Part shown: one piece after another, positions 1 through 64,000 of the stretch | How positions within the stretch are numbered: position 1 is the first letter of the stretch | How the letters are laid out: each line of letters opens with the position of its first letter | NCBI GenBank assembly: GCA_900770725.1 | Contig: CAAGLL010000013.1 | Span: forward strand, 23,332-87,331 | DNA from: an uncultured Succinivibrio sp. | GTDB taxonomy: Bacteria; Pseudomonadota; Gammaproteobacteria; Enterobacterales; Succinivibrionaceae | DNA: 64,000 nt | Reading direction: 5' to 3' | The notes under the pieces: generated by a model | Told to the model about the DNA's origin: nothing | Databases searched by the model: none | Seen by the model: only the letters and a program-made list of their open reading frames with translations | Program-made: the position numbers and the translations under genes

Positions 1-2
1 CC

Positions 3-1388
3 GACGTGCTGCTCCTGGACGAGCCCACCAACCACCTGGACATCGAGACCATCGACTGGGTCGAGGGCTTCGTCAACTTGTTCCGCGGCACCGTGATCTT
101 CATAACGCACGACCGCCAGTTCGCCGACGACTGCGCCACGCGCATCGTAGAGCTCGACCGCGGCAAGCTCTACTCCTACCCGGGCTCCTTCAACAAGTAC
201 CTCGAGCTCCGCGAGGAGCGCTTCCGCATGGAGGATCTCAAGAACCGCGAGTTCGACCGCGTGCTCTCCGAGGAGGAGGCGTGGATCCGCCGCGGCGTCA
301 AGGCACGCCTTGCGCGCAACGAGGGCCGCGTGCGCGACCTCGAGGCGATGAGGCTCCAGCGCGCCCAGAGGCGCGACCGCACCGGCAAGGTGATCATGCA
401 GGTCAACGAGGCCGACCGCACCGGCAACATCGTCTTCGATCTGCGCGACGTCAGCGTCTCATTCGATGGCCGCACCATCATCAAGCCCTTCTCGGCAACC
501 GTGATGCGCCACGACCGCATCGGCATAGTCGGACCCAACGGCGCCGGCAAGACCACGCTCATCCGCTGCATCCTAGGCGAGCTCAAGCCCACCCATGGCT
601 ACATCCGCACCGGCATGAACGTGCAGCCAATCTACTTCGACCAGTACCACGAGCAGCTCAATCCGCAGAAGACCGTCGCCGAGAACGTCGCCGACGGCCA
701 CACCGAGGTGATCATCAACGGCAAGAGCAAGCACGTGATCTCCTACCTCTCCAACTTCCTGTTCACCGGAAGGCGCGCCCGCTCGCCGGTCTCCGTGCTC
801 TCAGGCGGCGAGAAGAACCGCCTGCTCCTGGCGCGGCTCTTTGCCAGGCCCTCGAACGTGCTGGTGATGGACGAGCCCACGAACGATCTCGATCTCGAGA
901 CGCTCGACCTGCTTGAGGATCTCGTCTCCTCGTACCCGGGAACCGTGGTGGTCATCAGCCACGATCGCCGTTTCATCGACCATGTCGCCACCGAGACCTG
1001 GGTCTTCGACGGGCTGGGCGGCATCGAGGACGTCGTGGGCGGCTGGCGCGACGTGCTCGCCTACTACGAGCGCGTCAAGAAGCCCGCCTCCCCCGAGCAG
1101 AAGTCCGCCCGCGCCGCCGCCGAGAAGGAGCGTCCGCCCAAGCGCGAGAAGCGCAAGGGCCTTACTTTCACAGAGGAGCATGAGCTAGGCGAGATCCCCG
1201 CCAAGGTCGAGAAGATGGAGGCGGATCTCGCCGCGCTTGACGCCGAGCTTGCCGATCCGTCGCTATACGCCGACGGCGGGGCCAAGGCCGCAGATCTCGT
1301 GAAGAAGCGCGAGGAGGCCCAGAAGGCCCTGGACGCGGCCTACGCGAGGTGGGAGGCGCTTGAGGAGAAGGCCGGGGAGGGCAAATGA
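3..1388 (+). CDS. uup: ABC-F family ATPase Uup, 5'-truncated by window edge
   Basis: Two Walker B motifs (LLLDEPTN, LVMDEPTN), Walker A GPNGAGKT, LSGGEKNR signature, linker EEAWIRRGVKAR, C-terminal coiled coil ending YARWEALE. Confidence 0.92.
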   Translation, partial: DVLLLDEPTNHLDIETIDWVEGFVNLFRGTVIFITHDRQFADDCATRIVELDRGKLYSYPGSFNKYLELREERFRMEDLKNREFDRVLSEEEAWIRRGVKARLARNEGRVRDLEAMRLQRAQRRDRTGKVIMQVNEADRTGNIVFDLRDVSVSFDGRTIIKPFSATVMRHDRIGIVGPNGAGKTTLIRCILGELKPTHGYIRTGMNVQPIYFDQYHEQLNPQKTVAENVADGHTEVIINGKSKHVISYLSNFLFTGRRARSPVSVLSGGEKNRLLLARLFARPSNVLVMDEPTNDLDLETLDLLEDLVSSYPGTVVVISHDRRFIDHVATETWVFDGLGGIEDVVGGWRDVLAYYERVKKPASPEQKSARAAAEKERPPKREKRKGLTFTEEHELGEIPAKVEKMEADLAALDAELADPSLYADGGAKAADLVKKREEAQKALDAAYARWEALEEKAGEGK

Positions 1389-2263
1389 CCGTCTACATAT
1401 CGCCGATCGATCTGCATTCGCACTCCAAGGCCTCCGACGGGTCGCTGAGCCCCGCCGAGCTCGTCGCGAGGGCCAGGGAGCGCGGGGTTACCATGCTCGC
1501 GCTCACCGACCACGACACGGTGGGCGGGGTGGAGCAGGCCGCCGAGGCCGCGTCAAAGCTCGGGGTCACGCTCATCCCGGGCTGCGAGATCTCGACCACC
1601 TGGCTCAACCGCCAGATCCACGTCGTGGGGCTTTATTTGGACATCCGCAATGCAGGCCTTGAGGCCTTCCTGGCGGGGCAGAGGCAGCGCCGCATCGAGC
1701 GCGCCCAGGCCATCGGGCGCAAGCTCGAGCGCCAGGGCTTCCACGACGCCTACCAGCGCTGCCTTGAGCGCGCCGACGACGGCGCGAACATCACGCGCGG
1801 CAACTTTGCGCGCTTCATCTTCGAGGAGGGTAAGGCGCAGAGCATCGACGACGCCTTCAATGCCTACCTCAAGAAGGGCCGCTCGTGCTATGTCTCGACC
1901 CGCTGGGTGGACATACGGCAGGCGGTGGACGCCATCCATGGCGCGGGGGGAGTGGCGGTGCTCGCCCACCCCAGGCGCTACGATCTCACCAACACCAAGC
2001 TGCGCGAGCTCATCGCCTACTTCAAGGAGTGCGGCGGCGAGGCGATGGAAGTCGCCTCATGCCAGCAGCGCCCCTGCGACCGCGACTTCCTGGCCGAGCT
2101 CGCCTCCGACAACGGCCTGCTCGCCTCGCAGGGTTCGGACTTCCACCAGGCCTCGCCCTGGCGCGACCTGGGGCACAACTTAAAGCTGCCCGAGGGATTG
2201 AAGCCGGTGTGGGAGTGCCCGCAGGCGCGCAAGTTCCTTGCTGCGGCTCCAAAAGCCATGTGA
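1385..2263 (+). CDS. yciV: PHP-domain nuclease/phosphatase (YciV/TrpH, RNase AM-like)
   Basis: DLHSHSKASDG, LTDHD, LAHP, GSDFH motifs; precedes yciO as in other Gammaproteobacteria; ATGA overlap with uup. Confidence 0.85.
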   Translation: MTVYISPIDLHSHSKASDGSLSPAELVARARERGVTMLALTDHDTVGGVEQAAEAASKLGVTLIPGCEISTTWLNRQIHVVGLYLDIRNAGLEAFLAGQRQRRIERAQAIGRKLERQGFHDAYQRCLERADDGANITRGNFARFIFEEGKAQSIDDAFNAYLKKGRSCYVSTRWVDIRQAVDAIHGAGGVAVLAHPRRYDLTNTKLRELIAYFKECGGEAMEVASCQQRPCDRDFLAELASDNGLLASQGSDFHQASPWRDLGHNLKLPEGLKPVWECPQARKFLAAAPKAM

Positions 2264-2404
2264 CACAAGCAAACCTATCCTATACTTGACGCATGGGAGG
2301 CTGGGCTGCAGGCCCGGCCATTTAATTGCCAGCAGGCTTTGCGCCTTGCTGGCAACTCAACCTTGAAATACAACACGACAGAAAGAACCATTCAGGTAAA
2401 GCAC

Positions 2405-3037
2405 ATGGAAGCCCAGTACATCACCGTCCATCCGGACAACCCGCAAAAGCGCTTCGTAACGCAGATCTGCGGGATCCTGGACAAGGGCGGCGTCGGGGTG
2501 ATCCCCACCGATTCGGCCTACGCCCTCTGCTGCAAGCTTGAGCAGAAGGACGCGGTCGAGCGCATCGCCCGCATCAGGGAGATCAGCCGCAAGCACAACT
2601 TCACGCTGCTCACGCGCGACCTCTCCGAGCTGTCCACCTACGCCCGCGTGGACAACAGCGTCTTCCGCCTCATCAAGAACAACATCCCCGGCCCCTACAC
2701 CTTCATCCTGCGCGCGACCAAGGAAGTGCCGCGCAGGCTCATGAACGAGAAGCGCCGCACCATCGGGCTGAGGGTGCCGGACAACGCCATCTGCGCAGCC
2801 GTGCTCGAGGAGCTTGGGGAGCCCTTGATGAGCTGCACGCTCATCATGCCGGGCGACGATGAGCCGCTGTCCGATCCGGTCGAGATCCACAACCGCCTCT
2901 CGAAGCTCGTGGACGTGATCATCGACGGCGGCGTGGTCGAGCCCAGGCCGACCACGGTGATCCGCTTTGACAACGACGACGGGGATCCGGTCATAAGGCG
3001 CGTGGGCGCCGGCGATCCCTCCCCGTTTGAGCCGTGA
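2405..3037 (+). CDS. yciO: Sua5/YciO/YrdC family protein
   Basis: HPDNPQKR, IPTDSAYAL, HNFTLL, PGPYTFIL, TIGLRVP motifs; start set to ATG 2405. Confidence 0.88.
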   Translation: MEAQYITVHPDNPQKRFVTQICGILDKGGVGVIPTDSAYALCCKLEQKDAVERIARIREISRKHNFTLLTRDLSELSTYARVDNSVFRLIKNNIPGPYTFILRATKEVPRRLMNEKRRTIGLRVPDNAICAAVLEELGEPLMSCTLIMPGDDEPLSDPVEIHNRLSKLVDVIIDGGVVEPRPTTVIRFDNDDGDPVIRRVGAGDPSPFEP

Positions 3038-3047
3038 GGAGATGCTC

Positions 3048-3656
3048 ATGCGCATAAGTGCACTGGCAATCGCAGGGTGGATCCTAAGCGGCGTCCTGGC
3101 CGCGGCATCGGCGGCGCCCGCCGCCCGCGGCCCCGAGGAGGTCTCGCTTGACGCTGCCGCGCCGGAGCCTGACGCCGCCCCCCAGGTGCAGCAGGCGGCA
3201 CCGCCTCCAAAGGACGGGGCAGATGAGGATGACTCGCTGCTTGACGACGAGCGCGCCAGGCTGCGCGAGGAGCTGCTGCGCGATCGCGCAGCCGACTTCA
3301 AGTCGCGCTCCATCCAGACCTCGGCAGGGGAGAGCGAGCGCATGCGCCTTGGGCTCCAGCAGGCCAACCGCAAGCGCGCCGAGGAGCGCGGGCGCGCCAT
3401 TCTGGCCGAGCGCGGGGAATCCAGCGGCGAGGCCACCGAGGAGGCCAAGGAGGTCAGCGCCTGGGCCCGCAAGGAGCAGCTGACCGATCAGGAGCGCGCC
3501 CGCCGCGCCGCCCAGGGCAACGCGCTTGCCAGCAAGCGCCAGGGCTACAACAGCATGGTCAACGGCATGCAGGCCTGGGCCTCGGGCCAGGACGTCTCCA
3601 AGGCCAGGAAGGAGCAGCGCTCCAGGACGGGAAAGAACGATGGCGGCGAGCAATGA
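3048..3656 (+). CDS. Hypothetical exported protein with coiled-coil region
   Basis: GAGGAG then ATG 3048; N-terminal signal-like hydrophobic stretch; R/E/A-rich helical body; host-like codons. Confidence 0.65.
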   Translation: MRISALAIAGWILSGVLAAASAAPAARGPEEVSLDAAAPEPDAAPQVQQAAPPPKDGADEDDSLLDDERARLREELLRDRAADFKSRSIQTSAGESERMRLGLQQANRKRAEERGRAILAERGESSGEATEEAKEVSAWARKEQLTDQERARRAAQGNALASKRQGYNSMVNGMQAWASGQDVSKARKEQRSRTGKNDGGEQ

Positions 3657-3778
3657 GTGCTCCGCAAAGGGCGCTGCGATCAATTGCGTTGAAAACGTAT
3701 TTTCATGGGAGAAGCCGTTGCATTTGCAACGGCTTTGGCTGCTTTGGGAGCGCACCGCAAGATCCCATAAAATATAAA

Positions 3779-3800
3779 AAATCTGATCGACCTCACAATA
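3779..3800. promoter_or_regulatory. CRP-like binding site upstream of the GGDEF pair
   Basis: AAA-TCTGA-TCGACC-TCACA-ATA versus consensus AAA-TGTGA-N6-TCACA-TTT. Confidence 0.55.
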
Positions 3801-3934
3801 GGCTAGAATAGCCTTGAACAGGAGCCATCGGTTTTCAGGAGCCGATGCCGTGGAGGCTTTGCCAAAGCCGCTATGAAAGCGTCCGCTGGAAATCTCCTTA
3901 ATCCAGTGTCACGGGAACGCCCGCTAAAGAGCCC

Positions 3935-5137
3935 ATGATCAGCCTAATCCAGATCCACATAGACGTGATGTGCGTCATCGTGCTGGGGATCTGCTTCTTC
4001 ATATTCAGGTCGAACAAGGACCAGATGTCCAAGAACCTGGTCCGCTGCAACCAAGTCCTGATCATCGCCTGCGCCTTCGACATGTCGCGCTGCGTGACCC
4101 AGTACATGGACTGGGCCACCGGGTACTTCTTCAGCCTCGAGCTCCTGTTCTCGGCCTTTGCCGCGGCAGCCTGCTTCTGGATGCGCTTCACCGCCGCCCA
4201 GGCCTTCTTAAAGCTCCCGCAGGGCTTCTCCTGGCGCAACATCCTGCTCATGGCCCCGCTTTGCCTCTATGTCGCCTTCTGCATGACCGACTACTGGCAC
4301 CGGTACATGTTCTCGGTGGCCGCAAACAGCTCGCTGGTGCGCACCCCGCTGTTCTTCCTGCTGGGGGTGGCGTGCTTCGGCTACCTCTTCACCGCGCTCC
4401 TCATCGCAGGCTACCAGTACCTCCTGGGCGAGTCCTCCGAGCAGCGCCACAAGGGGCAGGTGCTCTTCATCTTCACCTCCGGCACCATCCTGGGCGGGGC
4501 GATGCAGTACGTCACCAACATGCAGTGGACGCTCGCCTGCTCGACCGTGTGCATCGTCTTCTACATCGTGACCGTGCACGAGGACATGATCTTCCGCGAC
4601 CACCTCTCGGGCCTCAACACTCGCGCGAGGCTGATGCGCTACCTCGGCGAGCGCTTCGCCCAGCTCAAGGCCTCGCCCGACGCCTATCTGCTCTTTTTGG
4701 ACATCGACAGCTTCAAGGACATCAACGACCGCTTCGGCCACCTGAACGGCGACCGCGCCATCCGCGTGGTCGGCAAGATCATGACCATGCTCTCGCAGGA
4801 CTACGGCGCCTTCACCGCCCGCTACGGCGGCGACGAGTTCGTCGCGCTGATCCCCAAGGCCGACGAGGGCTTCATCGGGCGCAGCACCGAGCTTTTGAAC
4901 TCCTACGCCGAGCTTGAGACGGCGAGCATGGGCTATGAGTTCGATATCTCGCTCTCCATAGGCGTGGTGAAGGTGTCGCTCGCCTCAAGCCCCGAGGAGC
5001 TCGTGTCCATGGCCGACGACGCGATGTACCGCAACAAGCTTGCGCGCAAGCGCCAGACCAGGTACTCGGACCTCAACCGCACGCAGCTGCGCGAGACCGC
5101 CTCGGGCAACGACAGCACCGAGGAGGAGAGGCTCTGA
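3935..5137 (+). CDS. Membrane-anchored diguanylate cyclase (multi-TM sensor + GGDEF)
   Basis: About 6-7 hydrophobic segments, then DHLSGLNTR, DIDSFKDINDRFGHLNGD, RYGGDEF. Confidence 0.9.
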   Translation: MISLIQIHIDVMCVIVLGICFFIFRSNKDQMSKNLVRCNQVLIIACAFDMSRCVTQYMDWATGYFFSLELLFSAFAAAACFWMRFTAAQAFLKLPQGFSWRNILLMAPLCLYVAFCMTDYWHRYMFSVAANSSLVRTPLFFLLGVACFGYLFTALLIAGYQYLLGESSEQRHKGQVLFIFTSGTILGGAMQYVTNMQWTLACSTVCIVFYIVTVHEDMIFRDHLSGLNTRARLMRYLGERFAQLKASPDAYLLFLDIDSFKDINDRFGHLNGDRAIRVVGKIMTMLSQDYGAFTARYGGDEFVALIPKADEGFIGRSTELLNSYAELETASMGYEFDISLSIGVVKVSLASSPEELVSMADDAMYRNKLARKRQTRYSDLNRTQLRETASGNDSTEEERL

Positions 5138-6339
5138 TGGCTGCAGCGATCACCGTGCAGGCCGCCCTGCTTCACGCCGAGATGATGTGCTTCTGCATCA
5201 TGCTCGTGCTCTGCTTCCTCCTGAACATCCGCGCGATCCACTCAAACGAGGTCGGGTACTTCATCAGGGTCTGCCGCAGGACGCTCGAGGTGTGCGCCGT
5301 CGCGCTCGCGATGGCCTTCGTGGAGATCCTCACGGCCTCGGGCAGGATCCACACGGCCTGGCCGCAGCTCATAATTCAGCTGTGCTACGACGCCATGTGC
5401 GCTTACCTGCCTTACTCCACCTACATGAGCGGCGAGAGGCTGCTGTTCCCCGAGCACGTGTCCAATGCCCGGGGCTATGCCAAGCGGGCGCTGCCGTTCT
5501 GGGCCTGCATCGCGCTCATCGCCTCAAGCGCCTTCACGGGCAGCGTGAGGGGGCTCACCTACAACGGCCTTGGCACGCAGACAGGGCCGCTAATGTGGTG
5601 CGTGGTCGCCGTGGAGCTACTGTATTCGCTGATGCTCCTGATGGGGCCGTTCCGCACCCTGGACAAGCGCAAGGCCAACCGCGAGTACTACAGCCATTTT
5701 GAGCAGACGCTCATCATGATCGCGGCGCTGTTCCCGATCATCTCCGTCATCTCAGGCGTGTTCATGGACCTAAGCGGGGTTGTTACCGGCTACACCATCG
5801 CGCTGTTCTTCATCATCGTGACCTTCCAGCAGCGCAGATCCTCGATGGACCAGCTCACCGGGATCAACAACCGAAACGAGCTTCGGCGCCACATGGAGAG
5901 GATCTTCGAGCAGAGTCCGTCCCGCTTAGGCGACAGCTACATCATCTTCGCGGACATAGACCACTTCAAGAGCATCAACGACACCTACGGCCACGCCGAG
6001 GGCGACCGCGCACTGGTGCGCTTCTCACAGATGCTCACCGAGGCGGTCTCGACCTGCCCAAACTGCTTCCTCTGCCGCTATGGCGGCGACGAGTTCCTCA
6101 TCGTCTACACGGTGAAGTCCGAGCTCCTGGTCAGGGAGCTCATCGCGAGGATCCAGGAGATCTGCAAGCGCGAGAACCGCATCTCAAGCGGCAGCTACCA
6201 GCTCTGCGTCTCGGCCGACTACATCCGCTTCAGGCCCGAGTTCAAGGACTACCAGGCCTTCATCAGCGCCGCCGACAAGCGCATGTACGAGGTCAAGCGG
6301 GTGAACCACTCCCGCGAGGCCGCCGAAGGCAATTCCTGA
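5137..6339 (+). CDS. Membrane-anchored diguanylate cyclase (multi-TM sensor + GGDEF), tandem paralogue
   Basis: Hydrophobic N-half; DQLTGINNR, DIDHFKSINDTYGHAEGD, RYGGDEF; TGATG overlap with upstream gene. Confidence 0.9.
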   Translation: MAAAITVQAALLHAEMMCFCIMLVLCFLLNIRAIHSNEVGYFIRVCRRTLEVCAVALAMAFVEILTASGRIHTAWPQLIIQLCYDAMCAYLPYSTYMSGERLLFPEHVSNARGYAKRALPFWACIALIASSAFTGSVRGLTYNGLGTQTGPLMWCVVAVELLYSLMLLMGPFRTLDKRKANREYYSHFEQTLIMIAALFPIISVISGVFMDLSGVVTGYTIALFFIIVTFQQRRSSMDQLTGINNRNELRRHMERIFEQSPSRLGDSYIIFADIDHFKSINDTYGHAEGDRALVRFSQMLTEAVSTCPNCFLCRYGGDEFLIVYTVKSELLVRELIARIQEICKRENRISSGSYQLCVSADYIRFRPEFKDYQAFISAADKRMYEVKRVNHSREAAEGNS

Positions 6340-6366
6340 GGCTTGACTTGATCCCAAGTCATCAGG

Positions 6367-6401
6367 CATGAAAACGCCGCCCAGGAGGCGGCGTTTTCAT
6401 G
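6367..6401. terminator. Bidirectional intrinsic terminator between convergent genes
   Basis: 15-bp perfect stem CATGAAAACGCCGCC/GGCGGCGTTTTCATG with 5-nt loop. Confidence 0.75.
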
Positions 6402-6418
6402 ATGGCTGAAGGCGGCTC

Positions 6419-7729
6419 CTAGGCAGGATCGCCGTCCCCGTACCACGCCACCATCTCATCCATCTCCAGGTCGACCTTGAAGGGGCAGGGGAGCTTCACG
6501 AAGTAGCCAGAGCCCTTGGCCACCTGCACCCTCTCGCCGCTCTCCTCGTCGGCCATTTGTGAGACGTCAAGATCCACAAAGCCCCTGGGGGTGAGCATGC
6601 TCACCCTCCCGTCCCCGAAGCGGTTCTTGACGCGCACGTGGATGGTGCCGTCGGGATCCTGGGAGGTGACCTGCCCGCAGATCCTCATCCTCCCGGGCGA
6701 CGGGGTGTTGGTCTCGTAGTCCTGCATGAGGTCGCACCTGCCGCCTTCCAATAGCGCCGTGGTGTAGCCGCGCGAGGGGATTGAAGATGCGATGAGGAAC
6801 GACTCCTGCGGGACCTCCTCGCCGCGGGCGATGGCGTCCAGGGCCAGGCGGTAGGCGCGGGTGATCGCGGCGACGTAGAAGGGCGAGCGCGAGCGGCCCT
6901 CTATCTTGATGGAGTCGACGCCGGTGGCGCAGAGCTTCCTTATGATCGGCAGCGTGCAGAGATCCTTGGAGTTCATGAGGTAGGTGCCGCCTGCGTCCTG
7001 CTCCATGCCCATCCACTCCCCGGGGCGCTTCTCGGCGTCCTCAATCTCGGTTGCAAGCGCGAGATCGTCTGGGAGATCCTCCGCCGAGCCGGCCTTGAAT
7101 GCCTGGATCCCGCGCGCGCGGAAGAGGTGCCTGCACGAGTTGTTGCAAGCCCCGGTGTTGGCGTCGCGCCTTGAGAGCAGGCCCGAGATGAGGCAGCGCC
7201 CGGACACCGCGACGCACAGCGCGCCGTGGGCGAACACCTCAAGCTCGGTGTCCGGGCACTCGTCCCTGATCATCTTGATCTCGGAGAGCGAGAGCTCGCG
7301 GGCGAGGATGCAGCGCTTGATCCCGAGCCTCGACCAGAACTTGACGTCGCCTGAGTTGACGGTGTTGGCCTGCACCGAGAGGTGGATTGGGATCTGCGGG
7401 CAGATCTCAAGGGCCTGGGCAATCAGCCCCGGATCGGCCATGATGAGGGCGTCGGGGCCCAGGGATGCTATCTCGCGCAGCTGCCCAGCAAAATCAGCGC
7501 GCAGGCGCCTTTCGTGGGGGATGGCGTTGACCACCGCGTAGAAGCGGCAGCCGTGCTCGTGGGCGTAGCGGATCCCGCCTTCAAAGTCATCCCTGGAGAA
7601 GCCGTTGCCGCGCACGCGCAGCGACCACCTGGGGACGCCCGCGTAGACGGCGTCCGCGCCGTAGGCCACGGCGCGGCGCAGCGCCAGCGGGGAGCCCGCC
7701 GGCGCGAGCAGCTCGGGGCTATTCCTCAC
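6419..7729 (-). CDS. U32 family protein, tRNA hydroxylation TrhP/YegQ-like
   Basis: PELLAPAGS, YGADAVYAG, HLSVQANT, FAHGALCVAVSGRC, CNNSCR, KIEGR motifs. Confidence 0.85.
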   Translation of the reverse strand: MRNSPELLAPAGSPLALRRAVAYGADAVYAGVPRWSLRVRGNGFSRDDFEGGIRYAHEHGCRFYAVVNAIPHERRLRADFAGQLREIASLGPDALIMADPGLIAQALEICPQIPIHLSVQANTVNSGDVKFWSRLGIKRCILARELSLSEIKMIRDECPDTELEVFAHGALCVAVSGRCLISGLLSRRDANTGACNNSCRHLFRARGIQAFKAGSAEDLPDDLALATEIEDAEKRPGEWMGMEQDAGGTYLMNSKDLCTLPIIRKLCATGVDSIKIEGRSRSPFYVAAITRAYRLALDAIARGEEVPQESFLIASSIPSRGYTTALLEGGRCDLMQDYETNTPSPGRMRICGQVTSQDPDGTIHVRVKNRFGDGRVSMLTPRGFVDLDVSQMADEESGERVQVAKGSGYFVKLPCPFKVDLEMDEMVAWYGDGDPA

Positions 7730-8630
7730 AGTCGAAGAGCTTGAAGAGGTAGGGAATGAGCTCGTCGAGCAGCGCGCCCTGGATCACGAGGTGGGACTGG
7801 AGATCGGCCGTGCGATCCTCGGTCTTCTCAGGCAGCGCGCGCTCGAGGTACTGGTCCAGGGGCTTCATGCGCTTGAGGCTTAAGTCGGATCCCAGCACGA
7901 AGAAGAGCTCGTCCTTGTAGGTGAGGGCTATCTCGGTCATGAGCTTGCCTGCCTTGATGTGGACTGCGATCTCCTCTGAGGTCAGATCCTCGCGCGAGGC
8001 CCTGATGATGCCGCCGTCCTCGTCGGAGCTCTTGAGCACGGTGTCGGCCCCCAGCTCGAAGAACTCGGGCACCGGGCCCTGGGAGACCCAGGAGGTGATG
8101 CGGTCCTCGGCTGCGCAGCGCGGCTGGGGCACGCGGGCTGGGAAGGTGGTGAAGGCCTGGCGCACCAGCGCTATGGCGGTCTCGGCGCGCTTGGCCGACG
8201 ACACCGAGACGGCGCAGATCCCCTTTTGCGGCTGGACGTAGACGAGCATGTCGCGCCTTACCGGGAAGGCGCGCTCAAGGAGCTGGTTTACGAGCGCGGT
8301 CTTGAGCGCCTCGCGCTCGTTCTTGCGGATCTCGCGCCCAAGCTCGGCCTCCTTTTTGGAGACGATCTCGGAGAGCTGCGACATCACCACCGAGGAGGGG
8401 AGGAGCTTGGCCTCCTCGAGCACCCTCAGGAACACCCCGCCTGCGGTCTTGAAGGAATAGGCCCCGGTGTCTGGGAAGAGCGGGGCGAAGCCTGCCGACG
8501 CCTTCTCGCCGCCCTGGCAGGGCCTGAAGGGCACGGACTGCACCGCAGCCTCGATCTCCTCGTCGTCCTTGAAGATCCCCTCGAGATCGGAAAAATCCCC
8601 GGTGTAGACGCGGGCGCTCTTGAACCACAT
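7719..8630 (-). CDS. rdgC: Recombination-associated protein RdgC
   Basis: MWFKSARVY start after GGAGGA; F.PC, KLLPSSVV, LLERAF, SSAKRAE motifs. Confidence 0.88.
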   Translation of the reverse strand: MWFKSARVYTGDFSDLEGIFKDDEEIEAAVQSVPFRPCQGGEKASAGFAPLFPDTGAYSFKTAGGVFLRVLEEAKLLPSSVVMSQLSEIVSKKEAELGREIRKNEREALKTALVNQLLERAFPVRRDMLVYVQPQKGICAVSVSSAKRAETAIALVRQAFTTFPARVPQPRCAAEDRITSWVSQGPVPEFFELGADTVLKSSDEDGGIIRASREDLTSEEIAVHIKAGKLMTEIALTYKDELFFVLGSDLSLKRMKPLDQYLERALPEKTEDRTADLQSHLVIQGALLDELIPYLFKLFDCEE

Positions 8631-8769
8631 GATGCTTCCTCCAGTGTTGAAAACCGCCACAATTCTAGCATGCGCCCACCGATCGGGCAGGCGCGCGCGG
8701 CAGGATGCCGCGCGGGTGCCATCCGCTTACGAAAGAACGCAAAAATCCCCGGCGCAATGCGCGGCGGCA

Positions 8770-8798
8770 TTGCCCTAGTGAATTGATAATGCTATAAT
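8770..8798 (+). promoter_or_regulatory. Sigma70 promoter of gyrA operon
   Basis: TTGCCC-17 nt-TATAAT with extended -10 TG. Confidence 0.7.
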
Positions 8799-8842
8799 CC
8801 TAAAGATATTTTTTACGTTTTAAGTTTGCGAAGGTAATACGA

Positions 8843-11788
8843 ATGTCCGACCAGACCGACAACCACCAGAACGGCGGGGCCCAGGGCGGCGGGGATCAGG
8901 CCCAGTCGCCCGAGACCACCGCGCTGAGCGTCAACACCGGCGTCCAGACGGTCAATCTTGAGGACGAGCTCAAGCAGTCCTTCATCGACTACGCGATGAG
9001 CGTGATAGTCGACCGCGCGCTCCCGGACGTGAGGGACGGCTTGAAGCCGGTCCACCGCCGCGTGCTCTACGACATGTACGACCTCAAGGTCTGGCACAGC
9101 GGCCAGACCAAGAAGTCGGCCCGCATCGTCGGCGACGTGATCGGCCGCTTCCATCCGCACGGGGACACCGCGGTCTACGAGACCATCGTCCGCATGGCCC
9201 AGTGGTTCTCGATGCGCGAGCCGCTGGTGTTCGGCCAGGGCAACTTCGGCGACATCGACGGCGACGGCGCGGCGGCAATGCGTTACACCGAGGTCAAGAT
9301 GACCCGCATCGCCGAGCTGATGCTGCAGGACATCGACAAGGACACGGTCAACACCTATCCAAATTACGACGGCAACGAGCAGATCCCGGAGGTCCTGCCC
9401 ACGAGGTTCCCGAACCTCCTCGTGAACGGCTCCTCGGGCATCGCCGTCGGCATGGCCACGAACATCCCGACCCACAACCTAGGCGAGGTCATCGACGGGG
9501 CCATCGCGGTGCTCGACAACCCGGACATCACGCTTGAGGATCTCATGCGCTGCATCCCGGGACCGGACTTCCCGACAGGCGGCGAAATAGTCGGGCGCGA
9601 GGGCGTCAAGCGCGCCTACGCCACCGGCCGCGGCCGCTGCGTCATCAGGGCCAGGACCCACATCGAGGAGGACAAGTCAGGCCGCAAGACCATCGTGGTC
9701 GACGAGATCCCCTATGTCGTGCACAAGGTGGACATCGTAAAGCAGATTGCCCAGATGGTCCGCGAGAAGAAGATCGACGGCATCGCCGAGATCAACGACC
9801 TCTCGGACAAGAGCAACCCGGTGCGCATCGCCATCGACCTCAAGCGCGACGCCTACGAGGAGGCGGTGCTCAACAACCTCTTCTCCAACACCATGCTCCA
9901 GTCCTCCTTCCCCATCAACATGGTGGCGCTGGTGGACAACCACCCCAGGCTCCTGCCGCTCAAGGACATCCTCGTCGAGTTCGTGAAGTTCCGCCGCGAG
10001 GTCGTGACCCGCCGCACCGTGTTCCTGCTCCGCCAGGACCGCCGCAAGGCGCACGTGGACGAGGGATTGATGGTGGCCAAGGCCAACATCCAGAGGGTCA
10101 TCGACCTCATCACCTCCTCCCAGAACCAGGACGAGGCCCGCGACAAGCTGATGGCCGAGGAGTGGAACGCCTCCGAGATCAAGCCGCTCATCGCGCTCGA
10201 CGAGCACGGCGTCAACATCGCGCTGCCCCAGGGCGTTCCCGCCGACCGCGGGATCCACGGCGGCAGCTACTTCCTCTCCGAGGTGCAGGCCAGGGCGATC
10301 CTCGCCCTGCAGCTCTCGCGCCTGACCCACCTGGCGCAGGACGAGATCCGCGGCGACTACGCCTCGCTTCTTGAGAACATCAGGGGCTACCTTGAGATCC
10401 TCAACAACCCCGAGCGCATGAAGCAGGTGATCCGCGACGAGATGCTCGAGGTGAAGAAGGAGTACGGCAACCCGCGCCGCACCGGCTTCACCGCCGACAC
10501 CGGCTCGTTCGACAAGGGCGATCTCATCGCCCGCCAGGACGTCATCGTGACGCTCTCCAACGAGGGCTACGTCAAGTACCAGGACATCGCCTCCTACGAG
10601 TCGCAGCACCGCGGCGGCAAGGGCCGCCTGGCCGCGCGCCTCAAGGACACCGACTACCTGACCTCGATAGTCGTGGCCAACACCCACGACCTGCTGATGT
10701 GCTTCACCTCGCGCGGGCGCGGCTTCATCACCATCGTCTACGATCTGCCCACCTCCGAGAACCGTACCTGGAGGGGCAGGCCGGTGCAGAACATCTTCAA
10801 GCTCGACGAGGGCGAGAAGATCACCGCGATGCTGCCGATGCCCGACGACGAGGAGGAGCTTGAGAGCACCTACTTCTTCCTGGCCACCAAGTTCGGCCGC
10901 ATCAAGAAGGTCCGCCTCTCGCAGTTCAAGAGCTTCATCGGCCGCATGAACGACTCGGGAATCAAGGTCGTGTCGCTCGCCGAGGGCGACGAGCTCATCG
11001 GCGCCGAGCTCTCCTCAGGCGACGACGACGTCTACCTGTTCGCCTCCAACGGCAAGGCGCTGCACTTCTGCGACTACTGGAAGGGCTCCGCCGGCGACTC
11101 CGCCGGCGACTCCGACGATGACGCGTCCGACAGCGCCTCCGACACCGCCTCCTCATCAGATGACGACGAGGGCGAGGTCGGCGCGGCCGACCGCCACGGC
11201 GGCGACGGCCTGCGCCCGTCCGGGCGCGGCTCGGGCACCGTGAGCGGCATCAAGCTCATCGCGGGCGCTTCCTGCGTCTCGCTCATGGTGCTGCCGCCTG
11301 ACGATCCGTGCAAGGAGTGCCTGATCGTCGGCTCCAACGGCATCGGCAAGCGCATGGCGCTCTCGGACATCCCGCTGAAGATGCACCGCGGCTCGCAGGG
11401 CGTGTTCGTGCTCAAGGGCACCGGGAAGGCCGGCGACGTCATCGGCGCCGTGAGGGCCGCCTCGGACAGCGAGTTCATGCTCATAACCGACCACGGCCAG
11501 ATCATCCGCTCCCCGATGGAGAGCATGGCCACTTACAGCCGCGCCGCCACCGGCACGATCCTGATGCGCCCGGCCGAGGGCGAGAAGGTGATCGCCGTGC
11601 AGTCGATCCCAGGCGACGTGGTCGAGAACTCCCGCCGCACCTCCGAGGCCCGCTCGCTTGAGCGCAAGGCCCTGAAGGAGCAGGAGGAGGCCGCAAAGGC
11701 CCAGGCGGCGTCTCAGGCGCAGCAGGAAGAGCCCTCGGACGCAGGCGCGCCTGAAGGCGATGGCAATGAAGACAATGGAGACATCTGA
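8843..11788 (+). CDS. gyrA: DNA gyrase subunit A
   Basis: DYAMSVIV.RALPDVRDGLKPV, HPHGD, AAAMRYTE (catalytic Tyr), GyrA-box QHRGGKG. Confidence 0.97.
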   Translation: MSDQTDNHQNGGAQGGGDQAQSPETTALSVNTGVQTVNLEDELKQSFIDYAMSVIVDRALPDVRDGLKPVHRRVLYDMYDLKVWHSGQTKKSARIVGDVIGRFHPHGDTAVYETIVRMAQWFSMREPLVFGQGNFGDIDGDGAAAMRYTEVKMTRIAELMLQDIDKDTVNTYPNYDGNEQIPEVLPTRFPNLLVNGSSGIAVGMATNIPTHNLGEVIDGAIAVLDNPDITLEDLMRCIPGPDFPTGGEIVGREGVKRAYATGRGRCVIRARTHIEEDKSGRKTIVVDEIPYVVHKVDIVKQIAQMVREKKIDGIAEINDLSDKSNPVRIAIDLKRDAYEEAVLNNLFSNTMLQSSFPINMVALVDNHPRLLPLKDILVEFVKFRREVVTRRTVFLLRQDRRKAHVDEGLMVAKANIQRVIDLITSSQNQDEARDKLMAEEWNASEIKPLIALDEHGVNIALPQGVPADRGIHGGSYFLSEVQARAILALQLSRLTHLAQDEIRGDYASLLENIRGYLEILNNPERMKQVIRDEMLEVKKEYGNPRRTGFTADTGSFDKGDLIARQDVIVTLSNEGYVKYQDIASYESQHRGGKGRLAARLKDTDYLTSIVVANTHDLLMCFTSRGRGFITIVYDLPTSENRTWRGRPVQNIFKLDEGEKITAMLPMPDDEEELESTYFFLATKFGRIKKVRLSQFKSFIGRMNDSGIKVVSLAEGDELIGAELSSGDDDVYLFASNGKALHFCDYWKGSAGDSAGDSDDDASDSASDTASSSDDDEGEVGAADRHGGDGLRPSGRGSGTVSGIKLIAGASCVSLMVLPPDDPCKECLIVGSNGIGKRMALSDIPLKMHRGSQGVFVLKGTGKAGDVIGAVRAASDSEFMLITDHGQIIRSPMESMATYSRAATGTILMRPAEGEKVIAVQSIPGDVVENSRRTSEARSLERKALKEQEEAAKAQAASQAQQEEPSDAGAPEGDGNEDNGDI

Positions 11789-12874
11789 ATGAGATCCTGG
11801 AATTTCACCGCAGGGCCGTGCACCCTGCCACTGGAGGTCATGGAGAAGGCGCAGCGCGAGTTCCTCGACTACGCGGGCATGGGAGCCGGCATCATCGAGA
11901 TCTCGCACCGCAGCCCCCAGTTCGATGCCATAGCCAAGGGCTCTGAGAAGCTCTTGCGTGAGCTCATGGGGATCCCCGACAACTACAAGGTGATCTTCCT
12001 GCAGTCAGGCGGCCGCGGCGAGTTCGCCGCCGTACCGTTGAACCTCATGCCCGAAGGCGGGGTAGCCGACTACTTCGTGACAGGCCACTGGTCGCGCTGC
12101 GCCTACAAGGAGTGCGACGAGCGCTACGGCCGCGCCGTGCTCCACGAGTGCGCGGTCAAGGACGCTGACGGCATGGTCCACATCGACTACAGCCGCATGC
12201 AGGTCTCCGAGGGCGCCTCCTACGCCTACATCTGCTTCAACGAGACCGTCAACGGCATCGAGTTCGACCGCATCCCCGACACCGGCCGCGTGCCGCTGGT
12301 CGCGGACATGTCCTCGGACATCCTCACGCGCAAGGTCGACGTCTCCAAGTTCGGCGCCATCATCTTCGGCGTCCAGAAGAACGTCGCCCCGGCAGGCCTG
12401 GTCGTGGCGATCGTCCGCGACGACCTCGTGGGCCATGCCCGCAAGTACTGCCCGTCGATCCTCGACTGGAAGGTCATGAGCGACCACGACTCGCTCTACA
12501 ACACCCCCTGCGTGTTCTCCTGGTACATGGCAAACCTCGTGTTCGAGTGGATCAAGGGCTTAGGCGGCGTCGAGGAGCTTGAGAGGCGCAACATCGAGAA
12601 GTCCTCGATGCTCTACAAGTACATCGACTCGTCTGACATGTACCGCAACATCATCGCCCCGGATTCGCGCTCGCGCGTCAACGTGGTGTTCAACCTGCGC
12701 GACGAGGCCCTGAACAAGGAGTTCTTAGACGGCGCGGCCGAGCACCACATGATAGGCCTCAAGGGCCACAAGGTCCTGGGCGGCATGAGGGCGTCGCTCT
12801 ACAACGCGATGACCCTCGACGGCGTGAAGGCGCTCGTCTCCTACATGGACGAGTTTGCCAAGGCGCACGCCTGA
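11789..12874 (+). CDS. serC: Phosphoserine aminotransferase
   Basis: NFTAGP, EISHRS, NETVNG, ADMSS, GVQKN (PLP Lys), YNTP, GMRASLYNA. Confidence 0.95.
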   Translation: MRSWNFTAGPCTLPLEVMEKAQREFLDYAGMGAGIIEISHRSPQFDAIAKGSEKLLRELMGIPDNYKVIFLQSGGRGEFAAVPLNLMPEGGVADYFVTGHWSRCAYKECDERYGRAVLHECAVKDADGMVHIDYSRMQVSEGASYAYICFNETVNGIEFDRIPDTGRVPLVADMSSDILTRKVDVSKFGAIIFGVQKNVAPAGLVVAIVRDDLVGHARKYCPSILDWKVMSDHDSLYNTPCVFSWYMANLVFEWIKGLGGVEELERRNIEKSSMLYKYIDSSDMYRNIIAPDSRSRVNVVFNLRDEALNKEFLDGAAEHHMIGLKGHKVLGGMRASLYNAMTLDGVKALVSYMDEFAKAHA

Positions 12875-12891
12875 GAGAGGCAGGAGGGGCG

Positions 12892-14637
12892 ATGGCGGAG
12901 ACGAAAGCAGGGCAGGGAGCGGCCGCGGGGCACCGCGACAAGAGGCGCCCGTGGCTTGAGAGCTACCCTGAGAACGTCCCTGACGAGATCACGGTCGAAC
13001 CCTTCGAGAACATCCCCGACCGGCTTGAGAAGATCTGCGCGCAGTACGCAAGGCACAAGGCCTTCACGAGCTTCGAGCACAGCGTCACCTACGACGAGTT
13101 CCACAGGATGGTCAGGCGCCTGGCCGCGTACCTCCAGGTCGACCTGGGGCTGCGCAAGGGCGAGACGCTCGCGATCATCATGCCAAACCTCATCCAGTAC
13201 CCGGTGAGCGTGTTCGCAGGGCTGATGTGCGGCCTCAAGGTGGTCAACATCAATCCGCTGTACACCGCGCGCGAGATCGGCGGGATCCTCCAAGGCTGCG
13301 ACGCGGCCTGCGTCATCGCGCTGAACACCGTGGGGCAGCGGCTCGAGGAGGTCTCGCGCACGCTGCCGCTGCGCCACGTCATCATCACGGGCCCCGGGGA
13401 TCTCCTGGGCCCCGTGCGCGGCCCGCTTTTGAACTTCGCGGCATCCTACATCGCCCACGCGGTGCCGCACTATTTCTTAAGGAAGGCCGTCCAGTTCCGC
13501 GCGGCGCTCTCCCGCGGGGACCCCAGCCTCCTCACGCGCGTCCCGCTCAAGGGCTCGGACGTCGCCTTCCTCCAGTACACCGGCGGCACCACCGGCAAGC
13601 CCAAGGGCGCGATGCTCACGCACACGAACCTCATCGCCAACGTCAGGCAGTGCCTGGCGATGTACGGCTCGGTGCTCGAGATGGGGCGCGAGACCATGCT
13701 CACGCCGCTGCCGCTCTACCACGTGTTCTCCATGACCGTGAACCTGATGCTCCAGGTGTCCATCGGCGCCGACAGCATCCTCATCATGGATCCGCGCCGC
13801 TTCCGCAGCTTCCTCAAGACCATCAAGCGCCACCCCGAGATCTCGGTGATGACGGGCGTCAACACGCTCTTCGCCGCTATGGTCGACCACGGGGTGTTCA
13901 CGCGCCGCTACCCGATGAAGCACCTGCGCCTGGCAGTAGGCGGCGGCGCCGCCGTGCAGTCGGGCGTCGCCGAGCGCTTCTACAAGGCCTCCGGGCAGCA
14001 CATCCTCGAAGGCTACGGCCTGACCGAGTGCTCGCCGGTGGCCTGCGTCAACCCCTACACCTCGCGCGTGTTCACCGGCTCCATCGGGATCCCGCTGCCC
14101 TCGACGCTGGCGCGCATCGTCTCGCTCGACGACGGATCGGAGATCTGGGAGGAGGGCAAGGCAGGCGAGCTTGAGTTCAAGGGCCCGCAGGTCATGGCCG
14201 GCTACTACCGCAACGAGGCCGAGAACGCCCGCGTGCGCGACGACGGCTGGCTGCGCACCGGCGACATCGCAGTCTGGCAGCCAGGCGGCTACCTCAAGAT
14301 AGTCGACCGCATCAAGGACATGATCATCGTCTCAGGCTTCAACGTCTTCCCCTCTGAAATAGAGGACGTGGTCTCGCACCTGCACAAGGTGCGCGAGTGC
14401 TGCGCCGTGGGCGTGCCGTCGGACAAGACCGGCGAGGCGGTCAAGCTCTTCATCGTCAAGCGCGATCCCTCGCTCACCGAGGAGGAGGTCCACGTCTACT
14501 GCAAGGCCTACCTCACCGGCTACAAGCGCCCGAAGATCGTCTCCTTCGTCAAGTCGCTGCCCAAGTCCCCGGTTGGCAAGGTCATGCGCCGCTACCTCCA
14601 GGATCCGGCTTATCTTGAGAAGCACAAGAATGGCTGA
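12892..14637 (+). CDS. fadD: Long-chain fatty acid-CoA ligase
   Basis: LQYTGGTTGKPKG, EGYGLTE, LRTGD, DRIKDMIIVSGFNV, PKSPVGK; adjacent to rnd. Confidence 0.9.
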   Translation: MAETKAGQGAAAGHRDKRRPWLESYPENVPDEITVEPFENIPDRLEKICAQYARHKAFTSFEHSVTYDEFHRMVRRLAAYLQVDLGLRKGETLAIIMPNLIQYPVSVFAGLMCGLKVVNINPLYTAREIGGILQGCDAACVIALNTVGQRLEEVSRTLPLRHVIITGPGDLLGPVRGPLLNFAASYIAHAVPHYFLRKAVQFRAALSRGDPSLLTRVPLKGSDVAFLQYTGGTTGKPKGAMLTHTNLIANVRQCLAMYGSVLEMGRETMLTPLPLYHVFSMTVNLMLQVSIGADSILIMDPRRFRSFLKTIKRHPEISVMTGVNTLFAAMVDHGVFTRRYPMKHLRLAVGGGAAVQSGVAERFYKASGQHILEGYGLTECSPVACVNPYTSRVFTGSIGIPLPSTLARIVSLDDGSEIWEEGKAGELEFKGPQVMAGYYRNEAENARVRDDGWLRTGDIAVWQPGGYLKIVDRIKDMIIVSGFNVFPSEIEDVVSHLHKVRECCAVGVPSDKTGEAVKLFIVKRDPSLTEEEVHVYCKAYLTGYKRPKIVSFVKSLPKSPVGKVMRRYLQDPAYLEKHKNG

Positions 14638-15784
14638 AGCGCGTTTTGAGCTCTGCGACACGGACGGGCGCGTGAAGGCGCTCGCCGAGGCTATCTCGCA
14701 GTCAGGCAGCGAGGGCTTCATCTCGCTTGACACCGAGTTTGAGCGCACCAAGACCTTGATCCCCAAGGCCGCGGTGATCCAGCTGCGCTTCGACAATGAG
14801 ACCTATCTTGCAGATCCGGTCTCATGCAGCATCGACGAGGTGATCTCAGCGCTCTGCCGCACCAAGCGCACCGTGCTGATGTTCTCAGCGCGCGAGGATC
14901 TCGAGGTCATAGCCGCGCTCTCCAAGGCCGCGGGCATCGAGCCCAGGCTGCCTGCGAACATCGAGGATCTCCAGCTCATGGGGGCCTTCTTGGGGCGCGG
15001 GCACATGCTGGGGCTTGCCGCCTGCGTGCAATCCGAGCTTGGCGTCACGCTTGAGAAGGCCGAGACCCACTCCGACTGGCTCTCCCGCCCGCTTACCGCC
15101 TCCCAGCTTGAGTACGCCGCGCTCGACGTGCTCTACCTTGAGGATCTCAGGGAGAGGTACGTCCACGGCCTGCAAGAGGGCGACCGCAGGCTCTCGTGGT
15201 TTTCAGATGAGATGAAGTCCATGTGCGCCGACGCGCTCAAGGAGCCCGTCCCCTCGGAGCTCTACCGCCAGGTGCAGGGTGCGGGGGCGCTCAACCGCCG
15301 CGCGCTGCAGCGGCTGTGCTACCTCTGCGCCAAGCGCTACGAGTACGCGCAGGAGCACAACGAGGCTCTAAACCGCGTCATCACCGGCAAGGCCTTGTGC
15401 TCCATAGCCGAGCACACTCCGCTCACCACCCAGGGGCTGGCCTCCTGCGGCGTGAACTGGGGCGCGGTGCGCCAGCACGGGCACCTTATAATCACCTGGG
15501 TCAAGGAGGCCATGGCGCTGCCTGAAGAGGACGTGGCGCCCGCCTACGACGCCTACAGCCCAGGCAGGGCGCTGCGCTCGAGCGCCGAGGGCATGAAGCA
15601 CGTGCTCACCTCGGCTGCGCGCAAGGCCGGGATCGCCCCCGAGCTCATCTGCACCAAGAGGCTCATCAACGACTACTTCTACGCCCGCCGCACCGGCGGC
15701 ACGCCCAAGCTCGACTCCGGCTGGTGCCGCGAGTGCTTAGGCGGCCTCGATCTCAAGGCCGCAGCCTATGGCAAGCACCACTGA
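14630..15784 (+). CDS. rnd: Ribonuclease D
   Basis: DEDDy motifs LDTEF, EDLE, SDWLSRPL, YAALDV; HRDC-like region; follows fadD. Confidence 0.88.
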   Translation: MAEARFELCDTDGRVKALAEAISQSGSEGFISLDTEFERTKTLIPKAAVIQLRFDNETYLADPVSCSIDEVISALCRTKRTVLMFSAREDLEVIAALSKAAGIEPRLPANIEDLQLMGAFLGRGHMLGLAACVQSELGVTLEKAETHSDWLSRPLTASQLEYAALDVLYLEDLRERYVHGLQEGDRRLSWFSDEMKSMCADALKEPVPSELYRQVQGAGALNRRALQRLCYLCAKRYEYAQEHNEALNRVITGKALCSIAEHTPLTTQGLASCGVNWGAVRQHGHLIITWVKEAMALPEEDVAPAYDAYSPGRALRSSAEGMKHVLTSAARKAGIAPELICTKRLINDYFYARRTGGTPKLDSGWCRECLGGLDLKAAAYGKHH

Positions 15785-15944
15785 ACCACCCATCCGAGGC
15801 CTGGGCAGCCGGGCCTTTTCCTTGTTTTTCTCTTTGCTCTGAAGGCATTGGAGCGCAAAGCCGCAGGCAAGCTGCGTGGCTCATATGGAGATGTGATGCT
15901 TTCCTGGATCTTGCAGGAAGGAAGGGGAAAAGGCAGTGCCTGAA

Positions 15945-16245
15945 ATACAGAACAGCCGCGGGGAAACCCCCAGCGGCTGCCTGCTAAACGGCTTGTATCC
16001 GGGACATGGCGCGGTGCTTGTGTTAGCTCTTCAAACAGACTTCACCGCGCCAGACGATCCCCGCCGTTCACGTGCCAGATGGGGACTTTTTGTCGATTGG
16101 AGAGCGGCCGAACAAGCAGGGGATTACGGCCCCCGGTTGCGCTGGACCACTTCATGGTCTGTGCCTCACCTGACACTGTTGATGTTAGGTGCACCCTGGC
16201 GCTAATTCCACCACAGGTCTTCAGACTTGCCTGCGCCGTCACAAA
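15945..16245. ncRNA. Candidate large structured non-coding RNA (or ssDNA) element of unrecognised family
   Basis: At least seven nested stems in 300 nt of intergenic DNA with no credible ORF; see findings. Confidence 0.65.
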
Positions 16246-16382
16246 AAAAGCTGTAAAGTACGCTCTCCACCTTTAAAAATGTGCCATCGATCATAAAACA
16301 ACTCGTTGATTTAAAAGCTGTATAACCAACATACAAGTTGTTTTTGCGGTCAACTTGATGCATGAAGCAAAGGCCAGAATTG

Positions 16383-17066
16383 TCAGAAAGGGCGGGAGTT
16401 TACGAGCGCGCGCACGGCCCTTGCGGTGCGCCAGATCTCCTGCACCCCGTGATCCCCCGAGTTGAGCTCGAAGCGCACCCCGGCGCCGAGATCGGAGGCG
16501 GTCTTAGCGCACTCGCGCGCCGCCTCCTCGGTGCGGGCGACCTGCGGATCGGGGGCGCGCTTCTCGCGATCGCCAACTGAGATGTAGACGCGCTCGGGGC
16601 GGGCCTTGAATCCGTGCTCCTTCAGGTAGGAGGAAAAGCCCGGGTACCACAGCGAGCCCGAGACGCTGCCGATGCGTGTGAAGAGATCAGTCTGCGTGGA
16701 CGCCCAAAGCGAGAAGAGCCCCGCCATCGAGTAGCCGCAGAGCACGCGCGTCCTGGGCTTCTCCCCCAGGATCTCATCGGCCATTGGAACGAGCGTCCCC
16801 GCGAGCAGCTTTAAGAAGTCCACCGCTCCCGGACGGAAGAGCCAGGCGTGGCGGAGCGTGAGCTCGGCCTTCCAGGGCGTCATGTCGGAAAACCAGCTCA
16901 GGTCGCTTATGCAGACGAGGTGGTGGGCGTGGCAGGGGATCTTCGCTATCTCCTTTAAGAGCGCTTGCTGACAGTCCTCGTAGAGCGGCACGTAGCAGGC
17001 GGGGAGATCCCTGCCTTCAGCCTTGAACACCGTGACGGTCCTGCCGCCTGCCTCAAACTGCTCCAT
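16383..17066 (-). CDS. Alpha/beta hydrolase, putative esterase (IroE/BesA-like)
   Basis: GYSMAG nucleophile elbow, SVSGSLWYPGF, YISVGDRE, LNSGDH; start ATG 17066 after GGGAGG. Confidence 0.85.
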   Translation of the reverse strand: MEQFEAGGRTVTVFKAEGRDLPACYVPLYEDCQQALLKEIAKIPCHAHHLVCISDLSWFSDMTPWKAELTLRHAWLFRPGAVDFLKLLAGTLVPMADEILGEKPRTRVLCGYSMAGLFSLWASTQTDLFTRIGSVSGSLWYPGFSSYLKEHGFKARPERVYISVGDREKRAPDPQVARTEEAARECAKTASDLGAGVRFELNSGDHGVQEIWRTARAVRALVNSRPF

Positions 17067-17156
17067 GCGCCCTCCCTTGAAAACCTGCATGCACCGCCAT
17101 CCATTTTAGCCTTTGGCGCCTTCCTCAAGGGCCGCGGTGCGGGGCAGGGGATAACG

Positions 17157-17181
17157 AAAAAGCCCGGGCATCTGCCCGGGC
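17157..17181 (-). terminator. Intrinsic terminator of the sodium/sugar symporter
   Basis: GCCCGGGCA/TGCCCGGGC stem followed by a T-run on the minus strand. Confidence 0.7.
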
Positions 17182-17209
17182 CTTGGTGCTTTAGCTTGCC
17201 TTTTGGAGA

Positions 17210-18850
17210 TTACCAGAAGACGGCGTAGAGCACGGCGACGATGATCATCACCGCGTAGGAGGCGACTGCGAAGCCGCCGGAGGTCTTGAAGGTGTCGGCG
17301 GTCAGCACGATGCCCTTGGGATCGTCGTCATTCTCGGAGGTAGCCAGCGAGACGAAGACGATGGTCGCGATGGTCAGGATGCAGGTGTACATCATCTGAT
17401 CCATGAACGGCATGTTGATCGGGAGGAACTTCAGGAGCAGCGCGATGGGGATCGAGGCCAGCACGCCAATGATGGCGCCCTTGGAAGTGGTGTGCTTCCA
17501 GAACAGGCCGCAGAGGAACACCGCGAGGATGCCCGGGCTGACGAGGCCGGTGTACTCCTGGATGTACTGGAAGGCCTGGTCGAGCACGCCCAGCATCGGG
17601 GCGACGAACACGGCGATGACGAGGGCGACCACGGCGGTCAGGCGTCCGATGTTGACCAGCTTGAGCTCGGAGGCGTTCTTGTCGATGTAGGTCTTGTAGA
17701 TGTCCATCGTGAAGATGGTCGCGGTGGAGTTGAGCATCGAGGCCAGCGAGGAGACGATGGCTGCAGCCAGGGCTGCGAAGACCAGGCCCTTGAAGCCGGT
17801 GGGCAGGAACTGCGCGACCCAAGGATAGGCGCGGTCGGCGTGCTCGAGGCTCGGCATGGTGTCGGCGTTGGAGACCAGGGCGCCGAAGGTGCTCGCAAGC
17901 TTCTCCTGCAGCGAAGGATCATTGAGGATCACATAGGCGGCGATGCCAGGGAGGACCACGATGATCGGGGTGATGAGCTTGAGGAAGGCAGCGAAGGCCA
18001 GGCCCTTCTGGGCCTCGTCGAGGCTCTTGGAGGCGAAGGTGCGCTGGATGATGTACTGGTTGAAGCCCCAGTAGTAGAGGTTGGCCACCCACATGCCGCC
18101 GATGAGGACCGCGACGCCAGGGAGGTTCTTGAACTGCGGATCGCCCTGGGAGAGGATCATCTTGAAGTGCTCGGGGGCGACGTCCATCATGTGGCTCAGG
18201 CCGCCGAAGAAGCCCGCGTCGCCGCCGACGAAGCTGACGGAGAGGTAGGTGGTGGCGAAGCCGCCGATGATGAGGACGGCAACCTGGATGACGTCAGTCC
18301 AGACAACGGAGGAAAGGCCGCCGTAGACGGAGTAGACCAGGGCGAAGAGGGCCAGTCCGATGACGGTGTACATCATCGGGATGCCCATGATGATCTGCAG
18401 CGCGGTGCCGCCGAGGTACAGGACCGAGGAGAGGTTGACGAAGATGTACAAGCAGATCCAGAACACCGCGAGGATGGTCTTGAGGGTCTGGTTGAAGCGC
18501 TTCTCAACGAACTCCGGGATGGTGTAGATGCCCTGCTTGATGAAGATCGGCATGAAGAACTTCGCGACGAGCAGCAGCGTGATGGCCGCCATCCACTCGT
18601 AGGCGGAGATGCCCAGGCCGATGACGAAGCCCGAGCCGGACATGCCGATAAACTGCTCGGCGGAGATGTTGGCGGCGATCAGCGAAGCGCCGACGGCCCA
18701 CCAGGGGATCGACTTGCCTGCCAGGAAGTAGCCCTCGGTGGAGGCGCGGTTCTTCCTGGAAACGGTCAGGCCGACCGCAACGATGACAATGGCGTATACG
18801 GCGAAAATGATCCAGTCGATCGCCGCAAGACCTTGCTGTGTAGTTTCCAT
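17210..18850 (-). CDS. Sodium:solute symporter, Na+/galactose-glucose (vSGLT/SglS-like)
   Basis: YFLAGKS, GASLIAANISAEQFIGMSGSG, YEWMAA, YWGFNQYIIQR, FQYIQEYTG; about 14 TM segments. Confidence 0.9.
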   Translation of the reverse strand: METTQQGLAAIDWIIFAVYAIVIVAVGLTVSRKNRASTEGYFLAGKSIPWWAVGASLIAANISAEQFIGMSGSGFVIGLGISAYEWMAAITLLLVAKFFMPIFIKQGIYTIPEFVEKRFNQTLKTILAVFWICLYIFVNLSSVLYLGGTALQIIMGIPMMYTVIGLALFALVYSVYGGLSSVVWTDVIQVAVLIIGGFATTYLSVSFVGGDAGFFGGLSHMMDVAPEHFKMILSQGDPQFKNLPGVAVLIGGMWVANLYYWGFNQYIIQRTFASKSLDEAQKGLAFAAFLKLITPIIVVLPGIAAYVILNDPSLQEKLASTFGALVSNADTMPSLEHADRAYPWVAQFLPTGFKGLVFAALAAAIVSSLASMLNSTATIFTMDIYKTYIDKNASELKLVNIGRLTAVVALVIAVFVAPMLGVLDQAFQYIQEYTGLVSPGILAVFLCGLFWKHTTSKGAIIGVLASIPIALLLKFLPINMPFMDQMMYTCILTIATIVFVSLATSENDDDPKGIVLTADTFKTSGGFAVASYAVMIIVAVLYAVFW

Positions 18851-19027
18851 ATATTGTATTTCACCTTTGAATGTTTACTTGTCTTCCCCTTTCCCAAGGG
18901 GGCAGCCTCCCGTCAGCGCCACGGTCTGGCTGCATGGGGAAGATCCCCTTTAAAGGCGGTAGCCTCATAAAGGGCCGGGCTGCCTGCGCCCGGCGTCTGC
19001 CGGCGCAGGCATGGCATGCCGGCGCTG

Positions 19028-19073
19028 GTAAACGTTTACATGGGCATTATATTGGCAGTTTTGCCAGTTTCAA
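19028..19073 (-). promoter_or_regulatory. Promoter of the sugar symporter with LacI/GalR-type operator
   Basis: Minus-strand TTGAAA-16 nt-TATAAT (19073-19046); perfect palindrome GTAAACGTTTAC (19028-19039) at the predicted start site. Confidence 0.7.
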
Positions 19074-19598
19074 GTTTTGACGCGAAAAGCGCGTAAAGGC
19101 ATGCGCCAGTGGCGGATGGCTATGAATTAGTTTCAAGCTGCTTCATTGGAAGGATTTTTATGAAAACTGTTTTCATTTTGAAAAGGCAATTAAAAAAGCA
19201 TTTGCCTATTTTGAGAAAACGGTGTGCGCGAGGATGGAAAATCGCGCCGGCAACGCTTGCGGAATTTTGCGGAAAAACAGGGCCTGGCGGAGTGCCAAGG
19301 CCAACTTGCTGATAAATAAGGACTACACCAAATTGTCCTGTTTTGACGAATTTGTGATCCTTATCCAAATTCAGCCCGAGGGCTTTGTCAAATCCTGCCG
19401 CTTGTCACACTTTTTTCAAGCAATGGCATGCCGAGCCGGCGCCCCCTTTCGTGAAAACTCCTGCAAAAATGGGAGAAGCTCATGAGAACGCACGGAATTT
19501 TCAGTGATTTTGACGGCCGATCCATTTGCCAGGGCGCATTGAGGCTACAATCAGGTAAAGCGCGGCCAGGCCGCGCGCGCATGCGATAAGGAGCGGAC

Positions 19599-20609
19599 AT
19601 GGATCTTCCTGAGAAGGTGTTCTTAGTCGGAGTGCCGTATCCCTGGTACCAGGCCATCAAGGCCCACTACATAGTAAGCGGCTCCAAGAGCGTCAACTGC
19701 TGGAGCTCGCTGTCGGAGACCTCCTCCTACGACGGGCCCGAGCCGGAGCCCGGGGCGCTCGTGATGTTCACGGTCAAGCGCGAGGGCCGGACCTACATCT
19801 GCGGCGGCGGCTTCTACTGCGCCAGCAGGACCATGGAGCCTGCAAAGGCCTGGGAGCTCTACGGCGTCAACAACGGCGCCGACAGCTACAAGGACTTCAT
19901 AGGCCAGCTTGAGGCGGCCGGGTGGAGGCAGGGTGAGAAGATGTCGGCCAATGTGCTCAACGGCTGCTTCGCCTTCTCGCGCCACGAGTCCTACCCGATC
20001 CCCGAGGAGCTTGGGATCAGGATCGAGGCGGGATCCACGGCCTGCTTCTCGCTGAACAGCCCCGAGGGCCGGTTCCTGGCGCTCGTGACCATGCAGCGCC
20101 GCTCCCCGCACCTGCGGCCCGGCACCTTCAACAACGAGTGGCCGGGGATCTACCTCATGGCCGCAGAGAAGCACGCCCGCGACTACTCGATAGTCTTCTT
20201 CACGCAGATGCTGCGCGCCTACGACTTCCGCTGCGCCATCACCGGCGACCGAACCCAGCCGCTCCTGGACGTCGCGCACATCAGGACGTTTTACGACGAG
20301 CGCTTCACCAAGCCCGGCAACGGCATAGTGCTGCGCTGCGACATCCACCGCCTGTTCTCGCAGGGCTTCATCACCTGCGAGTACGCCTCCGACAGCGACG
20401 TCGTGGTCATGGTCTCAAGGGATCTCAAGGTCGCAGGCGGCGGCGAGTACATGAAGTACGACGGCGTGAAGATCTCGCTACCTGATGACAAGGCGATGTG
20501 GCCTTCGCGCGACTACCTGGTCTGGCACAAGGAGCGCCGCTTTGAGAACTGGCTGCGCTTTGGCGCGGTCAAGCCCGCCAACGAGAACCAGGGGACGGTT
20601 TCGATATGA
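19599..20609 (+). CDS. HNH endonuclease, putative restriction-type (N-terminal domain + HNH_2-like)
   Basis: AYDFRCAITG, DVAHI, NGIVLRCDIHRLF, PSRDYLVWH; N-terminal VNCW...GGGFY...AWELYGVNNG. Confidence 0.8.
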   Translation: MDLPEKVFLVGVPYPWYQAIKAHYIVSGSKSVNCWSSLSETSSYDGPEPEPGALVMFTVKREGRTYICGGGFYCASRTMEPAKAWELYGVNNGADSYKDFIGQLEAAGWRQGEKMSANVLNGCFAFSRHESYPIPEELGIRIEAGSTACFSLNSPEGRFLALVTMQRRSPHLRPGTFNNEWPGIYLMAAEKHARDYSIVFFTQMLRAYDFRCAITGDRTQPLLDVAHIRTFYDERFTKPGNGIVLRCDIHRLFSQGFITCEYASDSDVVVMVSRDLKVAGGGEYMKYDGVKISLPDDKAMWPSRDYLVWHKERRFENWLRFGAVKPANENQGTVSI

Positions 20610-21241
20610 GGATTGCAGTGATAGGGGCCGCGGGAGAACCCGGGCGCAGGATCGTCGCCGAGGCCGAGAAGAAGGGGATCCAGGTGACCTCGGTGGTCTC
20701 GGATCCTTCGGTCATGCCAGGCAGCGGGCCTGTGATCATCAAGGACTTCCGGGATCTTGACAAGGGGGATCTCGAGGGCATGCACGCGGTGGTGGACGCC
20801 GAGTCCTTCCCGCGCATCGGCAGGTACAACTCCGACGAGCTGCCGCTGTGGCGCCTGGGCGCGCTGCTTGAAGGCACGTCCGCGGGGCTGCTTGCGGTAG
20901 GCTCGACCTCCTCCCTCTACGCCGACACCAGCCGCACGGGCATGGTCACCGACGACTGCTGCATGACCCAGGGCGGGCACGAGCAGGCATTGAGGCTCTG
21001 CGCCACCGCCTCAAGGCGCCTGCGCAGCGAGCGCTCGTTCAAGTGGACGCTGCTGTGCCCGCCGCTCATCCTCGACTCTGACGCGCCTGCCACGGGATCG
21101 TTCGTCTTCGGGGACGACGTGCTCCCCATGGGGCTTGACGGCAGCAGCCGCATCTCCGGGGCCGACTTCGCGAGGGCCTGCGTCGATCTGCTCTTGCGCG
21201 GGCTGCCTCCATACGCCGTGGCCTCGGTGAGGAGCGCCTAG
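20606..21241 (+). CDS. NAD(P)-binding Rossmann protein (YwnB/flavin reductase-like)
   Basis: MRIAVIGAAGEPG, VGSTSSL, WTLLCPP, SRISGADFA; ATGA overlap with the HNH gene. Confidence 0.75.
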   Translation: MRIAVIGAAGEPGRRIVAEAEKKGIQVTSVVSDPSVMPGSGPVIIKDFRDLDKGDLEGMHAVVDAESFPRIGRYNSDELPLWRLGALLEGTSAGLLAVGSTSSLYADTSRTGMVTDDCCMTQGGHEQALRLCATASRRLRSERSFKWTLLCPPLILDSDAPATGSFVFGDDVLPMGLDGSSRISGADFARACVDLLLRGLPPYAVASVRSA

Positions 21242-21266
21242 CCAGGCCTTGAGCTTAAGGCGATCA

Positions 21267-21300
21267 AAAAAGCCCTCCTGGTTTTCCAGGAGGGCTTTTT
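21267..21300. terminator. Bidirectional intrinsic terminator
   Basis: AAAAAGCCCTCCTGG-tttt-CCAGGAGGGCTTTTT between convergent genes. Confidence 0.85.
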
Positions 21301-21317
21301 GAATGCCTGCTTGGAGA

Positions 21318-22886
21318 TCAGGCCTGCGCCGCAGCCTTCTTCTCGGCGCTGATGTTGCGGCGGTGCATCACGTAGACTGCCGCGATGAGGAGCACGAACG
21401 CGGCGCCCAGGCTCAGCGGCAGGCTGTAGGTGAGGCCTGCGATGACGTAGCCCACGAAGGCGCAGATGGCGGTGATCAGGGCGTAGGGCAGCTGGGTGTA
21501 GACGTGGTCGATGTGCACGCAGCCTGCGCCTGCCGACGAGAGGATGGTCGTGTCGGAGATCGGCGAGCAGTGGTCGCCGAACACCGAGCCTGCCAGCGTG
21601 GCCGACAGGGTGATCACGATGAGATCCTGCGCGGAAGGATCGAGGGCCTGCGCCACGGAGACGACTATGGGGATCAGGATCCCGAAGGTGCCCCAGGCGG
21701 TGCCGGTGGAGAACGAGAGGAAGCTTGCGATCGCGAAGATCACCGCAGGCAGCACGGCGGCCAGGAAGCCGGTATCGTTCTTGACGATCTCGGAGATGAA
21801 GACCTGGGTCTGCAGCAGATCGCGGCAGACGCCGGAGATGGTCCAGGCCAAAGTCAGGATCATGCAGGCCGGCACCATGGTCTGCACGCCGCGGAGCATG
21901 CCGTCCATGAAGGTCTTGAGGCTCATGAGCCTGCGCCCGACGAACATCGCGAAGGCGACCACGAGCGCCCCGAAGACGCCTAGCACCAGGGCAGGCCCGG
22001 CGTCGGTGTTGCCGAACGCCGCGCCGATGGTGTGGTAGGCCGCGTCATCGCCCCAGTAGCCGCCGACGTAGAGCAGCGAGAGGGTCGAGAAGATGATCAG
22101 CATGACGATCGGCACGATCATATCCCAGACGGTGCCGTCGGCCTTGACGTCGATGTCGCGGTTGCCCGCGTCGGCCTTGAGATCGTCGCGGTCGGAGATG
22201 TCGCCCCTGATGGCGCGCTCCTCGGCCTTGAGCATCGGGCCGAAGTCGAGCTTGCAGAACGAGAGGATCAGCACGAGGGAGATGCACAAGAGCGCATAGA
22301 AGTTCCAGGGGATGGTGGAGACGAAGGCGCCCATCTCCGAGGAGAAGGCCTTGGTGTCCTTGAGGTTGGAGCCCACCGCCGCGGCCCACGAGGAGATCGG
22401 GGCGATGATGCAGATCGGCGCTGCGGTGGCGTCGATGATGTACGCCAGCTTCTCGCGGGAGATCTTGTAGGCATCGGTGATCGGGCGCATCACGGTGCCG
22501 ACGGTCAGGCAGTTGAAGTAGTCGTCGATGAAGATGAAGGCGCCGAGCACCGAGGTGGAGATCATCGCGGCGCGGCGGTCCTTGATGTGGCCCGTGGCCC
22601 ACTTGCCGTAGGCCTTGGTTCCGCCGGCGAGCGTGATCACGTAGACGAGCGATCCCAGAAGCGAGCAGAAGAGCACGATGTTGATGTCGAACTTGTTGGC
22701 GAGCACCTTGAAGGCGTTCTCAACCGTTCCGACCACGATGTTGCCGTCGGTCCCGACGGTGTAGATGCAGGTGCCGGCCAGGATGCCGATGATGAGGGAG
22801 GAGAAGACCTCCTTGGTGGCCAGCGCGAGCACGACCGCTATCACCGGCGGCAGGATCGACAGCCATCCTGCGTTGATGGGATCCAT
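21318..22886 (-). CDS. NhaC-family antiporter / amino-acid transporter
   Basis: IFIDDYFNCL, SREKLAYIIDATAAP, STGTAWGTFGI, VFGDHCSPISDTTILSS, HVYTQLPY. Confidence 0.88.
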   Translation of the reverse strand: MDPINAGWLSILPPVIAVVLALATKEVFSSLIIGILAGTCIYTVGTDGNIVVGTVENAFKVLANKFDINIVLFCSLLGSLVYVITLAGGTKAYGKWATGHIKDRRAAMISTSVLGAFIFIDDYFNCLTVGTVMRPITDAYKISREKLAYIIDATAAPICIIAPISSWAAAVGSNLKDTKAFSSEMGAFVSTIPWNFYALLCISLVLILSFCKLDFGPMLKAEERAIRGDISDRDDLKADAGNRDIDVKADGTVWDMIVPIVMLIIFSTLSLLYVGGYWGDDAAYHTIGAAFGNTDAGPALVLGVFGALVVAFAMFVGRRLMSLKTFMDGMLRGVQTMVPACMILTLAWTISGVCRDLLQTQVFISEIVKNDTGFLAAVLPAVIFAIASFLSFSTGTAWGTFGILIPIVVSVAQALDPSAQDLIVITLSATLAGSVFGDHCSPISDTTILSSAGAGCVHIDHVYTQLPYALITAICAFVGYVIAGLTYSLPLSLGAAFVLLIAAVYVMHRRNISAEKKAAAQA

Positions 22887-23105
22887 GATTTGCTTCCTTT
22901 GATTCTCAAACTCAGAACAAGCGCTCGCTTTTAGTGCGATCGCCTTTATTTCAGGCTAAATTTTAACGCTCAGTGCACACAAAGCAAAAAAATGCATCGT
23001 GACGGTGCGTTCTGCGCAAAATGCCGCCCAAGGCGCGAGCGGCGGGATTTGGAACGAAAAGCGCGGCATTGTGGCCGCGCTGCATTGATGGCAGGCGAAG
23101 GCGCT

Positions 23106-24176
23106 TTAGAGCTGGGCGCCGGTATCTCCTGCGGTAGGGGACGAGTCGTTGCCGGTGATCGAGGAGCTGTCCGAGAGCTTCTTGGCAGGCTGCGGAGCGG
23201 CCGGGGCGCTGCTGGCGTCGCTTGCCTGGGCGGAGGGGCCTGAATCGTCCTGCTTCCCGCTCTTGCCTGCCTTGCCGGTGGCGCTTGAATTATCAGTGCC
23301 GCTTGTGGCGGAGGCTGCCTGGGCGCTCGAGTCATCCGAGCCTTGGGCGTCCTGGGCTTGCCCGGTGGATTCCTGATCGCCGCTGCCCCCAGCGTCCGAG
23401 CTGCCTGAGGAGGGACTCGACTCCTGGAGCTTCTCGGTCTGGGCCTGGGCCAGCGTCTGCTGGGCCTCGGCCGCCACCCTCAGATCCTGCCCTGAGGGAT
23501 CGGCAGGCGCGTGGGCAGCCTGGATCACCTGCTGCATCTTCTGGATGGTCTTCTCGGGGGTGCTCTCCTTTGAGACGTCGATGTTGACGTGGCCGCCTAT
23601 GGCGTAGCGGTTGCCGTCAGGTCCGGTCTGGTAGTCGTAGGAAGGGGCGCTGGCGTACTGGCCGCCGGCGCTCTGGTGGGCCAGCTCGTGCTGGCGCACC
23701 TCGCTGTCGCGGCTCTTGAGCTCCTTGACCTGCTCCTGCTCGGCATCGGTGAGCTCCTTGCCGCTCGTGGTCGTGGAGCCGGCCGACTTGGACTTTCCAT
23801 CATCGCTGCCGGCGGCGGAGGCCTGCCCGGCGTTGCCGCTTGCCTCATCAGCAGATGCCTGCTGCGCGCCTGAGGCTTGCACCTCGGGCTTCTTAGTGAC
23901 GTAGCCGCCGCTTTCGGCGTCCGAGTGGAGCGATGCGGTGCCGGATCCCTGCCCGGTCATGAAGGCGTTCCTTGCGATATAGCGCACGTGCGAGTACTGC
24001 GCGTCGTTCTGGGCCGACTGGGCGTGCTCGATCTCAGGCGCCGCGTCCACGGTCTCGTTCTGCCTGGTTTCAGGCTTGATGTTCTCGACGCCTACTGCCT
24101 GCGACGAGGCGAGCTGCTGCTGCACGCTTAGAAGCCCCGCATCGGCGCCTACTGGATTGATTGTTGACATGGCCAT
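23106..24176 (-). CDS. SprA-related family putative metalloprotease with low-complexity flanks
   Basis: RDSEVRQHELAH (HExxH), YQTGPDGNRYAIGG, APADPSGQD; alternative start at 24170. Confidence 0.8.
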   Translation of the reverse strand: MAMSTINPVGADAGLLSVQQQLASSQAVGVENIKPETRQNETVDAAPEIEHAQSAQNDAQYSHVRYIARNAFMTGQGSGTASLHSDAESGGYVTKKPEVQASGAQQASADEASGNAGQASAAGSDDGKSKSAGSTTTSGKELTDAEQEQVKELKSRDSEVRQHELAHQSAGGQYASAPSYDYQTGPDGNRYAIGGHVNIDVSKESTPEKTIQKMQQVIQAAHAPADPSGQDLRVAAEAQQTLAQAQTEKLQESSPSSGSSDAGGSGDQESTGQAQDAQGSDDSSAQAASATSGTDNSSATGKAGKSGKQDDSGPSAQASDASSAPAAPQPAKKLSDSSSITGNDSSPTAGDTGAQL

Positions 24177-24372
24177 TCCTCTCCTTATCTAGGATTACGG
24201 CAGCAGCGCGGCTTGAATTGAGCTTTTTGCATAGGTTTCGGGAAATTTGTGGGCTTAGCTGCAAAAAAGGCTGGCTGGGCGCGGTTGGATTGGCAGGCGG
24301 AATATGGAAGGCCTCAGGAGGCAGAGGGTGCAAGGCTCGATGGCGCAGGCAGAAGCGCCAGTTTAAAAAGAC

Positions 24373-24397
24373 GAAAGCGGGCCATCGGCCCGCTTTC
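24373..24397 (-). terminator. Terminator downstream of prs
   Basis: GAAAGCGGGCC-atc-GGCCCGCTTTC with T-rich minus-strand tail. Confidence 0.7.
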
Positions 24398-24417
24398 TCA
24401 TGCGTTCAAGCTCAGAC

Positions 24418-25371
24418 TCAGAGCGCGCTTTGGAACATCGAGGAGATCGACTCCTCGTTGCTGATGCGCCTGATGGCCTCGGCGAGCATCGGGGCGAGGG
24501 TCAGCACCTTGAAGTTCTTGAGATCGAGGAACTGCTTGCTCGCGGGGATGGTGTCGGAGACGACCATCTGGTCGATGACGGACTTTGAGATGTTGTCGTA
24601 GGCAGGTCCCGAGAGCACCGGGTGGGTGATGTAGGCGTATACGCTCTTGGCGCCGCGCTCCTTCAATGCCGCCGCGGCCTTGCACAGCGTGCCCGCGGTG
24701 TCGACGATGTCGTCGACGATGATGCAGTCGCGGTCCTTCACCTCGCCGATGAGGTTCATGACCTCCGAGACGTTCGGGCGCGGGCGGCGCTTGTCGATGA
24801 TCGCGATGTCGGCGTTGTTGAGGAGCTTGGCGATGGCGCGGGCCCTGACGACGCCGCCCATGTCGGGGGAGACCACGCAGGGGTGCTCGAGCTTGCGGGC
24901 GAGCATGTCCTCCACGAAGATCTGGCTGGAGAAGCAGTTGTCCACCGGCACGTCGAAGAAGCCCTGGATCTGCTCGGCGTGGAGATCCACGGTGAGCACG
25001 CGGTCGACGCCCACTGAGGAGAGCAGATCGGCCACGACCTTGGCGGTGATGGGCACGCGGGCCGAGCGCAGGCGGCGGTCCTGGCGGGCATAGCCGAAGT
25101 AGGGGATCACGGCGGTGATTCGCCCTGCCGACGCGCGGCGCATCGCGTCGATCATGATCAGCAGTTCCATCAGGTTCTCATTGGTAGGGGCGCAGGTGGA
25201 CTGGATCACGAAGATGTCGCATCCGCGGACATACTCGTTGATCTGCACATGCACCTCGCCGTCGCTGAAGCGGTCGACTGTGGCGTCGCCAAGCTTCGTA
25301 TAGAGGCGCGACGCGATGCTTTTGGCCAGTGCCGGGATGGCATTCCCAGCAAACAGTTTCATATCAGCCAT
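24418..25371 (-). CDS. prs: Ribose-phosphate pyrophosphokinase
   Basis: [43 protein letters not shown]. Confidence 0.97.
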
Positions 25372-26140
25372 TTATCATCACCGAAAGTACAGGAAAGGGG
25401 AGTGCTCTGATCCTTTGTCAGGCGCGCACATTTTGACATTCCCACCTAGCAGAATCAAGCGCTAAATCCCGTGCGCCAAAGCGCCACAGCCGCTGCAATC
25501 CATGCGATTCAAGGCCTTTTGCAAACCAGGGCTTGCAGGTGCGGCGCTGCGCTCATGGACTTGGATGGCGTTGCCGACGCCCGGGGTGGAAAGAAGGGCA
25601 GGGAGGCGCTTTTGGATGCGCCTTCATGGGAGGGATGAGGCGGCTAAGGCGGTTTTTAGGACGGGGTTTTGCAACTTGCTGAAACAGCAAGTCTTTAATG
25701 GCGGATTGGCCTTGCGCCGGACGGAAAAGAGGAATGAAAATTTTGAAACTATAGAGTAAAAAGCGTCATCTTTTACTGATGCACCAAAAAAACACTAAAA
25801 ACTGTCAATAGCGCTCCTTTTTAGCTTATTCCGTCCGGCGGGGTGCATAAAGCCGGGATGACGGCGCTACTTCCCCAAGCATGGCAGCCTCGGCCTTTTG
25901 CGGGGCATCTTGATGAATTGGCAAGGGAATGTGGAGAGTTCTTTTTGATTTTTAAAACATTGTGCTTGTAGAAATCCGGACCTTGCAAGGCCATGGCTCT
26001 TTACGGTGCAGGCTTGTCTGAAATGTCAGATATATTTGGAGGCATGATACGTTGTAGGCAAATAATAATATTGAAATTTGAAAATGTAACTTTAGATATT
26101 CAAATATGCGTACCGAGGGACTTTGAGAGGAGCGTTCACC

Positions 26141-27628
26141 ATGATTGCAAGCAAGAAAACCGTTTTGAAGGAGCTCGACCGCGTGGTCGGGCTGATAAAG
26201 ACCGACAGCCGCGACATCAGTGCCGAGGAGAAGCAGCGCATGGTGTCCGAAACCCTCGATCAGTTCCAGAACTACGTCTCCCCGGGCTGGCTCAAGTATC
26301 GCAAGTCCGTGTCCTCGGACTCGGCCAAGGGCGCCGTCCTCGAATGGGAGGACGAGGGCGCCTACTGCAAGGGCCTGGGCGGCGAGAAGTTCATCGACTG
26401 CCTGGGCGGATTCGGGATCTTCACCTTCGGGCACCGCAATCCTGAGATCCTGGACGTGGTGAAGGCCCAGCTCGACCACCAGGCCCTCCACTCCCAGGAG
26501 CTCCTGGATCCGCTGCGCGGCTACCTCGCCAAGGCGATGGCGGAGATCACCCCGGGCGATCTGCAGTACTGCTTCTTCACCAACGGCGGCGCCGAGGCCG
26601 TCGAGATGGCGCTCAAGCTCGCCCGCATCGCCACCGGCGGCCGCTGGTTCATCTCAACCGTGGGAGGCTTCCACGGCAAGTCGATGGGCGCGGTGTCAGT
26701 CTGCGGCAAGAGCACCTACCGCGTTCCCTACACCCCGATGGTCCAGCAGGTCCAGCACGTGCGCTACGGCGTGGCCGGGGACGTCGAGCTTGCGATCAGG
26801 AACCTCCAGGAAGTGGGGGAGAAGGTAGCCGCAGTGATCTTAGAGCCGATCCAGGGCGAGGCCGGCGTCATAGTCCCGCCCGACGGGTACCTGAGGGCAG
26901 TGCGGCGGATCTGCGACGAGACCGGGGTTGCGCTGATCTTCGATGAGATCCAGACCGGCATGGGCCGCACCGGCACCATCTGGCGCTGCGAGCACGAGGG
27001 CGTCACCCCGGACATCATGACCTACGGCAAGGCCTTCGGCGGCGGCATCATGCCGATCACCGGGATCATCTGCCGCCCGAAGATGTGGACGCAGGAGCTC
27101 ATCGACAACCCGTGGCTGCTCGGCTCGCCGACCTTCGGCGGCAACCCGGTGTGCTGCGCCGCCGCGCTCGCGGCGATCCGCTACATGATCGAAAAGGACA
27201 TCCCGGCCGTCTGCGCCCGCAAGGGCAGGATCCTCAAGTCGGGGCTCGAGGAGATGGCGCGCAAGTACCCGGACGTCATAAAGGAGGTCCGCGGAGTCGG
27301 GCTGATGCTCGCCATCGAGTTTCGCGCCCAGGATCTGGGCTATGAGACGGCCAAGGGGCTGTTTGAGCGCCGCGTGATGACGGCCGGCACCCTGGTCAAC
27401 GCCAAGACCATCCGCTTCGAGCCCACCGCCGAGATCTCCGAGCAGGACATCAGCGACGTCATAGAGAGGCTCGACGGCGCCCTCGCGGACCCCCGCCGCA
27501 AGCTCTGCCCGGCGATGCGCAACGGGACTGGCGATCCGATGTCGCTGCCTGCAGAGGCCAACGTCCGCGCCACCGCGTCCAATGCCGGCAAGTACACCGG
27601 CGGCGATGACGAGAAGCGCATCGGCTGA
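26141..27628 (+). CDS. patA: Putrescine aminotransferase (class III PLP)
   Basis: FIDCLGGFGIF, LHSQELLDPLR, FHGKS, LEPIQGEAG, DEIQTGMGRTG, GKAFGGG; next to pot genes. Confidence 0.88.
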   Translation: MIASKKTVLKELDRVVGLIKTDSRDISAEEKQRMVSETLDQFQNYVSPGWLKYRKSVSSDSAKGAVLEWEDEGAYCKGLGGEKFIDCLGGFGIFTFGHRNPEILDVVKAQLDHQALHSQELLDPLRGYLAKAMAEITPGDLQYCFFTNGGAEAVEMALKLARIATGGRWFISTVGGFHGKSMGAVSVCGKSTYRVPYTPMVQQVQHVRYGVAGDVELAIRNLQEVGEKVAAVILEPIQGEAGVIVPPDGYLRAVRRICDETGVALIFDEIQTGMGRTGTIWRCEHEGVTPDIMTYGKAFGGGIMPITGIICRPKMWTQELIDNPWLLGSPTFGGNPVCCAAALAAIRYMIEKDIPAVCARKGRILKSGLEEMARKYPDVIKEVRGVGLMLAIEFRAQDLGYETAKGLFERRVMTAGTLVNAKTIRFEPTAEISEQDISDVIERLDGALADPRRKLCPAMRNGTGDPMSLPAEANVRATASNAGKYTGGDDEKRIG

Positions 27629-27653
27629 CTTCACAGCATTCCATAGCTGCATC

Positions 27654-27683
27654 AAACCGGGGGCCGCCCCGGTTTTCTTTTCT
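27654..27683 (+). terminator. Intrinsic terminator of patA
   Basis: AAACCGGGG-gccg-CCCCGGTTT followed by TCTTTTCT. Confidence 0.75.
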
Positions 27684-27840
27684 AATTTCAATGAAGGACG
27701 CAGCAGATCCTGCCTGCAAAGCCCCAGGCGCGGGCAGGGAGTTTGCGGTGCAAGCCTTGAGCAGGAGGGGGAAATTGCGAAGGCTTTTGAAAATAAAAGG
27801 CTCCGGGGGTGCCGGAGCCATGCTGCAACAAGTCTTTGCG

Positions 27841-28743
27841 TCAGCCGCGCAGGCCGCCCAGCATCGAGTTTTCGCGCTCGCGCTTGGCCTCGGCCTGGGC
27901 CTTGGCCACGTCGGCTGCGATGCGCTTTTGCTTCCTCACCATCGAGAGCCAGCCGATGAAGGTGCCGATGGACGCCACGAAGATGATGATGGCGGCCAGG
28001 GCGTTGATCTCAGGGGAGAGGCCGCGGCGGATCGACGAGAAGATCAGCATCGGCAGGGTCGTCGACTCAGGGCCGGCGATGAAGCTGGTGATGACCAGAT
28101 CGTCCATCGACATCGTGAACGAGAGCAGGAACGCGGCGACCTCGGCGGGCATGAGCGAGGGCAGCATGATCGCGAAGAACACCTTGAGCGGGCCGGCGCC
28201 GAGATCCTTGGCCGCCTCCTCGACCGAGGTGTCGAGCTCGATGAAGCGCGAGCGGATCACCACGGTGGCGTAGGCCGAGCAGAAGGTCACGTGCGCCACC
28301 CAGATGGCGATGATGCCGCGGTCGGCGAAGACCGGGATGAAGTCGCCCAGCGTGACGTAGAGCATGAGAAGCGCCAGGCCGGTGATGACCTCGGGCAGCA
28401 CCATCGGGGCGGTCATGAAGAGCATGAACGCCGACTCGCCGGCGAAGTGGCGCACGCGCACCATCACGAAGGCGGCCATGGTGCCGATGACGACCGAGGC
28501 GGCCGCCGCCATCACGGCGATGGTCAGCGACATGCACAGCGCCGAGATGATCGCCGAGTCGTGCACGAGGACGTTGTACCAGTGCAGCGAGAAGTGGGTC
28601 CAGATGGTGACCATCTTCGACTCGTTGAACGAGTACACCACCAACGTCATGATCGGCGTGTACAGGAAGATGAGCGCTAAAAGCAGGATCACCGCCTTGG
28701 CGATGTTCGAGGCGCCGTGGTGCTTCAGGAATCCCTTCATCAT
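27841..28743 (-). CDS. potI: Putrescine ABC transporter permease PotI
   Basis: YSFNESK, PMVLPEVITG, EEAAKDLGA, DDLVITSF, TTLPMLIFS, PEINALA. Confidence 0.88.
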   Translation of the reverse strand: MMKGFLKHHGASNIAKAVILLLALIFLYTPIMTLVVYSFNESKMVTIWTHFSLHWYNVLVHDSAIISALCMSLTIAVMAAAASVVIGTMAAFVMVRVRHFAGESAFMLFMTAPMVLPEVITGLALLMLYVTLGDFIPVFADRGIIAIWVAHVTFCSAYATVVIRSRFIELDTSVEEAAKDLGAGPLKVFFAIMLPSLMPAEVAAFLLSFTMSMDDLVITSFIAGPESTTLPMLIFSSIRRGLSPEINALAAIIIFVASIGTFIGWLSMVRKQKRIAADVAKAQAEAKRERENSMLGGLRG

Positions 28744-29729
28744 GCGGCCTCCGCCTTCTTTCTCTGCGACTTGAAGAAGATGACGATCGGGATGGCGAGG
28801 ATCGTCAGCATGACGATCGCCACCGCCGAGGCCAGCGGCCAGTCGCGGTTGTTGAAGAACTCCTGCCAGAGGATGCGGCCGATGAGGATCGACCCCTTGC
28901 CGCCCAGGAGCTCAGGGATCACGTACTCGCCCAGTGCCGGGATGAACACGAGCATCGAGCCTGCGATGATGCCCGAGCGGGTCTGCGGCACCAGCACCGA
29001 GAAGAAGGTCTTCACGGGGCGGGCGCCTAAGTCGTAGGCGGCCTCGATGAGCGTGTAGTCGACCTTGAGCAGCGCCGTGAACAGCGGCAGCACCATGTAG
29101 GGCAGGTAGCAGTAGACGATGCCCACGTAGACGGCGAAGTCCGTCTGCAGCATGTGGATCGGGCTGTCGATCACCCCCAGGGCCATGAGCACGTCGTTGA
29201 TGAGGCCGTCCTTCTTCAGGAGGGCCATCCAGGCGTAGATGCGCACCACGAACGAGGTCCAGCTCGGCATGATGAGGAGCATGAACATGATGTTGCGCGT
29301 CGCCGGCCGGCACTTGGAGAGCGCCCAGGCTATCGGGTAGCCGATGAACAGGCACAGGAGCGTGGAGAAGCTCGCGACCTCCAGGGACTTCAGGTAGGAC
29401 TTCATGTAGGTCCCGTCCTCGTCCGTGAATATGAAGGTGTAGTTCTCCAGGTGGAGGATTATCTGCATCGCCCCGTCCTCGAAGGTCACGATCGGGGAGT
29501 AGGGCGGGATGGCTATCTCCGTCACCGAAAGCGAGATCTTGAAGATGATCAGGAACGGCATCAGGAAGAACAGGATCATCCACAGGTAGGGGACGAGGAT
29601 CAGCAGCCTCTCGCGCCAGGTGATCTCGCGGCGGGCGAGCAGCAGCTCGGCCTTGCGGCGCCTGCGCGGGCCTGCGTTGAGCTTGCGGCGGATCAGCGCC
29701 TGCGTGGCGTTCAGTGCGGATATGGGCAT
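28740..29729 (-). CDS. potH: Putrescine ABC transporter permease PotH
   Basis: PSWTSFVVRIYAW, YLPYMVLP, EAAYDLGA, GEYVIPELLGG, EFFNNRDWP. Confidence 0.9.
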   Translation of the reverse strand: MPISALNATQALIRRKLNAGPRRRRKAELLLARREITWRERLLILVPYLWMILFFLMPFLIIFKISLSVTEIAIPPYSPIVTFEDGAMQIILHLENYTFIFTDEDGTYMKSYLKSLEVASFSTLLCLFIGYPIAWALSKCRPATRNIMFMLLIMPSWTSFVVRIYAWMALLKKDGLINDVLMALGVIDSPIHMLQTDFAVYVGIVYCYLPYMVLPLFTALLKVDYTLIEAAYDLGARPVKTFFSVLVPQTRSGIIAGSMLVFIPALGEYVIPELLGGKGSILIGRILWQEFFNNRDWPLASAVAIVMLTILAIPIVIFFKSQRKKAEAA

Positions 29730-29745
29730 TGCAAAGCCTCCCCCA

Positions 29746-30984
29746 TCAGATGGTCAGCGCAATGCAGGACTCGGGGTCCCAGCTCAAGTACACGTGGTCG
29801 TCCCAGATGGGCAGGCCGGTCTTGAAGCGGTCGACGTTGGGCAGCGTCGAGGCCACGAGCCTGCCCGAGGGCAGCCTCACGTAGTAGATGGAGATGTCGC
29901 CTAAGTAGGCGATGTTCTCCACGTCGCCCTCGCAGCAGTTCGACCCGCCGGTGTCCTCGTCTGGGATCTTGGAGATGTAGACCTTCTCGGGGCGCAGCGC
30001 GATGGTCAGCGGCATGCCGTCTGCAAGGTCGAGGTCGTGCCCCAGCTCGATGGGGGCGGGGAAGTCGTCGGTGTGGATGAGCGAGTGCTTCTGGTCTGAG
30101 GAGATCAGGGAGCAGTCAAAGAGGTTCACCGAGCCTATGAACTCGGCGCTGAAGCGGCAGTTGGGGTTCTCGTAGATCTCGCGCGGGCCGCCTATCTGGA
30201 CGAACTCGCCGCGGTCCATGATCGCGATGCGGTCGGCCATGGTCATGGCCTCCTCCTGATCGTGGGTGACCATGATGCAGGTGACGCCGACGGTGTTGAT
30301 GATGTCCACAAGCTCAAGGCGCATCTGCTCGCGCAGCTTCTTGTCGAGCGCGCCCATCGGCTCGTCCAGGAGCAGGAGCCTGGGCTCCTTGGCAAGCGAG
30401 CGGGCCAGCGCCACGCGCTGCCTCTGGCCGCCTGAGAGCTGGTAGGGCTTGCGGTCCACGAAGGACTCCATGTGCACGAGCTTGAGCATCTTCTCGACGC
30501 GCTCGTCGATGACGCTCTTCTTCAGGTGCTCCTGCTTGAGGCCGAAGGCGATGTTCTGGCGCACGTTCATGTTGGGGAAGAGCGCGTAGGACTGGAACAT
30601 CATGTTGATGGTGCGCTTGTAGGGCGGGATGTCGACGATGTTCCTGCCCTCAAGCAGGATCGATCCCGAGGTCGGGGTCTCGAAGCCCGCGAGCATCCTC
30701 AGGAGCGTCGACTTGCCGCAGCCTGACGATCCCAACAGCGCGAAGATCTCGCCCTCGTAGACGGTGAGGTCCACTCCGTTGACGGCGCTGAAATCGCCGA
30801 ACTTCTTGGTCAGGTCTGAGATTTCGAGGATGGGCTTCTTGTGCTGCTCGACCGGGGAGGCCTTCTGGCCTGGCAGGTCGCCCGGGCGGTGGGTGTTCTT
30901 GGCGGCAGGCTTGGGCTCCTTGGCCGCCGGTGAAGGGTCCTGCGGCTTGGCTGCCGCGGCATCCGTGCGCTGTGAAGCTTCCAC
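29746..30984 (-). CDS. potG: Putrescine ABC transporter ATPase PotG
   Basis: GSSGCGKS, LSGGQRQ, LLLDEPMGALDKKLRE, TOBE-like C-terminus; GTG start is uncertain. Confidence 0.88.
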   Translation of the reverse strand: MEASQRTDAAAAKPQDPSPAAKEPKPAAKNTHRPGDLPGQKASPVEQHKKPILEISDLTKKFGDFSAVNGVDLTVYEGEIFALLGSSGCGKSTLLRMLAGFETPTSGSILLEGRNIVDIPPYKRTINMMFQSYALFPNMNVRQNIAFGLKQEHLKKSVIDERVEKMLKLVHMESFVDRKPYQLSGGQRQRVALARSLAKEPRLLLLDEPMGALDKKLREQMRLELVDIINTVGVTCIMVTHDQEEAMTMADRIAIMDRGEFVQIGGPREIYENPNCRFSAEFIGSVNLFDCSLISSDQKHSLIHTDDFPAPIELGHDLDLADGMPLTIALRPEKVYISKIPDEDTGGSNCCEGDVENIAYLGDISIYYVRLPSGRLVASTLPNVDRFKTGLPIWDDHVYLSWDPESCIALTI

Positions 30985-31288
30985 TTCAGTTCATCTCCAG
31001 CAGTTTGAACATGGCGGCCGGGGCCGCCCTCCAAGTGGGCGCGAGCGCCCTGAATTTGGTTGTGCTCATGTTAGATGATCCAGCAGGATGCGCAAGCGGC
31101 TTTTTGCGTTTTTAACGAAAAAGCACGGGGCCAGGACAGGCGGCACCAAAAGGCGCCTTCCATGGGCTTTTTTGAGCCGCCTCCCGTTTCACGGCACGGA
31201 AAGTAAATCTTGTGCGAAAGCAGTCTGAGAATGGCCGGTGGAGGCTGAAACAATTTATCGGAAGCGTCCTTGTTTCCCAGAACAACAC

Positions 31289-31307
31289 TATAATGGGAAC
31301 TGTTATC
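31289..31307 (+). promoter_or_regulatory. Fur/PerR-like box overlapping the -10 of ahpC
   Basis: TATAATGGGAACTGTTATC matches 13/19 of GATAATGATAATCATTATC and begins with TATAAT. Confidence 0.5.
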
Positions 31308-31350
31308 AATAATAACAAAAACAAATCGACAACAACTACAAGGAGGCAAC

Positions 31351-31914
31351 ATGCCTTTTCTGAACCAAGACGTCCCAGCCCTCACCGTTCAAGCCTACCA
31401 CGCAGGCAAGCTTGAGCAGATCGACCTCAAGGCGACCGCTGGGAAGTGGACGGTGATCCTCTTCTATCCTGCCGACTTCACCTTCGTCTGCCCCACCGAG
31501 CTTGCGGACTTGAACTCGCACTTGGACGAGTTTGAAAAGGCGGGCTGCCGCGTGTTCTCATCGTCCACCGACTCGGTGTACGTCCACAAGGCCTGGGCCG
31601 ACGCCACCCAGACCATCCGCGACCTGCGCTACCCGATGATCGGCGACCGCTCCATGGCCCTCGCCCGCGCCTTCAACGTGCTCGATGAGCAGGCAGGCGT
31701 GGCGCAGCGCGCGACCATCATCCTCGATCCCGAGGGCAAGGTGCGCGGCTTCGAGGTCATCGACGGCAGCGTCGGCCGCAACGCGGCTGAAATACTCCGC
31801 CGCATCGAGGCCCTCGAGTTCGTCCGCGAGCACGGCGACAACGTCTGCCCGGCCAACTGGCACCCGGGCGCCAAGACGCTCAAGCCCTCGCTTGATCTTG
31901 TCGGAAAGCTTTAA
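31351..31914 (+). CDS. ahpC: Alkyl hydroperoxide reductase C (2-Cys peroxiredoxin)
   Basis: FYPADFTFVCPTE, GRNAAE, VCPANW, LKPSLDLVGK. Confidence 0.95.
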   Translation: MPFLNQDVPALTVQAYHAGKLEQIDLKATAGKWTVILFYPADFTFVCPTELADLNSHLDEFEKAGCRVFSSSTDSVYVHKAWADATQTIRDLRYPMIGDRSMALARAFNVLDEQAGVAQRATIILDPEGKVRGFEVIDGSVGRNAAEILRRIEALEFVREHGDNVCPANWHPGAKTLKPSLDLVGKL

Positions 31915-32522
31915 TGCCGGGGATCTTCATCGATCCATCTATGAATGGGCAGCTCCAGGCCGTGTTCTCGCGGATGGAGCGGCCCATCGTGCTTGAAGTG
32001 CAGGGCGCCTCCACGGGGCGCGGGCAGGAGCTTTTCAACGCCATGTCCGAGCTGTGCGCGCTCACGACCAAGCTCTCGCTCAAGCCCACGGAGGAAGGAG
32101 AGGATCTCCCCTGCGTGAGGTTCCTCTACGAGTCCGGCAAGTGGACCGGGCTTGCGTTCCACGGGATCCCTGGCGGGCGCGAGTTCACGCCCTTCATGCT
32201 CGGGATCTACAACGCATCAGGCCGCGGCCAGTCGGTCGATCCTTCCATCCGCGAGCGCATCGCGGCGATCTCGCACCCGGTGCACATGAGGATCCTGGTC
32301 TCCAACGAGTGCATGGCCTGCCCGGAGCTGGTCATTCCCGCGCAGCGCATCGCCACCTTGAACCCCCTCATAAGCTGCGAGATCTACGACATCGCGCTCT
32401 TCCCCAACCTCGCCTGCGAGTTCGGCGCCGTCGCGGTGCCCGCGCTCAAGGCAGGTAGCCTGCCCTTGAAGTACGGGGCGATGCCAATCGAGTCGGTGCT
32501 TGACATAGTCGAGCGCGCCTGA
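31914..32522 (+). CDS. Stand-alone AhpF N-terminal (double thioredoxin-fold) domain protein
   Basis: FHGIPGGREFTPF and CMACP resemble the AhpF NTD; ends at 202 aa without the flavoprotein part; TAATG overlap with ahpC. Confidence 0.8.
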   Translation: MPGIFIDPSMNGQLQAVFSRMERPIVLEVQGASTGRGQELFNAMSELCALTTKLSLKPTEEGEDLPCVRFLYESGKWTGLAFHGIPGGREFTPFMLGIYNASGRGQSVDPSIRERIAAISHPVHMRILVSNECMACPELVIPAQRIATLNPLISCEIYDIALFPNLACEFGAVAVPALKAGSLPLKYGAMPIESVLDIVERA

Positions 32523-32608
32523 CGCCACCCCTCCTGCATTTCGTGTAACATCTCCAACGGGCCGTCCTGGCCTTGGCATTCTTGCGCGCAGGCGCTCTGG
32601 GAGGAAGA

Positions 32609-33826
32609 TTGGACAGTTTCAGGTCCGAGCCGCATTCTGCGGTGCTCTTTGGCATGGGGACAGAGGAGCATGTCGGCGAGGAGATCAAGCTTGCAGGCGG
32701 CTCGCGGGTGCTCATCCACTACGGCAGGCCCGGCGTGACCGATCCCGATCTGCTTGCCCGCGTGCGCCACAGCTGCGAGGACGCAGGCGTCGATTACGAG
32801 GAGCTCGGCGGCGTCTTGAAGAACGCCCGCATCGCCAAGATCGAGGAAGGGATCAGGATGTGCCGCGACGATCAGCTCGACTTCGTCCTGGCTATCGGGG
32901 GCGGCAGCGTGGTCGGCAGCGCCAAGGCCATCGCCGCGGGAGCCTGCTGGGACGGATCGTTCCGCGAGTGCATCGAGCGCGGCCGCGAGGTGAGCAGGGC
33001 GCTGCCCGTGGGCGTGATTGTCACGGTTCCGGGGAGCGGGAGCGAGCTTTCAAACAGCACCATCGTGACCGACGATCCGCCTCAGGGCGGGCGCGAGATC
33101 AGGATCTTTCAGATGAAGTCAGACTTCCTCTACGCCAAGTTCGCCATCTGCAACCCCGATCTCGTGACCTGCTTCCCAAAGCACCTGGCGCTCTCGTTTG
33201 CCAACATCTTCGCCAGGGTGTGCGGCAACTTCTTCAACGGGGCCTGCCAGGGGCTCAACGAGGAGCTGTGCACCGCCACCTTGAGGGTGCTGGTGCGCAG
33301 CCTGCGCCGCCTCCAGATAGATCCCTCGGACACCGCGGCGCTCTCAGACCTCATGGGCGCGGGAGTCGACGCCTATACGAGGCCCGGATCCGCCGAATGC
33401 GCCGAAGAGGCCGTGGAGGGATTCGCGCTGGCCTTCAAGCAGCTCTACGACTGCGCCCACGGCAAGGCCGTCGGGGTGATCTTCCCGGCATGGGCCGAGA
33501 GCGTGCTCTACAAGGACGTCCTGAAGATGGCAAGGCTGATGTCCGGGGCCTTCTCGATCCCCTGGGACAGGCGCGAGGCGGGGGCCGAGGCCTGCGCGCG
33601 GGCCGGGCTTGCCACGGTGAGGCGGATCTTCAGGAGCCTCTCGCTGCCCTCGGGGTTTGAGGACCTGGGCGGCAGCGGCGAGGACATCGCAAGGCTCCTT
33701 GACATCGCGGGGCTCAAGGACGGCGCGACGCTCGGCACCTACGAGAAGCTCGACCGCGACCGCTGCGAGGCCATGCTCTCGCTGGCGCTCATTGAAAAGG
33801 CGCGCGGGAGCTTGCAGGGGGCCTGA
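32609..33826 (+). CDS. Iron-containing alcohol dehydrogenase (Bdh/YqhD) homologue with degenerate metal site
   Basis: TTG start after GGAGG; VLFGMG, DFVLAIGGGSV, TVPGSGSE, FAICNP; most metal ligands replaced. Confidence 0.8.
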   Translation: MDSFRSEPHSAVLFGMGTEEHVGEEIKLAGGSRVLIHYGRPGVTDPDLLARVRHSCEDAGVDYEELGGVLKNARIAKIEEGIRMCRDDQLDFVLAIGGGSVVGSAKAIAAGACWDGSFRECIERGREVSRALPVGVIVTVPGSGSELSNSTIVTDDPPQGGREIRIFQMKSDFLYAKFAICNPDLVTCFPKHLALSFANIFARVCGNFFNGACQGLNEELCTATLRVLVRSLRRLQIDPSDTAALSDLMGAGVDAYTRPGSAECAEEAVEGFALAFKQLYDCAHGKAVGVIFPAWAESVLYKDVLKMARLMSGAFSIPWDRREAGAEACARAGLATVRRIFRSLSLPSGFEDLGGSGEDIARLLDIAGLKDGATLGTYEKLDRDRCEAMLSLALIEKARGSLQGA

Positions 33827-33847
33827 GGGCAATCCCCGCGCAGCGCT

Positions 33848-33890
33848 TGATCTGAAAAGCCGCGGACTTGTGCCGCGGCTTTTCAGATCA
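33848..33890. terminator. Bidirectional terminator between convergent genes
   Basis: 18-bp perfect stem TGATCTGAAAAGCCGCGG/CCGCGGCTTTTCAGATCA. Confidence 0.8.
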
Positions 33891-33901
33891 TGGGATAAGC
33901 C

Positions 33902-35629
33902 TTACTTCTTCTCGGATCCCTGATCGTCCGAGTCCTCGTCGGCCCCCTCGGGCAGGGCCTCGCTTTCCACCTCGTCCTCGTCGTCCTTGGGCACGTCCTC
34001 GTCCTTTACGTCGTCCTCCTGCTTGAACACGTCGAAGAGCTTTGAGAGGAAGCCCGGGATGATGTCGAAGATCTCGGTCGAGACGTGCTCGGTGGGCAGG
34101 TAGAGATCCTCGCCCTTGACCGTGAGGGTCACCGAGGGCGCGCCCAGGTTGTAGAAGTCGCGGAAGGGGATCGGGCACTCGGCGCGCAGCGCCTTGACCG
34201 CCTGATCCACTCCCACCGGGCGGATGAAGCAGCAGTCGGAGGCCGAGGTCTCGCCTGCGAACTTGATCTGCTGCACGAAGTCCGAGTTGAAGCTGTCCAC
34301 GGCGTCGCTGATGCGGCGGTAGACCTCGCGGTCGCCCGAGTTGTTCTGGCGGATCTGCTGCTGGGGGATGAAGTTGCTCCCAAGGCAGATGACCACCGAA
34401 GGGCGGGGCAGGCGGGCCAGGTCGTTGAGCCTCTCGATGACCGCCTGCACGGTCTCCTCGCGGGTGTACTCCTTCTTTGCGCAGCGGTTGAGCAGCCCGT
34501 CGATGGCCGCCTGCAGATCGCCGCGGTAGTGCCTGGAGGCGCGGTAGAAGAGATCGGAGTAGGAGAGCACCTCGGCGTCGCGCACCTCGGGCAGGTACTC
34601 CTGGTCGAGCATGGTCAGCAGATCGTTCTCGCGGTTCTCGATGGCCGTGCAGCTCTCCTCAAGCGCCTCTGCGGCAAGCGACTTCAGAACCTCGATGAGA
34701 TCCAGGAGGTTGAGGTTCAGGAAGGGCAGCTCGAAGGAGACGAGCGCCGAGTCCGGGGTCCTGGGGCTCAGCATCGGGGGCATGAGCATCGAGCGGAACA
34801 CCGGGACGAACGGGCGCTTCGACAGGCGCGAGGTCACCTTGGGGTTGAGCTCCATCTTCTCGATGATGCGCGAACTCACCTGGGTGGGGCTGAAGCCCTT
34901 GAAGGGATCGGCGCTGTCAGCGCCCTTGCCCAGGATGTAGAAGCACAGCTCGGCGCGGCCCATGTTCGCCGTGTAGAGGTTGAGGTTGTTCTCGTCGTTC
35001 GAGCGGTTCTCGGGCTTGAAGGCCACGGTGAGCTTGAGATCCAGGTGGTTCTCGCTTAGGAGCGAGTGTATGTAGGGCATGCACTCGCGGATCCCGGTGT
35101 TGCCGGAGATGGTCTGGGAGGTGCACACGAACAGGAGGTTGAACGGCAGCTCGTAGAGGCGGTCGGAGGCCTCCTTAACGAGCGTGAGCAGCGCCCCGGT
35201 CACGCCCTTGGACTCGAACGAGCCCAGGCCGTAGAGAGTGTTCGAGTAGGAGAGCGCCTGCGCCTTGTCGTTCTTCTTGATGATCCCGCGCAGCTTCTCC
35301 TTGAGCTCGTCGGGCTTGAAGGAGAGGGGCTTCAACATCGCGTAGGAGTCGTTGCCCGAGGTGTCGGACGAGCAGAGCACGCAGAGCGTCTCGCGGGTGA
35401 TGCCGCCGTCTATCTTGACAAGGGCGACCACCGAGTGGTGCTTCTGATCGGAGTGGGGGACGTAGAGCACGTCGTTGCGGTGGGTCCTGAAGTAGGAGAT
35501 CCCGCAGACGGTGTCGTAGATGGCCTTGGAGATCTCCATCTCCCCGTGGGTCGAGGTGATGGACGGAATGGAGATCAGCCACTTCGTCAGTGCGATCGCC
35601 TCTTCCTTGAAGTTTATGAATTCAAACAA
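33902..35629 (-). CDS. RocB-like M20 peptidase-fold protein, degenerate active site
   Basis: LISIPSITSTHGE start, FKPDEL, LYGLGSFESKG, DPFKG, SASDC; length and layout fit RocB. Confidence 0.7.
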   Translation of the reverse strand: MFEFINFKEEAIALTKWLISIPSITSTHGEMEISKAIYDTVCGISYFRTHRNDVLYVPHSDQKHHSVVALVKIDGGITRETLCVLCSSDTSGNDSYAMLKPLSFKPDELKEKLRGIIKKNDKAQALSYSNTLYGLGSFESKGVTGALLTLVKEASDRLYELPFNLLFVCTSQTISGNTGIRECMPYIHSLLSENHLDLKLTVAFKPENRSNDENNLNLYTANMGRAELCFYILGKGADSADPFKGFSPTQVSSRIIEKMELNPKVTSRLSKRPFVPVFRSMLMPPMLSPRTPDSALVSFELPFLNLNLLDLIEVLKSLAAEALEESCTAIENRENDLLTMLDQEYLPEVRDAEVLSYSDLFYRASRHYRGDLQAAIDGLLNRCAKKEYTREETVQAVIERLNDLARLPRPSVVICLGSNFIPQQQIRQNNSGDREVYRRISDAVDSFNSDFVQQIKFAGETSASDCCFIRPVGVDQAVKALRAECPIPFRDFYNLGAPSVTLTVKGEDLYLPTEHVSTEIFDIIPGFLSKLFDVFKQEDDVKDEDVPKDDEDEVESEALPEGADEDSDDQGSEKK

Positions 35630-35678
35630 TTGGAACCCCAGAGCGGCGTCTTAAGGCGCCGCGGTGTGTTAAGCGCGG

Positions 35679-37865
35679 TCAGTTCTTCTTCTGCTGCTGA
35701 TCGCCGCCTTGGCGCATTGCCAGGCTTTCCTTGTAGAGGTCCGACTTCAGGACCCTGACAGTGCTCTGGAAGCGCTCGCGGCGCTGGCTGGCCAGGGCCG
35801 GGCTGCCGGAAGGCAGGTCGACCTTGAGCGGATCGACAGGGCGGTCGTTGATGCGGATCTCGTAATGCAGGTGCGAGCCGGTCGAGCCGCCGGTGTTGCC
35901 GGACTTTGCGAATACCTGGCCCATGTGGACGGTGTCGCCCTTGGAGACGAAGAAGCGCGACAGGTGCATGTAGACGGTGGAGTAGGCGCCCATGTGCTTG
36001 ATGACGACGGTGTACCCGCCGCCGCGCATGTAGCCGGCGTAGGTCACGACGCCATCGGACGGGGCGTAGACCGGGGTTCCGATCGGCATCCTGAAGTCGA
36101 CGCCATTGTGCGGGGAAATGCGGTGGCGCAGCGGATGGTAGCGGCGCGGGTTGAACGGCGAGCTGACCTCGAGGCTGCCGTTGACCGGGAAGCGGCGGAA
36201 CGAGCCGGTCTGGGGCTTGTAGCCGTCCTCCTCGTAGAACGAGCCGTTGTCGGGGTTCCTGAAGAGCCTGACGCGGCCATTGCGCGTGGTGTTGAACTCG
36301 ACTGCGGTGATCGCCGACTTCGTGCCGATGCCGTTGAAGAGCACCCTGAAGCCGTCGCCTGCTGCCATGCGGCGCAGGTTCACGCGGCTGCCGAGCACCG
36401 AGCGGATCTGGGCGATGTTGGCGGGGGTGAGGCCGGCGCGCTTGGCAGCGGCGTTGAAGTTCTCGCCGCGGCTTAGGCTCGAGAGGACCAGGCGCGGCCT
36501 GGTGGCGGCGTTCTGGCGGGCCAGGAGCTCCTCGGCCTTCTTCTGCTTGGCAGCCTCCTCCTCGGCGGCCTTGCGGTCCTTGGCCGCCTCGATGGCCGCG
36601 GGCATCTGGCCGGCGTCGGCGAACTTCTCAAGATCGCTGGAGTCGGCGACGTGGGAGCCTGCGGCCTCGTGCACCACGGTGAACGGATCCTTGGGCGACA
36701 TGCGGGTCAGGCGCACCTGCTCGCCGCGGCCGCGCAGGGGCTTTACGAGCTCGAGCACGTTGTTCTTCGAGTCGATGAGGAAGTGGATCTGGGCGCCGGG
36801 CTTGAGGTAGAGGTCGGACTTGGAGGCGGCCTTGGTCACGTCGGCGAGGGTGCCTGAAGGCAGGTTGAGGTAGTCGAAGATCTCGGAGATGGTGTCGCCG
36901 GAGTGGACGGTCTGCTTGTACCAGCGCCCTGAAGGCCTGCGCTCAGGCACGGCCTGATCGGAGAGCAGCGAAGGCGCGCTGCCGGCATCGAGGCCCGAGA
37001 CCTGGGGGATGCTGCCGTCGGCGAGCAGGTCCATCACGCGCTGCGCAGGATCCTGCAGCGGAAGGGGCGGCTCCTTGAGCGGGAAGGACAGCGGCTTTGA
37101 CTCATCAGGCATCGCAGCTTCGCTGCCTCCGGCGGCCAGGGCCTCCTGGCCCTCGCCCGATTTCGAGTCAGAGGACTCTTCAGCTTTTGCGGCAGCCCCG
37201 CTCTCCTTGGCGGCGCTGGCGTGCAGCGTCGAGCCATCCTCGGAAGCAGGCTCATTTGCCGCAGCCTTCTCATCCCCGGATGCAGGGGCGGCATCGGCCA
37301 GAGCCTTTTTATCCTGATCGGCCAGGGCCTCCTTGGCATCCTGGGCAGCAGCCGGCTCATCGTCAGGCCTTGCCGCGTAGAAGCGCTGCCTGAGCTGCTC
37401 TGGCACTGCAGGAGCCTCGACGGTCTCCTCGCTCTCATCGTCTATGCCGTCCTCGTCGTTGAAGGCGTCGGCCGAGGTGTTGCCGCTGCGCCTTGCGGCG
37501 GCGACGGCGTCGTTTACGGCCTGGGCCGAGAAGAGGTTTGAAGGCAGGTCGGCGTCGTCGTAGTTCTCGCGCGAGCCGGCGTCGGCGGTGATCTGGAGGT
37601 TGGCGGCGGCTTCCTCGTCGCTGCTCTTGAGGTAGGCTTCCTCGTTGGTGCGCGAGTCGCCGCGGTTTAATGATGCCAGCGCGGGAATGGCTTCAATTGA
37701 GAGGGGGACGAGGTTTCCGACGGGGATTGCGCAGATTATCGAGATCACGCACACCGAGATGATTCCGACGAAGTGGCGTCCTGAAATGGGCAGGATCCCG
37801 GTGTTGCGCTGCACGGCAACGTAGTCTTCGTGGGTTTTGTGTGAAGTGATCCTGAGGTTAAGCAT
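35679..37865 (-). CDS. M23 murein DD-endopeptidase (MepM-like) with long acidic N-terminal region
   Basis: N-terminal TM, LysM-like VHSGDTIS, SSPFNPRR, HNGVDF, YMHL, STGSHLHYE. Confidence 0.85.
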   Translation of the reverse strand: MLNLRITSHKTHEDYVAVQRNTGILPISGRHFVGIISVCVISIICAIPVGNLVPLSIEAIPALASLNRGDSRTNEEAYLKSSDEEAAANLQITADAGSRENYDDADLPSNLFSAQAVNDAVAAARRSGNTSADAFNDEDGIDDESEETVEAPAVPEQLRQRFYAARPDDEPAAAQDAKEALADQDKKALADAAPASGDEKAAANEPASEDGSTLHASAAKESGAAAKAEESSDSKSGEGQEALAAGGSEAAMPDESKPLSFPLKEPPLPLQDPAQRVMDLLADGSIPQVSGLDAGSAPSLLSDQAVPERRPSGRWYKQTVHSGDTISEIFDYLNLPSGTLADVTKAASKSDLYLKPGAQIHFLIDSKNNVLELVKPLRGRGEQVRLTRMSPKDPFTVVHEAAGSHVADSSDLEKFADAGQMPAAIEAAKDRKAAEEEAAKQKKAEELLARQNAATRPRLVLSSLSRGENFNAAAKRAGLTPANIAQIRSVLGSRVNLRRMAAGDGFRVLFNGIGTKSAITAVEFNTTRNGRVRLFRNPDNGSFYEEDGYKPQTGSFRRFPVNGSLEVSSPFNPRRYHPLRHRISPHNGVDFRMPIGTPVYAPSDGVVTYAGYMRGGGYTVVIKHMGAYSTVYMHLSRFFVSKGDTVHMGQVFAKSGNTGGSTGSHLHYEIRINDRPVDPLKVDLPSGSPALASQRRERFQSTVRVLKSDLYKESLAMRQGGDQQQKKN

Positions 37866-38002
37866 TAGCGCATTCTACCACAGCCGCATGCGCCGGCACC
37901 TAAGGCGCCTGCGCAACACGCCTTGGTGCAGCACGCCGCGGCCCTTGTCGTAAAGCCGTTTTCAAAACGCAACAGGAAAAGTCCAGTCCCTTGGATCCCA
38001 GC

Positions 38003-38257
38003 CTAAAGCAGGAACCACACCGCCGCGGCCTCCAAGGCGCACGAGAGCGCAAGGGCGCACGCGACCGCGGCGCCCTTGAGCGTCCTGGGCATGCCCAGGG
38101 CCAGGGCGTCGCCGAACGCGCCTTTTGCGGTGATGGGCGACTTGGAGAGGATGCGGCGGAACCAGGCATCGCGGTGCCTGCCTACGAGGGCGCGGAAGAT
38201 CGCGGCGGTCGCAAAAACGAGCGCCAGGCACAATGCGATTTTGCCTTCAGGGGACAT
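38003..38257 (-). CDS. Small hypothetical membrane protein
   Basis: 84 aa with two hydrophobic segments; ATG start next to an AT-rich upstream region. Confidence 0.5.
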   Translation of the reverse strand: MSPEGKIALCLALVFATAAIFRALVGRHRDAWFRRILSKSPITAKGAFGDALALGMPRTLKGAAVACALALSCALEAAAVWFLL

Positions 38258-38525
38258 TTGATGTTGCTTTTTTTAATCTTTTGCTGCAGTTGTCTTGATA
38301 CTAGGGATTTTTTTACATGCAAGTACATGGCCTGCGTCACATTTCACGAAAAATGTGCACGGCCTTTGCGGCGCCTTAATGCTGTGCACCGCACATATCT
38401 TGAAAAAGCCCGCCTGGGCTATCTTGCGGGGGCGCAAATGTTTGCATAAGGTGGAAAGTGTCCGGATCGCAGCAATAGATCAGATTACGGCCCTGCCTCC
38501 GGGCGGGCAGGGCAGAGGAGACCAG

Positions 38526-39800
38526 ATGAGCGATGCAGTCATAACGCTGGCGGTGCTTGCCGTGGTGGCGTTCTTGTTTGTGACCGAACTGATACCGATG
38601 GCGGTGACCGCGATGGCCGCGGCGCTGGCGCTGGGGATCTGCGGGGTGCTCAAGACCCCCGAGGTGTTCTCGGGCTTTTCAAACTCCACGGTGGTGCTCT
38701 TCGGAGGCATGTTCGTCGTGGGCGCGGCGATGCTCGACTCGGGGCTGGCGACGACCATCGGGCGGCTCGTGGTCCGCAAGGTCGGGATCCGCGAGGGTCC
38801 GCTGATGGCCGCGCTCATGGGCGTGACCATCTTGATGTCGGCCTTCGCCTCCAACACCGGCACCGTGGCCTGCCTCATGCCGATGGTCATCGGCATCTGC
38901 GTCTCCGCGAAGATCTCCCCGGCCCCGCTCCTGATGGGCCTGGCGGTCGCGGCCAACGTCGGATGCGATCTGACCATGGTGGGCACCCCGCCCAACATGC
39001 TTGCTGTGGCGGCGCTCGAGAACGCAGGGCAGAAGCCCTTCGGGTTCTTCGAGTTCGCCTGGATCGGACTTCCCATCTGCGTGTGCTGCACGCTCTTCAT
39101 GATCTTCGTCGGGCGCAAGCTCCTGCCGCACGACGCCAAGGCCAAGATGCTCGGCGAGTGGAGCGACTCCAGCCAGCAGTCGGGCAAGGGCAGCGCGCGC
39201 AAGCAGATCCAGGCCCTCCTGATCCTGGGCCTCGTGGTCGCGGGCCTCATCATCGGGATCCCGGGCGTGCCGCCCTCGATAGTCGCGGTGGCAGGCGCGC
39301 TCTTGTGCGTGCTCTCTGGCACCATCACCGAGAAGCAGGCCTACGACGGCATCGACTGGGTGACCATCTTCCTCTTTGCGGGCATGCTCCCAATCGCCAC
39401 CGCGCTTGACAAGACAGGCGCCGGGCTCATGGTCGCCGACTTCGTGGTCGGCCTCATGGGCGACACCCCGTCCGGGATGACCATCATGGCGGTGCTCTTC
39501 CTGCTCTCCTGCGGGCTCACCCAGTTCATGCCGAACACCGCGACCGCGGCGCTGCTCATCCCCATCGGCCTTTCGATCTCCTCGCGCCTGGGCGTCTCGC
39601 CGCAGGCGGTGGTGATGGGCATCGCGATCGCGGCCTCCTGCTCGTTTGCAACCCCGGTGGCGACTCCGCCGAACACCCTAATCATGACCCCGGGATCCCT
39701 CAAGTTCAAACACTACCTCTACGTGGGATTGCCGATGTGCGCCATCGCCTTCGTGCTGTGCGTGGCCATCGTGCCGGTGGTCTGGCCGTTCAGGCCGTGA
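38526..39800 (+). CDS. SLC13/DASS family anion permease
   Basis: GAGGAG before ATG 38526; SAFASNTG, VGTPPN, TQFMPNTA, SFATPVATPPN. Confidence 0.85.
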   Translation: MSDAVITLAVLAVVAFLFVTELIPMAVTAMAAALALGICGVLKTPEVFSGFSNSTVVLFGGMFVVGAAMLDSGLATTIGRLVVRKVGIREGPLMAALMGVTILMSAFASNTGTVACLMPMVIGICVSAKISPAPLLMGLAVAANVGCDLTMVGTPPNMLAVAALENAGQKPFGFFEFAWIGLPICVCCTLFMIFVGRKLLPHDAKAKMLGEWSDSSQQSGKGSARKQIQALLILGLVVAGLIIGIPGVPPSIVAVAGALLCVLSGTITEKQAYDGIDWVTIFLFAGMLPIATALDKTGAGLMVADFVVGLMGDTPSGMTIMAVLFLLSCGLTQFMPNTATAALLIPIGLSISSRLGVSPQAVVMGIAIAASCSFATPVATPPNTLIMTPGSLKFKHYLYVGLPMCAIAFVLCVAIVPVVWPFRP

Positions 39801-39816
39801 CGCTAAATCGCGCATG

Positions 39817-39847
39817 AAAAACCGGAGTTGCAGCTCCGGTTTTTTTT
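39817..39847 (+). terminator. Intrinsic terminator
   Basis: AAAAACCGGAGT-tgca-GCTCCGGTTTTTTTT. Confidence 0.85.
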
Positions 39848-40131
39848 GCCATCTGGCATTCACTCCTAGCTATTTGTCGCTGAATTTCATTCATCCGGAA
39901 ATTCGAGGCGAGATTCTTAAATTATTATCTAAATAAAACAATCGAATAAATAAATTTCAAGTGCATTTTGCAGATCAGCTTCACATTTGCGTGAAGACTG
40001 GGTGGCGAAGTCGCATGCCCCTTATATATTCAATATGTCATCAGCGATATATCACATGAATATCGATTCAATACAGTGAGCATATCCATTCATAACACTA
40101 TCTTGCAACATGGAAAATAGCGGGGAACTTT

Positions 40132-41232
40132 ATGAAAATCACCAGAGTCGAAGTTTATTCGGTCAACCTTGTCCCCGAGGCAGTGAGGTCTGATGCCATC
40201 CAGTCGTTTGTGTCCCAGGAGACTCCAATCGTGCGGATATTCACCGACAGCGGGCTGGATGGCACGGGTTACACCTACACAATTGGCACTGGCGGTTCCT
40301 CGATCATCGCGATGCTCTGCGACCACTTGGTTCCTGAATTGCTTGGACGCGATCCGCAGATGATCGAGCAGATCTGGCGCGACCTCATGTTCAAGACACA
40401 TGCCACGATGGTCGGCGCCATCACGGTACTTTCGTTGTGCGCCATAGACACGGCGCTCTGGGACATCCGCTGCCGTCAGATGCAGCAGCCCTTGTACAAG
40501 GCCGCAGGCGGCGCGCGCGACAGCATCGATGTCTATTCGACCGAAGGCGGCTGGCTGCACCTTGATATCGAAAAACTGGTTGAAAACATGGTCAAGGACA
40601 AGGAGCAGGGCTTCGGCGGCTCGAAGATCAAACTTGGTCACAGTCCGGCAGAGGACGCAAGGCGCGTTGCCGCAGCCAGGAAAGCTACTGGCGATGGCTA
40701 TGCACTCATGACTGACTGCAACCAGGCTTTTTCACTCTCTGAGATGCGCCAGCGCGCAGCTCTGCTCGAGCCCAGCCATCCAGCATGGATTGAAGAGCCT
40801 TTCCCTGCCGACGATGTCGATTCGCACGAGCAGCTTTGCAAATCCACCTCGGTGCCCGTGGCTGTCGGCGAATCGATTTATTCTCTGACCAGCTTCAAGG
40901 AGTACCTGCAGCATGACGCCGCAGACATCATCCAGGTCGACGTCGGCAGGGTCGGCGGGATCACCCCATGGCTCAAGGTGGCGCACCTTGCCGAGGCGTT
41001 CAACCGCCAGGTGTGCCCGCACTTCCTCATGGAACTGCATGTGTCGCTGTGCTGCGCAGTTTCCAACAGCAGGTGGCTCGAGTACATCCCGCAGCTTGAC
41101 CTGTTACTCAACAGCCGCCTCAAGGTCAGCAACGGCAAGGCTATGGCGCCACAGAGCTGCGACCTAGGCATCGATTGGAACTGGAAGGAAATTGAAAAGC
41201 GCGCTAATTTCCACAAGGTCTTCAAAAAGTAG
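40132..41232 (+). CDS. Mandelate racemase/muconate lactonizing enzyme family (sugar-acid dehydratase/isomerase)
   Basis: AIDTALWD, KIK, TDCNQ, WIEEP, VGES, QVD, CPH motifs. Confidence 0.88.
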   Translation: MKITRVEVYSVNLVPEAVRSDAIQSFVSQETPIVRIFTDSGLDGTGYTYTIGTGGSSIIAMLCDHLVPELLGRDPQMIEQIWRDLMFKTHATMVGAITVLSLCAIDTALWDIRCRQMQQPLYKAAGGARDSIDVYSTEGGWLHLDIEKLVENMVKDKEQGFGGSKIKLGHSPAEDARRVAAARKATGDGYALMTDCNQAFSLSEMRQRAALLEPSHPAWIEEPFPADDVDSHEQLCKSTSVPVAVGESIYSLTSFKEYLQHDAADIIQVDVGRVGGITPWLKVAHLAEAFNRQVCPHFLMELHVSLCCAVSNSRWLEYIPQLDLLLNSRLKVSNGKAMAPQSCDLGIDWNWKEIEKRANFHKVFKK

Positions 41233-41308
41233 AAGGCGTGAATGGACGTGATCCGCCTTGATGAAGCGGATTCTCCAAACATTTCAATCCATCACCAGTT
41301 GGCCGGTC

Positions 41309-41956
41309 ATGCAAAACAAAACTGAAAAAGCTTATGAGTTCATCCTTGACAGGATCATTTCAGGCAAGTACGAACCTTTGAGCCCCATTTACGACAGCGA
41401 GATCCAAAAGGAGATCGGCAGTAGCCGCACGCCAGTGCGCGAGGCGTTGCTGAAGCTGAGGGACCAGGGATTCGTCTACATCTACTCGAACAAGGTAACG
41501 CTAGTCAGCGAAATGAGCCTTGACCTTATCAATGAGATGTATGAAGCGCGTTTTGTGAGCGAAGGGGAGATCTACGTTGACGCCGCGAACCGCATCGACC
41601 GCGCATTGATGGAACGGTTGAGGGATCAATTCGTCAATCCCCCTGCCTTTGCAAATGAGGAGGTTAAGCGGCTTTACTACGTCGAACTAGATGACAGGTT
41701 GCATGAGAGCTTGATCGGAGCGGCTTCAAACCGCTTCATCAAAAGGATGCTCGACACCGTCTACAAGCACAACCGCAGGTTGCGCCGCTTTATAAACGAA
41801 CTGATATCAATCGACGAGCATGTGGAGCTCATTGACGCAGTGCTCTCGGGGGATTCAGACCGGATCCGAAAGGCGACGCTCAAGCACCTTGAAGGGTCCA
41901 AGAAGAAAACACTTGCCGCCTATAACCGCGGCGAACTCAAGCATATGGAAGTTTAA
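41309..41956 (+). CDS. GntR (FadR subfamily) transcriptional regulator
   Basis: SRTPVREAL HTH; FCD-like DDRLH...N...EH. Confidence 0.88.
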   Translation: MQNKTEKAYEFILDRIISGKYEPLSPIYDSEIQKEIGSSRTPVREALLKLRDQGFVYIYSNKVTLVSEMSLDLINEMYEARFVSEGEIYVDAANRIDRALMERLRDQFVNPPAFANEEVKRLYYVELDDRLHESLIGAASNRFIKRMLDTVYKHNRRLRRFINELISIDEHVELIDAVLSGDSDRIRKATLKHLEGSKKKTLAAYNRGELKHMEV

Positions 41957-41970
41957 GGAGCAATCAACCG

Positions 41971-43056
41971 ATGTCGGATCACAGAATTGCTGAAGTCAAC
42001 ATATACCGCGCTGTCTCGACGCTCTCGCGCCCCATCGCGGACTCAACCCACCAGCTCAAGGAAATCGCGTTCTACATCGCAGAGGTGATAGACAAGAGCG
42101 GCTGCCGCGGGCAGGGCTACCTGCTGGCGTTCCATTACTCGAAAAACGCCATCGAGGGCGCACTCAAGGATCTGCGCAACTTCATCAGCGAGCGCGAGTA
42201 CAGCATCAACGAGATGGTGAAGCTCGGCCGCGACTGGAAGGCCGAGACCGAGTACTTCGGCTCCAGCGGGATCAACGCCAACGCCGGAGCCGTGGTCAAC
42301 GTGGCAATGTGGGACTGCTGGGCCCGTGCGCTCAAGCAGCCTGTCTGGAAGCTCCTGGGCACCAACAGGACCAAGATCCCCGTTTACGGCAGCGGCGGGT
42401 GGATCTCCTACACCGATGAGGAGCTGGTCAAGGAGGTCACCGATTACAAGAAGCGCGGCTTCACGGCCGTGAAGGTCAAGGTGGGGAGCGGCTCGCTGGA
42501 AAAGGATCTAGAAAGGCTCCGCAAGTGCCGCGAGGCCCTGGGCAGCGGGGTGCTCATCATGATGGACGCCAACCAGGCCTTGAAGGCCTCAGAGGCGCTG
42601 GAACTTGCCGACAAGGCGCGTGCCATCGGGATCCACTGGTTCGAGGAGCCAGTGGCCAACACCGAGTTCTCAAGCTACCAACTGCTCAGGCAGAAGTGCG
42701 GCATCGCCCTTGCCATGGGCGAGCGCGAGTACGACACCCAGGCGCTGCGCCGCCTCATCAGCCTCAACGCCCTCGACCTTTGGCAGCCGGATCTCATCAG
42801 GCTCGGCGGCGTCGACGGGTGGAGGAACTCTGCGGCGCTTGCTGAGGAGTACGGCCTGCCGGTGCTCCCGCACTACTACCGCGACTACGACGTGCCGTTG
42901 CTGTGCACAATCAGGAACCCGTACGGGGCCGAATCCTTCGACTGGATCGATTCCATCGTCGACACGCCTCTGCGCATCGAGAACGGCTTTGCCTATCCGC
43001 GCGAGGGAGACGGCTTCGGCTTCCGCTTCAAGGAGCAGGCGCTTGAGGAGATCTGA
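41971..43056 (+). CDS. Second mandelate racemase/MLE family enzyme
   Basis: NVAMWD, YGSGGW, KVK, MDANQ, FEEP, MGE, QPD, LPH. Confidence 0.88.
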   Translation: MSDHRIAEVNIYRAVSTLSRPIADSTHQLKEIAFYIAEVIDKSGCRGQGYLLAFHYSKNAIEGALKDLRNFISEREYSINEMVKLGRDWKAETEYFGSSGINANAGAVVNVAMWDCWARALKQPVWKLLGTNRTKIPVYGSGGWISYTDEELVKEVTDYKKRGFTAVKVKVGSGSLEKDLERLRKCREALGSGVLIMMDANQALKASEALELADKARAIGIHWFEEPVANTEFSSYQLLRQKCGIALAMGEREYDTQALRRLISLNALDLWQPDLIRLGGVDGWRNSAALAEEYGLPVLPHYYRDYDVPLLCTIRNPYGAESFDWIDSIVDTPLRIENGFAYPREGDGFGFRFKEQALEEI

Positions 43057-43057
43057 A

Positions 43058-43819
43058 ATGGCATCGTTCGTCGAAGATCTGTTTTCGCTCAAGGGCCGCA
43101 AGGGGATCGTGACCGGCGCCTCGCGCGGGATCGGACTTGCCATAGCGCGCGAGCTCTGCAGCGCCGGCGCTTCGGTCTTCGGCCTTGCAAGGCACGAGCC
43201 CGAGGAGGAAATCGGGAACGGGTTTGCCTTCGTCAAGGCCGACCTCCTCAACAGGGAAAGCCTCGAAAGGGCCGTATCCGGCATCGTCCCTGAAGGGCAG
43301 GCCCTCGACTTCCTCGTCAACAATGCCGGCGTCTCGGCCAAGGCGCGCGCCGAGGATTTTCCAGAAGAAGAACTTGAGCGCGTGCTGAGGACAGATCTCT
43401 CCTCGGCCTTCACGCTCTGCTCCATCTGCCACCCGCACCTGAAGCTTTCGGCGCACCAGGGGAGGATCGTCAGCATCAGCTCCATGGGGGCCTACATGGG
43501 CTTCTCCGGGGTCACGCCTTACTGCATGGCCAAGTCGGGGGTTCTCGGGCTTACCCGCGGCTTGGCCGAGGAATGGAAGGGCGATGGGATCCTCGTCAAC
43601 AGCGTTGCGCCCGGATGGGTGGAAACCGCGCTCAACGCCAAGTTCTTCAAGGAAAACCCACAGCGCAAGGCAGCGGCCCTCGCCAAGTCCATGCTGCCGC
43701 GCTTTGCCAGGCCCGAGGAAGTGGCGCATGCCGTGCTGTTCCTCCTGGGCGACGGGGCGCGCTACATCACTGGGCAGGACATCAGGGTCGACGGCGGCGC
43801 CGTCTCCCATGGATTTTGA
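43058..43819 (+). CDS. SDR oxidoreductase (KduD/gluconate-5-dehydrogenase-like)
   Basis: TGASRGIG, VNNAG, YCMAK, VNSVAPG, ITGQ..VDGG. Confidence 0.88.
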   Translation: MASFVEDLFSLKGRKGIVTGASRGIGLAIARELCSAGASVFGLARHEPEEEIGNGFAFVKADLLNRESLERAVSGIVPEGQALDFLVNNAGVSAKARAEDFPEEELERVLRTDLSSAFTLCSICHPHLKLSAHQGRIVSISSMGAYMGFSGVTPYCMAKSGVLGLTRGLAEEWKGDGILVNSVAPGWVETALNAKFFKENPQRKAAALAKSMLPRFARPEEVAHAVLFLLGDGARYITGQDIRVDGGAVSHGF

Positions 43820-43880
43820 ATAATTACAAAAAAACAAAAAGTTATCCAACAAACTTACAAGCAAACATGAGGGCATTCAT

Positions 43881-44894
43881 ATGAACAAAACCGTAAAGAC
43901 GCTTCTGTGCGCGGCTATTGCCACAGCATTTGCCGCCTGCTCGACCCAGGCTCTGGCCAAGGATGGCAAGACCGTGGTCGTGAAGATGGGCTATGAGAAC
44001 AACCCGGGCGAGCCTTTCGATGACGGCTGCCGCAAGTGGGCCGAGCTCGTAGAGCAGAAGAGCGGCGGCACGATGAAGGTCGAGCTCTACCCTTCATCGC
44101 AGCTTGGTAGCAAGAACGACATCATCGACTCGATGATCCTGGGGCAGAACACGGCAACCTTGGCTGACGGCGCGTTCTACGCAGACCGCGGCCTCAAGGA
44201 CTTCGGCATAGTGTTCGGGCCGCACCTCTTTGACACTTGGGAGGAGGCTTTCAAGCTAGCCAAGAGCCCGTGGTTCAAGCAGCAGGAAGAGGCCTTGGAG
44301 AAGAAAGGACTCAAGATCCTGGCGGCCAACTGGAAGTACGGCGAGCGCCACACGCTGACCACCAAGCCCATCAAGAAGATGTCAGACTTCAAAGGCCTCA
44401 AGATCCGCGTGGCAACCAACCCGATTTACGCCGAAGGCATGAGGGTTTTAGGCTGCACGCCTACCCCGATGCCGCTTGGTGATGTCTACACCGCCTTGCA
44501 GCAGGGCACCATCGATGGCGTCGAGAACCCGATCCCGGTGCTCTACAACGGCAAGTTCTACGAAGTTGCCAAATACCTACTGCTCGATTGCCACATTCGC
44601 AATGTGACCAACATCGTGGTCGGCTCCAAGTTCTTCAACAGCTTGACGAGCGAGCAGCAGAAGATCCTGCAGGACTCCTGCATCGAAGCAGGCGAGTACC
44701 AGAACGGGCTTGTTGACAAGGCCAGCGTTGAGATGCTGCAGAAGCTCAAGGATGCCGGAGTCACCGTGACCGAGCCTGATCCTGAGTTCATGCAGCAGAT
44801 GATCGACGCCTCCAAGAAGTTCTACGAACTGCCGCAGTTCAAGAAGGCCTGGTCGCCTAACCTCTACGAGACCATCAAGGAAACCATCAAGTAG
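43881..44894 (+). CDS. TRAP transporter substrate-binding protein DctP
   Basis: Signal peptide; YPSSQLG, GLKIR, DVYTALQQGTIDGVENP. Confidence 0.92.
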   Translation: MNKTVKTLLCAAIATAFAACSTQALAKDGKTVVVKMGYENNPGEPFDDGCRKWAELVEQKSGGTMKVELYPSSQLGSKNDIIDSMILGQNTATLADGAFYADRGLKDFGIVFGPHLFDTWEEAFKLAKSPWFKQQEEALEKKGLKILAANWKYGERHTLTTKPIKKMSDFKGLKIRVATNPIYAEGMRVLGCTPTPMPLGDVYTALQQGTIDGVENPIPVLYNGKFYEVAKYLLLDCHIRNVTNIVVGSKFFNSLTSEQQKILQDSCIEAGEYQNGLVDKASVEMLQKLKDAGVTVTEPDPEFMQQMIDASKKFYELPQFKKAWSPNLYETIKETIK

Positions 44895-44911
44895 TTTGTG
44901 TGGAGGCGCAT

Positions 44912-45394
44912 ATGACCGTCAAAAAAGTCCTTAACGTCGCAGGAAATGCGGATCTGCTGGTTGCCTCTGTGGCACTGTGCGTGCTGATCATCGTGTCTGC
45001 GGTGACGGTCGTATCGCGCTACATCCTCAATGATCCGTTCATGTGGTCGGAGGAGATCCAGGTGCTCTGCTTCATGTGGATCTCCTTCCTTGGCGCCGGC
45101 GTGGCCTTCCGCTACGGATCCCACGTCGCCATCGACGTGTTCGTCAACCTGATCCCGCCGAAGCCCAGGCGCTATGTCGACCTGCTCCTTTCAATCTTTG
45201 TCACGGTTGTGCTCTGTTATGCACTTTATCTTTCAATAGTTTATGTAGACCAAAGCATCATGCTGCAAAAGTGCTCATCGATACTCCAGATCCCCGACTG
45301 GTGCTTCTGCATTTCGGTTGTGTTCGGTTTCGCGTCGATGGTAGTCAGCAATGCATGCATGTCGATCAAATCATTCCTGAATACTAAAGCGTGA
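44912..45394 (+). CDS. TRAP transporter small permease DctQ
   Basis: SRY, WSEE, HVAID; four TM segments. Confidence 0.9.
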   Translation: MTVKKVLNVAGNADLLVASVALCVLIIVSAVTVVSRYILNDPFMWSEEIQVLCFMWISFLGAGVAFRYGSHVAIDVFVNLIPPKPRRYVDLLLSIFVTVVLCYALYLSIVYVDQSIMLQKCSSILQIPDWCFCISVVFGFASMVVSNACMSIKSFLNTKA

Positions 45395-45405
45395 GGCGTC
45401 CTCAT

Positions 45406-46698
45406 ATGGAATCCCTAATCACATGGTGCTGCGCGCTGCTACTGCTGCTGCTATTCATCAAGATACCGGTCTTTGTGGCGCTGCTGTCGGCATCCGCACT
45501 GTACTTCTTCATTGACTCGGACGTGCTGCCGTCGCTGTTCATACAGCGTTTGATCTCCGGCACCCAGAACCTCGCCCTCCTTGCGATCCCGTTCTTCGTA
45601 TGCGCGGGCATCTTCATGAACTACACTGGCGTCACTAGGCGCATCATGGTCTTCTGCGAGGCGCTCATAGGAGGAATGCGCGGGGCCATCGGGCAAGTCA
45701 CCATCCTGCTTGCAACCCTGATGGGCGGCCTTTCCGGATCGGGGCTTGCCGATGCCGCAATGGAAGCCAAGATGCTCTCACCTGAGCTACAAAAGCGCGG
45801 ATTCTCAAACGCCTTCAGCTCGGTGCTGGTCGCCACGGCCGCGATCATCACCCCGCTGATCCCTCCTGGGATAGCGATGATCATCTACGGCACGGTGGCG
45901 AATTTGTCGATAGGCAAGCTGTTCGTTGCCGGCATCGGGCCTGGCCTGATGCTCTGCGTGATGCTGATGCTGTATGTGGCAGTGTTCTCATACAGCCATG
46001 CCAACACCATCAAGAAGTCTGACGAACCGTTCTCGCTCAAGCGCCTTGCTGTCGCCTTCAAAGGGGCGTTCCTGCCTCTGTGCCTGCCTGTGATCATCAT
46101 CGGCGGCATCAGGATCGGCGCCTTCACCCCCACGGAGGCAGGCGCGATTGCCATCGTCTATGCGCTCTTCCTTGGAGTCCTTTACCACGAGATGAAGCTA
46201 AAGGATCTCGTAAAGGGGATCACCGAGACCGTGGTGACATCCGGGGCCATCATGATCATCATCGCGGCGGCTTCGGCCTTCGCCTGGATCATGACGCGCG
46301 AGCGCATCCCGCAGCAGATCACCCTTGCCTTCTCCGCCTACCTGAACAGCAAGATAGTGTTCCTGCTGGCCCTCAACCTGTTCATCCTGTTCATCGGCAT
46401 GTTCGTCGAGGGCAATGCGGCGATGATCATCATCGTGCCGTTGATCGCGCCTTTGGCCTACCATTTCGGGATCGACCCGATTCATTTCGCGACAATCGTG
46501 ATCTTCAACTTCTCGCTCGGCGCGCTCTCGCCACCGGTAGGCACGCTCATGTTCGTGACCTGCTCGGTGACCAAGTGCCCGATCGGAAGCTTCATCCGCG
46601 AGGCGGTTCCGTTCTACCTGATCCTGCTGCTGGGACTCCTCATGATCACCTTTATCCCGTGGATCAGCACCGGCTTGGTGAACTTGATCTACAACTGA
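45406..46698 (+). CDS. TRAP transporter large permease DctM
   Basis: LAIPFF, LSGSGLADAA, LIPPGI, FTPTEA, SPPVG. Confidence 0.92.
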   Translation: MESLITWCCALLLLLLFIKIPVFVALLSASALYFFIDSDVLPSLFIQRLISGTQNLALLAIPFFVCAGIFMNYTGVTRRIMVFCEALIGGMRGAIGQVTILLATLMGGLSGSGLADAAMEAKMLSPELQKRGFSNAFSSVLVATAAIITPLIPPGIAMIIYGTVANLSIGKLFVAGIGPGLMLCVMLMLYVAVFSYSHANTIKKSDEPFSLKRLAVAFKGAFLPLCLPVIIIGGIRIGAFTPTEAGAIAIVYALFLGVLYHEMKLKDLVKGITETVVTSGAIMIIIAAASAFAWIMTRERIPQQITLAFSAYLNSKIVFLLALNLFILFIGMFVEGNAAMIIIVPLIAPLAYHFGIDPIHFATIVIFNFSLGALSPPVGTLMFVTCSVTKCPIGSFIREAVPFYLILLLGLLMITFIPWISTGLVNLIYN

Positions 46699-46721
46699 TT
46701 CGGCCTGCAATTCCATTGCGC

Positions 46722-46754
46722 AAGGCGCCGGAGGCACCGCCCCGGCGCCTTTTT
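46722..46754 (+). terminator. Terminator closing the sugar-acid operon
   Basis: AAGGCGCCGG/CCGGCGCCTT stem plus T-run. Confidence 0.75.
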
Positions 46755-46851
46755 GTGTGCGCCGCATCGAAAAATCATGGATAACAGCCCGTTGGAATGT
46801 GCCTGAACCGCCAAAGCCGCAACGGCTGCGGAACGGCCAAGGCCAGGGCTT

Positions 46852-46860
46852 TGCTATAAT
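46852..46860 (+). promoter_or_regulatory. Extended -10 promoter for the SHMT-like gene and dusA
   Basis: TGcTATAAT about 30 nt upstream of ATG 46892, with GGGGAG RBS in between. Confidence 0.6.
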
Positions 46861-46891
46861 TCTGCCAACGTCAAACTACAGGGGAGCAACC

Positions 46892-48160
46892 ATGATTTCT
46901 TTGTCCGCGCTTGAGAAGATCGACCCGGAGCTGTACAGCTATTTTGAAAAGGAGATGGAGCACCAGCACTCGTCGCTCTCCTTCATCCCCGACGAGAACG
47001 CGACCAGCCCGCTGTGCGCGTCGATCATGGGCAGCGTGCTCGTGAACTCGGCAGGCAGGATCTCCTACGCCAGGAGCGAGGATCTCGAGAAGCTCACCCT
47101 GAGGCGCATCTGCGAGCTCTTCGGCGCCCCCTGCGCCAACATCCGCACGCTGAACATCGAGGCAGCATCCCGCGTGGTGTTCCAGGCCCTCACCAAGAGG
47201 GGCGACGTGGTGCTCTCGCTCGATCTGCGCAAGAAGGAGCACTGCAACAGCGAGAATCTGGTGTTCCGCTTCGTCAACTACGGCATCAGCCCCAAGACCA
47301 GGCAGCTTGACTACGGCGACATCGAGCGCAAGGTCAAGGAGAACCACCCGCACCTCGTGATCCTCTCGCCGGTCAACTACCCCTTCGACATCGACTACCA
47401 GCGTCTCTCGGAGATCACCCGCGCCGCCGGCGCGCTCCTCTGGGTGGACATCTCCCAGACCTCCGGCCTCATCGCCGCGGGCGTGCTCCAGTCCCCGGTG
47501 CCGTACTCCGACATCGTGACCTTCACGATGCAGGGCGCGATGCAGGGCCCGCAGTGCGCGGTGATCCTCTCAAAGTCCGAGCACGGCGGTGCGATCAACC
47601 GCGCCGTCAACACCTCCGGCCACCGCGGGCTGCTCACCGCGCAGCTCGCCGCGCTCTCGGCGCGCATCCACGAGATGGCGACCCCGGCCTACCGCGAGTA
47701 CTGCAAGGCCGTGCTCGAGAACGCCGTCGCGCTGGAGAGGGGACTCGCCTCGGCCGGGATCAAGCTCATAGGGCCGCAGACCCAGTCCCACTTCGTCATG
47801 GTCGACATGAAGGACACCGCGCTCTCGGCCCGCGGCGCGCAGGAGATGCTCGCCGACTGCGGCGTGATGGTCCGCAGCGCCCAGGTCATGACCTCCGACC
47901 CTGCAGTGAAGTACGACTCGGTGCGCTTGTCCGTGCTGAGCGCCACCACCCGCGGGGTCAAGGCCGCCGATCTCGAGCGCGCCGGCAAGGCCATCGGCCG
48001 CTACCTGCTCTCGCCTGACGACGAGCGCACCCGCGAGCTCTCAACGGTGATCGCCTCGATCACTGCGACGCTGCCTTTCTTCAGCAAGAAGTGGATCCCC
48101 GACGGGGTCGAGATCTCGCAGACCTTCGCCCCCGAGCAGCTCCGCTCCAAGGCGGAATGA
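46892..48160 (+). CDS. Serine hydroxymethyltransferase (GlyA) homologue lacking the PLP-binding lysine
   Basis: IDPEL...E, LCELFGA..AN-like segment, SGLIAAGVLQSP, YCKAVLENA, TQSHFVMVD, VRL...ATTRG; TTHKT motif replaced by TMQGA. Confidence 0.85.
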   Translation: MISLSALEKIDPELYSYFEKEMEHQHSSLSFIPDENATSPLCASIMGSVLVNSAGRISYARSEDLEKLTLRRICELFGAPCANIRTLNIEAASRVVFQALTKRGDVVLSLDLRKKEHCNSENLVFRFVNYGISPKTRQLDYGDIERKVKENHPHLVILSPVNYPFDIDYQRLSEITRAAGALLWVDISQTSGLIAAGVLQSPVPYSDIVTFTMQGAMQGPQCAVILSKSEHGGAINRAVNTSGHRGLLTAQLAALSARIHEMATPAYREYCKAVLENAVALERGLASAGIKLIGPQTQSHFVMVDMKDTALSARGAQEMLADCGVMVRSAQVMTSDPAVKYDSVRLSVLSATTRGVKAADLERAGKAIGRYLLSPDDERTRELSTVIASITATLPFFSKKWIPDGVEISQTFAPEQLRSKAE

Positions 48161-49152
48161 CGGCGTTGGAATACTTCCTCCCGTCAGACCGCTTCTCGGC
48201 CGCGCCCATGGTCGACGTCACCACGCCGGCCTTCCGCCGCGCGGCCAGGATCTTCACCAAGAAGGCCACGCTCTACACCGAGATGATCGCCGCGCAGGCG
48301 ATCGTCCACGGCAAGCTCTCGCTCTTGGAGTTCTCACCCGAGGAGATGCCGCTGGTGCTCCAGCTGGGCGGCAGTGAGCCTCAGATGCTTGCCAAGGCCG
48401 CGCGCGAGGGCGAGAAGGCGGGCTTTGCCGCCATCAACCTCAACGCGGGCTGCCCCTCTGACAAGGTTCAGTCAGGCGAGTTCGGCGCGGTGATGATGAA
48501 GGATCCTGAGCATCTTGCAGCCTGCGTCGAGGCGATGCAGGACGCGGTCTCCATCCCGGTCACCGTCAAGACCCGCATCGGCGTGGACGACCTCGACTCC
48601 GAGGATTTCACCAGAAAGCTCATCGGCGCGATCTACTCGACCGGCTGCCGCCACGTGGTGATCCACGCGCGCAAGGCCTGGCTCAACGGCCTCTCGCCCA
48701 AGGAGAACCGCAGCGTCCCGCTGCTTGACTACCCGCGCGTCTACCGCCTGAAGGAGCTCTTCCCGGGTCTTGCGATCACGATAAACGGCGGCATCACCAC
48801 GATCGGGCAGTGCAAGGAGCACCTCTCCCATGTGGACGGCGTGATGCTGGGCCGTGCCCTCGTGGACAACCCCTACATCATGGCCTATGTCGACAGCGGG
48901 ATCTTCGGGGACGGCAGCGCGGTAAAGTCGCGCGAGCAGATCCTGGAGGAGGCCATGGAGCTTGCCTCCAAGTTCAAGTCAGAAGGCCAGCCCTTCCGCC
49001 GCTTAGGCCAGCACTTTTTAAACCTCTTTGCCTCCTGCCCGGGGTCGCGGCGCTACCGCCAGCACCTCTCCTCCCACATGGGGGACGAGGACGGGGCCCG
49101 GGTGCTTGCGGACGCCTACGCCAGGATGAAAGGCGATGCAGGGCGGGAGTGA
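48157..49152 (+). CDS. dusA: tRNA-dihydrouridine synthase A
   Basis: APMVD, LYTEM, LQLGGS, INLNAGCPSDKVQSG, VKTRIG, HARKAWLNGLSPKENR. Confidence 0.92.
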   Translation: MTALEYFLPSDRFSAAPMVDVTTPAFRRAARIFTKKATLYTEMIAAQAIVHGKLSLLEFSPEEMPLVLQLGGSEPQMLAKAAREGEKAGFAAINLNAGCPSDKVQSGEFGAVMMKDPEHLAACVEAMQDAVSIPVTVKTRIGVDDLDSEDFTRKLIGAIYSTGCRHVVIHARKAWLNGLSPKENRSVPLLDYPRVYRLKELFPGLAITINGGITTIGQCKEHLSHVDGVMLGRALVDNPYIMAYVDSGIFGDGSAVKSREQILEEAMELASKFKSEGQPFRRLGQHFLNLFASCPGSRRYRQHLSSHMGDEDGARVLADAYARMKGDAGRE

Positions 49153-49174
49153 ATGAATCAGCGAGGATAAGCAA

Positions 49175-50038
49175 ATGGATCTTTCAATCAAGTCGTGCTT
49201 CCAGCTCAACAACGGCGTGATGATGCCGGTGCTCGGGCTTGGCGTGTTCAAGGCCGCCTCGGGCGAGATCACCGAGGGCGCGGTCAAGGCCGCGCTCTCC
49301 TGCGGCTACCGCATGATCGACACCGCCCGCGCCTACGGCAACGAGCAGAGCGTGGGCAAGGGGATCGCCGAGTCGGGGGTGCCGCGCGAGGAGATCTTCG
49401 TGACGACCAAGCTTTGGAAGACCGACTATGCCGATCCGCGCAAGGGGCTTGAGGGCTCGCTCAAGCGCCTGGGGCTCGACTACATCGACCTCTTCCTGCT
49501 CCACTGGCCGTTCAAGGGCTTCGAGGATGCCTGGCTCAAGCTTGAGGATCTGCAAAAGGAGGGGCTGTGCCGCGCCATCGGCGTCTCCAACTTCAAGATC
49601 CACCACTTGGAGGAGTTGAAGAGGGGCGGCGCCACCGTGATCCCGCAGGTCAACCAGATGGAGATCCACCCGGTGAACACCGAGGAGGATCTGTGCAACT
49701 ACTGCCGCCGCAACAAGATCCAGATGGAGGCCTACTCGCCCTTAGGCGGCGAGGGCAGGCTGCTCGTCGATGATCCGCGCCTTGTGGGCATGCGCGAGTA
49801 CTACAAGCGCACGCCTGCGCAGATCCTGCTGCGCTGGAACCTCCAGCGCGGGATCGCGGTGATCCCCAAGTCCGTGCACGAGGAGCGCATCCGCGAGAAC
49901 GCCGGGCTCTTCGACTTCGACCTCTCGCAGGGCGATCTGGCGACCATATCCGACATGAACGCCAACGACCGCCGCAACTACGATCCCGACAAGATAGACA
50001 GCCGCCCCTCGTGGATGGAGCCGGCCTTCTCGGACTGA
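49175..50038 (+). CDS. Aldo/keto reductase (DkgA/YtbE-like)
   Basis: GLGVF, IDTARAYGNE, VTTKLW, LLHWP, IGVSNF, IPKS. Confidence 0.92.
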   Translation: MDLSIKSCFQLNNGVMMPVLGLGVFKAASGEITEGAVKAALSCGYRMIDTARAYGNEQSVGKGIAESGVPREEIFVTTKLWKTDYADPRKGLEGSLKRLGLDYIDLFLLHWPFKGFEDAWLKLEDLQKEGLCRAIGVSNFKIHHLEELKRGGATVIPQVNQMEIHPVNTEEDLCNYCRRNKIQMEAYSPLGGEGRLLVDDPRLVGMREYYKRTPAQILLRWNLQRGIAVIPKSVHEERIRENAGLFDFDLSQGDLATISDMNANDRRNYDPDKIDSRPSWMEPAFSD

Positions 50039-50050
50039 GCGCCCAAAAAC

Positions 50051-50089
50051 AGCAAGGCCCCGCCGGACACTGTCCGGCGGGGCCTTGCT
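50051..50089. terminator. Long palindrome / bidirectional terminator between convergent genes
   Basis: 19-bp perfect arms AGCAAGGCCCCGCCGGACA-c-TGTCCGGCGGGGCCTTGCT. Confidence 0.7.
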
Positions 50090-50101
50090 TGCTATGGTCG
50101 C

Positions 50102-50722
50102 TCAAGGGAGCAGGTAGTCTGAGATGATCTTCCCGTCTGCAACCTGGAGCGCGGTCATGTGGGCGGCCTTGATCCCCTGGAGCCCCACCTTGGTGTCCTC
50201 GAACACGAGGCAGTCCTCAGGGGCGACGCCCAGGCGCTTTGCCGCCTCGAGGTAGGTGTCGGGGGCGGGCTTGCAGTGCTTGACCTGGTCGGAGGTGACG
50301 ATCGCGTCGATGGAATCGATGAGGCCGTGGCGGGTGAGCAGCCTCTTGGTCTCGGAGAGCTGCGAGCCGGTGGCGACGGCGATCTTCTGGCCGCGGGCCT
50401 TGCCGTCCTTGAGCAGCTTGGCGATGGGCTCGAAGAGCGGCACCTTGTCGAGGTACTTGCTGATGTAGAGGTCGGTCTTGCGGCGGGCGGTCGCGACCGG
50501 ATCGAGATCGGTCCTGCCTGCCTCCTTGCAGCGCATGCGGAAGATCTGCGCCGAGCTGATGCCGCCGACGCTCTGGATGTAGTCCCAGTCCATGAGCGGC
50601 ATGCCCACGGACTTTAGGATCTCGTTCCATGCGTTAAGGTGCGAGGGCTCGCTGTCGATGAGCGTGCCGTCGAGGTCGAACACCAGCGCCTTGTAGGTCG
50701 CTATCCTGCTTAAATCGGTCAT
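50102..50722 (-). CDS. HAD family phosphatase (YqaB/beta-PGM-like)
   Basis: FDLDGTL, VATG, KPAPD, VFED motifs. Confidence 0.9.
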   Translation of the reverse strand: MTDLSRIATYKALVFDLDGTLIDSEPSHLNAWNEILKSVGMPLMDWDYIQSVGGISSAQIFRMRCKEAGRTDLDPVATARRKTDLYISKYLDKVPLFEPIAKLLKDGKARGQKIAVATGSQLSETKRLLTRHGLIDSIDAIVTSDQVKHCKPAPDTYLEAAKRLGVAPEDCLVFEDTKVGLQGIKAAHMTALQVADGKIISDYLLP

Positions 50723-50786
50723 CTTAGTGCCTTGTCGTTGTGTTTTTATCGTTTAATCCGAGGCGCCGCGCAGGCGCCAAGGCTTG

Positions 50787-51296
50787 TCAGTCGTCTATTA
50801 TCTTGCCTGCAAACGACTCTGGAGTGTCGTCGGGCCAGTTCTTTGGATCGATGCTCACGAGCGTGCCGTCGGGGTTCCTCAGCACCACGCGGGCGATCTG
50901 CGCGTTCAGGATCAGCCTCTGGCACATCGCGCAGGGGCTGTTCTGGGCGGTGGGCTCTCCGGTCTTGGCATCGGTGCCGCACAGGTAGAGCGTGCCGCCG
51001 ACGATGGCCAGCGGATCGCCGTTGATGATGGCGTTGGCCTCGGCGTGCACGGCGCGGCAGAGCTCGTAGTGGGTGCCCGGCTTGATCTTGAGCTGGTCGC
51101 GCAGGCACACCCCGATGTCGGTGCAGTTGGCGCGGCAGCGCGGAGCCCCGTTGTAGCCCGTCGAGACGATCCTGCCGTCCACCGACACGATGACGGCGCC
51201 GTAGCGGCGCCTCAGGCAGGTGGAGCGCATGGAGACGGCGTCTGCGATCTCCATGAAGGATTCATCCTTGGTGGGCCTAATGTATTTGTCTGTCAT
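50787..51296 (-). CDS. dCMP deaminase family protein
   Basis: RSTCLRR, TGYNGAP, HAEANA, PCAMC zinc-deaminase motifs. Confidence 0.9.
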   Translation of the reverse strand: MTDKYIRPTKDESFMEIADAVSMRSTCLRRRYGAVIVSVDGRIVSTGYNGAPRCRANCTDIGVCLRDQLKIKPGTHYELCRAVHAEANAIINGDPLAIVGGTLYLCGTDAKTGEPTAQNSPCAMCQRLILNAQIARVVLRNPDGTLVSIDPKNWPDDTPESFAGKIIDD

Positions 51297-51446
51297 CTCA
51301 TAGCCTCATTTTTGCGTGTCAATTATGGCAGAAAGGCGGGGCGCCCATGAGCAGATGAGCAATTTTCATGGAAAGATTGGAGTGGCCGCAGGAGGGCTGG
51401 GATCTGATGCGGCCAAGATCGCAGGCGATCCCAGGGGCTGGTTTTC

Positions 51447-51521
51447 TGATAGAATATGCGAGCTGTTTTTCTGGTCGCAGGAAAACAGCTTTGTTTAACC
51501 TACTTAATGGAACATAACACC
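51447..51521 (+). promoter_or_regulatory. rplY promoter and structured leader (L25 leader-like)
   Basis: Extended -10 TGaTAGAAT; 13-bp hairpin AGCTGTTTTTCTG-gtcg-CAGGAAAACAGCT; AU-rich spacer with weak SD. Confidence 0.65.
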
Positions 51522-51806
51522 ATGGCTATCGTTTTAGAAGCAACTGAGCGCAAGGACCTGGGGAGAGGTGCGAGCCGCCGCCTTCGTCGCGCTGAGATGG
51601 TTCCGGCTGTCATCACCGGCGGCAAGGATCCTGCAATCTCCATCACCATTGACGGCAAGAAGCTGATCCTCGCATGCCTGAACGACGAGTTCTACAAGGG
51701 CTGCACCCTCAAGCTCAATGGCAAGGAGATCAACGTCAAGCCCGTTGAGATCCAGCGCCACCCGGTCTCCGAGGCTGTCCTCCACGTGGACTTCCTCCGC
51801 GTCTGA
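51522..51806 (+). CDS. rplY: 50S ribosomal protein L25 (short form)
   Basis: GRGASRRLRR, VPAVI.GG, IQRHP, HVDFLR; 94 aa. Confidence 0.95.
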   Translation: MAIVLEATERKDLGRGASRRLRRAEMVPAVITGGKDPAISITIDGKKLILACLNDEFYKGCTLKLNGKEINVKPVEIQRHPVSEAVLHVDFLRV

Positions 51807-51825
51807 TAGCGCCTCATGACAGCAG

Positions 51826-51853
51826 AGGGCCGGCCCGATTGGGCCGGCCCTTT
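51826..51853 (+). terminator. Terminator after rplY
   Basis: AGGGCCGGCCC-gatt-GGGCCGGCCCT followed by TT. Confidence 0.65.
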
Positions 51854-51886
51854 AAGTCTCAGCCCCGCCCATGCGGGGATTTTTCA

Positions 51887-53065
51887 TCAGTAGCCCTTCT
51901 CGAAGGCGTTGTCCTCCTTGCTCCAGACCAGCCTCACCTCGGTGTCGCGCGGGATCGAGTATGGCGAGCAGGCCTTGATGTAGTCCGTCACGATCTTCGA
52001 GTCGACGCCGTCAGGGGCCTTCAGGCCGAAGGAGATCGGGCAGGTGAAGGTGTCTGGCCTGCTCATGAGGCCCTTGGTGCCTTTCTGCATGGTTATGTCG
52101 CCTTTGACCTCAGGCGCCGTCCTGCCCAGGAGCATCATGGTCGGCAGGCCGTGGTAGCGGCTCTTGTCCCCGGAGAGGATCTCCTTTTTGCCCTTGTCCG
52201 TGAAGTTGATCTTCACGCCGGCAAGCGTGGCCTTTTGGATCTTCGGGTTTCCGAAGGCGTCGTAGTAGTCGAAATTGACCATGCCTTCCTCGAGCTTGAG
52301 GTAGCCTGCCGCCTCGTAGGCCTTGAGCAGGGCGTAGGCCTTCTGGTACTCCTCCTTGTACTCCTCCGACTTGAACTTGGTCGACTCGGAAGAATAGAAG
52401 TTCCAGTACTTGCGGTCTTCGGCAGGCACGCGGCTGTCGGAGGTCGGGAAGGCCATGAGGTAGGAGTAGTCGGTGTCCGACGCGTACGCGAAGAACCCAG
52501 GCACGTTTATCTTGATCACCGAAGGATCCTCGTCATCGCCGCCGCCTAGCATCTGCGAGGCGGTGATGAAGCCGTGCCCCTGGTTTTCCGTGAAGACCTT
52601 GAGGCAGTCCTGCTTCTCAGGCGGCACCTGCTCCTCCTCAAGCGGGATCTTCCACTTGCCGTCCTGGAGCTTCTGGGCCTGGGCGCGGCCCTTCACCGTC
52701 TTGCCGTTCTCGAACGCCACCTCGTATGGGTAGTTGGCGCGCGTGCCGTTGTCAAAGACCTTGGGCTCGCCGAGCCTCACCTCCTTGATCTTGCTGCCGC
52801 CTGCCGCGGCGGTCGCGTCCTGCGCTCCCTTCACGATCTTGTCCTTGAGATCGAGCTCTCTGTGGTAGTTCATGTCCTTGGGGATCTCGAGGTTGTACTT
52901 CGAGAGGATCTCGCTTTCTTTGGCAGCGTAGTAGGACGAAAGGAAGTCCTTTATTGCTTCAGCATCCGTTGCTGCGCCCGATTGGGCGTCGGCCAGGGCG
53001 GCGCAGGGGATGGCAAGCGAGATAGCGGCGGCGCAGGCTGCCGCGAGGAAAATTGCGTTCTTCAT
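51887..53065 (-). CDS. Hypothetical exported protein with N-terminal NTF2-like (DUF4878-like) domain
   Basis: Signal peptide ending ALA; VAFENGKT...DGKWKI; AGGAG RBS. Confidence 0.7.
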   Translation of the reverse strand: MKNAIFLAAACAAAISLAIPCAALADAQSGAATDAEAIKDFLSSYYAAKESEILSKYNLEIPKDMNYHRELDLKDKIVKGAQDATAAAGGSKIKEVRLGEPKVFDNGTRANYPYEVAFENGKTVKGRAQAQKLQDGKWKIPLEEEQVPPEKQDCLKVFTENQGHGFITASQMLGGGDDEDPSVIKINVPGFFAYASDTDYSYLMAFPTSDSRVPAEDRKYWNFYSSESTKFKSEEYKEEYQKAYALLKAYEAAGYLKLEEGMVNFDYYDAFGNPKIQKATLAGVKINFTDKGKKEILSGDKSRYHGLPTMMLLGRTAPEVKGDITMQKGTKGLMSRPDTFTCPISFGLKAPDGVDSKIVTDYIKACSPYSIPRDTEVRLVWSKEDNAFEKGY

Positions 53066-53077
53066 GGGTGTTACTCC

Positions 53078-53497
53078 TTACCTGAGCTCGACTTTCCAGT
53101 CGCCCTTGCTGGTCTTGTTGAGGTAGACCTTGTGCTCCTCGGTCTTGCCGTTTCCGAAAGAGGCCTTGACGGTGACGAGCATGTGGTTGCCAGACTCGGT
53201 GGTGACGCTCCTTATGCTCTTGATCTCCTTGATCCCGCCTTGGTCGGCGACCTTGCGCTTCTCCTCCTCGAGCATAGGCTGGAGCTTGCCGGTCACCTCG
53301 TTCTTTGAAACGCCCTTCATCTGGACGGTGTCGAGGCAGTCGTAGAACTTGTCGAGATCGCCCTCGTAGCCTGCCTTGGAGAACTCGACGGCCACGCCCT
53401 CGGGCGTCTGGTCGCCGCAGCCTGTGAATGCGAAAGCCGCTCCCAGGATGGCCGCGGCCGCCGCAGCCTTCCTGAACCCTGAAAATTCAAAAGCCAT
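53078..53497 (-). CDS. DUF4878-like lipoprotein
   Basis: Lipobox FTGC; TPEGVA, GGIKEI, FGNGKT, GDWKV. Confidence 0.8.
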   Translation of the reverse strand: MAFEFSGFRKAAAAAAILGAAFAFTGCGDQTPEGVAVEFSKAGYEGDLDKFYDCLDTVQMKGVSKNEVTGKLQPMLEEEKRKVADQGGIKEIKSIRSVTTESGNHMLVTVKASFGNGKTEEHKVYLNKTSKGDWKVELR

Positions 53498-53964
53498 GTT
53501 TTGACTCCATGTTGTTGTCATCTAAGGCCCGTGCCGCCTGCGCGGCCGGACGTCAAAAAGTATCCCACCTTGGAATGCCAGATCCGCAGGCGATGGCATC
53601 CTTTGCAAGCCGGATCATGTTTCACATGACTAATAGCTTCTACAAACCATTACGAGATATCGTCATATCAATTTATAACACTTTCAAAAACGCAACGCGC
53701 AAGGTCTTGGTAATTTTGTGAGGCAGAATGGCTTTTGCAGCAAGTCGATGATGAGCGGTATGGCGACATTGAGCGTGAGGGGAATTGAAAGATCAGGAAA
53801 GCATTAATCGACGCCAAGACTTTCGCGCTGAGCCCATATCCGGCAGATGGCGGGCTTTTATTTTCATAACGCAAGGCCGGCCGCAGATTTGGCTACAGCA
53901 TGGTTCTATAATTTTTACATTGAATATCAATATAAAATTTTAGTTTTATCGCACAGTAAACAAT

Positions 53965-63755: not shown

Positions 63756-63949
63756 TTGAACTGCCGCTGCGCTTTGTCGTAGCTGAAGCCCGCCTTCCTG
63801 AGGCGCTCTTCAAGCTTCTTAGCGTCGATCTCCTGCGCCGCGCACAGATCCTCGAGCGAGGAGAACTCGTCGCGCAGCTGCATGTTGACCGCCGAGACCA
63901 GGATGTAGGGATCCATGGTCTCGTAGCGCTTGAGCGGGATCATCGCCAT
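63752..63949 (-). CDS. DUF4250 family small protein
   Basis: MDPYILVSAVNMQLRD.F.SLEDLC...GF.YD...QF. Confidence 0.85.
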   Translation of the reverse strand: MAMIPLKRYETMDPYILVSAVNMQLRDEFSSLEDLCAAQEIDAKKLEERLRKAGFSYDKAQRQFK

Positions 63950-63950
63950 C

Positions 63951-63998
63951 TCACTTCACCTCTTCCTTGAGCGCCTCGCGCATGCGCTTTGCCTGATC
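63951..63998 (-). CDS. 3' end of an upstream CDS truncated by the window edge
   Basis: Minus frame reads DQAKRMREALKEEVK-stop, abutting the DUF4250 start. Confidence 0.5.
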   Translation of the reverse strand, partial: DQAKRMREALKEEVK

Positions 63999-64000
63999 GA

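What the first reader, a model, noticed from the sequence alone, without database searches (positions are those of the whole stretch)
15945..16245. Unrecognised ~300-nt highly structured non-coding element between rnd and an esterase gene
Seen in sequence (plus coordinates): nearly the whole region pairs. Stems: CAGCCGC 15953-59/GCGGCTG 15973-79 around GGGGAAACCCC; long-range CCTGCT-aaa-CGGC 15980-92 with GCCG-aaca-AGCAGG 16107-20; inside it GACA 16003-06/TGTC 16091-94 closes a junction holding a perfect 10-bp stem TGGCGCGGTG 16007-16/CACCGCGCCA 16043-52 and TCCCC 16058-62/GGGGA 16081-85. A second junction is closed by GCGC 16139-42/GCGC 16199-202 and holds GACCA 16145-49/TGGTC 16155-59 and GTGC..ACCTGACA 16161-75/TGTTAGGTGCAC 16183-94. 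A last hairpin lies at 16214-16233. A possible pseudoknot or alternative pairing joins loop GCTCTTC 16026-32 with GGAGAGC 16099-105. Established knowledge: it lacks the signatures of tRNA, tmRNA, RNase P, 6S, SRP, CsrB and the riboswitches I know. It lies between two 3' ends, so it is not a leader of either neighbour. Inference: a free-standing ornate ncRNA, possibly a ribozyme or RNP scaffold, and the best candidate for an undescribed system here.
Basis: partly seen in the sequence, partly recalled or inferred. Interest (0 to 1): 0.85.

Follow-up and report, generated by a model that had tools for sequence, protein, structure and literature searches.

The report
Undescribed small RNA gene, minus strand
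This is a previously undescribed small RNA gene of about 235 bases, with its own promoter and terminator, whose folded shape is conserved in a group of gut and rumen Succinivibrio-type bacteria; it is a familiar kind of regulator and its target is still unknown.

Summary
A structured, conserved non-coding RNA really lies between rnd and the esterase gene, and Rfam 15 has no match for it.

The RNA is on the minus strand, from about 16177 to about 15943 (about 235 nt). Positions 16178-16245 are its promoter and upstream DNA. The "first stem" at 15953-15979 is its Rho-independent terminator.

I found 19 copies: G000, 16 of 43 congeners and 2 of 2 genomes of one sister genus. There were none in 52 genomes of 15 other Succinivibrionaceae genera, and none in 142 genomes of 28 other families of the order. 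Every copy has the same layout:
- -35 and -10 boxes at a fixed distance
- a 5' domain, P1 enclosing P2, with conserved junction bases
- a variable arm, P3
- a terminator

Helices covary: 11 of 27 pairs have double changes and 89% of cells are paired, against 35-48% in slid controls. This holds across genomes of 33-63% GC whose RNase D is only 40-44% identical.

It is a new family of an ordinary kind: a free-standing bacterial sRNA. It is not tmRNA, 6S, RNase P or SRP RNA, and no GlmZ/GlmY kinship could be shown. Its mode of action is inferred only. No transcript data could be obtained.

The parts
16205..16210 (-). -35-like hexamer (TGGAAT in G000; TTGCAA, TTGCTT or TTGAAA in kin)
   Evidence: 19 of 19 copies carry a TTGnnn-like hexamer 16-17 nt upstream of the -10 box, at a fixed distance from P1. 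This is inferred from conservation. The consensus scan did not call it (3 of 6 matches in G000).
16182..16188 (-). -10-like box CTAACAT (cTAAAT in most kin)
   Evidence: C, T, A and A at -13, -12, -11 and -10 from P1 in 16 of 19 copies each, and T at -7 in 15 of 19. This places the start at about 16175-16177. Inferred; no transcript data.
15943..16177 (-). Predicted sRNA transcript, about 235 nt
   Evidence: Bounded by the promoter and by the terminator with its U-tract. MFE -104.2 kcal/mol, z -3.71, 0 of 200 shuffles as good.
16164..16175 (-). P1, 5' strand (UGUCAGGUGAGG)
   Evidence: Pairs with 16073-16084. In P1, 6 of 12 pairs have double changes on the MAFFT alignment A6 and 7 of 12 on the model-fitted A7. 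RNAalifold finds P1 unaided.
16073..16084 (-). P1, 3' strand (CCCCAUCUGGCA)
   Evidence: As above. A possible extra pair C16163-G16086 leaves U16085 bulged (C-G in 17 rows, U-A in 1).
16101..16152 (-). P2 arm: base helix AAGUG/CGCUC, variable top, apical hairpin 16117-16135 in G000
   Evidence: The base helix has C-G, U-G, A-U and U-A at one pair and G-C/U-A at another across the family. The top varies in length.
16085..16100 (-). Junction J2/1: conserved YYCCAA, 7-9 variable bases, then AAAGU
   Evidence: Invariant or near-invariant columns. Unpaired in the models.
16153..16163 (-). Junction J1/2, starting with conserved (G)GCAC/GCAU
15985..16070 (-). P3 arm: closing helix 16063-16070/15985-15992 and inner 10-bp stem 16043-16052/16007-16016
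   Evidence: The closing helix forms in 16 of 16 distinct sequences from different letters. Own pairing averages -10.6 kcal/mol against -5.8 for cross-species pairings. The inner stem has 5 pairs with double changes. The arm is 31-135 nt long in kin.
15953..15979 (-). Terminator hairpin
   Evidence: 95% of cells paired. 4 of 10 pairs have double changes (A-U/G-C, C-G/U-A) over 18 sequences.
15943..15952 (-). U-rich tract after the terminator (UUCUGUAUUU)
   Evidence: a U-rich tail follows the hairpin in all 18 full-length copies, and only on this strand.
16178..16245 (.). Part of the reported interval that is not RNA: promoter and upstream spacer
   Evidence: it is alignable only among the closest genomes, and the helices proposed here are 35-65% paired.

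Best explanation
The element is the gene of a free-standing small RNA, transcribed on the minus strand from its own sigma-70-type promoter. The -35 box is at 16205-16210, the -10 box at 16182-16188, and the start at about 16176. Transcription ends at an intrinsic terminator (hairpin 15953-15979, U-tract to about 15943), which gives an RNA of about 235 nt.

The RNA has three parts. The first is a 5' domain in which a 12-bp helix, P1, encloses a second helix, P2, through a junction with conserved bases (GGCAC, YYCCAA, AAAGU). The second is an arm, P3, that is conserved as a closed helix but not in sequence or length. The third is the terminator.

Shown: the conservation, the covariation, the fixed promoter and terminator geometry, the single copy per genome and the narrow range.

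Inferred: it acts in trans as a regulatory RNA. Selection keeps the shape of the 5' domain and only very short unpaired motifs, not a long linear seed. I therefore think it is somewhat more likely recognised as a folded module by a protein, as a decoy or adaptor (about 40%), than that it pairs with mRNAs through the CU-rich YYCCAA junction with the help of Hfq or ProQ (about 35%). The remainder covers other roles.
For: Homologues and range:
- BLAST found 4 of 36 congeners and model R1 found 13 of 43.
- Model R2 found 16 of 43 congeners and 2 of 2 genomes of genus g37, but 0 of 52 in 15 other genera of the family.
- It found 0 of 142 in 28 other families and 0 of 5 RNA-negative congeners at E<=1.
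- There is one match per genome.

Structure:
- On an alignment not fitted to the structure (18 sequences), 89.1% of cells are paired against 82.0% in shuffles (0 of 500 reach it). 11 of 27 pairs have double changes (13 of 500). 35 cells have double changes against 13.5 (0 of 500). Slid controls give 35-48% paired.
- On the model-fitted P1/P2 alignment, 10 of 17 pairs have double changes (0 of 500).
- P3 pairs with its own partner at -10.6 kcal/mol on average, against -5.8 for cross-species partners.

Strand:
- A U-rich tail follows the hairpin on the minus strand in 18 of 18 copies.
- The -35 and -10 boxes sit at a fixed distance from P1 in 19 of 19.
- The upstream genes have their own terminators before that promoter.
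- The sense fold has the better z-score in 12 of 16 copies, with 1 tie and 3 the other way.

Selection:
- The core is kept in loci of 33-63% GC.
- RNase D of RNA-bearing species is 40% and 44% identical to that of G000.

Not coding:
- The ORFs over it have no Pfam match and are not kept in kin.

Chaperones present: two Hfq genes and one ProQ gene.
Against:
- Wobble counts do not decide the strand: 25 G-U cells against 28 A-C cells.
- The promoter is inferred from conservation only. The consensus scan called neither a promoter nor this terminator in G000.
- 27 of 43 congeners have no detectable copy, so it is dispensable or replaced there.
- A duplex screen of five RNA segments against 2396 crudely called start regions gave no outlier beyond z -4.5, which is about what extremes of that many trials give.
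- There is no conserved unpaired stretch of 7 nt or more, which weakens the antisense reading.
- No candidate partner protein was identified, which leaves the protein reading untested.
Confidence: 0.65

Rival explanations
1. One reading: a plus-strand, roughly 300-nt ornate RNA with two multi-helix junctions spanning 15945-16245, possibly a ribozyme or RNP scaffold.
For: - The plus strand of the interval folds with z -2.70, slightly better than the minus strand of the same interval (z -2.03).
- Helices are strand-symmetric, and the wobble count is neutral.
- One local hairpin (ACCTGACA/TGTTAGGT) and CCTGCT/AGCAGG use G-U pairs that exist only on the plus strand.
Against: - On the plus strand the GC hairpin at 15953-79 is followed by no U-run and would sit at the 5' end. 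No promoter-like boxes are conserved upstream of it, and that side is unalignable even among close kin.
- The right-hand junction and the last hairpin are 35-65% paired in five close sequences.
- Positions 16178-16245 have no counterpart in the AT-rich members, where a -35/-10 pair occupies that place.
- The sense (minus) fold has the better z-score in 12 of 16 copies.
Confidence: 0.06
2. A cis-acting element, not a trans-acting sRNA. It would be either a 3'-UTR or processing product of the upstream symporter or esterase mRNA, or a riboswitch-like leader (aptamer P1/P2 plus terminator) for a downstream gene.
For: - It always lies directly downstream of, and co-oriented with, an SSF symporter or esterase gene.
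- In G001, G067 and G021 an HD-domain gene with a ribosome-binding site starts about 25 nt after the U-tract.
- A closed P1 with a conserved junction followed by a terminator is the layout of many riboswitches (established knowledge).
Against: - In G000 and most other copies the next gene downstream is convergent (RNase D), so there is nothing to lead into.
- The HD orthologue of G000 sits on another contig without a copy of the RNA (one R1/R2 match per genome).
- The upstream genes carry their own terminator-like hairpins, and a positioned promoter follows.
- No Rfam riboswitch model matches.
Confidence: 0.12
3. A far-diverged member of the GlmY/GlmZ sRNA family of enterobacteria, acting through RapZ and the glmS mRNA.
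For: - The 3' strand of P1 in G006 shares a 14-nt identical run with stem-loop 2 of E. coli GlmZ, and the 5' strands share CAGAUG with an A-A mismatch at the same place.
- Both have ACAGAC just before the terminator.
- They are similar in size and in having three hairpin units.
- The host belongs to the same GTDB order, and weak GlmZ-model matches occur in 7 families of that order.
Against: - R2 scores E. coli glmZ at 8.8 bits, E 1.1, rank 5 in 12 kb. R1 gives nothing there.
- R2 finds nothing better than E 0.1 in 14 GlmZ/GlmY-type loci, and those matches are terminators.
- RF00083 and RF00128 give no match at this locus and none in 8 family genomes.
- The glmS start region of G000 ranks 898 to 2058 of 2396 for pairing with any of five RNA segments.
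Confidence: 0.04
4. Conserved DNA rather than RNA: for example a termination or protein-binding region shared by convergent genes.
For: It lies between convergent genes. No expression data exist.
Against: - Double changes that keep pairing in four separate helices are the signature of selection on a folded transcript, not on duplex DNA.
- rnd has its own terminator-like site at 15796-15817.
Confidence: 0.04

Closest known systems
Free-standing trans-acting sRNAs of Gammaproteobacteria that work with Hfq or ProQ (the class; examples recalled from memory, not tested: Spot 42, SdsR, RaiZ)
   Same: - Own promoter, size of 160-270 nt, intrinsic terminator with a U tail, intergenic position, single copy.
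- hfq (two copies) and proQ are present in the genome.
- The RNA is heavily base-paired, as recalled for ProQ clients.
   Different: - No Rfam family matches.
- There is no conserved unpaired seed of 7 nt or more.
- The most conserved part is a two-helix junction domain that starts at the very 5' end.
- The terminator sequence itself is unusually conserved.
- No target was predicted.
GlmZ / GlmY (Rfam RF00083, RF00128)
   Same: - About 200 nt, with several hairpins plus a terminator.
- A 14-nt identical run and a similar stem with an A-A mismatch.
- Same GTDB order.
   Different: - The covariance models do not cross-match in either direction.
- P1 here encloses a whole P2 arm, where GlmZ has a 12-nt loop.
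- No complementarity to glmS.
Protein-binding sRNAs such as 6S RNA (RF00013), CsrB-type decoys and GlmY
   Same: The conservation pattern (shape plus short junction motifs, not a linear seed) is what such RNAs show. This is an inference.
   Different: - 6S RNA is present elsewhere in G000 (60.1 bits).
- The RNA has no end-to-end rod with a central bubble.
- It has no repeated GGA motifs.
- No partner is known.
   Same: Structured, with no known function, and found by comparative analysis.
   Different: - It is much smaller and simpler (three arms).
- None of the 4227 Rfam models reached threshold.
- Its range is two genera, not several phyla.

Membership tests
Any Rfam 15 family (4227 models) | Match at or near the family's gathering score | tested here: not met
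   0 matches in the whole window; only WT1-AS_2 at 13.8 bits against a 45-bit gathering score (E 3.4); 14 sub-threshold matches in 5 kin loci, none overlapping the RNA.
tmRNA (RF00023, RF01849) | tRNA-like domain and tag reading frame, detected by the covariance models or by ARAGORN | tested here: not met
   ARAGORN finds nothing at the locus or in G000; 5 of 5 kin, among them the RNA-bearing G033, G013, G002 and G003, have a normal tmRNA (201-212 bits) elsewhere.
6S, RNase P and SRP RNA | Being the genome's only copy of that housekeeping RNA | tested here: not met
   all three are found elsewhere in G000, above their cut-offs.
GlmZ / GlmY | Match to RF00083 or RF00128 | tested here: not met
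   no match at the locus; 0 of 8 family genomes.
GlmZ / GlmY | Reciprocal match of this family's model to bona fide glmZ/glmY loci | tested here: not met
   8.8 bits, E 1.1 on E. coli glmZ; nothing better than E 0.1 in 14 loci.
GlmZ / GlmY | Base-pairing site for the glmS leader (GlmZ) | tested here: not met
   the glmS start region ranks 898-2058 of 2396.
GlmZ / GlmY | Binding to the adaptor RapZ | not testable with these tools
   Needs a binding assay. I did not search for rapZ in G000.
Free-standing trans-acting sRNA (class) | Own promoter | tested here: met
   -35 and -10 boxes at a fixed distance in 19 of 19 copies. This is an inference from conservation, with no 5'-end data.
Free-standing trans-acting sRNA (class) | Intrinsic terminator with a U tail | tested here: met
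   a covarying hairpin with a U-rich tail in 18 of 18 copies.
Free-standing trans-acting sRNA (class) | Conserved single-stranded seed and predicted targets | tested here: inconclusive
   Only 4-6-nt unpaired motifs are conserved. The target screen gave no outlier.
Free-standing trans-acting sRNA (class) | A transcript of the predicted size exists | not testable with these tools
Riboswitch or cis leader | Sits upstream of, and co-oriented with, a regulated gene | tested here: not met
   only 3 of 19 copies (G001, G067, G021) have a co-oriented gene right after the terminator. In G000 the next gene is convergent.

The most novel reading that the evidence does not exclude
The conserved 5' domain (P1 enclosing P2, with the invariant GGCA / YYCCAA / AAAGU junction and a bulged U) may be a specific three-dimensional binding module. 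It would bind either a global RNA-binding protein or enzyme, making this a new decoy or adaptor RNA of the GlmY or 6S type peculiar to Succinivibrio, or a small ligand, making it a stand-alone riboswitch-like sRNA. The unusually conserved terminator would then be part of the recognised surface.
Probability: 0.2. Interest if true: 0.6.

Novelty: new member of a known kind. Interest (0 to 1): 0.35.

Why it matters
Succinivibrionaceae are abundant in rumen and in some human and animal guts, but no sRNA of theirs turned up in the two full-text literature searches I ran. This gives a well-supported candidate, with defined ends, a covariation-backed structure and a covariance model. It can be added to RNA family databases and looked for in metatranscriptomes. 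It is a useful annotation, not a new principle. If the folded 5' domain turns out to bind a protein or a ligand, it would be a more interesting regulator.

Tried and rejected
1. tmRNA. G000 has no detectable tmRNA or SmpB, which made a divergent tmRNA tempting. It is rejected because kin that carry the RNA have a normal tmRNA elsewhere.

2. GlmZ/GlmY kinship. This came from a 14-nt identity. It is rejected.

3. Coding. The ORFs across the element have no Pfam match. The 37-codon frame inside the RNA has no counterpart in AT-rich kin. The 53-aa ORF in the spacer upstream is broken in G024.

4. Target prediction. I ran duplex energies of five RNA segments against 2396 start regions from a crude home-made gene call. 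There was no outlier, and the neighbours rnd, esterase, symporter and fadD were unremarkable. No cross-species check was made.

5. Strand from wobble pairs: 25 G-U against 28 A-C cells, uninformative.

6. Widening the family by pattern scans. The genome collection gave 18 loci: 11 real, all species already found, and 7 chance. The metagenome collection gave 10 loci: 4 real with no new variants, 1 weak partial match and 5 with none.

7. Association with a second Hfq. All 44 genomes of the genus have at least two copies, so there is no signal.

8. Divergent copy next to rnd in RNA-negative congeners. None was found. In G034 the symporter-like ORF and rnd are co-oriented and 70 nt apart.

9. Both sides are nearly invariant in the five sequences that have them. 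On the minus strand one pair becomes A-C, and AT-rich members have no counterpart. I judged this by eye, so it was not formally tested.

Full report
**What is in the window.** The interval lies in a 598-nt spacer between two convergent genes. RNase D runs on the plus strand and ends at 15784 (PF01612 and HRDC domains; TIGR01388 at 229.7 bits). A putative esterase runs on the minus strand and ends at 16383. Upstream of rnd is a FadD-like ligase. Beyond the esterase is an SSF-family sodium:solute symporter. The four ORFs that cross the element have no Pfam match. Rfam 15 gives nothing at gathering score in the whole window. At E<=10 on 15750-16420 it gives only a meaningless 13.8-bit match to a human lncRNA model.

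**The observation.** The 301-nt stretch folds moderately better than shuffles on both strands: z -2.70 on the plus strand and -2.03 on the minus strand. So there is something there. That margin alone would not be convincing, and it does not tell the strand.

**Homologues.**
- BLAST of the spacer found it in 4 of 36 congeners and in none of 24 genomes of other families.
- A covariance model of the minus-strand core (R1) raised this to 13 of 43 congeners. The new members come from AT-rich loci of 33-53% GC, against 62% here.
- A second model of the 5' domain (R2, from 14 sequences) found 16 of 43 congeners and 2 of 2 genomes of one other genus. It found 0 of 52 genomes in 15 further genera of the family.
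- R2 found 0 of 142 genomes in 28 other families of the order at E<=0.1.
- R2 found 0 of 5 nearly complete RNA-negative congeners, even at E<=1 with laxer filters.
- A pattern scan of one genome per species (185,579 species) returned 18 loci. Eleven are the species already found and seven are chance matches with no model match.
- The titles of the real ones name Succinivibrio, Succinatimonas, Succinivibrionaceae or Aeromonadales MAGs. Two bins carry other labels.
- The metagenome scan added 4 copies and no new variants.
- Every carrier genome has one match.

**Strand and ends.** Three things place the RNA on the minus strand.
A U-rich tail follows the equivalent hairpin in all 18 full-length copies. 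On the plus strand nothing of the kind follows.
- When the 19 copies are lined up on the first base of helix P1, a cTAAAT-type -10 box sits at -13 to -7. C, T, A and A are each present in 16 of 19, and the final T in 15 of 19. A TTGnnn hexamer lies 16-17 nt further up. In G000 these are CTAACAT (16188-16182) and TGGAAT (16210-16205), which puts the start at about 16176.
- In the AT-rich species the upstream gene's own terminator precedes this promoter. In G000 and its closest kin a hairpin with a U-run follows the esterase stop.

Two weaker points go with these. Fold z-scores favour the sense strand in 12 of 16 copies, with one tie and three the other way (two copies were not reached before the time limit). 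Wobble pairs do not help, at 25 G-U against 28 A-C cells.

The promoter is an inference from conservation. The simple consensus scan called neither it nor the bulged terminator. No expression data could be obtained.

**Anatomy in G000** (minus strand; coordinates read).
- P1: 16175-16164 pairs with 16084-16073.
- P2 arm: 16152-16101, inside P1. Its base helix is AAGUG/CGCUC and its top is variable.
- Junctions: GGCAC after the 5' strand of P1, YYCCAA after P2, and AAAGU before the 3' strand of P1. A likely extra C-G pair leaves a bulged U (C-G in 17 rows, U-A in 1).
- P3 arm: 16070-15985, starting one base after P1.
- A short linker, then the terminator.

Cut to these ends, the RNA folds at -104.2 kcal/mol with z -3.71 (0 of 200 shuffles as good). 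An AT-rich homologue gives z -5.54.

**Is the structure selected?**
- On a plain MAFFT alignment of 18 full-length copies, P1, the P2 base and the terminator are paired in 89.1% of cells, against 82.0% after shuffling (0 of 500 shuffles reach it). 11 of 27 pairs show double changes (13 of 500 shuffles). 35 cells show double changes against 13.5 (0 of 500). Sliding the partners by 1-3 columns gives 35-48% pairing.
- On the model-fitted alignment of the 5' domain, 10 of 17 pairs show double changes (0 of 500). That alignment leans towards the structure. RNAalifold recovers P1 unaided.
- The most divergent members are the most telling. G061 rewrites the middle of P1, and G018, G061 and genus g37 change both sides of P2 pairs.
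- P3 cannot be aligned by sequence. Its closing helix forms in 16 of 16 distinct sequences from unrelated letters. Each 5' half pairs better with its own 3' half (mean -10.6 kcal/mol) than with those of other species (-5.8). The own partner ranks first or second of 16 in 14 cases.
- These species are far apart. Their RNase D is 40% and 44% identical to that of G000 and their base composition differs by up to 30 points. Retention of some 30 invariant columns therefore speaks for function.

Tested on the five close sequences, the terminator stem, the 10-bp stem and the small GACCA hairpin hold. The helices that reach into 16178-16245 do not (35-65% paired). That stretch is the promoter, and in distant members it is replaced by other promoter DNA. 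TCCCC/GGGGA and CGGC/GCCG are invariant in those five and so untestable there. They use bases that belong to P1 and to the P3 closing helix, both of which covary in the wider family. The observation and the interpretation are therefore each partly right.

**What it is not.**
- 6S, RNase P and SRP RNAs are found elsewhere in G000 above their cut-offs.
- G000 lacks a detectable tmRNA and SmpB. However, five kin, four of them carriers of this RNA, have a normal tmRNA elsewhere. The gap is an assembly matter (the genome is 92.75% complete), and this is not a tmRNA.
- The 3' strand of P1 in one member shares 14 identical bases with stem-loop 2 of E. coli GlmZ, and the stems look alike. I tested kinship in both directions, and for the expected glmS pairing. 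Every test failed.

**Context.** The gene order is symporter, sometimes an esterase, then the RNA, all co-oriented, facing the 3' end of rnd.
- RNase D was confirmed by Pfam or BLASTP in 8 carriers. An untested ORF of 258-403 aa occupies that place in 8 more.
- Exceptions: RecC follows in G006. An ISL3 transposase precedes in G003. The G023 contig ends there. G061 has an untested 180-aa ORF.
- In three species an HD-domain gene sits between the RNA and rnd. Its orthologue in G000 lies on another contig, without the RNA.

This looks like inherited position, not a functional link. None of the neighbours' start regions pairs notably with the RNA.

**How it probably works.** What is shown is a single-copy gene for a stable, strongly folded RNA with an ordinary promoter and terminator. 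It is kept under selection in one clade and is absent or undetectable in the rest of the genus. The remainder is inference. The host has two Hfq genes and a ProQ gene (two Hfq in all 44 genomes of the genus), so the usual sRNA machinery is there. The RNA offers no long conserved unpaired seed. Selection keeps the shape of P1 and P2, a handful of junction bases, and, unusually, the terminator sequence. A target screen gave no outlier. I therefore rate the possibilities as follows:
- recognition of the folded 5' domain by a protein (decoy or adaptor): about 40%
- antisense action through the CU-rich YYCCAA junction, an anti-Shine-Dalgarno-like motif: about 35%
- a cis or ligand-sensing role: about 12%
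- other roles, or no function: the remainder

Two full-text searches for Succinivibrio or Succinivibrionaceae with sRNA or noncoding RNA found nothing relevant; I saw listings and abstract starts only.

**Verdict.** This is a real, undescribed sRNA family of narrow range. It is a new member of a known kind, not the ornate 300-nt plus-strand RNA that was proposed. Interest is moderate to low. It would rise if the 5' domain proves to bind a protein or a ligand.

Noticed in passing
whole genome G000 (not in the window): No tmRNA was found (RF00023, RF01849, ARAGORN) and no SmpB, although 5 of 5 congeners tested have a tmRNA at 201-212 bits. This is probably an assembly gap in a 92.75%-complete, 103-contig genome.
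   Followed up: partly
G000:C1:17423-17608 and G000:C17:9402-9584: There are two Hfq homologues, one of about 104 bits and a longer, more divergent one of about 65 bits. All 44 genomes of the genus have at least two; one has three.
   Followed up: partly
loci L001-L019: One GTDB genus spans locus GC contents from 33% to 63%, and its RNase D proteins are only about 40% identical. That is unusually deep divergence for a single genus.
   Followed up: no
L014:1590-1603 and L063:6528-6541: A 14-nt identical run, and a similar stem with an A-A mismatch, are shared by this RNA's P1 (in G006) and stem-loop 2 of E. coli GlmZ. Model tests give no support for homology, so it is chance or convergence.
   Followed up: yes
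L046 and L052 (genome contigs records): Two MAGs titled 'Firmicutes bacterium CAG:534' and 'Bacteroidaceae bacterium' carry this Succinivibrio-type locus, with model scores identical to those of handles G001 and G067. Their names look wrong.
   Followed up: no
window 14573-14637: The longest rnd ORF (403 aa, TTG start) overlaps the end of the fadD-like gene by 65 nt. Many kin have 384-aa versions, and a start at 14630 gives 384 aa, so the true start is probably 14630.
   Followed up: partly
window 16212-16382: This is an AT-rich (about 43% GC) spacer between the esterase stop and the sRNA promoter, conserved only in G033 and G024. It holds a short hairpin with a U-run at about 16319-16335, a likely esterase terminator that is clearer in G024, and a nested 9-bp inverted repeat. 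A 53-aa ORF here is broken in G024.
   Followed up: partly
L013:958-1446, L019:958-1446, L078:878-1366: In three species a 162-aa HD-domain gene with a ribosome-binding site begins about 25 nt after the sRNA terminator, so terminator read-through could drive it. No NCBIfam family matched it.
   Followed up: partly
order-wide, loci L103-L116: The GlmZ model RF00083 gives matches at E<=0.001 in 13 of 151 genomes from 7 families of the order. Six genomes are above the cut-off, and several genomes have two matches. I recall GlmY/GlmZ being described as confined to Enterobacteriaceae. The weaker matches were not examined.
   Followed up: no
window 15796-15817: A terminator-like hairpin with a T-run lies 12 nt after the rnd stop on the plus strand. 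rnd therefore ends well before the sRNA terminator, about 125 nt away.
   Followed up: no
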